In this document: positions 1 through 38,249 of the stretch, piece by piece | Layout of the letters: each line of letters opens with the position of its first letter | How positions within the stretch are numbered: position 1 is the first letter of the stretch | Assembly (NCBI GenBank): GCA_008080735.1 | Contig: SHMW01000036.1 | Location: 1 to 38,249, forward strand | Direction: 5' to 3' | Origin: Promethearchaeota archaeon | GTDB taxonomy: Archaea > Asgardarchaeota > Lokiarchaeia > Sigyniarchaeales > SOKP01 | Length of the DNA stretch: 38,249 bases | Position numbers and translations under genes: made by a program | The notes under the pieces: model-generated | What the model saw: the letters and a program-made list of their open reading frames with translations, nothing else | Told to the model about the DNA's origin: nothing | Database searches by the model: none

Positions 1-49
1 CTTGCTCTTGGTTTGGATATAAATGAATTTTTATCGCTCGATTAATCAT
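1..49 (-). CDS. tnpB: IS605-type TnpB (RNA-guided nuclease), N-terminal 16 codons, truncated by the window edge
   Basis: The minus strand from ATG at 49 reads MINRAIKIHLYPNQEQ, matching the typical TnpB N-terminus (K/R-A-x-K-x-R/H-L-Y-P-x-x-E-Q). It overlaps the tnpA stop (ATGATTAA, 8 nt). Confidence 0.85.
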   Translation of the reverse strand, partial: MINRAIKIHLYPNQEQ

Positions 50-467
50 TATTCGAAGATCTCCCCCTTTGTGCTTCTACATATCCTTTTAGTACATCAA
101 TAGATACATTTCCCGTTGTAGCGATGAAATAACTCCGACTCCAAAAATGGTTTCCCCATAATTTATCCCTTAAAAAATCGGAATATTTTTCCCTAATAAA
201 TCTGGAAGCGTGTCCCTTTATAATATTTATGTATTTAGTCATATCTAATGTGGGTTTAGCGGATATTAATAAATGAATATGGTCAATTCCACATTCGATT
301 TCTAACACTTCTACTTCGAACCCTTCCGATAATTCGATGATCTTGTCCTTTATATCGCCTATTATTCCGACATTTTCTACAAATACCTTTTGTCGATATT
401 TAACCACGAATATTAAGTGATATATTAAGGAATATACTCTATGAGCGTCTTTATTATATTGAATCAG
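42..467 (-). CDS. tnpA: IS200/IS605 family Y1 (HUH) transposase TnpA
   Basis: HUH motif DHIHLL, WSRSYF and a C-terminal YVEAQ with the catalytic Tyr. The frame continues upstream of the track start (407) as ...LIQYNKDAHRVYSLIYHLIFVVKYR, the conserved TnpA N-terminus. It is open to 497 with no ATG/GTG/TTG, so the start (CTG 467, ATT 464 or ATA 473) is uncertain. Confidence 0.93.
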   Translation of the reverse strand: MIQYNKDAHRVYSLIYHLIFVVKYRQKVFVENVGIIGDIKDKIIELSEGFEVEVLEIECGIDHIHLLISAKPTLDMTKYINIIKGHASRFIREKYSDFLRDKLWGNHFWSRSYFIATTGNVSIDVLKGYVEAQRGRSSNND

Positions 468-583
468 TTTTATGGTTCTAAGTTTGATAATTTTATGTTA
501 TGCTTAAATAATGATCATTATCATTTATTAAGTAAATAAAATAAAGAAATAGATCTTAAAGCAATAAAATGAATGAATAGATT

Positions 584-1585
584 CTAGTCTTCTTCCTCCC
601 AACCAAGTTCTTTTAGAACAGCATCTAAGGATTCAGATTCTTCTTCTAAAATAAATTCAGTTGCATATTCTGTTGCAACTTCTGAATCAAAATCGGGTGG
701 TTTTAGCTCATCGAGTGAAGGGAGAGATTCAGATGTATCTGTCTTACTTGTCGGTTCTAAAGAGGGAGCAATGACCTTTGTTTCTGGTTGAGGTTCGGGT
801 TCTTCACTCTCTTCATCCATCTCCATTGGAGTATAATCTTCAAGAGGAATAGGGGGTACTTCATCGTCATATACCTTGAATTGATCAGAAACCTGTGAAG
901 TTTGTTCCGCAGTCTCGGGGAGTCCCACTGATTTTGATTCTGAACCAAATTCGGTAGTCATACTCTGAGGGATTGAGACAATATTGCTTTCATTCTGAGG
1001 CTCTAACTCTTCCGCTCCAAGCCCCTCCTTCTCCCAGTCATCTAGAAAGCCTAATAAACCATCTAAAGCTTCTTTATCTTGTTCTAATGAAGGCTTTACA
1101 ACTTTTTCCTCCTCTTTTTTCTCTTCCTCCTCTTCTTCTTTTTTCTTTCGGAGTTTTTCTAGTTCATCTTCTTCTAACGATAATGCCATCTCTGTCTTTT
1201 CATCCCCAGAGATAAGCGCATTTAATTTTTTAGCAAGTTCTCTCAGATATGGTAAATAATAACCTATTTTATATACCGCAGTTAATCCGCTGAAAACAAT
1301 GTATTCGTCGTTGATTGCCATTAAGATACTGTATCCCGATTTGTTATGAAGAATGATTTCTCGAAGTGCTCCGTGATTTGTTGCTTCACTAAGTCTCAAA
1401 CCTAAATCAATCAGTGCGGTACTTGATGCTGAAGTCGCATCTGCATCTAAATCAGCTGAGGTAGCACTTGAAACTTTCATTCCAACACGCGATAGTACAG
1501 ACAAGTTTTCTAAATCTGTTTTTTCTTCTTCATCTTTCAACACGTACATTAATTTTTGTCTGACATCGTCCGCAAGAGATGACAT
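584..1585 (-). CDS. Roadblock/LC7 domain protein with long acidic disordered C-terminal tail
   Basis: The N-terminal ~125 aa follow the Roadblock pattern (helix, SVLSRVGMKVSS, long helix, LREIILHNKSGYSILMAI, final helix). The remaining ~200 aa are E/D/P/S-rich. Confidence 0.8.
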   Translation of the reverse strand: MSSLADDVRQKLMYVLKDEEEKTDLENLSVLSRVGMKVSSATSADLDADATSASSTALIDLGLRLSEATNHGALREIILHNKSGYSILMAINDEYIVFSGLTAVYKIGYYLPYLRELAKKLNALISGDEKTEMALSLEEDELEKLRKKKEEEEEEKKEEEKVVKPSLEQDKEALDGLLGFLDDWEKEGLGAEELEPQNESNIVSIPQSMTTEFGSESKSVGLPETAEQTSQVSDQFKVYDDEVPPIPLEDYTPMEMDEESEEPEPQPETKVIAPSLEPTSKTDTSESLPSLDELKPPDFDSEVATEYATEFILEEESESLDAVLKELGWEEED

Positions 1586-1664
1586 TTTTAAACGTAGGAG
1601 ATTTAATGAATTAATTTATTTCAAGAGATCAATAATAAAAGTACTTTAAATAATTTATCTCATT

Positions 1665-2387
1665 TCATTTTAAAAATTTTTTTAGATTCATTTGTTTTGG
1701 ATGAGGTTGTAATTTCTGATTAAAAGAATATCCCGACACATCAGAAATTATGTCCATTACTTTTTCCGTCACATCAGCAGGTTCCAAATTGTCTGTCTCG
1801 ATAAAATATATTTCTTCAGATTCTCTCCTCAAAGAGAGTATTTCATTATAAAAAGTGAGCACATTTAACAAATAATCCTTTTCTGTTTCATTCCATTGTT
1901 TCCGTATCTTTTCTAAAGATCCTCGCACTAAAGTTCGTGTGAGTATTATCTCTGGATCTGCCGTAAGATAGATAACATAATCCTCCCGCCAATTCACCGA
2001 ATTATAGGTATCCAATATCAACTGATAATCTTTTTCTTTTAAGAAAAGGGATTTAGAATATACGAGTACGCACAATGGTGTCCTATCAAGAATAATTATC
2101 CGTCCATTGTATCTTTCATCGAAATTCCTTATATTTTTATTCCTTCGAATGAATTGTTGGAGAAAATGAATTTCAGATCGAAATGCGGTTTGTTTATTTC
2201 TCGAACCAAAAGGAAACGGGGGTTTTTTCACATATCGCTCCGGAAAGAACTTAAATTTGAGGTTATCACTCAGTTCTTTTTTGAGTAAATTAAAAATTGT
2301 GGTTTTACCGACTCCATGGGCTCCAGCTATTGAGAAAACAATATTGTCTTTACTGCCTTTATTTCTGTAGGTATTTCTGCTGCCCAA
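1665..2387 (-). CDS. Deoxynucleoside/thymidylate kinase family P-loop kinase
   Basis: Walker A GAHGVGKTT, FFPE, ILDRTP, VIYLTA and the lid-like R..RG motif. Confidence 0.8.
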   Translation of the reverse strand: MGSRNTYRNKGSKDNIVFSIAGAHGVGKTTIFNLLKKELSDNLKFKFFPERYVKKPPFPFGSRNKQTAFRSEIHFLQQFIRRNKNIRNFDERYNGRIIILDRTPLCVLVYSKSLFLKEKDYQLILDTYNSVNWREDYVIYLTADPEIILTRTLVRGSLEKIRKQWNETEKDYLLNVLTFYNEILSLRRESEEIYFIETDNLEPADVTEKVMDIISDVSGYSFNQKLQPHPKQMNLKKFLK

Positions 2388-2512
2388 TCTTGATAACTCC
2401 TTCGAAATTGTTTATGTCATATAAAATGAAAAGAGATATTTCCTTTTATAATACAAGAGATTAATGATTTTTTTGATTATTAAAATTTGATATTTGGAAG
2501 TTCATTTGTTGA

Positions 2513-3616
2513 TTAAAAATATATCATCATCAACAAGATAATTAAATTGTAAACAGTATATGTGATTATGGAATTTGCCAGATTACCGTTTAGTTCATAA
2601 ATTATTCCTAATATCAGATTAATCAAAAAGTACAATAGTAAAAAATAAATACCTATAGGAAAGTTAAATATTAAGAATAATATAGAATAGGCAAGTGAAA
2701 CTGCGAGCGCAACTAATAATATCGAAACCGCTTTTCCACGCAAGGTTTTTCCAAATTTCTCCTTTAATGTATTATGGAAAGTTCCCCTAAATAACATTTC
2801 TGAAGATATTGAAGCAGTGATAATGAGAATAGCAAAGAGAATAATCCAATAAAATTCAGCGGCTTGTAATGATTGAGCATATGATGCAAAATAATTTTCT
2901 ACTTCAGCAAAAATATTAAATCCGACAGATTTAAATAACTCTATAACGATTTCCATAAAATCATTGATAAAATAGAGTGTGATACCTCCGGCGATTCCAA
3001 TAAAACCTGCTAATATCAGTTGTCTATTCCCTAAATTTAACCCTAATTTTTCATATGAATGGTTTTTAGAAAGAATATAGACTACCGGATATAATCCCAG
3101 AAATACTTCTGGAATTTGGCCAACTAAAATATCAAAAATAGTAATGGTTCCCGGAGGTGATTGGATAAAATAGGAAATTGTAGTAAATATTATGAAATAA
3201 ACAGCAATATATATAAGAATACTATTGCCCACAACATTAAGACCTTCTCTAAGATTCCAAGATTCTTTTTTCAGCCTGATTTGGGGACGGAGTTTCTCGC
3301 CAGTAAAAATAAAACCCGTTTCCTCTTCCTTAGGTTCTGTTTCTGCAAGTGGTGGTTCTGTAAGTTTGGAATTACAGATAGGACATTGTTTTAAAATCCG
3401 TGATTTAATAATTGATCCACATTCAGGACATTCTCTACCAGGAACTTCTTTTTGTTTGTATGCTCGTTTCGAACTTTCTTCACTACCTTTTTCTTTTTTA
3501 TCTTTAGCTTTAACTACTAATTTTCCACATTTAGGACAATAGACTCGGTCTTCCTCTAATTCGGCGCCACAATATACGCAATATTTTAATTCGGACTCGT
3601 CGTTTTTATCAGACAT
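2513..3616 (-). CDS. Double zinc-ribbon + CPBP (CAAX/Abi) family membrane protein with degenerate active site
   Basis: Four CxxC pairs (CVYC, CPKC, CPEC, CPIC), multiple hydrophobic TM segments, and SEMLFRG at the position of EExxFRG. Confidence 0.8.
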   Translation of the reverse strand: MSDKNDESELKYCVYCGAELEEDRVYCPKCGKLVVKAKDKKEKGSEESSKRAYKQKEVPGRECPECGSIIKSRILKQCPICNSKLTEPPLAETEPKEEETGFIFTGEKLRPQIRLKKESWNLREGLNVVGNSILIYIAVYFIIFTTISYFIQSPPGTITIFDILVGQIPEVFLGLYPVVYILSKNHSYEKLGLNLGNRQLILAGFIGIAGGITLYFINDFMEIVIELFKSVGFNIFAEVENYFASYAQSLQAAEFYWIILFAILIITASISSEMLFRGTFHNTLKEKFGKTLRGKAVSILLVALAVSLAYSILFLIFNFPIGIYFLLLYFLINLILGIIYELNGNLANSIITYTVYNLIILLMMIYF

Positions 3617-3705
3617 TATATGATGAGAAAAATAACAATAATTATAGGTTTGTAAATAAATGATGAACTAAAAATAATATAGTTTATTATTAATTCTAAT
3701 TATCA

Positions 3706-4878
3706 TTGGTTAGACAATATACAACAATGGATAGTAAAGAACGAGTTAAACGTGCTTTTCATTTTGATAAACCAGATAGGGTCCCTATGTCGTGTGTAAA
3801 TTTGAAAACTGATTTCTTCCCCGTATCGATTTATCCCCCGAAATCTTGGCAACCAAAAGAATTTCCACCACACGTCCAAGGTGGGGTAGATTCAATCCGA
3901 AAATTTTATTATAGGACGTTAATATATAGATGGAAGAGAAAGTATCGGAAAGCAGCGGGATATGAAAGAAAATGGTGGAAAAAACCACATATCAGCATTG
4001 ATGAATGGGGTATTCAATGGAAATCCTCGGGTTCTGAAAGCGAGGATATCACCCGCGGTCACCCTCATTTTGGACCTCTACAGGAAAGTTGGGACAGAAT
4101 TGACGAGGTTGAAATTCCCGATATGTCTAATGAGAAGAGATATCGGATTATCAAAAATCCTTTATGGAAATTATTAGGACGAAAGCGATACACTATTGGG
4201 GAATTGGCTCCAAACGGGTTTTTCAATCTTTGTTCTCAAATTAGAGGATTTAATAATTACCTGATTGATTTAGCAAGGAATCCAAAACAAGTCCATGAAC
4301 TCAACGAAAAAGTATTGCCATACTTCACAAGTCTTATTAAAAATTATAAAGAATTTTACCCATCTCTGGATTCAATAATGGTGGCAGACGATTTGGGCAC
4401 TCAAAAATCCCCTTTTATCAGCCCGTCAATTTTCACAAAATTCTTCAAGCAACCATATAAAAAAATAATAGACCTTACTCATGAACTTGGAATGGATTTT
4501 ATCCTCCATTCTTGCGGCCAAATATATGAATTAATGCCAGATATAATTGATATAGGAGTGGATGTGTTTGAATTTGACAGTCCACATATGGTTGGAGTAG
4601 ATAATTTCAACCAATGGGCGGAACAGAATAAGGTTGCCTTCTGGCTTTCTTCGAATATCCAAAGTACCTATACTCTTGGAACTCCCGAGGAAGTAGAGCA
4701 AGAGATTAAGCGATACATAAAAAAAGTGGGAAATAACGAGGGGGGCCTCGCGATCTATGAATATATGTCTAAATCCGCATTAAATACCCCTAAGGAAAAC
4801 ATCATTGCTCAAAGAGAAGCAACGATGAGATGGGGTCAATATGATGAGGAAGGAAAAATTAAATGGTTAAAAGAATAA
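3706..4878 (+). CDS. Uroporphyrinogen decarboxylase (URO-D)/MtaA-like superfamily protein
   Basis: N-terminal MDSKERV..A..F.KPDRVP, plus DEWG, ADDLGTQ..P..SP, LHSCG and GTPEEV. The start may be the ATG at 3727. Confidence 0.85.
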   Translation: MVRQYTTMDSKERVKRAFHFDKPDRVPMSCVNLKTDFFPVSIYPPKSWQPKEFPPHVQGGVDSIRKFYYRTLIYRWKRKYRKAAGYERKWWKKPHISIDEWGIQWKSSGSESEDITRGHPHFGPLQESWDRIDEVEIPDMSNEKRYRIIKNPLWKLLGRKRYTIGELAPNGFFNLCSQIRGFNNYLIDLARNPKQVHELNEKVLPYFTSLIKNYKEFYPSLDSIMVADDLGTQKSPFISPSIFTKFFKQPYKKIIDLTHELGMDFILHSCGQIYELMPDIIDIGVDVFEFDSPHMVGVDNFNQWAEQNKVAFWLSSNIQSTYTLGTPEEVEQEIKRYIKKVGNNEGGLAIYEYMSKSALNTPKENIIAQREATMRWGQYDEEGKIKWLKE

Positions 4879-4904
4879 TAAAATAATTTATATGTGAAAA
4901 CAAT

Positions 4905-5276
4905 ATGGTAAAATTATTTGGTAAGAAGACGAAACGGATTTTGGAAAAGTTTTCGGAAGAGGAAGTCATTCTTGTCTCGAAAGGAGCAAATTTTTTTGGT
5001 GTCGAATCAAAAAGTTATAAACAAATCAGAGGAAATGGTGTATTAATCCTTACGAGAGATCAACTATTTTTTCAATTATGGCTTCCCAAACGAATCATTA
5101 AAATACCTTTAGATAAGATAAGTAGTGTTGGAAAAACTACCCACCATTTACGAAAGACAAAATTCGTTGATCTATTAAAGGTAGAATTTAATAATAAAGA
5201 AGGAGAAGCAGATTCTGTTGCTTGGTGGTTGAGAAATTTAGATGAATGGATTGCAAAAATCCAAGCATTAATTTAA
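4905..5276 (+). CDS. Small PH/GRAM-like domain protein
   Basis: GVLILTRDQLFF...IPLDKISSV beta-strand pattern and a terminal W-containing helix (LDEWIAKI) typical of PH-like folds. Confidence 0.6.
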   Translation: MVKLFGKKTKRILEKFSEEEVILVSKGANFFGVESKSYKQIRGNGVLILTRDQLFFQLWLPKRIIKIPLDKISSVGKTTHHLRKTKFVDLLKVEFNNKEGEADSVAWWLRNLDEWIAKIQALI

Positions 5277-5339
5277 TAAAAAAAATTTTAGCTATTTTTA
5301 TTATAGAGATTACTGGTATATTATTGAGGTTAAATTGGT

Positions 5340-5693
5340 CTAAATCTTTCCGTGCTTTTTTAAATAATTTTCTTTACCCATTTCATACATTGCCATCATA
5401 TTTTTGGGAGAAAAACTCATAAATGTTCCTAAATCTCCTCCGGGACCTCCTGCTTTTATATCTAATTGATCACTATTCTGTGCAGCCCATTTCATGTAAA
5501 TCCATGAGGGAACATTTTCTTGAGATTTTGTAGCATCGAGATATTTGAAATACTCTGTTTCTGCATTATCTAGATCTCCATTATCATAATATAAATCGCC
5601 TAATTTGGCTCCAAGTTTAGGTTTCCATCCTTTTTTCTCAATTTTTTGGAGTTGTTTATCAATTTTTTTTTGCAACTTTGAAGGCATATCCAT
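5340..5693 (-). CDS. Hypothetical protein with one TPR-like helix pair
   Basis: 117-aa ORF filling the gap. LGDLYYDNGDLDNAETEY resembles a single TPR unit. Confidence 0.55.
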   Translation of the reverse strand: MDMPSKLQKKIDKQLQKIEKKGWKPKLGAKLGDLYYDNGDLDNAETEYFKYLDATKSQENVPSWIYMKWAAQNSDQLDIKAGGPGGDLGTFMSFSPKNMMAMYEMGKENYLKKHGKI

Positions 5694-5867
5694 TCACATT
5701 GTTTACTTTAGTTTGTTTTTACTTAAACAATATTGATCAACTATTATGTCAATTCCTATATTAATAAAGATTTACATAGATGGAAAAAATTTTATTGAAT
5801 ATATTCCCTACTACAAAATAATTTTTAGCAATAAAATCTTATAAAAAGTTAGTTGATAAATCATGTG

Positions 5868-7145
5868 CTATTTTTCTGCTTTTTTTCTACTGGTATCATA
5901 TAGTTCCATCAGAAGAAGTCCATGATAATACGAAATACTGTCAAAATAGCTATCTCCGTTATTTCGTCCCGCATTTACCAACGCCAATTGGGCATTGAGA
6001 GCAGCACGAATTAATAATTCAATACCTTTGTAAATCAAATTAGGACTCCACGTATTCTGGAATGGATTTGCCCACCACATTGGACAGGAATGGAGCCCCC
6101 TATCATAAAAGTATCGTGCGGTAGTATAATAATTTTCTACTGCCCAATCTTTCGTTAAATCTAAATTGTCTGCTAAATCCATAAGGTTATTCAAACTCTC
6201 CATAATTTTCCAATAATATTTATGAATATTATTTTCAGGATGCTTCCATAACGGATATGGGACTTCGCATTTTAGGTCTTCATATGAAGTGCTCCAACTG
6301 GAAGAAAGGGGTATGATATTATCTTCTGCATAAGGAAAATACTGATTTAAATTTGAGATAAATTCTACTTTAATATCATCCATACCATTTTTAGAGTCCT
6401 TTTGTTTCTGATAGTTGTTTTCTTCAATTAGTTTCAGAGTTTTTCCCAAAAATGCTTTTTCATAGTTCTTAATATGCCATCCAAAAGTCTCCCCATCCAT
6501 TGCGGTTATAACGTATGTATTATTGTTTTTCTCTTCATCCCCATTTTTATACATAGAACCCAATTCTTGAAGAAAGTTCTTCGCGGTTAATTTTTTAAAT
6601 GCAATTTTGTTACTGAGGATGTCATCCCTAAAATATAGTTTAAGTCCATTTGGAGATTGATAGATTTTATCGTAGCACCAATGTCTGGGACAAGAAATTC
6701 CGCTCATAATCACCCATTCATAACCGAATTCTTTGACAATTTTTGCAACTTGGGATGAGATCGCCATTTCAGGTGGAAAAAATCCTTTTTTATTCCATCC
6801 ATTTCCGAACACGCCTCGATTGGTCTCTTCATTTAATCTGATCTGTCGCTTGACCTCCTTTTTTGGAATAAGTGGCAGAATGGGATGGAATTTTGCAGTT
6901 CCTAAAATTTCTAACTTGTTTTCTCCCACTAAATCTCTTATTAAATCTAAAGTGTCTGACATGCCATATTCATTCAATAACTCTATCAGCACCCCATTTA
7001 TATTCAGGCAAAATTTAGCGTTGTCATAGCGCTTTAATTCATTAAATAATGGTTTATAACATTCTTCATTTATCTTCTTTAAGATATCTATATCTTGGGT
7101 AGGGGGCTGATATATGTGGAGTAATGGAGCCCAATATGTCGTCAT
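5868..7145 (-). CDS. Glycoside hydrolase family 57 (alpha-amylase/amylopullulanase-like)
   Basis: Conserved GH57 regions HIYQP, HPILPL, FFPPEMA (nucleophile Glu), DGETFGWH (acid/base Asp) and HSCPMWW. Confidence 0.9.
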   Translation of the reverse strand: MTTYWAPLLHIYQPPTQDIDILKKINEECYKPLFNELKRYDNAKFCLNINGVLIELLNEYGMSDTLDLIRDLVGENKLEILGTAKFHPILPLIPKKEVKRQIRLNEETNRGVFGNGWNKKGFFPPEMAISSQVAKIVKEFGYEWVIMSGISCPRHWCYDKIYQSPNGLKLYFRDDILSNKIAFKKLTAKNFLQELGSMYKNGDEEKNNNTYVITAMDGETFGWHIKNYEKAFLGKTLKLIEENNYQKQKDSKNGMDDIKVEFISNLNQYFPYAEDNIIPLSSSWSTSYEDLKCEVPYPLWKHPENNIHKYYWKIMESLNNLMDLADNLDLTKDWAVENYYTTARYFYDRGLHSCPMWWANPFQNTWSPNLIYKGIELLIRAALNAQLALVNAGRNNGDSYFDSISYYHGLLLMELYDTSRKKAEK

Positions 7146-7304
7146 TTTTATCCTTATTAGATTTTATCGGTTTAGAAATTTAAATGTATGCATTCTCTAA
7201 TAATTTTTTACTGATATGATACAGCTAATTTCCACTTATAAATAATCTAGAAAAACTTAAGAACGTGAGTATTATATATCAATACAAAAAAGATTTACCC
7301 GAAT

Positions 7305-8432
7305 TTATTTTTCAATGATGTTTTCTTTAATGGCAGTTCCAAAATGAGTTGCTCCGGGACCTAAATGGACTAATATTTTATCTCCGACCTCAAGATTCAC
7401 AACCGACACCGCATCTCCCTCAGGATCGACTAATCGTATCGTCTCAGCATTTTGACAGACACAATTAATCGGGACAGATTGGCCATCTTTTTCAGCCACC
7501 ATTTCAAATCTGAGCATCGGGCGAGTTTCTATTTTTACTCTGCCCACGGAAACAATGCGGGCCCTTCCCTTTGTATTAACCACGATCACTCTTTCCCCTC
7601 CTTTTAGTTCGCTTAAGTATTTCGTTCTATAAACCTCTTTACTTTCTGTATCCTCTTGAGGAACTAGTATGTATGCTGATACATCTCCAGCATTGACACG
7701 AAAGGGGCGAGATGCTACAAATTGAGTTTCGAAAACTTCGGCATGGACGAGCGCAAATCCCATGGCAGTACTTCCAATAAGCATACCTTCCCCAGGACGG
7801 AGCAGCGAAGTAGTATCTACACATACCCTATCACTTTCGGGGATTTTTTGGATTCCTTTAATTTCCGCCCTAGTTAGTTCTATAGTGAACGAGGTTCCCA
7901 CCAATTTTTTAAGTTCGATTATTTGATTTGCATTTGTTGGTCTAAAAAGGATGCCATCAACTCCAATTTCTAATGTTTTTAACATTAACTCCGCTTCCTC
8001 AACAGATTCTACTTCTGCTATTAATTCTGTATCCTTTTTATACATTTCAGCAATTAGGTTTTCAAAAGGAATTATTTTCCAATCACTCGCACTCACGATT
8101 AATAAGTTGATTTTAGTGATATTTGATAACTGCTTTATTTCAGCTTCATCCTCTTTTGTGGTCAATTCTTTGTAAAAAGCTATGTCCTGGGTTTCTGTGG
8201 AAGTATTTAAAAATTCATTAATCTGCTCTTTATTTTCAAACAATAGATAATCTGGTTTCAAATCTTTTTGTTTTGAAATTGTTTTAACGCGCTCAATATC
8301 TTTAAATTCATCGTGGGTTGTAGTACTGATGAGAAAATTTAAAATATCTCTATTAAATGCTTCTTGGACTAATTCCTTAAATTCTTCTGTTTTTTCTGTA
8401 AAATCTAAAATAATTCGTTTCATATCCATCAA
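7305..8432 (-). CDS. 3-dehydroquinate synthase II (archaeal type, AroB')
   Basis: WKIIPFENLIA, LEIGVDG, DRVCVDT, SRPFRVNAG, GRVKIETRP, QNAETIRL and HFG..I.E.IIEK. Confidence 0.95.
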   Translation of the reverse strand: MMDMKRIILDFTEKTEEFKELVQEAFNRDILNFLISTTTHDEFKDIERVKTISKQKDLKPDYLLFENKEQINEFLNTSTETQDIAFYKELTTKEDEAEIKQLSNITKINLLIVSASDWKIIPFENLIAEMYKKDTELIAEVESVEEAELMLKTLEIGVDGILFRPTNANQIIELKKLVGTSFTIELTRAEIKGIQKIPESDRVCVDTTSLLRPGEGMLIGSTAMGFALVHAEVFETQFVASRPFRVNAGDVSAYILVPQEDTESKEVYRTKYLSELKGGERVIVVNTKGRARIVSVGRVKIETRPMLRFEMVAEKDGQSVPINCVCQNAETIRLVDPEGDAVSVVNLEVGDKILVHLGPGATHFGTAIKENIIEK

Positions 8433-8578
8433 AATTTGGACTCTAGTTGATTTTTTTAATAGAATAAACTTTATTTCTTAAGATAGAATGTGTAGTATTC
8501 AAAATAAATTTTAAATTACTAAAATTATATGTATATAACTAGGTAGAAAAAAAAATAACTTAATAGGTGCTAAAAAGT

Positions 8579-9229
8579 TTGGGACTAAAGGACAAATTGT
8601 TCCCTAAAAAGGGGAAGGACAAGGACGTTATAATCACTAAAGCGAAAAGCCACATTCGAAAATTGGCAATGATGAATAAGAACTATTCGAAAAGAGCGGA
8701 AATCAGTAGAAAGAATGCGAAAATTGCCTTACAACGCGGCGAAAAATCTCGAGCAAAAAACTATCTTATACAATATAAGAATTATCAAACGAAAATTGAC
8801 CGGACGAATAATATTAGGTCAAAAATCGAGCGTCAAATTCAAGCAATAGAAGAGGGGCAATTGATTTCACAAACTGGCGATTTAATGGGAGGGATGAGAG
8901 ATGAATTGAAAGAAATAGCCACAACTGCATCACCTACCAGAGCTGCTGAAATTAATGAGGACGCTGAATTATATGTCACCGAAATAGAAGAGGCTGCGGA
9001 TATTTTGGCGGGCGACCCTGAAATCGATTTGGCAATAGACGTGAGTGAAGAATTAGAACAATTAGAGACTGAAATGTTGTTAGAGAAAGGAGGGGAAATG
9101 CCAGAAGTTCCATCTGATGAATTACAGTATATTTCAGAAATTGATACCGAAGAAGTGCAACCTGAACTGCAAAATAAAGAGAAATTGCAGGAAGAGATTG
9201 AAAAGCTCCGAAAAGAGTTAGAAGAATAA
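8579..9229 (+). CDS. Snf7-domain ESCRT-III subunit (Vps20/Vps32/Vps60-like class)
   Basis: Basic N-terminal helical hairpin (AKIALQRGEKSRAKNYLIQYKNYQ...IERQIQAIEE), acidic C-terminal half, EELEQLE and MIM2-like MPEVP. TTG at 8579 (MGLKDKLFPKKGK) is preferred because AGGTG lies just upstream; the track start is GTG 8567. Confidence 0.88.
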   Translation: MGLKDKLFPKKGKDKDVIITKAKSHIRKLAMMNKNYSKRAEISRKNAKIALQRGEKSRAKNYLIQYKNYQTKIDRTNNIRSKIERQIQAIEEGQLISQTGDLMGGMRDELKEIATTASPTRAAEINEDAELYVTEIEEAADILAGDPEIDLAIDVSEELEQLETEMLLEKGGEMPEVPSDELQYISEIDTEEVQPELQNKEKLQEEIEKLRKELEE

Positions 9230-9270
9230 ATTAAATTATCTATTTTTTAGAAAGACCTATTCTCCTTTCC

Positions 9271-10317
9271 TTACTCAAAACTTTTAAGAGCTAAAATCAT
9301 ATTATTCAACTTACGTATGACGATTTCATATGCGAAGTTCTCTTCAAAAGAGTCTCTTAATGGTTGAAATCCGCAATCTGGTTTGACGATGAGATTTTCC
9401 CTGCCAACAATATCTATACCTTTTTGAATAGTTTTTTGAATGGTGGAAATGCTTTCTACATAATCAGACAGCGTTCCGTCTCTTTTTGGCTTTATTTTAG
9501 TCTCTAAGGCACCAAATCCCAAGTATTTGTCAACTTCTTTAAAATGGGTTTTCTTAAAAATGTCATAATTAGACGTATTACTTTGAAATTCATGATCTAA
9601 AATATTTACTTCGGTGTCCAAGAGAATATCTCGCAAATTAGGATTCAATTGTCCGCACACATGAATTGAAGAAACATCTTTAATTTCTGAAATTGCTCTA
9701 TTTAAAGTTTCAATCACAAAATCTCTGGAATGGAACATAACCTTTCTTCCCACGATTAATCCTAAAATAGGCTCATCCATGGATATTATATTGAATCCCA
9801 TATCATTGTAAGCTTTTCCAATGTTTTTCATTATTTTTGAAAATTTTTCGACAATCCAATCAACCATAATGGCTTTAGGTTCTTTAAATAACATCGTTTT
9901 AAGACCTTCTGAGATGTTCCCTTGTAATGTGATTTCACTTGCTAGTGTGAAAGGCCCTGTCAGACAAGCTTTTGTTCCACTTATCATATCATAGGAATTT
10001 GGATGATTTTGTAGATAATTTAACACAAATTCTCCGTATTCTAATGCAATAGGCTCATCTGGTATTTTGAAATCATCAGTAAGGATAAATTTACCGTCCT
10101 TTTGTTCTAATTCGGGGATGAGCTGTGATAAGGGCGTTAAAAATTGCGATATCATTGAGACTAATTGAGGATAGCAAGGAAAATCTATTCCAATGTTAAT
10201 TTGATCCTCTATAGCACGTTCCATATTGATTTGCGTATTTTGCAATGGAAAAGAGCCAACCACTGTAGTAGAAAGCCCAAGTTCATCTATATTCATACAT
10301 AAAATAAGGTTTATCAA
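9271..10317 (-). CDS. Core (single-domain) cobalamin-independent methionine synthase family methyltransferase
   Basis: TTVVGSFP, KACLTGPFTLA, MDEP and the Zn-ligand motifs HVCG and PDCG. The N-terminal MetE domain is absent. The start may be ATG 10296. Confidence 0.88.
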   Translation of the reverse strand: MINLILCMNIDELGLSTTVVGSFPLQNTQINMERAIEDQINIGIDFPCYPQLVSMISQFLTPLSQLIPELEQKDGKFILTDDFKIPDEPIALEYGEFVLNYLQNHPNSYDMISGTKACLTGPFTLASEITLQGNISEGLKTMLFKEPKAIMVDWIVEKFSKIMKNIGKAYNDMGFNIISMDEPILGLIVGRKVMFHSRDFVIETLNRAISEIKDVSSIHVCGQLNPNLRDILLDTEVNILDHEFQSNTSNYDIFKKTHFKEVDKYLGFGALETKIKPKRDGTLSDYVESISTIQKTIQKGIDIVGRENLIVKPDCGFQPLRDSFEENFAYEIVIRKLNNMILALKSFE

Positions 10318-10351
10318 AATATAAGTTTGATTTTAAAAACATGGGGAAGAA

Positions 10352-12580
10352 TTAAGAAAAATATTTCTTATTGTCATACTTTCGTCCAATATTTTTTATT
10401 GCTTCATTTTCTCGTATACGCTCGTCAAGCGAACGGATTTTTTTATTAATCATATAAAGATCTTGCTTTAAATTTTTAAATGCCCTTAAATAATCAACTT
10501 CTGTAATTTTTCCCTCATCGAATTTTCTATCTAAGTTTTTCAGCGTTTCATGAACACTGAATCTCTCCTTTTTAAGTTCAGTCATTTTTTTATGACAATC
10601 ATCACGCTCTCCCAAATGATCCTTATTTTGATAATTTTTCGGATCAAATGAAAGATTATCATCTCTAAAATATTCCGATAAATAATTTCGAGTGTAATCC
10701 TGAGTCGAAGGGTCAAGTCGAGGATTATTGTAAAACGACTCGGCAGATCGGCTATAGGTTTCTTGGTTAACATAATCATTAAATGCATTTCTCAAATTAT
10801 TATTGGGGAATCCTTGTTTTTGAAATCGTTCAAGCTGCTTCATTAAAATATTTTTTTCTTCAGAATTACTTGGAATTGGCTCATTTCTTGAAAAATTTCG
10901 AGGATTGTAGTTTTGATACCGGTTTGGATAGAGAATGTTCTGAAAACGGAAATTTTGAGAATGATTTGAATTATTAGGATATTGAGTATCATTAGGGGCG
11001 ATTGATGATGTTCCATATTGATGATTGTTATAATGTGGGACTCGACTCTGAGAATTGTATGGGTGATTTTGGTTATTCGGATAACTTTGCTGATATGGAG
11101 GTTCAATATACGGGTTTATATAGTAATTCGGTGGTGGAGGCGTGTTTCGGTTGTCGTTATGGTAATTATTTTGTCTATGAGGGTATTGGTTTTGTCGCGA
11201 TTGATAAGAATTGTTTTCATAACGTATGGGAGCTTGTTGATATCCTTGATTATAATTACCTGAATTTGGGTTTTGAGAGGAATATTCTGGATAGTCTCCA
11301 TTAGCTCTATTGGCATAATTCAGATTATTTTTTTCAGTATCATGGTTTTTTTCATTGTTAATCTTACATTTTAAGCTAAAAAATGAATTTATACCATCTT
11401 CGATGAAATTTTTTAAATTTGTAAGATCTGCATTGAGTTTCTCAATTTTTTTGGCAGATTCTTTATCATAAATTGCCGTTTCATCAAAATTTCGAGCCAA
11501 AAGAATATATTCAATAACTCTGGAAATCGCTTTATTTGGCAATGAAAATTCATATTCTCCATAAGCGAATTTGATATATAATTTTTTAAACAATTTTCCC
11601 TTTTCCTTTATCCTTTGAAGATCATCTACAGGTGCCTTGAAAATTAATTCTTGTTTTTTTTTGAAAAATCCATATTCATGAACAAATGATAAGTCTAGAT
11701 TAGTGATAAACAGAATCCCGTTTCTTCTTTTAAAAATATCTTGATAATTTGTACCGCTGGATAATTTTGCATTAATCGCATAAACGGGTTTCTCATCATC
11801 TGCTAAATTGATGAAACGTTTATACTCTGTAAAGTATTTTGTGATTTTATCTATAAACGAGAGATTCTTTTTAATGGATTCAATATCATTATTGATTGTT
11901 CCAATATTATCTTCTATAAACTCATCAATTGATTCTCGACTTCTGTATAAATTTTCTAAAATCCCTTCTATAATTCTAATACTCGTATTAGGCTGCGAGT
12001 AAATATCAAAGAAATACTCCTTATTAAGAGATAGATGATGGAAATGTATGCTAATCTTCTCTAATAACTGATCTTCTATATATTTCAATAATTTAAATAA
12101 TGAAAAAAGTTCTGATTCCATTTTAGGAAAATGATAACATCGTATAGGTGGGGCTCGGGCTTTTTTCACTTTTTCCCGTATCATATAAAGATTATTTATA
12201 ACTTCTCTGAAAGGATCCAAAAAATTTCTGGTCTCTTTGATTAGCTCTAAAAAAGTTTGCTCTAATTTCTCTTTTTTTTCATAAATATTTATAATTCGAT
12301 GCGAATGGCATTTAGGACAAGATTTTATGTATTGTGTAACGTTTATCACATTTTCACTCCCACAATCTGCACAAATTTTAATCTTCCCTATTTTTTTTTC
12401 CTCAGATTCTTGAATTTGAATATTTTTAGAATTACAATCTTGGCACACTAAGGATTCAACTTTATCATCATCAAGACAGTCAGAGCAGCAGCTCGCACCG
12501 CAATTTTCACAATAATAAGCTAAAGGTTCTCTACCTTGGCAGAATCTACAAAAATGATTCTCTATTAAATGCTCTGACAT
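10352..12580 (-). CDS. Multidomain protein: B-box/Zn-ribbon cluster, coiled coil, PH-like domain, N/Q/Y/P-rich low-complexity region, steadiness-box-like C-terminus
   Basis: 742-aa ORF with CRFC, CENC..CC.DC, CQDC, CADC and CPKC; GILFITNLDLSF...APVDDLQRI PH-like pattern; N/Q/Y-rich tract; terminal HETLKNLDRKFDEGKITEVDYLRAFKNL. Domain identities are by eye. Confidence 0.7.
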   Translation of the reverse strand: MSEHLIENHFCRFCQGREPLAYYCENCGASCCSDCLDDDKVESLVCQDCNSKNIQIQESEEKKIGKIKICADCGSENVINVTQYIKSCPKCHSHRIINIYEKKEKLEQTFLELIKETRNFLDPFREVINNLYMIREKVKKARAPPIRCYHFPKMESELFSLFKLLKYIEDQLLEKISIHFHHLSLNKEYFFDIYSQPNTSIRIIEGILENLYRSRESIDEFIEDNIGTINNDIESIKKNLSFIDKITKYFTEYKRFINLADDEKPVYAINAKLSSGTNYQDIFKRRNGILFITNLDLSFVHEYGFFKKKQELIFKAPVDDLQRIKEKGKLFKKLYIKFAYGEYEFSLPNKAISRVIEYILLARNFDETAIYDKESAKKIEKLNADLTNLKNFIEDGINSFFSLKCKINNEKNHDTEKNNLNYANRANGDYPEYSSQNPNSGNYNQGYQQAPIRYENNSYQSRQNQYPHRQNNYHNDNRNTPPPPNYYINPYIEPPYQQSYPNNQNHPYNSQSRVPHYNNHQYGTSSIAPNDTQYPNNSNHSQNFRFQNILYPNRYQNYNPRNFSRNEPIPSNSEEKNILMKQLERFQKQGFPNNNLRNAFNDYVNQETYSRSAESFYNNPRLDPSTQDYTRNYLSEYFRDDNLSFDPKNYQNKDHLGERDDCHKKMTELKKERFSVHETLKNLDRKFDEGKITEVDYLRAFKNLKQDLYMINKKIRSLDERIRENEAIKNIGRKYDNKKYFS

Positions 12581-12843
12581 TTTAATTTTTTTCCTTTATG
12601 AATAAAGAACAAATCGCTTTATTATTAGAAGGTGAGGTATACTTTTATTTTGCTATGTTATTTATGTATTACGTTTTTTAAATCAAAAATAAAGGGCGAG
12701 ATTCAAATAGCTGAAGAAACCCTATAGATAAAATTATATATTGGAAAATTTATAGAATTTAGCCGAAAGACCTAAAATAAGTGAGACATTAACATAAAAG
12801 AGAACCCCTATAGAATAAAAAATTCTATGATTTCTTTATTAAT

Positions 12844-13320
12844 ATGGTAGAATGTTATCCTATTAAGAAAATATCTTATTATGGGACATTTGTATTTCTA
12901 GATTTAGATAGGTTTCGCAATTGCATTGAAAAAAAAGGATGGTCAGAATTTAAGCCAAATTCTATTAGTGGATTTTTAACTGAAGAGTTGGAAAAATATG
13001 TAAGAAAATATCGCGGTTTAGTTATATGGGGATTGAATAAGAGGAGAGGTACTGAAGAAGCGATTTTATTTTTTCATCAAAAATCGAAAATAATTTATGA
13101 ATTGTTCGAAAATATTAGGCGAAAAATAAAAAGATTAGCAGAAAAATTAGATGCTCCAACAAGCTTAAGTATAGGCATGGTAAGAGGGGCAGCACCATTA
13201 ATTAAACAAATCAAATCTCATAATAAAAAAGAATTTAAAAAGGATCCAAATATTTTAATGGCGTATAGGGCACTTAAAAAAGCCAAAAAGAATGGAGGAA
13301 ATTGTATTGTCCAACTCTAA
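12844..13320 (+). CDS. Stand-alone divergent GGDEF-like nucleotidyl cyclase-fold protein
   Basis: FLDLDRFR, RRGTEEAIL, LSIGMV and AYRALKKAKKNGGNCIV correspond in order to the GGDEF hallmarks DxDxFK, RxGGEEF, SIG and ADxALYxAKxxGRN. Confidence 0.75.
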   Translation: MVECYPIKKISYYGTFVFLDLDRFRNCIEKKGWSEFKPNSISGFLTEELEKYVRKYRGLVIWGLNKRRGTEEAILFFHQKSKIIYELFENIRRKIKRLAEKLDAPTSLSIGMVRGAAPLIKQIKSHNKKEFKKDPNILMAYRALKKAKKNGGNCIVQL

Positions 13321-13358
13321 AATGTATGAAAATAAACCTAAAAATAATCGATAGATAA

Positions 13359-13934
13359 ATGACTATTATCGATACTCATATTCATCTTGAAGGGCGCTCT
13401 TCATGTTCCGTTTTACCCGCACAAAGATTATACGGGAATTTATCTCCTCGATTGGATGGAATTTGCATCACAGATCATTGGGTTCTTAAGGAGTATAAAA
13501 AATTTTCCCTAACAGAGTTTAAAGTCTTCTTCGGAGTAGAGTTAAGAAGCACGGAAGGGGATATATTAGCTTATGGTTTAGATATGCTTCCCTCCCAAGA
13601 TTTAACCACTAAACAAATGATTAATTTTATTCATATGCATAACGGAGTTGCTGTGGCAGCACATCCCTTTTCCAATCGTCATCTTGCGTTTCATGATGCC
13701 GTTTTTAATTATAATTTCGATGCAATAGAGATAAACGGCGCTATAGGAAAGAAAAGCAATGAATTAGCAAAACAAGCGGCAATTTCAATGAATTTGCCCA
13801 TGACGGGGGGGAGTGATGCTCATTCAGTAGAACAATTGAACAGCATAGCGACGCATTTTGATACTAAGATAGAATCAGTAAGAGATATAGTAAATGCTAT
13901 CAGAGCTAAAAAATGTCGTCCTATAAATATCTAG
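13359..13934 (+). CDS. PHP-family metal-dependent phosphoesterase
   Basis: DTHIH, ITDH, GVE, AAHPF, AIEING and GGSDAH. Confidence 0.92.
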   Translation: MTIIDTHIHLEGRSSCSVLPAQRLYGNLSPRLDGICITDHWVLKEYKKFSLTEFKVFFGVELRSTEGDILAYGLDMLPSQDLTTKQMINFIHMHNGVAVAAHPFSNRHLAFHDAVFNYNFDAIEINGAIGKKSNELAKQAAISMNLPMTGGSDAHSVEQLNSIATHFDTKIESVRDIVNAIRAKKCRPINI

Positions 13935-14042
13935 TCAAATTTAGTATCGTATATCTTCCTTAAAATTAAAAAATTAACTAAAATCAAATAAGTTTAATCC
14001 CATTAACGGATGATATTGAGCGATTTCCTACGAAGTAGAGAG

Positions 14043-14336
14043 TTATTTAATAATCTTTATTACTTCTCCTAAAGCTTGACCAGGCAATCCTGCCTTTTTA
14101 AAATTAGCTCTCACTGCTCCATTATTTCCATGGGCACGACTAATTTTACCTTTCAGTTCTTTGCCAGCTGGACTATACCATACAACGGTCCGACCAATAA
14201 GCTTATTTGCTTCCTTTCTGGTATTAATGCTCGGAAAAACAAGGATACACTGTTTTGGATGTATAACGTGTCTTGATCTCCTATAATTGGCAATCCTTCC
14301 TTCCATGCCGATAACAGTTGTTTTATTTTTACTCAT
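14043..14336 (-). CDS. rpl35ae: Large ribosomal subunit protein eL33 (L35Ae)
   Basis: YRRS..., LIGRTVVW, GKISRAHGNNGAVRANF...LPGQALG. Confidence 0.95.
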   Translation of the reverse strand: MSKNKTTVIGMEGRIANYRRSRHVIHPKQCILVFPSINTRKEANKLIGRTVVWYSPAGKELKGKISRAHGNNGAVRANFKKAGLPGQALGEVIKIIK

Positions 14337-14459
14337 GGCTATAATGTTCTTTTCCTACTATTTAACAAACAAAGTATTTAAAAAAATAAAAAATTTTAGG
14401 TTTGGATTCAAATTTAATTACTCTAAGATGTAATAATTATTTGAAATTAATTTTTTAAC

Positions 14460-15860
14460 TTGGTAGCTATGAAAGCAGGATTTTCAAAAATTAAAATAAC
14501 ACCAGAGAATTATATAGGGATACCTATGGCAGGATATTCGCGTCCAGATCCTTGTTTAGGTAAGCTAGATGATATATTTGTAAGAGGAATCCTAATTGAA
14601 AGTGAGGAATCGCAAGGTAATAACCGATTTCTGCTCTTACTCTCATTTGATCTCTTGAAACTTCCGAGATCCATTGTCTCCTATTTCAGTGATAGAATTA
14701 TAGAAAAATATGACTGGATTTCAAGAGAAAATATACTATTTCATGCGACTCATACTCATTCTGCTCCTGATCTAACTGGAGAGTTTCATTGGCCTGGTGG
14801 AACACTTTCAGTAGTCAAGGGTATTATGTTTGGAGTAAATAAAAATGATAAGTATATTGTATGGATAAGTCACCAAGTATTAAAATTGATAGGGAAATTA
14901 AAAAAATCGTTAAGAACAGCAAAATTGGCTTGGAGAAAGGAGATTTTCAATCCAAATCTAGTGATTAATAGAAGACACCCATCAAGAGTACCAGAGACCG
15001 AACTTGGAATAATATCATTTAAAGATCTAGATGATACTTTATTTGGGCTGATTATTAATTATCAGTGCCATCCTACCACTCTCTCATTATTCAATAATAA
15101 ACTTTCCGCAGACTTTCCCGGACAGGTTATCTCTAAAATTTCAGAACTAACAGATAATAATGTTAAGAGTATATACTTCAATGGACCTGCCGGGGATTTA
15201 AATCCTATTACTACATGTGGTACTGATTACAAGGGTTTAGAACAAAATAAATCTCCAATCTATACCCAATTGGGAACTTATGAACATACCAAAAAGCTCG
15301 GATTTCAGATCGCAAAAGAAGCATTAGCATTAAGTTATTCAATTCCAGATGAAAACTATAATAAAATGATCAAAATCCGCTCCAATATAAAGATACTTTC
15401 AATACCTTTTAGAGATGCTCGATATTTCTCGTCTGAATGGTTTCAAAACAAGTTAATCCATGCTATCAAAAAGTATATATTATTACCTGTAATTTTGAGT
15501 CTCTATGATAAAAATAATTTTCCTATCTTCCAAATCGAGAAACAAGGAGCAAGAATTTATGCAAAAACTCTTTTTCAATTTATTGAATTCTCCATTGGAG
15601 AAGACAAAGACAAAAAATTTAATATTTTCACTGTTCCTGGAGAATTATTCGAAGATATTGGTAATTCTCTTCTTGAAAAATCTCCCGCTGGAAAGAAAAA
15701 TAGTATTTTAATTCAGAATGCAAATGATTGGATTGCGTATCTTTTTCCAATCGATGAATATGTAGAGATAGGGGGATATGAACCAGTCGCGAGTTTTGGT
15801 CCCTTATGTGGATATTATATTGAACGAGAAATATTAGATTTTTTTAAAAACCATACTTAA
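14460..15860 (+). CDS. Neutral/alkaline ceramidase-like Zn amidohydrolase family protein
   Basis: KAGFSKIKITP, PMAGY, HATHTHSAP, CHPT, SADFPG, NGPAGD, PGELF and GGYE. The start may be ATG 14469. Confidence 0.82.
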   Translation: MVAMKAGFSKIKITPENYIGIPMAGYSRPDPCLGKLDDIFVRGILIESEESQGNNRFLLLLSFDLLKLPRSIVSYFSDRIIEKYDWISRENILFHATHTHSAPDLTGEFHWPGGTLSVVKGIMFGVNKNDKYIVWISHQVLKLIGKLKKSLRTAKLAWRKEIFNPNLVINRRHPSRVPETELGIISFKDLDDTLFGLIINYQCHPTTLSLFNNKLSADFPGQVISKISELTDNNVKSIYFNGPAGDLNPITTCGTDYKGLEQNKSPIYTQLGTYEHTKKLGFQIAKEALALSYSIPDENYNKMIKIRSNIKILSIPFRDARYFSSEWFQNKLIHAIKKYILLPVILSLYDKNNFPIFQIEKQGARIYAKTLFQFIEFSIGEDKDKKFNIFTVPGELFEDIGNSLLEKSPAGKKNSILIQNANDWIAYLFPIDEYVEIGGYEPVASFGPLCGYYIEREILDFFKNHT

Positions 15861-15921
15861 TCGGCATACTATAAGAGAAAATGAAGATAATTATTAAGAA
15901 AAAGAGTATATTGGCTTTTCT

Positions 15922-17124
15922 CTATATTATTAAATCATACGCTTTTTGCCATGCATTTTGGTTGATCTGATGCAATTTTTGTTCAAAATCTTTGTGATCT
16001 AATTCATCTTCCTCCTCAACGAGATTCTGAACGTCTATGTAAACATTTCTTTCAATGGAATCCATTTCATTTACATATGTACGCTTATTTTTCTCGTTTA
16101 CTAATTTTTTAAAGGGATTGATGAATTTTTGATGGCGTATCCAATACCAGTCTTCATTCTTCTGTTTATAAGGACCTGGTTCTAATGCTTTCTGTCTGTT
16201 AATCGGAAAAACATAGGGTTTATACATACTTAAACAAGGTTTGGAACTTCCGGTAAACCAATGAATGGACGTTTTTCCATTCGATTTCAATTCAGAAACT
16301 TGAGACCCAGTCGTCTGAAATTGTCCATGCATACATAAACCGGCTTCATGTTCACGTAGAAATTCCATCATCATATCAACGGTGACATTCCCAATATTTT
16401 CTTCAAGTAATTCATTAGATTTTACTTGTCTATAAGTTAAAGGAACCTCCTCGGGAACAGATCTTTGAGAAAAAATTCGAGCAAAATCAAAATCTTCCTC
16501 CGATTGACAATAATCTTCTTCAATAGCATGCTGTACAATTCCTTCTCGTCTTAAATCTCCCTTTCCTCGGATCGACAAGTTATTGGAAATGGATCGTGCC
16601 TTCTCAACCTTTTCAGCCACCCACCACTCATCTGCAGTTTCCAAAACATAAGCTTCCTTTTGATCAGCAATAAGATACGAGTTGTGATAATACCATCCAT
16701 GACCTTCATATGCACAATCACCACCTTGCCCGTGCTCCTCCAATAACTCAGTTATAACTGATAAAGCTTCTTGTGCGTTTTTTGCTCGTTCAAGCCCTAG
16801 TCTTAATAGATCCATCCCAAGGAGACCTTCTTTTTTTAGTTCCTCTTTTGTATAAACCGCTTCGTTTCCAATCGCTACTCCAAATTCGTTAGCTCCCATT
16901 TCTGCTCCCCACATCCAATATGGTTGACTTAAAATTATCTCATAAGTTTGTTCAACTTGGGGAATAGATATATAGGTACACTGAACATCTTCTCCTTTCT
17001 CGTAGGTTTGGCGGGATACAGAAGTTATTAATTGTATTTCATCTTGAGGTCTGTCGGAATTTTTCCCAAAAATCGTATGTCCTTTGATTGTGGCTTCAGG
17101 TAATGCTACTAACGTATCACACAT
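15922..17124 (-). CDS. Secernin/peptidase C69 family Ntn hydrolase (copy 1)
   Basis: N-terminal MCDT, GKNSDRP, WMWGAEMGANEFGVAIGNEAV, LLGMDLLRLGLER and YHNSYLIAD. Confidence 0.92.
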   Translation of the reverse strand: MCDTLVALPEATIKGHTIFGKNSDRPQDEIQLITSVSRQTYEKGEDVQCTYISIPQVEQTYEIILSQPYWMWGAEMGANEFGVAIGNEAVYTKEELKKEGLLGMDLLRLGLERAKNAQEALSVITELLEEHGQGGDCAYEGHGWYYHNSYLIADQKEAYVLETADEWWVAEKVEKARSISNNLSIRGKGDLRREGIVQHAIEEDYCQSEEDFDFARIFSQRSVPEEVPLTYRQVKSNELLEENIGNVTVDMMMEFLREHEAGLCMHGQFQTTGSQVSELKSNGKTSIHWFTGSSKPCLSMYKPYVFPINRQKALEPGPYKQKNEDWYWIRHQKFINPFKKLVNEKNKRTYVNEMDSIERNVYIDVQNLVEEEDELDHKDFEQKLHQINQNAWQKAYDLII

Positions 17125-17289
17125 AATAAATGAATTATTTTGATGTAATTAATAGTTGGAATAAATAGAAAACTAATTTATTAGATCATACAAATTGATT
17201 TAAAACTTAGGTTTATAAACTATTTACTCTACAGGATATAAAAGAAGAAAAAGGATGCAAGATTTTTATTTTCGAGTTTTCAGAGCTCG

Positions 17290-18474
17290 TCACGCTTGAA
17301 ATATTTGAAATGGCGCCGCGCTACACCGCCATATTGCTATATCCTCAAATCCTAATATTTCAGCATATGTTTGTTCGCCATTTAATGTACGCTTCACTTT
17401 ATCCCATAAATTTGTGGCGACATCCTCTACTTTTTTGTCCGCAGTAATGATCTTACTCGCATCAATATCGATATTACTTGCCATCCAATCACAAGTTTTT
17501 GGATTTCCGCAAATTTTAATCACAGGTGCCACTGGATTTCCACACGGACTGCCACGCCCTGTGGTCATAACGATAACTTGCGCTCCAGCTGCAGCTAAAC
17601 CAGTCATACTTTCCACATCGAGTCCTGGCTCTACCATTAGCCAGAGCCCTTTTGCTTTCGGTTTTTCTGAATATTCTAGTATTCCTTCTATTTGTGCGGA
17701 TCCTGCTTTCGCAATTGTACCTAATGACTTTTCTTCTATTGTTGTTAAACCACCTGCGATATTTCCAGGGGTTGGTTGGATTCCTCGGAAATCTATCCCA
17801 ATTTTCATCGTATTATTTAGAAAAGTATTGATAGTGTCTTTTATTTTTTCCGCGATGCGGTCATTTTTTGCCCTTTCCATGAGTAGATGTTCTGTACCCA
17901 CCCATTCGGTAAATTCTGGCAGAATTGACGTGCCACCAAGCTCAACTACCTTGTCTGAAACCACCCCCACAGCAGGATTTGCAGTAATTCCCGAGATTGA
18001 ATCAGAACCTCCACATTCTAGACCGAGGACTAAATGAGAAAAATCGAACGGCTCTCGTTTCAGCTCTTTGGCTTCTTCAGCCATTTTTTGCCCCAATTGA
18101 ATTCCTTTCTCGATTGCTCCTTTTGTACCGCCCTGTACATCTTGTACATCAAAATATTCGATAGGTTTCTTTTTCCGCTTAATCTGTTTACCAATTAATT
18201 TACTCGTAATATTTTCGCATCCAAGACCTACTACCACAGTTCCAAACACATTTGGATTATTTCCCAAACCGACTAAGGTTCTCAGGGTAAAAGAGAAATC
18301 TGGTCCAAACTGTCCACAACCTAATGGGTGGGTGATGGCAACCGAATTTTCAACTTTTTTTGCGATTTGTTCTGCCACATGATTAACACAAACCACCGAA
18401 GATATTATAGCAATTTTATTTCTGATTCCCACTTCTCCTTTTGGTCGTTCATATCCCATAAATTCTTCTGTCAT
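17290..18474 (-). CDS. UxaA/GarD/SuyB family dehydratase or lyase, large subunit
   Basis: GYERP.G.VGIRN, HPLGC, GLGCE, GLECGGSD..SGITANP, PGNIAGGLTTIEEKSLG and TTGRG. Confidence 0.92.
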   Translation of the reverse strand: MTEEFMGYERPKGEVGIRNKIAIISSVVCVNHVAEQIAKKVENSVAITHPLGCGQFGPDFSFTLRTLVGLGNNPNVFGTVVVGLGCENITSKLIGKQIKRKKKPIEYFDVQDVQGGTKGAIEKGIQLGQKMAEEAKELKREPFDFSHLVLGLECGGSDSISGITANPAVGVVSDKVVELGGTSILPEFTEWVGTEHLLMERAKNDRIAEKIKDTINTFLNNTMKIGIDFRGIQPTPGNIAGGLTTIEEKSLGTIAKAGSAQIEGILEYSEKPKAKGLWLMVEPGLDVESMTGLAAAGAQVIVMTTGRGSPCGNPVAPVIKICGNPKTCDWMASNIDIDASKIITADKKVEDVATNLWDKVKRTLNGEQTYAEILGFEDIAIWRCSAAPFQIFQA

Positions 18475-18749
18475 TTAACCACCTCCTCCAGATAATGGCT
18501 CGTAATATTATGTGTATGAATCCAATCACCTTCGGAGATCTCCTCCGTGGCAACACCTATAATTTGACCATATTTCATTATTTTCTCCCCTTTTTGAATA
18601 TTCTTTAACGCAAATTTATGCCCTAGAGGGATATCTTGGTTCATCGTTATGGTTCCATATTCAGTCTTTAATTCGGTTCTCTGGGGAATATCATCCAAAC
18701 TCGTCGCACAATTATCTGTAGAATCCATAATTATAAATTTATTCGGCAT
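18471..18749 (-). CDS. UxaA/SuyA family SAF-domain small subunit
   Basis: DNCAT, IPLGHKFA..I..GE.I.KYG..IG.A...I..G.WIHTHN. It overlaps the large-subunit start by 4 nt, and GGAGGAGGT precedes that start. Confidence 0.92.
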   Translation of the reverse strand: MPNKFIIMDSTDNCATSLDDIPQRTELKTEYGTITMNQDIPLGHKFALKNIQKGEKIMKYGQIIGVATEEISEGDWIHTHNITSHYLEEVVK

Positions 18750-18922
18750 TTATTATCACTTGAGTTATTTATTATCTTTTTGTATTCTTTTTAGACCTAA
18801 ATTATAATTATTAATCTTTAGATTTAAATTAAAATTTAGTATAAAGATCTATAATAACTTTTTATATTTTATATAATATTATATTTAATAATACGAAACT
18901 AATACTTATCTGATAAGGCAAA

Positions 18923-19654
18923 ATGGTGGAATCGGAATCCGATCCTTTAAGTAAATCTAATGTAGAAAAGTTAATGGAAAATATTAAGGAAAAAACAGAA
19001 GTTGTAAAGACCCTTAATTCTTTAATTAGAATTCGAATTCTTATACTTTTATGGGCCTATAAAGAACAAAGCATTAACGAGCTATGTGAAAAATTGGGTA
19101 AAAGCTGGCCGACCGTGAATAAACATCTCAATATCATGCAAAAGAAAGGATTATTAGAATTACGGGAAGTTAAATCCCCTGGGCCTCAAGATAAAAAACT
19201 CTTCTCCGCGAGAGAGGATTTGATCAAATATACAAGATTAGGATTTGAATTTTTAGACGAGTTAGATCCTGACCGTATTCTTAAAATTTTACTACAAGAT
19301 GTGATATCTGATGAGAAAACTCTGGAATTAATTCAAAAGATATTTGACGACTTAATCCCTTATCATGAAGAACTGGTAAGGAAACTTAAGGATATTGAGC
19401 CGACTAGAGAGAATTTAAAAGACTTTTATAAACGGGCTCATGTAAATTATTATGTGGAAACACTTGATGAAGAAGAATTTGAATATTACCATAAACGCTA
19501 TAAGGAATTTTTAGAGGATATGGAACAATATAAGAAAAAGCGAAAGAACGAAAGCGGGGCGGAAAGAAAAGAAAAACCATATGCTGCTCTTCATTTAATT
19601 CTTCCTCTCAAAAAAATTCAGGAAGCACGATTCAAACGCTTTTGGAATACTTAA
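18923..19654 (+). CDS. ArsR-like winged-helix transcriptional regulator with C-terminal extension
   Basis: RIRILILL...SINELCEKLGKSWPTVNKHLNIMQKKGLL; divergent from the SAF/UxaA genes. Confidence 0.85.
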   Translation: MVESESDPLSKSNVEKLMENIKEKTEVVKTLNSLIRIRILILLWAYKEQSINELCEKLGKSWPTVNKHLNIMQKKGLLELREVKSPGPQDKKLFSAREDLIKYTRLGFEFLDELDPDRILKILLQDVISDEKTLELIQKIFDDLIPYHEELVRKLKDIEPTRENLKDFYKRAHVNYYVETLDEEEFEYYHKRYKEFLEDMEQYKKKRKNESGAERKEKPYAALHLILPLKKIQEARFKRFWNT

Positions 19655-20000
19655 TGTATAATTTTTACCACTGGATTTTATTGGTAATATTTGATTTAAT
19701 TATTAAATTTCTAAATTGGGATTTTTAAATATTATTAGCTGAATCTATATTTGAAATGAAAAAAATAAAGTAAATTAATAGAAAAATTTAATATAGATTT
19801 GAACTAAATTTTTTATATATATTAAAAACCGAAATAAAACACTCTCGTTTAATTAGTAAGATCAGTCAGAATACTAACAAGAGAGGGAAACTGGTTAAAT
19901 GAATCGAAATTGACGACGAAACATAACGGAGTATTAATAATCTTTTTCAAAAAATTTCGGATTTTAATTTAATTCAAAAAACAAAAATTATGAACGTAAA

Positions 20001-21830
20001 ATGATGGGAAAGATATTATGGATAAATTTATCAAATGATACTTTTGAAGAGCAAGAATTGCCAGAGAATCTATATCGTGAATATTTTGGAGGATACGGTC
20101 TTTCTGCAAAGATATTTTATGAAAAAATGAAACCAAAAACGGATCCACTAAGCCCAGAAGCGCTTCTCGGGTTTTTCCCTGGACTACTTACCGGTTCAGC
20201 CGCCTCATTAACGGGACGATTTATGGTAACTGGAAAATCTCCGTTGACTGGTACTTGGGGAGACGCAAATTGCGGAGGCTATTTCGGACCAGAAATCAAG
20301 AAATGTGGGTACGACGGCATTATTTTACAAGGTCAAGCATCTACTCCCAAATATATCACCATTATTGATGGAAAAATGACCATCGAAGATGCTTCGGAAG
20401 TATGGGGATTAGATGCTGTGGAAGCGGAGGAGAAGTTATTAGAAAAATATCCACAGTCACGAATTGCTTCGATTGGGCAGGCGGGAGAAAATATCTCATT
20501 AATCTCAGGGATTATTACTGATAAAGGGAGAATTGCGGCTCGTTCGGGATTAGGAGCCGTTATGGGGTCGAAAAAAGTAAAAGCTATTGTACTGAAAGGA
20601 AATCAAAAAATGGATGTCGCTGACAATAGTCTAATCCTTGAGCATGCGAAAGAATACAACAAAAGTGTAAAAGAGGCGGGTGCTGGGGCGATTTTTTTAT
20701 GGAAAACCTTGGGAACCCCTTGGCAGAATGATGTCAATACCAAACTGGGGGATACACCAATTAAGAATTGGGGAGGGAATTCTGATGATCACTTCCCATT
20801 GGAAGATGTTGAGCCGATAACAGGACCTGAAATAAATAAATATAAGGAAAGTGAATATGGATGCTTTGCGTGTCCGGTACGCTGTGGAGGGATCGTAAAG
20901 GTACCCGAAGCAGATATAAAGGAAAGCCATCTTCCAGAGTACGAGACTTGCGGAGCATTTGGACACATGCTATTGAATAATGACTTAATGTCCATATTTA
21001 AGTTAAACGATTTATGTAACAGAGCTGGGATGGATACCATTTCAGCAGGGGGAACAATTGCTTTCGCCGTTGAATGTTTCGAAAATGGAATTATTGGGCT
21101 TGAGGAAACTGAGGGATTGATGTTAAAGTGGGGTAATGCTGACGCATATATTGAATTATTGAAAAATATGATTAACCGAGAAGGTATTGGAGATATCTTA
21201 GCTGATGGTTCTAGGAAAGCGTCCGAACGGATTGGGAAGGGGAGTGAAAAGTATGCAATTCATTCTCTTGGACAGGAGTTGGCTATGCACTCTCCAAAAT
21301 ATTATGATTCTATGGGTACCACATATGCCTTTGACCCTACTCCAGGGAGACATACTGCAGCAGGATTAGATATGTTTCTTTCGGGGCCCCTATCAAAGTC
21401 TAATGGATATATTGAAGGATTTGCGCTTCCCAAGCGGTATAAACGGAAACCAGAACCAAGAGCTGAAGCCTTTAAGATGGTTGTTGGACTGGCCCAAAGC
21501 TTAAGTTCCCTGGGTGTATGTCAATTTACCTTATATTTCCAGAAATATCCATTAATGGAATTTATAAAAGGGGTGACGGGCTGGGATATTTCTGTGGATG
21601 AATTGATCAAGACAGGGTTACGAATACAAGCCCTCCGACAAGCTTTCACATTACGAGAAGAAATAGACCTGGTGGATAATGAAATCCCAAAGCGGGCTGT
21701 GGGAATCAATTATAAACAAGAATATGAACGGCTATGCAAAAAACTTAGTTGGAACCCTAGCAACGGGTATCCGCTCAAAGATACCTTAAAAAATCTTAAT
21801 CTGGATTTTGTGATTAAGGATCTCTACTAA
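20001..21830 (+). CDS. Aldehyde:ferredoxin oxidoreductase (AOR family, W/Mo-pterin)
   Basis: GKILWINLS, KSPLTG, GYDG, IGQAGE, R.GLGAVMGSKKVKA, CFACPVRC, PEYET and GMDTIS. Confidence 0.95.
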   Translation: MMGKILWINLSNDTFEEQELPENLYREYFGGYGLSAKIFYEKMKPKTDPLSPEALLGFFPGLLTGSAASLTGRFMVTGKSPLTGTWGDANCGGYFGPEIKKCGYDGIILQGQASTPKYITIIDGKMTIEDASEVWGLDAVEAEEKLLEKYPQSRIASIGQAGENISLISGIITDKGRIAARSGLGAVMGSKKVKAIVLKGNQKMDVADNSLILEHAKEYNKSVKEAGAGAIFLWKTLGTPWQNDVNTKLGDTPIKNWGGNSDDHFPLEDVEPITGPEINKYKESEYGCFACPVRCGGIVKVPEADIKESHLPEYETCGAFGHMLLNNDLMSIFKLNDLCNRAGMDTISAGGTIAFAVECFENGIIGLEETEGLMLKWGNADAYIELLKNMINREGIGDILADGSRKASERIGKGSEKYAIHSLGQELAMHSPKYYDSMGTTYAFDPTPGRHTAAGLDMFLSGPLSKSNGYIEGFALPKRYKRKPEPRAEAFKMVVGLAQSLSSLGVCQFTLYFQKYPLMEFIKGVTGWDISVDELIKTGLRIQALRQAFTLREEIDLVDNEIPKRAVGINYKQEYERLCKKLSWNPSNGYPLKDTLKNLNLDFVIKDLY

Positions 21831-21938
21831 ATATTCAATTTTTTGATTTTTATTTCATCTTTTTATTTTTCTGATATTAACTGCAAATGAAAAATATGCT
21901 TCGGGCTAAATAAATAATAAAAAAAGAAAGGATAGAAG

Positions 21939-23357
21939 TTAATATTTTGGTATCATATTAAGTACTTTCTCGAATGCTTCCACGAATTTATCATTTTCTT
22001 CTGGTGTGTGCTGCATACATGTAAATGCCCGATTTCCATACTTGGTAATGATTCCCTCTGATAAAAGCACGGTAGCAATATCGTCTACGCATTTTTTCCG
22101 AAAAACTGCTTTCGGAATATTTTCAGCATCTCGAATGTCCATAGCTACTGGAGAATATGTTTCGTAATGAATACAAGATTTATAATTGTAAGCAAAATAC
22201 GGTCGATCGTGATCCTCAAAGAGATTATTAAGTTTCTTTACCAGATCATCACCAGCTTTTGCAGCTTTTTCAATAGCATTACTTTCTTCGATTAGTTTAA
22301 TCGTCCAATAGGTTGCAGCTATAGATAGAGGATTGCCTCTAATAGTTCCCCCAATAAACGCATGCTTCCCTCCAGTTTCAACATCTCCAGTGCAGACATC
22401 CAATATTTCGCTTCTTCCTCCTACTGCCCCAGTTGAAGGATACCCATGCGTTAAAATTTTACCGAACACTGTAAGATCAGGGATAACGCCAAGGTATTCT
22501 TGAGCACCTCCCAAACTCATCCTAAATCCAGTAACAACTTCATCAAAAATGAGCAAAACATCATACTTATCACATAACTCCTTAATTTGTTTATTAAAGT
22601 CGGGAGGGACAGGAATTGACCCCGATTCGGCACCAAAAGGTTCTACTAGAACCGCTGCGACCCCTGCGCGTTTTTGAGTATACTTTTCAAGCGCTTCTTC
22701 TAAAGCATTAATATCTGCGGGTGGAACATTCACAATATCCTTATAACAGCCTCGCGGAATTCCATCTGCTTCCATTGTTCCCGAATAGGGTATATGGATA
22801 TCCGTCATCAATTGATCACTCCAACCGTGATAAGATCCACTAAATTTAATGATTTTTTCATTTCCAGTAAAAACACGAGCAATTCGCAACGCTGCCATAT
22901 CTGCTTCCGTCCCAGATTGGAAATATGTAACTTTTTCCACAGATGGTACATGTTTTCTCAAAAGTTTAAGCGCCTTTAATTCCCATTCGGTATTCCAGTA
23001 GGTATTTGGATCTAAATCATCTAATAGTTTTTGCATTTCTTCTCGTAATGGGGGATAAGAATGTCCCAAAATACATGCTCCTGCGCTCATTAGATAATCA
23101 ATATACTCATTACCGTCAATATCCCACATCTTTGTTCCGAGATTCTTCTTCATAGTGAGAGCAAACGGATCTTTAATTACAAGTTGATGCTGTGTACCTC
23201 CGGGAATTAGATCCTTAATTTCATCATAGATTTCTTTAGACTTTGGCGCCTTCTCGGCTATTTTTTTTCGGACCTTTGCCATTTCCTCCTCGGGGATCCC
23301 TTTCACAGGATTTTCTGTTATAATTTTTAATCTTTTCTTTATATCTTCATAGTCCAT
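21939..23357 (-). CDS. Class III PLP aminotransferase (GSA-aminomutase-like clade)
   Basis: WDIDGNEYID, SGTEA, YHGWSD, LIFDEVVTGFR and TVFGK (PLP Lys). Confidence 0.9.
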   Translation of the reverse strand: MDYEDIKKRLKIITENPVKGIPEEEMAKVRKKIAEKAPKSKEIYDEIKDLIPGGTQHQLVIKDPFALTMKKNLGTKMWDIDGNEYIDYLMSAGACILGHSYPPLREEMQKLLDDLDPNTYWNTEWELKALKLLRKHVPSVEKVTYFQSGTEADMAALRIARVFTGNEKIIKFSGSYHGWSDQLMTDIHIPYSGTMEADGIPRGCYKDIVNVPPADINALEEALEKYTQKRAGVAAVLVEPFGAESGSIPVPPDFNKQIKELCDKYDVLLIFDEVVTGFRMSLGGAQEYLGVIPDLTVFGKILTHGYPSTGAVGGRSEILDVCTGDVETGGKHAFIGGTIRGNPLSIAATYWTIKLIEESNAIEKAAKAGDDLVKKLNNLFEDHDRPYFAYNYKSCIHYETYSPVAMDIRDAENIPKAVFRKKCVDDIATVLLSEGIITKYGNRAFTCMQHTPEENDKFVEAFEKVLNMIPKY

Positions 23358-23434
23358 TATTTTTTTAACCTCTAAAGATTGGTTTATTTAACATTTTTAA
23401 AACTTTAAATTGATAGTTGGATGCTAATATAATT

Positions 23435-25141
23435 TTAGGATCTCCTTATATTCAAATGAGATGCTTTCGGATCAATTACCAAATCTACTACCATAGGTTC
23501 TTTGGCATCTAATCCTTCTTCAATTCCTTTTTTCAGATTTTCATATTTTTCAACTCTCAATCCATTAATTCCCATTCCCTTGGCAATTTCAGCAAAATCA
23601 ATCCTTTGCCAGTTTGCTAAATCCCTTCCCTTACGAGAAAGTACGTCTCTCACATTACCCAAGGAAGAATCATTAAAAACGAAAAATGTGATCGGTAAAT
23701 CATATTCTTGAACAGTATTCAATACATACAGATCCATTAAAAAACTACTATCTCCAACAATATTAATAACTTTTTTATCCGGTTTGAGTAATTGAGCAGC
23801 TAAACTCGCATTCGGCCCATAACCCATTCCAGCAACTCCTCCTGCCCCATAGATCTGACCCACATACTTTGATTTAAACAGGCGTGTGAAAAACATTCGA
23901 TTATTACCCGCATCTAATATGAGTAAATGATCATCTCCAGTTGAATCGTTAAATAAGCGAACCACAGACTCAGGTTGTATTGGATTATCTTCATCAAAAT
24001 AATGTTCACTAGTGAAGAATTCCATTTCAGGATCTTGTTTTTGCTTTTGGAGAATAGAAATTCTCTCCTCCACATCGAACGGAAACACATGGAGTTTGGA
24101 ACGCACCATCCCGATTATTTTTTGTAGGGCTAATTTCGCATCTGAGGTAACCCCAATCGTAGCGGGATAAGTCCATGCAGCGTTTCTGGACTCTATATCT
24201 ATATGAATTAATTTTTGTTTATTCACGTCAATAAAATCAGGAGAACAGTTATTGGTGTTATCGGGGGCTAAACATGTTCCCAATGCTAAAATTACATCTG
24301 CGTTTTGAATTCTCCGATCTGCCAGTTTTTGTCCAAAACTTGCCATTACTCCTAAAGCGAGATCATGGGTTTCGGGTATTATGGATTTTCCCATATAAGA
24401 GGTTGCCACGGGCATCCCAATTAATTTGGATAACTCCAGTATTTCATCCGAGGTGCCTGAAGCAAATGTCCCTCTCCCGCAAATCATAACAGGGCGTTCA
24501 GCAGCAATCAAAACATTGGCAATCTTTTCTGCGTCTAAATCTGAAATACATGGTGGACTCACATCAATATGCCCTTCAATTTGATATAAGGGAATGCTCA
24601 TCTCATCTTCTTCTATCACAGAAGTCATAATATTCCAACGTGTAATCACACATGCTGGTCCCGGTCTACCAGAGGTTGCATGCTTGATTGCCAATTGAAC
24701 CGCATAGGGTAATTCCTCTGGAACATTTGCAAATGCCGTATACTTTGTCATAGATTTAAAAATATTTATAAGGTTAACTGTTCCATATTCTCCAGTACCG
24801 CTCTGATAACACGCTTGGAGACTATTTCCATGATAATCAGACATCTCTGTTAATATAACCATCGGAACTCCAGCATGATATGCCTCAATGATTCCCAGAC
24901 CACCATTAGATGCCATAAAAATACCTTGACCGATTACAATACCCGGCCTATTAGTTAGACGTCCATGCATATCTGCCATTATTGAAGCTGAAGCTTCGTG
25001 GTGAGCTATAATCGTAGTGAATTGATCACGTTTATAGAATTCTTCTAGTAGAAAATTTGACACTCCTCCAGGCAACCCAAATACATATTCAATACCCGCG
25101 TTATAAGCTGTATCGCAAACTAAGTCGATAACCCTTTTCAT
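23435..25141 (-). CDS. Thiamine-diphosphate-dependent enzyme (ALS/decarboxylase-like superfamily)
   Basis: VFGLPG, HHE (catalytic Glu), SGRPGP, DAGN, GMGYG and the GDSSF...ND ThDP-binding motif. Confidence 0.92.
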   Translation of the reverse strand: MKRVIDLVCDTAYNAGIEYVFGLPGGVSNFLLEEFYKRDQFTTIIAHHEASASIMADMHGRLTNRPGIVIGQGIFMASNGGLGIIEAYHAGVPMVILTEMSDYHGNSLQACYQSGTGEYGTVNLINIFKSMTKYTAFANVPEELPYAVQLAIKHATSGRPGPACVITRWNIMTSVIEEDEMSIPLYQIEGHIDVSPPCISDLDAEKIANVLIAAERPVMICGRGTFASGTSDEILELSKLIGMPVATSYMGKSIIPETHDLALGVMASFGQKLADRRIQNADVILALGTCLAPDNTNNCSPDFIDVNKQKLIHIDIESRNAAWTYPATIGVTSDAKLALQKIIGMVRSKLHVFPFDVEERISILQKQKQDPEMEFFTSEHYFDEDNPIQPESVVRLFNDSTGDDHLLILDAGNNRMFFTRLFKSKYVGQIYGAGGVAGMGYGPNASLAAQLLKPDKKVINIVGDSSFLMDLYVLNTVQEYDLPITFFVFNDSSLGNVRDVLSRKGRDLANWQRIDFAEIAKGMGINGLRVEKYENLKKGIEEGLDAKEPMVVDLVIDPKASHLNIRRS

Positions 25142-25310
25142 CAGTCTATATTATCTCCAATTAAAATTTTTTTAGATAATAATAAGTGTTTATTATATTT
25201 AAAAAATTATGTTAAAATTTACATATAAAACTTTCAATTATGAATTTGAGTTTTATAGCTCATTTTGTTCAGAATTTCATTCTTTTGAAAAAATAGAAAA
25301 ATAGAAAATA

Positions 25311-26675
25311 TTAAAGAGTAAGGTTATCATGAGAATTTAACTTTTTCCAGCGTCTTCTGTAGAAATATCCCGGTTTAGAGTCTATAGGTAAATTTGTAAT
25401 TGAATCCATCCATTTTAGTGTTTTCTGCATGCTATTTTTGAATGATTCATTAGTTAATGTCGTCAATTGAGCAATATTATCTTGAGAAAGCGGTGAAGAA
25501 ATTTTTTCTATGAGATCCCTCATATTTTTTAAGAATTCTGCTTCCATTTGATTTCTCTCATCACGGTAAGTGCTTAATCGTTTCTGATAATCCATAAGCA
25601 CTAAACGATGAAGTTTTTCGTGACGCCACCATAATGTTTCCTCATCATATTCACCTTCAGCGCGGGGAAAATTCATACTTAAGCCACAATTTGGTAGGAA
25701 AATAGGCTTAAAAATACTTGTACAGGGCGCGGAAGTCCCAGTCACCCAATGAATTTGGATATCCTTTTTCAAATGAGCTATATGAGAACCTACTGACTGG
25801 CTTGGAGTGATAAAGGAGGTATAATGCATACAAGGACTCTTCATTGACCCTTGGGATGGATCCCACTCGTCTTCCTCTGAAGGTTTGATGTTGTGGTCGC
25901 GCAAGGTTGCCATAATGATTTCTGGAGTAATTTTTCCTTTATTTTTTCGTAATGTGTTCATTGTACACTCAATCCGTGTCTTTCCCTTGGCCCCAATTTG
26001 CTTAATATTAAATCTGGGGATAAAACAATCTGCAAAATGAAAATTTTCTCCCGATTCACAGTAGCCCTCATCAATGGCATGAGAAATAAGTTCAGGATGG
26101 ATTTTATCATATGTATTACCTATGGTGAGTGTGTTAGATATAGTCCGAATGTCCTTTACTTTTTCCGCGATCCAATATTTATCTGCCGTTTCCAACACCC
26201 AGGCTTCGTTTGGATCTGCGATGATGAATGAGTTGTGATATTTTAGCTTTTTATCGGTATAACCGCACGCCCCGCCTTGTCCATATTTTTCCAAAAGGTC
26301 GACGATTATGTTCAGTGCAGATTCGGCATTTTCTCCTCTTTCTAAAGCTAACCGTATCAGATCCATTCCTAGCAATCCAGTATCTCTATATGGTTCTTTT
26401 GACCATACCGCTTCATTACCAATCGTTACACCGAATTCATTTGCTCCCATCTCACACCCAAACATCCAAAAGGGCTTTAACAGCAGAACCTCATAAGTTT
26501 CCTCCACCTGCGGTATTGAAATATAAGTACAATTTACCTTCGAGTTAGGATTGTGTTTCGCACGCTCTAAATATATTACATTATGTGCTTCGTTAGGTTC
26601 TCGGTCAGAATTTTTCCCAAATAATACGCTGCCGTCTTTAGTCGAATTACCAAGTGCAACTACTGTATCACACAT
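25311..26675 (-). CDS. Secernin/peptidase C69 family Ntn hydrolase (copy 2)
   Basis: MCDT, GKNSDREP, GCEMGANEFGVTIGNEAV, YHNSFIIAD, CMH and TSAPC.SIFKP. Confidence 0.92.
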   Translation of the reverse strand: MCDTVVALGNSTKDGSVLFGKNSDREPNEAHNVIYLERAKHNPNSKVNCTYISIPQVEETYEVLLLKPFWMFGCEMGANEFGVTIGNEAVWSKEPYRDTGLLGMDLIRLALERGENAESALNIIVDLLEKYGQGGACGYTDKKLKYHNSFIIADPNEAWVLETADKYWIAEKVKDIRTISNTLTIGNTYDKIHPELISHAIDEGYCESGENFHFADCFIPRFNIKQIGAKGKTRIECTMNTLRKNKGKITPEIIMATLRDHNIKPSEEDEWDPSQGSMKSPCMHYTSFITPSQSVGSHIAHLKKDIQIHWVTGTSAPCTSIFKPIFLPNCGLSMNFPRAEGEYDEETLWWRHEKLHRLVLMDYQKRLSTYRDERNQMEAEFLKNMRDLIEKISSPLSQDNIAQLTTLTNESFKNSMQKTLKWMDSITNLPIDSKPGYFYRRRWKKLNSHDNLTL

Positions 26676-26844
26676 TATTATTCACTTTTTTATGATCATT
26701 GAGTTTTAATAATTTATAAAAGGTTTACCACTAAGAAAAGTAGATACCCATACTATTTTGATATAGGTGTTTAGATTTATATATATTTTTTAATTTTGTT
26801 AAGTGTTAATTATAACTATTAGAAATTATGGGAAGATAGTATTT

Positions 26845-28482
26845 ATGAAATATCTGATAAAAAATGGTTTTGTAATTGATGGTACTGGTTTAGAAGGGTA
26901 TAAAGGCGATGTATTGATCGAAGAAAATGAGATCGTAAAAATGGGAACCGAGATAACCGACTCAGATGCCAAAATAATTGAAGCGGATGATCTGGTGGTT
27001 TGTCCAGGTTTCATCAATATGCATAACCATGGAGATTTAAATATTTATGAAGAAAATGAAGGACTCCCCTACATTCACCAAGGTTTAACTACGATTGTAG
27101 TAGGGATGTGCGGGATTGGGGTCGCACCTGCAAATGATAGGGTTAAAAATTACTATTATAATTTTGCCAGTAAAGCATTCTGTTCCACTCCGATGCTCTA
27201 TGATGATTATCAAACCCTTTTTAAAGATTTAGAAGAGAAAGGAGTTGGGTTGAACCTTGCTTTTTTCATTCCTCAAGGAAACATTCGAGCAATGGTAATG
27301 GGGACAGAAGAAGGCGAGCCAAACGACCAGCAGCTTGAAGAAATGAAGCGGATCGTAGAGGACAATATGAAGGCTGGGGCGTTTGGTATGTCCACAGGTT
27401 TGGTCTACCCTCCAGGTTCTGAAAGTAGCACCGAAGAACTCATCGAAATTGCGAAAATTGTGGGTAAATATAACGGAATTTATGATTCTCATATGCGAAA
27501 TGAGGGTGCGGGACTCATAGACATCGGTATGAAAGAATTAATTAGGATCGCACAGGAAGCGAATGTTAAGACACACATTTCACATTGGAGTGTAATTAGC
27601 AGCTATAACTTGGAGGAGATGACAGAAAAAGCCATTAATTGCATGAAGCAGGCCCGCTCCGAAGGATTACGTATTTCCGCAGATACCACGGTATATGAAG
27701 ATGGATTTACCAGCCTTTCGTTTGTATTATTACCAACGTGGGTATTTCAAGATTTTGAACATAACCTTTCTGACCCCTCGATTCGTAAACGCATTCAAAA
27801 GGAAGTATTCGAAAAGCTTTATTCGATGTTTGTTGCCGATGGACCGTTCTATATCAAAATAATCCCGAAATTCATCTTAAGGAAGCTCATCTTTTCCAAG
27901 ATGTCAAAGAATGTGATTGTTCTTAATGCTTTAAAAAGCCAAGATGTCGTGGGGAAAACTATTTATGAAGTATTATCGACGCGCTATCCTTCCAGAAGTT
28001 TAGAGGATGCAATATTAGATTTTATCAAGGATGAAGAGGGAGGAATCATGATACGCATTGTGACGAAGGATGAAGAGACAGGGATTATTCCGCTTTTTTC
28101 TCAGCAATATGTAGCACCTTCATCTGATGGAATTCCTATGACCGAAGGAAATACTCATCCAAGAACCTATAATGCGTTTCCCCGCGTAATTGCAAGATGG
28201 GTGAGAGAAAAATCATATCTAAGATTGGAAGAGGCAGTTAGAAAAATGACTTCCCTACCCGCCTCTATTTTAGGTCTTGATCGAAGAGGCTCACTTAAGG
28301 AGGGAAATAAAGCGGATATCGTGGTGTTTGACTATGATATCATACAAGATCGAGGGAGTTTAGAGGATGGGAAGCAATATCCCGAAGGAATTGAGTATGT
28401 GTTTGTCAATGGTGAACTAATAATAAACCACGGAGAATTCACAGGAAAATGTGCTGGAACCGTTTTGAGGCATACTTATTAA
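26845..28482 (+). CDS. N-acyl-D-amino-acid deacylase (D-aminoacylase) family amidohydrolase
   Basis: IKNGFVIDGTG, PGFINMHNH, GMCG, GMSTGLVYPP, HMRNE, HISH, SDG, HPRTY and KMTSLPA. ATG 26845 is preferred over the track start 26803. Confidence 0.9.
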   Translation: MKYLIKNGFVIDGTGLEGYKGDVLIEENEIVKMGTEITDSDAKIIEADDLVVCPGFINMHNHGDLNIYEENEGLPYIHQGLTTIVVGMCGIGVAPANDRVKNYYYNFASKAFCSTPMLYDDYQTLFKDLEEKGVGLNLAFFIPQGNIRAMVMGTEEGEPNDQQLEEMKRIVEDNMKAGAFGMSTGLVYPPGSESSTEELIEIAKIVGKYNGIYDSHMRNEGAGLIDIGMKELIRIAQEANVKTHISHWSVISSYNLEEMTEKAINCMKQARSEGLRISADTTVYEDGFTSLSFVLLPTWVFQDFEHNLSDPSIRKRIQKEVFEKLYSMFVADGPFYIKIIPKFILRKLIFSKMSKNVIVLNALKSQDVVGKTIYEVLSTRYPSRSLEDAILDFIKDEEGGIMIRIVTKDEETGIIPLFSQQYVAPSSDGIPMTEGNTHPRTYNAFPRVIARWVREKSYLRLEEAVRKMTSLPASILGLDRRGSLKEGNKADIVVFDYDIIQDRGSLEDGKQYPEGIEYVFVNGELIINHGEFTGKCAGTVLRHTY

Positions 28483-28630
28483 GTTCTTAGAAGATAAAGT
28501 ATTTAAATTATTTTTATTATTTTTTCTTATCTTAAAATTTTATATAAAATTCTTATATTAAAATTTTATATATGAAAAAAACGAAATTTTAAGTGGATAT
28601 TTACAAAAAAAAATTGGATGTTGAATAAAA

Positions 28631-30073
28631 ATGAGTGAAATGAAAGAAGCAAAAGATTCTAAGGAAATGAAATATTCTTTAGGAATTCATGCAAGCTACG
28701 GTTTAGGAGGGTTTTTGGATAATTTCATACAAGCGGCGTTTACCACAAGGTTATTTTTCTACTATTCTTCTGTTCTAAACCTAAATCTTCTTTATTTGGG
28801 TATCGCTTATGGTATTTTTGGAGTTTGGAACATGTTTAATGATGTACTGCTTGGAAATCTCTCTGATAGGAAGTATAGCTGGACTAAGAAATGGGGACGA
28901 AGATTCCCTTGGTTTACATTTGGGATCCTAACCTATGCAGTATCTTATTGGGCCCTATTTGCAGCACCTTTCCCTCCAGGTACAACCTTACAACTGGAAA
29001 AATTCCTATGGTGTTTAATAACATTACTAGTATTTGAGTTTCTTTTTTCGCTTTGGCAAATTAATTGGCTTTCGATCTTTCCAGATAAATACCGAACAAC
29101 AAGAGAGCGAAATAGGATAGGCGTATGGACAACGATTTGGGGTGTAGTAGGAATTGTGTTGGGTGTTCTATTACCTCCATTATTATTAGGAGATGATTAT
29201 AAAAATCAGCAAGGATATTTCATTATCGGAGTTATGGTGGCAGTGATAACTTTAATCGGCGCCATCGCATCGATTCCAGGAATGCGTGAAGACAGAGAAT
29301 TAATAGATAGACAATTGGAAGTCATTAAACGAAAAGAAGAGAAAGAAAGACAATCTTTTATCGAGATTTTAAAATCATGTTTTAAGGATAAGAACTTTCT
29401 TGCATACGTAATTACTTATATGGGACATCAGGTCATGACAGTCTTTCTTTTAGGAATCCTTCCATTTTGGACTAGCTCTGTTCTTATGGTTGATCCTGAT
29501 AATGAAACCATAATTGGATTATTCTTTTTGATTGCAGTGCTCGCTGGTACTCCATTCTGGAGTTTTATCGGCAAGAAATATGGAAATAAGAAAGCATTTA
29601 TGATCGGGACTTTCATGACTACTTGGTTTTTCATACCACTTTGGTTTGTAGGGATGGGAGACGCTGGTCTAATTCTAACCTCTATATGTCTTGCGTTAAT
29701 CGGTTTTGGTATTGGAGCGATTTGGGTGCTTATGTATCCTTGTTTCTCAGATGTGATGGATAATATCGTTGTCAATGCGGAAGATCGAAAAGAGGGAGCA
29801 TATACAGGAATTAGAACATTTTTCGGACGATTTTCATTTGTATTGCAAGCTCTGTTCTTCTCACTGATTCTATGGGCAACAGGATTCAATCCTTATGTTA
29901 TAGATACTGCAATCCCTCAAACTGGAACAGCTATTATCGGAATAAAAATATTGATGGCCTTGATACCACAAATTTTCTATTTCCTTGGATTTCTTTTAAT
30001 GTGGAGAGTCTATAGTTTAGATATGTCTTGTGTTGCCGAGAATAGAGAACTTCTGGAACAAAAAATTTTATAA
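28631..30073 (+). CDS. MFS transporter, GPH (MelB-like cation symporter) family
   Basis: WNMFND.L.G.LSD, WGRRFPW, DVMD...RKEGAY.G; about 12 TM segments. Confidence 0.9.
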   Translation: MSEMKEAKDSKEMKYSLGIHASYGLGGFLDNFIQAAFTTRLFFYYSSVLNLNLLYLGIAYGIFGVWNMFNDVLLGNLSDRKYSWTKKWGRRFPWFTFGILTYAVSYWALFAAPFPPGTTLQLEKFLWCLITLLVFEFLFSLWQINWLSIFPDKYRTTRERNRIGVWTTIWGVVGIVLGVLLPPLLLGDDYKNQQGYFIIGVMVAVITLIGAIASIPGMREDRELIDRQLEVIKRKEEKERQSFIEILKSCFKDKNFLAYVITYMGHQVMTVFLLGILPFWTSSVLMVDPDNETIIGLFFLIAVLAGTPFWSFIGKKYGNKKAFMIGTFMTTWFFIPLWFVGMGDAGLILTSICLALIGFGIGAIWVLMYPCFSDVMDNIVVNAEDRKEGAYTGIRTFFGRFSFVLQALFFSLILWATGFNPYVIDTAIPQTGTAIIGIKILMALIPQIFYFLGFLLMWRVYSLDMSCVAENRELLEQKIL

Positions 30074-30157
30074 ATTTAATTAAATTCTTTTTTTTCTTAT
30101 TTTAACAAATTTAATAAGAGTTTAAATAAAAAATAAAAAAAAGTAAGATTAAATGAG

Positions 30158-30535
30158 TTAAACCATCGCAATTACATCAATTTCCAATTTCATGATAGCA
30201 ACGGGAAGATTTGCGACTTCAACGGTGGTTCGGGCGGGATAACCATCTTCTACTCCATTTTCTTTAAAGAATTTTTGATATGCGCGATTCATTTTTTTGA
30301 AATCCCCCATATCGTTTAAATATACCGTCACTTTTACAATGTCGGACATTTTTGCTCCCGCTGCGTCTAAAATTGTCTTGATATTTTCAAAAGTGGTGCG
30401 CGTTTGATCTTTTATGTCATCCGAGCCTGGTTTTGGTCCCTGTCCTGAAACGAAAATCATATTTCCCACCTTCACTCCCGGGCTATAAGGACCAGCCACC
30501 GGAGTTCCTGGATTAATAATTTCTTTGTCTACCAT
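30158..30535 (-). CDS. ridA: RidA/YjgF family enamine/imine deaminase
   Basis: GPYSPG, FVSGQ, VKVTVYL, MN..Y, PARTTVEV (catalytic Arg) and EIDVIA. Confidence 0.92.
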   Translation of the reverse strand: MVDKEIINPGTPVAGPYSPGVKVGNMIFVSGQGPKPGSDDIKDQTRTTFENIKTILDAAGAKMSDIVKVTVYLNDMGDFKKMNRAYQKFFKENGVEDGYPARTTVEVANLPVAIMKLEIDVIAMV

Positions 30536-30590
30536 TTTGTATAAGACCTCGTTTTTTAGTATTATTTACTTCAAATTAATAATAAAGCAT

Positions 30591-31676
30591 TTAGTAATTT
30601 TTGCCTCGAGCCAAGATTGGCCACCTACCTATATACTCTCCACCTCTAATTACATGAATGAAATCATAAATGTTTACGGTAATGCAAATATGTGCCGGAA
30701 TCAGTTCAATTTTATCGCCAATCTGGAGCTGATCATTTGGGCCCGCCTTAAATTGACTATGTTCTTCAGTTATTACCCTGAAACGTGCCCGATGGAGTTC
30801 CTTAATTTCAGGTCTCCCATCGCCGGTCGGAAATGCTTTTAATCCCGCATCCATTGTGTAGAGCCGCTTTCCCGTACTATTTTGAATGGTGCTCAGTACT
30901 GTGACCGCGGGTTCAAATTCTGGTACCACTCTGCAGATATGCTCATCCGCGAATACGTAGGTTCCCGGTTGGATTTCTGTGATTCCGTCGATTGGTGCTG
31001 AAAACATAAAGGTACCCGATCCAGATGAGGAAAGATAATCAATCTCAAATCCAAGCGCATTTATCGCATCTCGAGTTGCTATTAATTCCCGCATAGCCTC
31101 TTCAGTCTGCTGTTTCCGTAAATCATAATCGGTTTGTGGAGTAAGATGTCCTTCGTAGCCTTGCAATCCCACAAGTCTCAAGTGCCTCTGATTTTTGAGA
31201 AATCTTGCCAATTCTACAGCAGGTTCACCTGGTTTCACACCTGTTCTGCCCATTCCTAAATCAATATCAATTAATACTTCGAGTGTAATATTGAATTTAT
31301 CTGCCGCTTTATTCAGATCTGAGACATTTTTCTTCGAATCCACCACACATCGGGTTAAGGTATACTTATTTAGTCTCATCATCCGTTCAATGTGATCCGG
31401 CACTATTACTTGATTTGCAATGAGGATATCGTCGAAGCCAGCTTGCGCATAAATTTCTGCCTCGCCAACTTTCGCTACAGCAATTCCTTTTGCTGTGTCT
31501 CCTGCTATTCTTTTCTGAATATGTGCAACTAATGGAATTTTTGGGGTCTTTACGTGTTGTCGTAAATTAACCCCCGCTTCTTTGGCAATTTTAGTCACAT
31601 ATTGCATATTTTTTTCCATAATGTCATAATCGAGCACGAGCGCAGGAGTAGGTATTTTATTTTTCCACGAATTCAC
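30591..31676 (-). CDS. Fold-type III PLP enzyme (D-threonine aldolase / DSD1 D-serine dehydratase-like)
   Basis: TPAL, RQHVKT (PLP Lys), RTGV, YEGH, EIQPGTYVF.D, DAGLK, EEH and PAHIC (metal ligands). Confidence 0.9.
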   Translation of the reverse strand: MNSWKNKIPTPALVLDYDIMEKNMQYVTKIAKEAGVNLRQHVKTPKIPLVAHIQKRIAGDTAKGIAVAKVGEAEIYAQAGFDDILIANQVIVPDHIERMMRLNKYTLTRCVVDSKKNVSDLNKAADKFNITLEVLIDIDLGMGRTGVKPGEPAVELARFLKNQRHLRLVGLQGYEGHLTPQTDYDLRKQQTEEAMRELIATRDAINALGFEIDYLSSSGSGTFMFSAPIDGITEIQPGTYVFADEHICRVVPEFEPAVTVLSTIQNSTGKRLYTMDAGLKAFPTGDGRPEIKELHRARFRVITEEHSQFKAGPNDQLQIGDKIELIPAHICITVNIYDFIHVIRGGEYIGRWPILARGKNY

Positions 31677-32049
31677 ATTCCTTACCTTTGTTTGGATAAT
31701 TTAATATTTTATTAAAATCTAGATTCATAATTAAAATTATTAATAAAATTTTTTTATAATTTTCTTTCCTCTTTTATTGGAAAATTTAATCGCCATTTCC
31801 TCTGGCTCTGTATAAACAATTTTCATTACTCGTAATAAGAAAGAATAAATATTGAATAAGAAAACATCAATGCTTAATATGTATCTAGAAAGAAGTTATT
31901 CCCTAAATCCTTAATTAGATGCGGAGGATTATGGTTAATATCTCCTTAATAGAATTATATTTGTAAAAACTCGGGTTAAAATAGTATTAAATATTTACCC
32001 CTATAGAATAGATTAAACGGATATGATAAATTAATAATACTGATTTATT

Positions 32050-33843
32050 TTGAACAATCATAGAAATAAAGTCTGGATTTTAACATTTGAATACAAAGGA
32101 ATTGCAAAAGTGGGAGGGTTGGGTGAGGTTCCCGCCAATCAAGCCGTAAATCTGAAGGATAAATATGATTTTCGCGTGTTTATTCCTTCTCATGGGCAAT
32201 TAGCGCGTATCCAGGGAGACCACGAAGTAAATAAAATACCTATTGAATGTGCTGGAGAATTACAGCTCAAGGGCAACGATGAAAGTGAGATAATAGAGGG
32301 ACTTTATGAAATCGGATTTTATCAATTTAATTTGAATGGCATCGACATTATATTACTTAAAGGAGAGAATGAATTCACATCTCGATATCTTGATGATAGA
32401 AGTGTATACAATCCCGACACCTTTGAGACGAAATTAGCTCTATATAGTATGGGAATGCGGTGTTATTTACAAATATTAATAGATAAAAATACGGATAAAC
32501 TCCCAGAAATTATTCATCTTCATGACTATCATGCAGTTATTCCCTTTATATCAATAAAGCAAGAATTATTCAAAAATGATATAGATATTCCCTCTGTTAT
32601 CACTATTCATTTGCTTACGTGGCCACGATACCCACTAGATTTTATTAGAAGTTGTGGAATTGATAATACACCAATCAAGATAAGGTGCAAAGATGGGTTG
32701 AGGTCGATGGATATCGAAGAGATTTTCGAATTATGCCAGAAGACACAATCCAAAAAGCCAGAAAAACCTCCTACATTGGAGAAAATAGGCGCTATTATTA
32801 GTGATTTAGTACTTTCTGTAAGTGAATCGTATCTTAAATCAGATATCATACCAAATCTTGGTAAGGAATTAATCGAATTCAAATCGGATTTTGTGTGGAA
32901 TGGATGTGATTGGGATTATTATGACATGAGAAGTAAAGTTTTGGATAAACTTGGAAAAGATATTATGGAATATATTGATCTTACTCACGAAAAAGAGATC
33001 ACCCGAGAGCAAATGAAAAAGTTTTTGCTTATCCATAAAATAGGAAATCTCGATCAAAGTCCCTTAATTAATTCTGAAAAAATACTTGCGACGATAAACC
33101 AAATTTCAAATGGAAACCCATTTGTGAAAAATGGGAGAATCAAAGCATTCGAAAATTCTGGACCCCTCGCATTAATGACGGGGCGATTATCAAAGCAGAA
33201 AGGATTTGGTCTCATCTTGAAATCAATTCCAGATATTATAAAAAAAATTCCGAATGCAAAATTTTTATTTCTCATCTTACCCACAGAATATAGTATTGAT
33301 GAAATTAAGGAATATGCTAAGTATGTAAAAGAGTATCCAGAGAATTTAAGAATTATTTTTGGAGTTGCTGCCGATATTTTTGATTTGGCACACCTAAGTG
33401 CTGATGTTTATTGCGCAGTATCTCGTTGGGAGCCTTTTGGGATTATAGCATTAGAAGCAATGGCTTCAAAACTCCCTATTATAGCCACGAAGGTTGGAGG
33501 ATTACAAGAGACTGTGATTGATATTCGAAATAATCCCGATAAAGGAACTGGTCTTCTTATTGATAAGGATGAGGAGAGTCAATTAATTAAGGCGATTGTA
33601 GATATGCTACAACTTTCCATCATTAACAGAGAATCAAGAGAGAAAGATCGGTCTTATCTAAATGATATCGAAATAATAACTGATGAGAGTATTAAAGAGA
33701 TTGTGAAAAATGATCCAGAAGTATATAGTAAAATAAAAAAGAATTGTTATTTAAGAGTGGAGGAAAATTTCCGGTGGGAACAGGTTGTCCAAAAATTAGG
33801 AAATTTATATGAAAAAATAAAGCGAATTTATAAAAATCAATAA
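32050..33843 (+). CDS. glgA: Glycogen/starch synthase (GT5)
   Basis: KVGGLGEV, HLHDYH, TIH, GRLSKQKG, SRWEPFG...LEAM and VGGLQETV. Confidence 0.9.
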   Translation: MNNHRNKVWILTFEYKGIAKVGGLGEVPANQAVNLKDKYDFRVFIPSHGQLARIQGDHEVNKIPIECAGELQLKGNDESEIIEGLYEIGFYQFNLNGIDIILLKGENEFTSRYLDDRSVYNPDTFETKLALYSMGMRCYLQILIDKNTDKLPEIIHLHDYHAVIPFISIKQELFKNDIDIPSVITIHLLTWPRYPLDFIRSCGIDNTPIKIRCKDGLRSMDIEEIFELCQKTQSKKPEKPPTLEKIGAIISDLVLSVSESYLKSDIIPNLGKELIEFKSDFVWNGCDWDYYDMRSKVLDKLGKDIMEYIDLTHEKEITREQMKKFLLIHKIGNLDQSPLINSEKILATINQISNGNPFVKNGRIKAFENSGPLALMTGRLSKQKGFGLILKSIPDIIKKIPNAKFLFLILPTEYSIDEIKEYAKYVKEYPENLRIIFGVAADIFDLAHLSADVYCAVSRWEPFGIIALEAMASKLPIIATKVGGLQETVIDIRNNPDKGTGLLIDKDEESQLIKAIVDMLQLSIINRESREKDRSYLNDIEIITDESIKEIVKNDPEVYSKIKKNCYLRVEENFRWEQVVQKLGNLYEKIKRIYKNQ

Positions 33844-33859
33844 AGGGGGAGATTAACTC

Positions 33860-35032
33860 TTGGTCTATTCGAAAAAGCTTACGTATCTTATTTTAGGGAT
33901 TGTTCTTGTTTTTAATATTATCGGAATGGCAATGTATTCTTATTTAGGAAGATATCTTCAGTCTCTTGGAACTACTGAAATCTTAATTCAAGTCATAGTC
34001 TCTTTATTCCCCTTATCTTCATTCATTTTTCCCCCAATTCTAGGCAGACTATCTGACAAATTTCAGAATCGTAAAGACTTTATACTTTTCGGAGCGCTAA
34101 GTATACCATTAGTTTTTATTCTTTTTATTTTCATCAAAAATCTAATGTTGATCATCTTTTTGGTTGTTTTGTATGGTTTTTGTAGTTCTCTCTTAGGATT
34201 AAGTTTTATTCTCTTTCAAGAAGTTGTTTTCAATAATCAAACTTATATTTCTTATTATAATTCGATGGTTGTGTTAGGTTGGTTTTTCGGGGCGCAATTG
34301 TGCGGAATATTTCTGGATTTTTATGGGATTGGAAATTTATTCATATTTCTTTTAATTATATCTTTTGTTTTATTGGGTTTAGTTATATTTTTAAAAGAAG
34401 AAAGAGCCCTTATATTAAATGGGTTTGATTTACATCAGCAACAATCTCAAAAAGTGCCTCTTTTCCCCAATGATATTGATATTCCAGTTAATCCAGCAAT
34501 TTATTATGGATTGTTTTTTAGGAATTTTGGAATTCGCCCAATTATGTCCATCTTAACCATAATTATGGCATTCCATTTATCCACGGATTCAGAGATCGGG
34601 TTTTTGGTCGGGATAAATCCACTTATACAATTCTTTCTGATGCTTCTAATGGGGAGAATAATATCTCGAAAAAATGAAAAAATAATTATGACCCTCGGAT
34701 ACATTTTAAGCGGTATTGTTGTTTTAGGCTACATAATCTCAGTTGATTTTTTTGCATACCTTTTCTTCCAAATTCTAGTGTCATTTAGCTACTCAATGTT
34801 TTGGTCTGCGACACATTTTTATATCGCGCAAAACACCACCCCAGAGAATAAGGGACAATATATTGGTTTAGCGAATTCAAGCTTTTACTTGGGAAGTTTT
34901 TTAGGGGGAATGTTTCTCAGCGGAATGCTAGCTATAAATCCTGATTATTATTTCGCTATGATCCCGCTAATTTCCTTTCCATTATTATCAGCCTTGATTA
35001 TTGGCATAAAATTCAAACATAAAAACAGTTAG
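33860..35032 (+). CDS. MFS transporter
   Basis: Motif A GRLSDKFQNRK; about 12 hydrophobic segments; 16 nt downstream of glgA, with GGGGGAG before its start. Confidence 0.88.
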   Translation: MVYSKKLTYLILGIVLVFNIIGMAMYSYLGRYLQSLGTTEILIQVIVSLFPLSSFIFPPILGRLSDKFQNRKDFILFGALSIPLVFILFIFIKNLMLIIFLVVLYGFCSSLLGLSFILFQEVVFNNQTYISYYNSMVVLGWFFGAQLCGIFLDFYGIGNLFIFLLIISFVLLGLVIFLKEERALILNGFDLHQQQSQKVPLFPNDIDIPVNPAIYYGLFFRNFGIRPIMSILTIIMAFHLSTDSEIGFLVGINPLIQFFLMLLMGRIISRKNEKIIMTLGYILSGIVVLGYIISVDFFAYLFFQILVSFSYSMFWSATHFYIAQNTTPENKGQYIGLANSSFYLGSFLGGMFLSGMLAINPDYYFAMIPLISFPLLSALIIGIKFKHKNS

Positions 35033-35069
35033 AAACGAAAAAAGAGAAAAAAGTAAAAAAGATTAGGGA

Positions 35070-35900
35070 TTATTTCCACTTCCATTTAGGTTTCTGCTTC
35101 ATCATTCTCGCCATAGCCCCAGCAGTCGCATCCTTTGTTTGCAGTAATTGCGAGCTGACCAATGTTTCAAGCTCTAAGCCTAAGGCAATATCTTTTCCAT
35201 AACAATCATCTATGAGTTTCTTCGCGAGACCAACAGCAAGTGGCCCACTATCAATTAATTCCTCGCTATAATCGCTAATGATCGAATCTAATTCATTTAT
35301 ATCTTTTGCAACACGATTCACGACACCTAAACGATAAGCTTCATTTCCATCAAATCTTCTTCCAGTCAAGATGATATCTTTTGCACTCTGTATTCCGCAG
35401 ATTCTAACTGTTCGAATAGTGCCCCCCACATCAGGATTCATTCCTATCTTTGTTTCAAGCATGCTGAATAGAGCGGATTCAGTACAAAATCGAAAATCAC
35501 ATGCTAAGGCTAATTCAAACGCCATTCCGAAGCAGACGCCATTAATTCGAGCGATCACAGGTTTTTCCATTTTTTCAATCTTGGTAAAAATTGGGTGAAT
35601 CCAGGTATTGGCGAAATATCGAAAATTTCTCGGCACCTTTAGGTCTGGAAGTACTCCTTCTGGAGCATTTCCGCCTCCAGTCAGAAAATTAAGATCGATA
35701 CCAGAGCTAAAGAGTTCATCTCCCCCAGTAATAATGACAACTCGAGTTTTTGTTCGCTCAATTTTATCGATAGCATCTTGAAGGCCCCTCATAATATCGT
35801 AATTCATCGCGTTTTTCTTATCCAAACGATTTAATGTAACGGTTGTTATTGTTTTATCCTCATTTTCTTCAATAATAATAGCTTCATTACTCAAAATCAT
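35070..35900 (-). CDS. Enoyl-CoA hydratase/isomerase (crotonase) family
   Basis: LNR..KKNA, FSSGIDL, KPVIARING...G.AFELALACDFR and E.KIG..PD.GG. Confidence 0.93.
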   Translation of the reverse strand: MILSNEAIIIEENEDKTITTVTLNRLDKKNAMNYDIMRGLQDAIDKIERTKTRVVIITGGDELFSSGIDLNFLTGGGNAPEGVLPDLKVPRNFRYFANTWIHPIFTKIEKMEKPVIARINGVCFGMAFELALACDFRFCTESALFSMLETKIGMNPDVGGTIRTVRICGIQSAKDIILTGRRFDGNEAYRLGVVNRVAKDINELDSIISDYSEELIDSGPLAVGLAKKLIDDCYGKDIALGLELETLVSSQLLQTKDATAGAMARMMKQKPKWKWK

Positions 35901-36034
35901 TCACATCTTTTCTTAGTTAATTTTGTTATATTAAGTATTGAATTAAACATATAATTATATTAATATTTAGAAGTTTGTAAAAACGTAAAATAATCCCTTA
36001 ATACAGAATTCGCACGAATTAAGAAAATTTAGAC

Positions 36035-38005
36035 TCACTTATTCCAAAAAGGGTACAAGTTCTGAATAATCGCATTAGGTTTATCGGGGATTATTTCAAT
36101 TACTTTTTTCACCCAATCCGCAATCCACTGAAATTTTTGCTTAAATCGAGAATCCATAAAGATTATTGCTCCTTTATCTGTGACTTTCCGGATTGGTCTG
36201 CCAGAGGCTTGATTTGCCCGTTGCATAGCGGGATACAAATAAGCAAAATTCCATCCTTGTTTGTCAAACACATCATCATAGTATTCAATTTTTGCGTTAA
36301 TTCGAGGTGTTGGAAGGTGATAAGGTAAACCCACAATAATGACACTATTCATCGTTTTTCCAGGATAGTCTTCCCCTTCCGAATTTCTTCCCCCACATAC
36401 ACCCAATAATACTCCTCCTCTTTCAGTACTTTCCGCCATGGATTTGAAATCCTTTACCATATAGGCATTTTGAGTCGCTGATAACCCGGGTTCTTCAACA
36501 AACAAAGTTTTATTATTTTTACGGACAACTGATTCAATATCATTGGCTATAAGGGAAGTTAATACTTTATAGGATGCACAGAAGATTCCTACATTTGCGG
36601 GAGTACAATAAAGGATCTCATCAATACGTTCGATGATCTTCTTATACATAATTGTGGTTCGATTCTCCCTTCTGGTGTTTATTCCTTCGATGATGAGCGC
36701 TTTTATGTTTTTCTTGTCAAATGGAGATTTGGCAATTATTGCTTTATATGATTTCCCACTTTGATTAAGACCTACAAGATTGCTATAAACATATGGATTG
36801 ACTGTCCCAGAAAGATGGAGGCTTGAGTAACACGATTTTAAGATTGGAATGGTAATCTCCCGCGGATCTAATGCAACAATCTCCATAGAAATATTCTTTT
36901 TATCCTTCCTCCGTGAAATATTATAAGAGAAAAAATAGCTATCCTGAGTATATGTTCTGATCCATTTTAACCAAAAATCTGCCAGATTTCCAATATAGTC
37001 TCTGGAAATCTCGCCACTAGCTAATTTTTCTTCATGAATTTGAGTACTGAAATCGTATAAATCCCTTAGAAAATTGTTGAATTTGGTTAAATCCGGTAAT
37101 CCCATTTTTTTAATTATTTTATTTAATACACCTTCAGGGTCTATTGCTTTTTCATCCACATTCATGGTGCCTTTCATTTTTTCTAGATGATTAAGGAGAA
37201 TATTGACAAATCGTTGCATTTCTGTGGTTGAGCGGTAACTTTCTAAATCTCTAAGACATAAGCGTAATGAATAAGGGGTAATAGTGAGGGAATTCACATC
37301 TGTAGCTACATCGACTACATTATGGCACTCATCTAATACCAAAATGCATTGTTCCAACTCCTTTCCGATAAACTTCAAGAATGACTGTCGGATAAATGGA
37401 TTAAATATCCACTGATAATTACAGATAACAACCTTCATTTCCGTAAGTAAGAATTTGCTTAGGAAATAAGGACAAAGATTTTTTTCTCTACATAATTCTA
37501 ATAAGACATCAGCATCAAAAGGCTGATTAAAGATTTCAGGAGAGATGAGTATAGGGTTATCCAAATTTTCTCGTTTTTTTAGAAGATTTATGAAATATTT
37601 GCAGTTCCGATTTTTGCGTAAATCGCTACATACAGACATCGACTCTCGTGGATCTGCCTTCAATTCAAGAATGGTTTCATTTAAGCACATTTCATTCCTT
37701 CCTCTAATAGATAATCCATTTATGTTCACAGAGTCGTGAGAATGTGCTATATGATCTGAGATTTTAATTAATTCTTTAATTACGCGCGAATTCTGAGAAT
37801 GGGTCCGACAAAGATACAAAATTTTGAGATCTTTTTCCACTGCGATTGGAAGGAGAGCACTTAATCCGATGACGGTTTTACCCGTGCCGTTTGGTGCCAG
37901 AAGTAAAATATTTTTTTTTCGTTGGGTACTGTTTTCTATTTGTTTGATGATATTCTCTTGCGATATTCTGTATTGATCGTAAGGAAAAAAGTGAGGATAT
38001 TGTAT
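36035..38005 (-). CDS. xpd: XPD/Rad3 family Fe-S DNA helicase
   Basis: The frame extends upstream of the track start (37840) through Walker A APNGTGKT and the Q motif FPYDQYRISQ to a stop at 38024-38026. It also has Fe-S Cys residues (EMC, SVC, NC, LCPYF), DECH, SGT, SEGED and QASGRPIR. The probable start is ATA at 38005. Confidence 0.92.
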   Translation of the reverse strand: MQYPHFFPYDQYRISQENIIKQIENSTQRKKNILLLAPNGTGKTVIGLSALLPIAVEKDLKILYLCRTHSQNSRVIKELIKISDHIAHSHDSVNINGLSIRGRNEMCLNETILELKADPRESMSVCSDLRKNRNCKYFINLLKKRENLDNPILISPEIFNQPFDADVLLELCREKNLCPYFLSKFLLTEMKVVICNYQWIFNPFIRQSFLKFIGKELEQCILVLDECHNVVDVATDVNSLTITPYSLRLCLRDLESYRSTTEMQRFVNILLNHLEKMKGTMNVDEKAIDPEGVLNKIIKKMGLPDLTKFNNFLRDLYDFSTQIHEEKLASGEISRDYIGNLADFWLKWIRTYTQDSYFFSYNISRRKDKKNISMEIVALDPREITIPILKSCYSSLHLSGTVNPYVYSNLVGLNQSGKSYKAIIAKSPFDKKNIKALIIEGINTRRENRTTIMYKKIIERIDEILYCTPANVGIFCASYKVLTSLIANDIESVVRKNNKTLFVEEPGLSATQNAYMVKDFKSMAESTERGGVLLGVCGGRNSEGEDYPGKTMNSVIIVGLPYHLPTPRINAKIEYYDDVFDKQGWNFAYLYPAMQRANQASGRPIRKVTDKGAIIFMDSRFKQKFQWIADWVKKVIEIIPDKPNAIIQNLYPFWNK

Positions 38006-38249
38006 ATTTCTCCACCCAGTATGTTATTCTAAACTTAAATTATATAATTTAATAATTATCTGGTTGTTTAAAACTTATTTATTAAGGAAACTTCAACTGA
38101 AATATGTTCTACACCATCTTTTAAAAATGCTTCCTTATTAATTATTTCAAACTTCTGAGTAATTTGCGACATTTTAATCATTTTTGGTTTAATATAATAT
38201 ATTTTATTAGATAAAAAAAGAAAAAGAAAGCTAAAATGGTTTAAAATCT

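Follow-up and report, generated by a model that had tools for sequence, protein, structure and literature searches.

A Lokiarchaeial Znr_CC_PH_SB protein, probably an ESCRT-I-type adaptor, and its conserved ESCRT-III neighbour

The locus and the known family

The window, i.e., the whole stretch of 38,249 nucleotides that was analysed, encodes a protein of 742 residues (P0001) in a single open reading frame that starts with ATG and ends with a stop codon (10352..12580, minus strand). The start is in line with the family consensus MSE..., and the protein is identical to GenBank MBD3213736.1, annotated as 'hypothetical protein' in a Lokiarchaeota MAG. We refer to it below as the adaptor. A MetE-like gene (cobalamin-independent methionine synthase core; 9271..10317, minus strand) lies between it and a convergent Snf7/Vps20-type ESCRT-III gene (8567..9229, plus strand), besides which a single other Snf7-family gene was found in the genome.

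The ESCRT-III gene is a conserved genomic partner. A convergent Snf7 gene is found at the 3' end of the adaptor gene in 68 of the 70 Loki-type loci with enough flanking sequence, and the same arrangement recurs at 18 of 19 loci sampled from at least seven Asgard families. At two loci (L077 and L071), a full ESCRT cluster ends with the adaptor gene. Around half of the Loki-type loci carry the MetE-like gene and other loci lack it, which makes it a probable passenger, outside the system. Convergent genes are not co-transcribed, and the linkage with Snf7 is thus an association, not a mechanism. An earlier note on this DNA had proposed a single-chain membrane/cargo adaptor feeding into ESCRT: the conserved Snf7 context supports the ESCRT link, whereas binding of membrane and cargo stays presumptive. 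Surveying the architecture across Asgard genomes, as the note had suggested, gave an adaptor match in 192 of the 301 genomes of the phylum. A search with PF05743 found no UEV domain in the genome under study (93% complete).

The same note did not recognise the architecture from characterised proteins, but it is already published. Makarova et al. 2024 (mBio, PMC10936438) described the Asgard family Znr_CC_PH_SB (asCOG cog.011556, also written Znr_PH_CC_SB) as having three Zn ribbons, a PH domain, a coiled coil and a steadiness box (SB), and proposed from sequence analysis that it is part of ESCRT-I and that its PH domain associates with membranes. Their Table S2 lists the member of Lokiarchaeum GC14_75 (As_004-p_01543, 650 aa), with MetE next and then a convergent Vps20. 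The order in the window (adaptor, MetE-like, convergent Vps20-type gene) is that of GC14_75, and two further loci (L009 and L010) share it; L009 is identical to the GC14_75 entry in gene order (L35Ae/adaptor/MetE/convergent Vps20) and size, and its protein is 47% identical to P0001. All the family's features, i.e., an N-terminal zinc module with six CxxC pairs, a long helical segment, a PH domain and a C-terminal SB, are found in P0001. Domain set and gene order indicate that it is a Lokiarchaeial member of Znr_CC_PH_SB (cog.011556). Lu et al. 2023 (bioRxiv 10.1101/2023.07.25.550441) used the same cog as the 'Steadiness/Vps23 box' family. Hatano et al. 2022 report a 'freestanding steadiness box protein', possibly of this family, as a Y2H partner of Vps28 and Vps22, and the legend of their Supplementary Fig. 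8 gives the labels RING, CC and PH. Our literature search found no experimental study of Znr_CC_PH_SB.

Modules of the N-terminal and central regions

The AF2 model (pLDDT 84.9, pTM 0.73), the profiles and the homologue alignments uphold the domain order read earlier from the sequence: zinc fingers, helical region, PH fold, low-complexity linker and steadiness box. The zinc module (residues 1-98; 12287..12580, minus strand) contains the six CxxC-type pairs that had been seen at the N-terminus (C11/14, C24/27, C32/35, C46/49, C70/73 and C88/91; window ~12308-12550). Its 12 cysteines are invariant in 41 Loki-type homologues and also in 15 sequences, 19-53% identical, that cover at least seven Asgard families, i.e., phylum-wide in the homologues sampled. 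They would suffice for up to three Zn sites, arranged either as three ribbons or as one ribbon and a cross-brace of B-box type.

The long helical region is equally present, as three helices of 41-52 residues in the AF2 model (99-141, 154-194 and 201-252; 11825..12286, minus strand), which correspond to the 'CC' of the family name. Within this block the pLDDT lies mostly at 77-96, dipping to 70 around the second turn, and the model suggests that the helices form an antiparallel bundle. The bundle sits N-terminal to the PH domain, and not directly before the SB as the stalk does in Vps23/TSG101.

The next domain (residues ~253-370; 11471..11824, minus strand) has seven strands (265-346) and a C-terminal helix (352-363) in the model, carries a GRAM-type GxLxxT...F motif, and has two basic loops (KRR 284-286 and KKK 307-309). 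Structure searches matched it to the PH superfold (VIA Z 10.5-13.0, rmsd 2.3-3.5 Å over ~100-126 residues), and nearly all of the 50 matches listed in this Foldseek-independent search are PH-superfold domains. The PH-like beta pattern noted at 11490-11810 (residues ~257-363) therefore corresponds to a PH fold. Its description as GLUE-like did not hold: the GLUE domain of human EAP45 (Z 10.5, rmsd 3.5 Å, 107 residues) lies in the range that PH folds in general cover, and the GRAM-type PH domains of Lam6 and MTMR2 (Z 12.2) match at least equally well, which means that no specific kinship with GLUE is shown. To speak of fused ESCRT-I and ESCRT-II modules is thus an analogy, not a shown homology with Vps36. 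We infer that the domain may bind membranes, the basis for this being its fold and the basic loops. A likeness to DH-PH RhoGEFs (Foldseek E 6e-6) was rejected, with TM ~0.25 and rmsd ~20 Å. The rigid RhoGEF match (Trio: Z 13.0, rmsd 2.9 Å) spans residues 238-367 of the model, i.e., only the last bundle helix and the PH domain, for which reason we did not classify the three-helix bundle as a DH domain.

Conserved helices (residues 371-412; 11345..11470, minus strand) follow the PH domain and lead to a low-complexity linker of 241 residues (413-653; 10622..11344, minus strand). Its composition (N 21%, Y 12%, P 10%, Q 10%) confirms the N/Q/Y/P tract described before. The linker is variable, with conserved islands near 541-560, 575-585 and 621-640, and this long, prion-like form occurs only in the Loki-order sequences among those sampled. 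It contains a PPNY at 483 (PPxY), a motif that 18 of 41 close homologues share and that the short-linker lineages all lack. Given the composition, chance alone would yield it in about one case in four, so we did not treat it as conserved.

The C-terminal hairpin and its modelled partner

The C-terminus is modelled as a helical hairpin, the steadiness box (residues 654-737; 10370..10621, minus strand), with helices at 654-688 and 694-737 and the turn at G690. The pLDDT is 93-98 at 662-721 and lower towards both ends. The motif picked out earlier at 10445-10560 (residues 675-711) lies inside it. Searches of Pfam with the single sequence (zf-B_box, Vps23_core, APG6_N, KxDL) stayed below threshold throughout and left the C-terminus undecidable from P0001 alone: Vps23_core scored 18.4-19.3 bits, below the 26.8 cut-off, in a tie with the generic coiled-coil APG6_N (19.7 bits). 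The family profiles are more telling. When the C-terminal profile was compared with 177,635 PDB sequences, the C-terminus of yeast Vps23 headed the list (top three, E 0.002-0.004), and the N-terminus of Vps28 was among the next matches. The alignment to yeast Vps23 is gap-free, which bears out the reading that this C-terminus fits the Vps23/TSG101 steadiness-box pattern without gaps. An HMM of the SB alone matched a canonical Asgard UEV-Vps23 (itself over the Vps23_core cut-off, with 31.2 bits) at E 3.5e-14, on the latter's SB. Against the genome's 19,310 ORFs it returned just three at E<1, the Vps28-like protein among them, and hhalign of the SB family with the Vps28-like family gave a probability of 83% (E 9e-6). 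In Foldseek, the top 11 PDB matches of the hairpin model were all ESCRT-I headpiece chains, ten of the 11 with an rmsd of 0.7-1.4 Å. Together, the profile and fold evidence shows that the hairpin is homologous to the steadiness boxes of Vps23 and Vps28. Geometry by itself was discarded as an identifier: in a geometric search Vps23 reached Z 9.2-9.6, and dozens of unrelated or designed hairpins scored alike, as did CdvA, all of them within Z 9-10.4.

Besides the adaptor, the genome has a Vps28-like protein (G000:C15:47533-48174), a second SB protein (L081:3311-5152) and Vps22/EAP30 (L082:3162-3884). We modelled the SB (residues 649-742) with residues 1-105 of the Vps28-like protein, and the ESCRT-I contact that the earlier note had envisaged was predicted, with a score of 0.76 against 0.00 for the best control. 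Among 80 solved complexes 58 attain this mark, compared with 2 among 110 mismatched pairs; these counts apply only approximately here, since our model was run with our own alignments. At least 94% of the contacts are the same in the three runs, and the partner has a pLDDT of at least 78. The result may reflect the model's memory of solved Vps23-C:Vps28-N structures, and speaks of likeness, not binding. We infer from it that the SB may physically contact the Vps28-like protein.

Proposed role, rival readings and known systems

We thus propose that this Lokiarchaeial Znr_CC_PH_SB member is most likely an ESCRT-I-type adaptor, a reading to which we give a probability of around 0.65. In such a scheme, the adaptor would be anchored at the membrane through its bundle of helices together with its basic PH domain, the zinc module would take cargo or a partner, and the flexible linker would tether the C-terminal SB. 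The hairpin could then pack on the N-terminal hairpin of the Vps28-like protein, giving an ESCRT-I-like headpiece that would hand on to ESCRT-II, the neighbouring Vps20-type ESCRT-III and Vps4.

The hairpin might instead be a generic coiled coil, or a SHOCT-like hairpin, without ESCRT function, its likeness to Vps23 being compositional. The failure of the geometric search to single out ESCRT-I would fit this, as would the Pfam counts for APG6_N, which matches nearly as many members (37/41) as Vps23_core (39/41, best E 4e-6), and for SHOCT (5/41). Every Pfam match of the family is below the curated cut-offs. Yet Vps23_core is found in far more members than SHOCT, Vps23 is the best PDB match by sequence profile, the SB HMM recovers the canonical UEV-Vps23 and ignores the many other coiled-coil proteins of the genome, and the ESCRT gene context is conserved phylum-wide. 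We regard the generic reading as largely refuted and give it very little credence. The N-terminus, in turn, could belong to a TRIM-like scaffold of the ubiquitin system, in which B-box and coiled coil serve ubiquitin or UFM-type conjugation and not membrane remodelling. Many homologues are named 'B-box zinc finger protein' by NCBI, zf-B_box matches 22 of 41 family members (best E 0.0018) and residues 7-36 of P0001 (single-sequence Pfam, 21.0 bits where the cut-off is 24.1), and B-box2 plus coiled coil of KAP1/TRIM28 tops the matches of the N-terminal profile to PDB sequences, where no match is significant (E 0.42). However, every one of these matches is sub-threshold or non-significant, and the Zn-ribbon Pfam matches of P0001 are likewise sub-threshold. 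A TRIM-like scaffold would also leave the PH domain, the SB hairpin and the ESCRT-III linkage unexplained, and no E2 or ubiquitin genes adjoin the adaptor gene within the window, which makes this reading highly improbable.

A role like that of CdvA deserves more weight, even if we find it unlikely. CdvA recruits CdvB in Thermoproteota, and Bro1/ALIX is the eukaryotic parallel; the adaptor would similarly reach the membrane through its CC-PH region and recruit the neighbouring Vps20-type ESCRT-III directly, without ESCRT-I or ESCRT-II. Snf7 is the one gene that stays linked across the phylum, even where the rest of the Loki ESCRT cluster is on other contigs. By geometry, the hairpin matches best with the CdvA filament of S. 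islandicus (Z 10.4, rmsd 0.8 Å, 72 residues), Pfam CdvA matches 7 of 41 members, and similarity between CdvA and SB hairpins is reported in the literature. Against this, the Z of 10.4 ties with many unrelated hairpins, the sequence profiles prefer the SBs of Vps23 and Vps28 over CdvA, the contact with Vps28 could be modelled, and L077 has the adaptor gene alongside a complete ESCRT-I/II set. A more elaborate version, equally doubtful in our view, makes the adaptor a dedicated direct recruiter of the tail-to-tail Vps20-type ESCRT-III, CdvA-like and independent of ESCRT-II; in Lokiarchaeia, the expanded N/Q/Y-rich linker would also cluster the protein at the membrane in the manner of a condensate.

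If the protein is an ESCRT-I-type adaptor, it bears on the upstream end of the ESCRT pathway in Asgard archaea, the closest known relatives of eukaryotes, i.e., on how membranes and cargo are found. To our knowledge, Znr_CC_PH_SB is the only ESCRT-linked Asgard protein that has a PH fold of the lipid-binding type together with an ESCRT-I assembly hairpin, a combination that recommends it for bench work on the upstream part of the archaeal pathway. The value as a discovery is small because the architecture and the proposed ESCRT-I role were published in 2024. What is added here, and is useful for the design of experiments, is the strictness of the Snf7 linkage, the restriction of the long linker to Loki-order sequences among those sampled and the modelled contact between the SB and the Vps28-like protein.

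The comparison with known systems shows partial likeness to several. With Vps23/TSG101 the adaptor shares a homologous C-terminal hairpin, which is modelled to pack on the N-terminus of Vps28 as in the Vps23:Vps28 structures 2F6M, 2CAZ, 2P22 and 6VME. Unlike Vps23/TSG101, it lacks both a UEV domain (Pfam gave no UEV or UQ_con match) and a stalk helix directly before the SB, having zinc, CC and PH modules in their place, and it scores below the Pfam gathering score of Vps23_core. L077 also encodes a true UEV-Vps23, and at that locus the adaptor is therefore an extra SB subunit, distinct from the Vps23 orthologue. The ESCRT-II subunit Vps36/EAP45 has a GLUE domain with NZF zinc fingers, and resembles the adaptor in combining a PH-fold domain and zinc fingers in an upstream ESCRT component. 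In contrast to Vps36, the adaptor has no EAP30/winged-helix domains (no Pfam EAP30 match), and its zinc module is N-terminal, not inserted in the PH domain. CdvA of Thermoproteota is similar as a membrane-binding upstream factor with an SB-like helical hairpin and an adjoining ESCRT-III gene, but it has a PRC-barrel, lacks Zn and PH modules, and is less favoured by sequence profiles than the SBs of Vps23 and Vps28. The closest correspondence is with Znr_CC_PH_SB itself, which has the same domain order, phylum, gene order (GC14_75) and proposed role; P0001 differs from it in nothing essential, and stands at the long end of the family because of its Loki-order, N/Y/P/Q-rich linker.

Domain architecture of the probable adaptor

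The minus strand of the window carries a single unbroken ORF of 742 codons with an ATG start (10352-12580), as the earlier note had observed. The sequence of its product (hereafter the adaptor, whose residue numbers are used throughout) is that of GenBank MBD3213736.1, a "hypothetical protein" from a Lokiarchaeota MAG. Searching 5.8 billion proteins through a word index returned 261 relatives (E<=0.001); the best 120 of these are all full-length, with 45-75% identity, and, where named, they are called "B-box zinc finger protein" or "hypothetical protein" in Loki- or Promethearchaeota MAGs. An alignment of 41 relatives is strongly conserved and free of gaps at residues 1-410, gappy and variable at 420-540, and conserved over the final ~80. 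The first reading of the sequence, as zinc fingers, a helical region, a PH-like domain, a low-complexity linker and a steadiness-box-like end, was right.

The six CxxC pairs of the zinc module (C11 to C91) are unchanged in 41 close homologues, and also in 15 sequences from at least seven Asgard families with merely 19-53% identity. Pfam matches in this module are all sub-threshold: zf-B_box (21.0 bits for a cut-off of 24.1) and several zinc ribbons. The first four pairs may fold as two ribbons or as a cross-brace of B-box type.

For residues 1-412, AlphaFold2 with the 41-row alignment gave a model (mean pLDDT 84.9, pTM 0.73) that has beta hairpins in residues 1-98, three long helices (99-141, 154-194, 201-252), and a domain of PH topology, i.e., a sandwich of seven strands (265-346) with a helix (352-363) as its cap. 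With Foldseek, this model matched exclusively PH-containing proteins of the PDB. With VIA-align, the GRAM-type PH domains of Lam6 and MTMR2 reached Z 12.2 (rmsd 2.4-2.6 A over 105-108 residues) and the GLUE domain of human EAP45 Z 10.5 (3.5 A over 107 residues). PH-superfold domains also filled nearly all of the 50 rows listed when 48,161 chains were searched independently of Foldseek. These results confirm the PH fold; the kinship with the Vps36 GLUE domain proposed earlier was overstated in view of the higher scores of the GRAM-type domains, though a specific GLUE relationship is possible. A likeness of the helical bundle to DH-PH RhoGEFs was rejected because the match covers the last bundle helix and the PH domain alone.

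The linker (residues 413-653) is rich in N (21%), Y (12%), P (10%) and Q (10%). In a phylum-wide alignment, this long tract is confined to the family of the window and a single sister family within its order; the remaining lineages have far shorter linkers and proteins of about 500-530 aa. The PPNY at 483 is found in just 18 of the 41 close homologues. Three islands (541-560, 575-585 and 621-640; window ~10661-10958) are nearly invariant among Loki-type homologues, e.g., at F544, Q556-N557-Y558, L579, L583, N632-H633-L634-S635 and F638, and are candidate short linear binding motifs. Three short ORFs overlap the linker region, one in another frame of the adaptor's strand (10843-11106, -, 87 aa) and two on the opposite strand (11002-11304 and 11018-11263, +, 100 and 81 aa); they lack support and are most likely artefacts of biased composition.

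The C-terminal hairpin

The model of residues 622-742 contains two helices (654-688 and 694-737), with pLDDT of 93-98 across 662-721 that drops at either end. The earlier note had read this end as a steadiness box (SB), with a generic hairpin such as SHOCT as the alternative. When the C-terminal profile was compared with 177,635 distinct PDB sequences, the top three places went to the yeast Vps23 C-terminal core (E 0.002-0.004), aligned over the entire SB without gaps, and Vps28 N-termini were among the next-best matches. In Pfam, Vps23_core (best E 4e-6) matches 39 of the 41 members, against five for SHOCT. Yet APG6_N, a generic coiled-coil model, matches 37, so Pfam is not decisive alone. 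Three other comparisons are decisive for the SB homology. An HMM of the hairpin alone matches the Vps23_core part of a canonical Asgard UEV-Vps23 (E 3.5e-14). Among all 19,310 stop-to-stop ORFs of the window's genome, it finds merely three at E<1: the adaptor, a 614-aa protein and a Vps28-like protein. Finally, hhalign pairs the hairpins of the adaptor and the Vps28-like family (probability 83%, E 9e-6). A generic coiled-coil tail, to which APG6_N would point, thus finds little support.

The first 11 Foldseek matches of the hairpin in the PDB are ESCRT-I headpiece chains throughout (rmsd 0.7-1.4 A for 10 of them), with weak E-values (0.09-0.3), as expected for a hairpin of 60 residues. A purely geometric aligner did not set ESCRT-I apart from other hairpins in this model (CdvA filament Z 10.4, Vps23 Z 9.2-9.6, many designed hairpins similar).

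The 614-aa protein (L081:3311-5152, i.e., 14310-16151, +, of contig C87) ends in an SB-like hairpin (residues ~555-614; SB HMM E 1.4e-5) and has no Pfam matches. It possibly belongs to the multidomain SB proteins known from Lokiarchaeia, and is a candidate for a third headpiece hairpin.

Distribution and gene neighbourhood

The N-terminal profile has matches in 192 of 301 genomes sampled across the phylum, including 64/68 in the window's family and 72/76 in another large family, and none in several families (0/28, 0/21 and 0/11 genomes sampled). When 1.84 billion representatives were searched by profile, 91 proteins matched at E<=1e-30, of which all named ones are from Asgard, Heimdallarchaeaceae included. 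Among the 18 sampled loci that include the homologue's C-terminus, 16 have the N-terminal module and the SB on one ORF; two divergent copies, from one family, score sub-threshold with the Loki-built HMM. Six records (L138, DATKTW010000152.1; L124; L132; L105; L153; L131) carry a Loki-type gene (~58-62% identity) in Loki-type synteny under titles of Nanopelagicaceae bacterium, Odinarchaeota, Thorarchaeota or Hermodarchaeota, which points to probable mislabelling of the MAGs or mis-binning of the contigs.

In 18 of 19 loci, drawn from at least seven families, a convergent Snf7 gene (Vps20-type ESCRT-III; 8567-9229, + in the window) stands at the 3' end of the adaptor gene; it does so too in 68 of the 70 Loki-type loci (80 in total) with sufficient flank. 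With the SB homology, this bears out the link to ESCRT drawn in the earlier note. Among these 68 loci, 38 have a MetE-like gene in between (9271-10317, - in the window) and 30 do not; it is missing from this position in all other lineages sampled, and its distribution suggests a lineage-specific insertion between the genes of a conserved convergent pair. The sole one of the 19 loci without the Snf7 gene (L067; adaptor homologue at 6679-8943, -) has instead a convergent 469-aa Gtr1/RagA/Arf-like small GTPase (5250-6659, +).

The ESCRT genes of the window's genome are dispersed (EAP30, Vps25 and Vps4 on contig C75, a second Snf7 on C112, the Vps28-like gene on C15), and the adaptor-Snf7 pair is kept together despite this scattering. 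Locus L077 has the order UEV-Vps23, Vps28, EAP30, Vps25, Vps4, Snf7, Snf7, adaptor, and L071 is similar. Because a true Vps23 coexists with it in these loci, the adaptor is there an additional SB subunit.

Two further sets of genes were noted. A 785-aa protein of the window's genome (L083:2942-5296, -, on contig C2) has winged-helix/PCI, DDRGK and E3-UFM1-ligase-like matches and a Vps28_C-like C-terminal segment (23.5 bits), and would be a Vps28 C-domain fused with UFM1-system-like modules. Window positions 12844-13934 (+) encode a 158-aa ORF without Pfam matches, then a 191-aa ORF matching PHP_C.

Proposed role and published relatives

We modelled the SB (649-742) with the N-terminus of the Vps28-like protein (1-105), supplying alignments for both. 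This pairing with the genome's Vps28 homologue, envisaged in the earlier note, scored 0.76 in three runs, and the best of three controls 0.00. For comparison, 58 of 80 solved complexes attain that mark, as against 2 of 110 mismatched pairs; these counts apply only roughly here, because the alignments supplied were our own. The runs share at least 94% of contacts, with partner pLDDT of at least 78, and place Vps28-like 9-42 against adaptor ~687-713. Since Vps23-C:Vps28-N complexes are already solved, the score may reflect the predictor's prior knowledge of them, and the model shows likeness to these complexes rather than binding.

The evidence best supports an ESCRT-I-type adaptor. Its helical/coiled-coil and PH parts would sit at the membrane and its zinc module would bind a putative cargo or partner. 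The SB hairpin, tethered by the flexible linker, would form a headpiece with the Vps28-like hairpin, perhaps joined by the 614-aa protein, leading on to ESCRT-II, Vps20-type ESCRT-III and Vps4. The main rival is a CdvA-like role, in which the adaptor would directly recruit the neighbouring ESCRT-III; its appeal lies in the strict linkage to Snf7. The sequence comparisons of the hairpin point to Vps23 and Vps28. A TRIM-like ubiquitin scaffold finds little support, the B-box match staying below its cut-off.

The protein belongs to a family already known, from computation only. The earlier note had not recognised the architecture, wrongly: it is Znr_CC_PH_SB (cog.011556), which was described as composed of three Zn ribbons, PH, coiled coil and SB. 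The family is said to be missing from eukaryotes and to have probably been present in the asgardarchaeal ancestor; it is called "a likely ESCRT-I component", whose PH domain is "expected to be membrane associated" (Makarova et al. 2024, PMC10936438). The same cog was treated as a "Steadiness/Vps23 box" family (Lu et al. 2023, bioRxiv 10.1101/2023.07.25.550441). A full-text literature search found no further paper naming Znr_CC_PH_SB and no experiment on it. Table S2 of PMC10936438 lists the cog.011556 "Znr_CC_PH_SB" gene of Lokiarchaeum GC14_75 (650 aa) in the order L35Ae, cog.011556 gene, MetE and convergent Vps20 ESCRT-III gene. The window shares the order of adaptor, MetE-like and Snf7 genes with GC14_75, and this order recurs in two further genomes.

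What the first reader, a model, noticed from the sequence alone, without database searches (positions are those of the whole stretch)
12844..13934. Two-gene candidate second-messenger module: divergent stand-alone GGDEF-fold protein plus PHP phosphoesterase
Seen: a 158-aa gene with GGDEF hallmarks in the right order and the metal-binding acidic residues retained (DLD; RRGTEE in place of RxGGEE). The guanine-reading segment (INDxxGH...GD) is replaced by IEKKGWSEFKPNS, and there is no sensor domain. A complete PHP phosphoesterase follows 38 nt downstream on the same strand, and the flanking genes are on the opposite strand. Known: c-di-GMP signalling is not established in archaea; GGDEF-like palm folds also occur in Cas10, Thg1 and archaeal GTP cyclohydrolase III; PHP enzymes hydrolyse nucleotide phosphoesters, including some cyclic phosphates. 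Inference: a synthase/eraser pair for a nucleotide other than c-di-GMP.
Basis: partly seen in the sequence, partly recalled or inferred. Interest (0 to 1): 0.78.

Follow-up and report, generated by a model that had tools for sequence, protein, structure and literature searches.

The report
Archaeal stand-alone GGDEF-like enzyme with PHP
This Asgard archaeon carries a small, sensor-less relative of the bacterial enzymes that make cyclic-di-GMP, with its catalytic residues intact, next to a PHP phosphoesterase; the protein family was noted in 2005 and 2010 but never characterised, and the recurring pairing hints at an untested archaeal nucleotide-making pathway.

Summary
Window 12844-13320 encodes a 158-aa single-domain protein with GGDEF motif order and fold. 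Window 13359-13934, 38 nt downstream, encodes a complete 191-aa PHP phosphoesterase. The protein is not a new kind. It belongs to the small archaeal family of stand-alone GGDEF relatives noted by Galperin (2005) and Anantharaman et al. (2010). I verified homology to APE_1864.1 (Q9YAS9). This scan has already flagged the family on other genomes.

The family spans Asgard archaea and Thermoproteota. D20, D22, N39, G69-T70-E71-E72 and K148 are invariant, so an active NTP-using enzyme is likely. The guanine-reading residues are not conserved.

PHP lies immediately downstream in 14 of 32 loci, in two deep clades, and again next to a distant Toprim-fused member. The pairing is not obligatory:
- A same-genus genome keeps PHP at the syntenic site without the GGDEF-like gene.
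- Thermoproteota members lack PHP.
- Jordarchaeia members are translationally coupled to tRNA transglycosylase TgtA instead.

The "synthase plus eraser" reading is partly supported. A two-step nucleotide pathway is my best guess (about 0.45), and an RNA or tRNA-end role is the main rival. No biochemistry exists for any member.

The parts
12581..12843 (.). 263-nt intergenic region between the divergent 742-aa gene and the GGDEF-like gene; presumed promoter region
   Evidence: ORF map. Its first ~130 nt align with the same-genus locus that lacks the gene. No archaeal promoter tool was available.
12844..13320 (+). Gene for a 158-aa stand-alone GGDEF-like palm-domain protein (APE1864/MK0296-type archaeal family)
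12901..12909 (+). D20-L21-D22, the metal-binding aspartates of the first strand; D20 and D22 are invariant in the family
   Evidence: Aligned to the DxD of diguanylate cyclases.
12925..12963 (+). I28-S40 (IEKKGWSEFKPNS), a family-specific segment with a 5-residue insertion that replaces the guanine-reading N...GD segment. It contains the invariant N39 and near-invariant P38. S42 (Thr in most members) lies just beyond this segment, at the position of the Asp that reads guanine.
   Evidence: and the alignment to 5llw
13042..13059 (+). R67-R68-G69-T70-E71-E72, the counterpart of RxGG(D/E)E. G69, T70, E71 and E72 are invariant, and Thr replaces the second Gly.
13285..13287 (+). K148, invariant Lys in the C-terminal AKKxGGN helix; counterpart of the phosphate-binding Lys of the ADxALYxAKxxGRN motif
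   Evidence: The phosphate-binding role is inferred from established GGDEF structures.
13321..13358 (.). 38-nt spacer between the two genes; no terminator-like hairpin, so co-transcription is plausible
13359..13934 (+). Gene for a 191-aa compact PHP metal-dependent phosphoesterase. Ligands H7, H9, H40, E61, H102, D153 and H155 are invariant.

Best explanation
The 158-aa gene encodes a catalytically competent member of the small archaeal family of stand-alone GGDEF-domain relatives (APE1864/MK0296 type). Inferred mechanism: D20, D22 and E71/E72 hold the catalytic Mg2+/Mn2+ ions and K148 holds the triphosphate of an NTP. The enzyme transfers the nucleotidyl group to a hydroxyl of a second small substrate, most simply a second NTP held by a second subunit as in GGDEF and mCpol enzymes. 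This releases pyrophosphate and yields a small linear or cyclic di- or oligonucleotide. Guanine is not specifically read, because Ser/Thr replaces the guanine-reading Asp and a hydrophobic residue replaces the Asn. In Promethearchaeota (Loki-type), Heimdallarchaeota and a Toprim-fused lineage the gene is co-transcribed with a compact PHP phosphoesterase, which most likely hydrolyses a phosphoester of that product (turnover or maturation) or its pyrophosphate or 5'-triphosphate by-product. The coupling is facultative, since either gene can exist without the other.

Shown here: fold, family membership, conservation of catalytic residues, and recurrent adjacency. Inferred: substrate, product, dimeric mechanism, the PHP substrate, and any signalling role.
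For: Fold: model pLDDT 91.7; GGDEF Z 13.1, mCpol Z 12.7, class III cyclases Z 11-12; Foldseek top hits are all GGDEF or cyclases.

Sequence: the family profile hits only diguanylate cyclases in the PDB.

Active site: D20, D22, G69, T70, E71, E72 and K148 are invariant over 27 members down to 27% identity.

Family: homology to APE_1864.1/Q9YAS9 is verified. The 2010 paper predicts these proteins to be active enzymes (PMC2904730).

PHP partner: it is predicted active, with all ligands invariant. It is closest to nucleotide- or nucleic-acid-acting PHP enzymes: PsfC Z 19.5, TM0559 19.1, EndoQ 17.4, RNase AM 14.7.

Linkage: PHP lies directly downstream on the same strand in 13 loci and divergently in 1, of 32. 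These fall in two deeply separated, well-supported clades (100/98 and 100/100) whose other neighbours differ: L35Ae in one, a class I tRNA synthetase in the other. The arrangement recurs at L073. It also recurs with a 17-nt overlap next to the distant Toprim fusion P0055. Heimdall linked PHPs are a distinct orthologous clade apart from three paralog clades. Orphan PHP orthologs have no other recurrent neighbour. One Thermoproteota locus has a dual-specificity phosphatase 11 nt downstream, in the position PHP occupies elsewhere.

Base selectivity: Ser at the equivalent position lets Hypr GGDEF enzymes accept other purine NTPs (PMC6456294).
Against: PHP persists without the GGDEF-like gene. G186 (same genus, 97% complete) has the syntenic locus with only a 362-nt gap where the gene would be, and no copy was found elsewhere in that genome. 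G294 and G210 PHP orthologs nest within the linked clade. Similar PHP genes occur in 90 of 301 genomes against 23 of 301 for the palm gene.

18 of 32 loci have no PHP neighbour, including all Thermoproteota loci.

Co-transcribing a synthase with its own eraser at a fixed ratio is an odd design for signalling.

No sensor domain, receptor or effector was found. Anantharaman et al. judged the family unlikely to be signalling proteins.

In canonical GGDEF enzymes the combination of Ser/Thr at the base-reading position with a Glu-type motif is inactive (the 'Goldilocks' model). So substrate geometry here may differ, or my alignment of that loop, which carries a 5-residue insertion, may be wrong.

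No biochemical data exist for any family member.
Confidence: 0.45

Rival explanations
1. RNA or tRNA-end enzyme. The palm domain adds or transfers a nucleotide to an RNA or tRNA end (Thg1-like logic), or otherwise acts in RNA maturation or repair. The PHP protein then acts as a 5'-3' exoribonuclease, end phosphatase or endonuclease, like RNase AM, RNase RNM or EndoQ.
For: Neighbours are repeatedly RNA-related. tRNA-guanine(15) transglycosylase TgtA overlaps the gene start by 4-13 nt in Jordarchaeia and family f8. An RsmB/F-type RNA methyltransferase and a small TRAM protein flank it in three Thermoproteota-type loci. Class I tRNA synthetases, L35Ae and a Pol-beta nucleotidyltransferase lie next to the pair. 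One distant member is fused to a small Toprim domain of the PRK04017 family, which by my recollection, not tested here, includes RNase M5. The PHP fold is close to EndoQ and RNase AM. An earlier scan note (e1-1360593) reached the same impression from another genome.
Against: A 150-residue palm with no fingers, thumb or RNA-binding domain resembles enzymes that make small nucleotides (GGDEF, mCpol, class III cyclases) more than polymerases. Thg1 was not among the top 50 structural matches, which does not exclude it. Archaeal genomes are dense in translation genes, and I made no statistical test of this enrichment. The patchy distribution (23 of 301 Asgard genomes) argues against a core RNA-maturation role.
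Confidence: 0.25
2. The adjacency has no functional meaning. The GGDEF-like enzyme works alone, whatever its product, and the PHP protein is an unrelated housekeeping phosphoesterase that happens to be a stable neighbour.
For: PHP orthologs are retained where the palm gene is missing. PHP is about four times more widespread. Most family members lack PHP nearby. In Promethearchaeota the whole block (742-aa gene, PHP, L35Ae) is syntenic.
Against: The adjacency is the only feature shared between the Promethearchaeota and Heimdall loci, whose other neighbours differ. It recurs with overlapping or near-overlapping reading frames in Heimdall loci and next to the distant Toprim-fused member. Heimdall genomes have three to four PHP paralogs, yet the same orthologous one is always adjacent.
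Confidence: 0.2
3. GTP-derived metabolite enzyme, analogous to GTP cyclohydrolase III. It would feed pterin, flavin or 7-deazaguanine (preQ0/archaeosine) synthesis, with PHP removing phosphate or a cyclic phosphate.
For: GTP cyclohydrolase III shares the fold (2qv6, Z 10.9). TgtA, which inserts preQ0 into tRNA, is translationally coupled to the gene in two Asgard lineages. Some PHP relatives hydrolyse cyclic phosphates (weak NCBIfam hit to a cyclic phosphate dihydrolase for the L071 PHP).
Against: The guanine-reading residues are not conserved. The protein is one domain of 158 aa, whereas the aligned GTP cyclohydrolase III chain is 253 residues. There is no sequence similarity to GTP cyclohydrolase III. 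No queC/D/E or riboflavin genes were seen nearby.
Confidence: 0.06
4. Anti-virus defence module of the Panoptes/mCpol type. A constitutive minimal polymerase makes a decoy or guard nucleotide.
For: Structural similarity to the Panoptes mCpol OptS (9mnr, Z 12.7, rmsd 2.7 A over 110 of 119 residues). It is a sensor-less stand-alone palm with a patchy phyletic pattern.
Against: No effector (2TM-beta, CARF-TM or other) is adjacent. There are no significant PADLOC hits. The neighbours are housekeeping genes in conserved synteny. The gene tree follows taxonomy, which suggests vertical inheritance with losses and not mobility. The gene is single-copy.
Confidence: 0.04

Closest known systems
Archaeal stand-alone GGDEF relatives typified by APE1864 (Aeropyrum pernix, Q9YAS9) and MK0296 (Methanopyrus kandleri); Galperin 2005 (PMC1183210), Anantharaman, Iyer and Aravind 2010 (PMC2904730)
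   Same: Archaeal and about 150 aa, a single palm domain with no signalling domains, and three acidic catalytic residues kept. Direct homology to APE_1864.1: 27% identity over 143 residues, pairwise E 8e-19, with all motifs in register.
   Different: This copy comes from an Asgard (Promethearchaeota-type) genome, and it is paired with a PHP gene. I found no paper that mentions that pairing. MK0296 itself could not be compared because no sequence was at hand.
Bacterial GGDEF diguanylate cyclases (Pfam PF00990; PleD, WspR, DosC, DgcB, GcbC)
   Same: Same fold (Z 12-13) and the same motif order: DxD strand, G-x-E-E loop, SxG strand, AKxxG-x-N helix. The metal and phosphate ligands are kept. Profile-level sequence similarity is weak but specific.
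   Different: There is no Pfam match. Thr replaces the second Gly of the signature. The Asn and Asp that read guanine are replaced, with a 5-residue insertion and a family-specific invariant Pro-Asn. There is no RxxD inhibitory site and no sensor or receiver domain. The product is unknown.
Hypr GGDEF enzymes (GacA, Bd0367) that make 3',3'-cGAMP
   Same: Ser/Thr instead of Asp at the position that reads the Watson-Crick face of the base. In GacA this relaxes specificity to other purines (PMC6456294).
   Different: Hypr enzymes keep GGDEF with Asp, keep the sugar-face Asn and carry receiver domains. This family has a Glu-type motif, which in canonical enzymes is incompatible with Ser.
Minimal CRISPR polymerase mCpol (Panoptes OptS, PDB 9mnr)
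   Same: A sensor-less, stand-alone minimal palm enzyme of similar size, with close structural similarity (Z 12.7, rmsd 2.7 A).
   Different: No detectable sequence similarity. No adjacent effector, and not in a defence context.
Compact stand-alone PHP phosphoesterases (T. maritima TM0559, PsfC, EndoQ catalytic domain, RNase AM/TrpH)
   Same: The second gene shares their fold (Z 14.7-19.5) and the full His/Asp/Glu metal-ligand set.
   Different: At 191 aa it is shorter than all of them. Sequence similarity to any solved PHP enzyme is marginal (E 0.044). The substrate is unknown.

Membership tests
Archaeal stand-alone GGDEF relatives (APE1864/MK0296 type) | Sequence homology to APE1864 (Q9YAS9) | tested here: met
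   The family profile hits a 1,669,696-bp contig at E 4.1e-37. The ORF is identified by exact look-up as APE_1864.1 / Q9YAS9. BLASTP against the window protein gives 27% identity over 143 aa, E 8e-19.
Archaeal stand-alone GGDEF relatives (APE1864/MK0296 type) | Sequence homology to MK0296 (Q8TYK1) | not tested
The link rests on both papers naming the two proteins together.
Archaeal stand-alone GGDEF relatives (APE1864/MK0296 type) | Three acidic catalytic residues of the palm retained; no signalling domains | tested here: met
   D20, D22, E71 and E72 are invariant. Members are 133-197 aa single domains. No longer forms were found by word search. The one exception is a Toprim fusion.
GGDEF diguanylate cyclase (Pfam PF00990) | Match to the Pfam/NCBIfam model at the curated threshold | tested here: not met
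   No Pfam hit at E <= 1. NCBIfam SiaD scores 15.4 bits against a cut-off of 290. One member, P0039, reaches 23.7 bits against a cut-off of 23.8.
GGDEF diguanylate cyclase (Pfam PF00990) | GGDEF-domain fold | tested here: met
   Z 13.1, rmsd 3.2 A, 130 residues aligned to DgcB; dozens of GGDEF chains at Z 12-13. Foldseek probability 1.00.
GGDEF diguanylate cyclase (Pfam PF00990) | GG(D/E)EF signature | tested here: not met
   The motif is G-T-E-E with an invariant Thr in place of the second Gly. The acidic pair is kept.
GGDEF diguanylate cyclase (Pfam PF00990) | Guanine-reading Asn and Asp (N335/D344 in PleD numbering, from established structures) | tested here: not met
   In the HMM alignment to 5llw the Asn position is I28 (variable and hydrophobic) and the Asp position is S42 (Thr in most members), with a 5-residue insertion between them. 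The loop alignment is of modest confidence.
GGDEF diguanylate cyclase (Pfam PF00990) | c-di-GMP synthesis from two GTP | not testable with these tools
   Needs an enzyme assay.
Minimal CRISPR polymerase (mCpol, Panoptes) | Stand-alone minimal palm with structural similarity to OptS | tested here: met
   9mnr Z 12.7, rmsd 2.7 A, 110 of 119 residues; tied with GGDEF.
Minimal CRISPR polymerase (mCpol, Panoptes) | Adjacent nucleotide-sensing effector (2TM-beta or CARF-TM) | tested here: not met
   No such gene in the window or in 32 related loci. PADLOC finds nothing significant.
GTP cyclohydrolase III | Larger GCH-III architecture and closest similarity to GCH-III | tested here: not met
   The model is a single palm domain of 158 aa. 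2qv6, a 253-residue chain, scores Z 10.9, below GGDEF, mCpol and class III cyclases. It is absent from the profile hits.
PHP phosphoesterase superfamily (second gene) | PHP fold with the His/Asp/Glu metal-ligand set | tested here: met
   PHP_C 56.9 bits against a cut-off of 21.3. H7, H9, H40, E61, H102, D153 and H155 are invariant in 17 sequences. Z 19.5 to PsfC and 19.1 to TM0559.

The most novel reading that the evidence does not exclude
The family synthesises a so far unknown nucleotide second messenger (not c-di-GMP) in Asgard and TACK archaea, and the PHP protein is its dedicated phosphodiesterase. That would be the first GGDEF-derived signalling pathway in archaea, present in the lineage closest to eukaryotes.
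Probability: 0.2. Interest if true: 0.85.

Novelty: new member of a known kind. Interest (0 to 1): 0.5.

Why it matters
Reviews state that archaea lack c-di-GMP and that diguanylate cyclases are almost exclusively bacterial (PMC10249747; see also PMC5847659, PMC8646023). This family is the main archaeal branch of that enzyme fold. It has an intact active site and has been known for twenty years, yet no activity has been assigned. It occurs in cultured hyperthermophiles (Aeropyrum pernix, Hyperthermus butylicus), so a simple assay is feasible. The recurrent PHP partner in Asgard archaea gives a second, testable component. Either outcome would fill a real gap: a new signalling nucleotide, or a palm enzyme working on RNA ends. 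This particular window adds another member and some useful comparative facts, not a new kind of system.

Tried and rejected
- Complex prediction of the GGDEF-like protein with the PHP protein returned 'no answer' (score 0.00). This is no evidence either way.
- The search for related loci with the wide alignment A2 failed for lack of a conserved stretch. The closer alignment A1 worked.
- The search for longer, fused relatives found none. The tool itself calls this weak evidence. The one fusion (P0055, Toprim) came from the exhaustive search. No fused form was seen in the 301 Asgard genomes, where the Toprim and palm parts always matched separate genes.
- PADLOC defence models gave only insignificant hits.
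- The viral structure library gave only phage GGDEF proteins and added nothing.
- The sigma-70 promoter scan does not apply to archaea. I used it only to note that no terminator-like hairpin lies in the 38-nt spacer.
- No remnant of the gene was found in the same-genus locus that lacks it, by tblastn, a profile search or DNA alignment. I therefore cannot say from that locus alone whether the gene was lost or gained. The PHP tree favours loss.
- I first read the TGT+DUF5591 neighbour as archaeosine synthase ArcS. NCBIfam shows it is TgtA: 547 and 572 bits against a cut-off of 350, while the ArcS model scores below its own cut-off.
- The TGT-like gene convergent with the family member in L068 is only a weak match (29.7 bits), so I do not count it as linkage.
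- Thg1 did not appear among the top structural matches. This does not exclude a relationship.
Full report
**What is there.** The window has low G+C (31-39%). Its gene content marks it as Asgard-type archaeal: ribosomal protein L35Ae, a protein with a weak Vps23-core match, and Roadblock domains. Its closest named relatives are Promethearchaeota MAGs. At 12844-13320 (+) lies a 158-aa ORF. After a 38-nt spacer, at 13359-13934 (+), lies a 191-aa ORF. Both flanking genes are on the minus strand.

**The 158-aa protein.**
- Pfam finds nothing. NCBIfam gives only a weak match to the diguanylate cyclase SiaD, though it spans the whole protein (E 0.009).
- An exhaustive HMMER search of 1.84 billion representative proteins finds only 39 clusters, nearly all 130-200 aa.
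- In an alignment of 27 members down to 27% identity, D20, D22, N39, G63, G69, T70, E71, E72 and K148 are invariant.
- The AlphaFold2 model is confident (pLDDT 91.7).
- Its best structural matches are GGDEF domains (Z 13.1, rmsd 3.2 A over 130 residues). The Panoptes minimal CRISPR polymerase is tied within error (9mnr, Z 12.7, rmsd 2.7 A over 110 residues). Class III cyclases (Z 11-12), GTP cyclohydrolase III (10.9) and Cas10 (10.9) score lower.
- A profile of the family picks out only diguanylate cyclases among PDB sequences. The scores are weak but consistent: best E 3.5e-4, and the top 18 hits are all GGDEF.
- In that alignment the DxD strand, the G-x-E-E loop, the SxG strand and the AK..G.N helix are in register. 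The guanine-reading Asn falls on a variable hydrophobic residue. The guanine-reading Asp falls on S42 (Thr in most members). Five extra residues are inserted, followed by a family-specific invariant Pro-Asn.
- In Hypr GGDEF enzymes, Ser at that position relaxes base choice (PMC6456294). The same paper reports that Ser combined with a Glu-type motif is inactive in canonical enzymes, so substrate geometry here may differ.

**It is a known, uncharacterised family.** Earlier notes of this scan pointed to MK0296 and APE1864. I checked this myself.
- Galperin (2005) lists both as truncated GGDEF sequences.
[quoted passage not shown] They predict these to be active but unlikely signalling proteins.
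- Searching the Acidilobaceae with the family profile gave hits in 27 of 41 genomes.
- The hit on a 1,669,696-bp contig was identified by exact sequence look-up as APE_1864.1 / Q9YAS9.
- It aligns with the window protein at 27% identity, E 8e-19.
- MK0296 itself could not be compared.
- The family spans Promethearchaeota, Helarchaeota, Heimdallarchaeota and Jordarchaeia, and many Thermoproteota, including Hyperthermus butylicus A2BL52.
- Within the window's phylum it is patchy: 23 of 301 genomes. It is found in 6/6 and 10/11 genomes of two families, but in only 1 of 68 in the window's own family and in neither of the two other genomes of its genus.
- The gene tree follows taxonomy, which fits old vertical inheritance with many losses.

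**The PHP gene.**
- It matches PHP_C above the Pfam threshold.
- It keeps H7, H9, H40, E61, H102, D153 and H155 invariant.
- It folds confidently (pLDDT 95.2).
- It is closest to compact stand-alone PHP enzymes: PsfC (Z 19.5), TM0559 (19.1), EndoQ (17.4) and RNase AM (14.7). Histidinol-phosphate and tyrosine phosphatases score far lower, about 9.

**Is the pair real?** In 32 loci, PHP lies directly downstream on the same strand in 13 and divergently in one. These 14 fall into two well-supported, deeply separated clades of the palm-gene tree: Promethearchaeota plus family f16 (100/98), and Heimdallarchaeota (100/100). The other neighbours differ between the clades: L35Ae and a 742-aa zinc-ribbon protein in the first, a class I tRNA synthetase in the second. 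Two further instances turned up:
- Locus L073.
- A distant member, P0055. Its N-terminus is a small Toprim domain (PRK04017 family), its motif reads GTEQ, and it matches the family at hhalign probability 99.3%. Its stop is overlapped by 17 nt by a 197-aa PHP gene homologous to the window's (hhalign 99.9%).

Heimdall genomes carry three to four PHP paralogs, yet the adjacent one is always the same orthologous clade. Orphan PHP orthologs have no other recurrent neighbour. Taken together this is more than synteny.

**But the pair is not obligatory.**
- G186, a genome of the same genus that is 97% complete, has the syntenic block: 742-aa gene, PHP, L35Ae and the ceramidase-like gene. It has only a 362-nt gap where the palm gene would be, and no copy was found elsewhere in that genome.
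- In the PHP tree, the orphan PHPs of G186, G294 and G210 nest within the linked Promethearchaeota clade (96/87). This indicates loss of the palm gene with PHP kept.
- PHP-like genes occur in 90 of 301 genomes.
- No Thermoproteota locus has PHP. There the recurrent neighbours are TBP, a small TRAM protein, an RsmB/F-type RNA methyltransferase, and once a dual-specificity phosphatase 11 nt downstream.
- In Jordarchaeia and family f8, the palm gene overlaps the stop codon of tRNA-guanine(15) transglycosylase TgtA.
- More distant members sit beside unrelated genes.

**Interpretation.** What is shown: an intact GGDEF-type active site without guanine-specific residues, membership of the APE1864-type family, and a recurrent but facultative PHP partner in Asgard lineages.

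What I infer: an NTP-dependent nucleotidyl transfer that yields a small nucleotide, with PHP acting on that product or its by-product (confidence about 0.45). Small-nucleotide chemistry is favoured because every characterised enzyme with such a minimal palm (GGDEF, mCpol, class III cyclases) makes small nucleotides.

The main rival (0.25) is a role at RNA or tRNA ends. It is suggested by the TgtA coupling, the RNA-modification neighbours, the Toprim fusion, and the likeness of the PHP protein to EndoQ and RNase AM.

A signalling role with PHP as a dedicated eraser is possible but unsupported. I found no sensor, receptor or effector. Defence-type organisation is absent.

**Novelty.** The family is in the literature, and this scan has met it on several other genomes. 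I found no paper on the PHP association. The window is a new member of a known, uncharacterised kind.

Noticed in passing
L028:6358-8438 (G038), L029:6995-9045 (G004), L053 (Candidatus Jordarchaeum madagascariense): In Jordarchaeia and one other Asgard family, the GGDEF-like gene overlaps the stop codon of tRNA-guanine(15) transglycosylase TgtA by 4-13 nt. This suggests translational coupling to a tRNA-modification enzyme instead of to PHP.
   Followed up: partly
L071:4782-6237: A 292-aa fusion of a small Toprim domain (PRK04017 family) with a GGDEF-like domain (motif GTEQ). A DUF167/YggU gene precedes it, and a PHP gene overlaps its end by 17 nt. Its lineage is unknown, and no such fusion was found in 301 Asgard genomes.
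   Followed up: partly
L042 (G186:C7:24146-32718) against window 10352-15860: A same-genus genome has the same gene order but lacks the GGDEF-like gene, with a 362-nt gap instead of 778 nt. It is a natural presence/absence pair that would suit comparative metabolomics.
   Followed up: yes
L066:4438-5346: In one Thermoproteota MAG, a 303-aa protein with a dual-specificity phosphatase domain and a weak Pox_E10-like region lies 11 nt downstream of the GGDEF-like gene, in the position PHP occupies in Asgard genomes.
   Followed up: no
L032:4589-7136 (G148): In an Asgard family f16 genome, the GGDEF-like gene sits between a convergent HD_4 (RelA/SpoT-type HD) gene and a divergent operon of a Pol-beta-type nucleotidyltransferase whose end overlaps a PHP gene by 4 nt. 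That puts four nucleotide-handling genes together.
   Followed up: no
window 14460-15860 (+): A 466-aa protein with a sub-threshold match to the N-terminal part of neutral/alkaline ceramidase (PF04734, E 6.8e-6, 25.4 bits against a cut-off of 32.1). It is conserved at 58% identity in the same-genus genome. A ceramidase-like enzyme would be unusual in an archaeon.
   Followed up: no
window 10352-12580 (-): A 742-aa protein with N-terminal zinc ribbons, a long N/Q/Y/P-rich tract and a weak Vps23-core match (E 0.026). It is conserved upstream of the pair in Promethearchaeota relatives.
   Followed up: no
window 15922-17124 (-): A 400-aa peptidase C69 / secernin-like protein (PF03577, E 7.1e-7), convergent with the ceramidase-like gene.
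   Followed up: no
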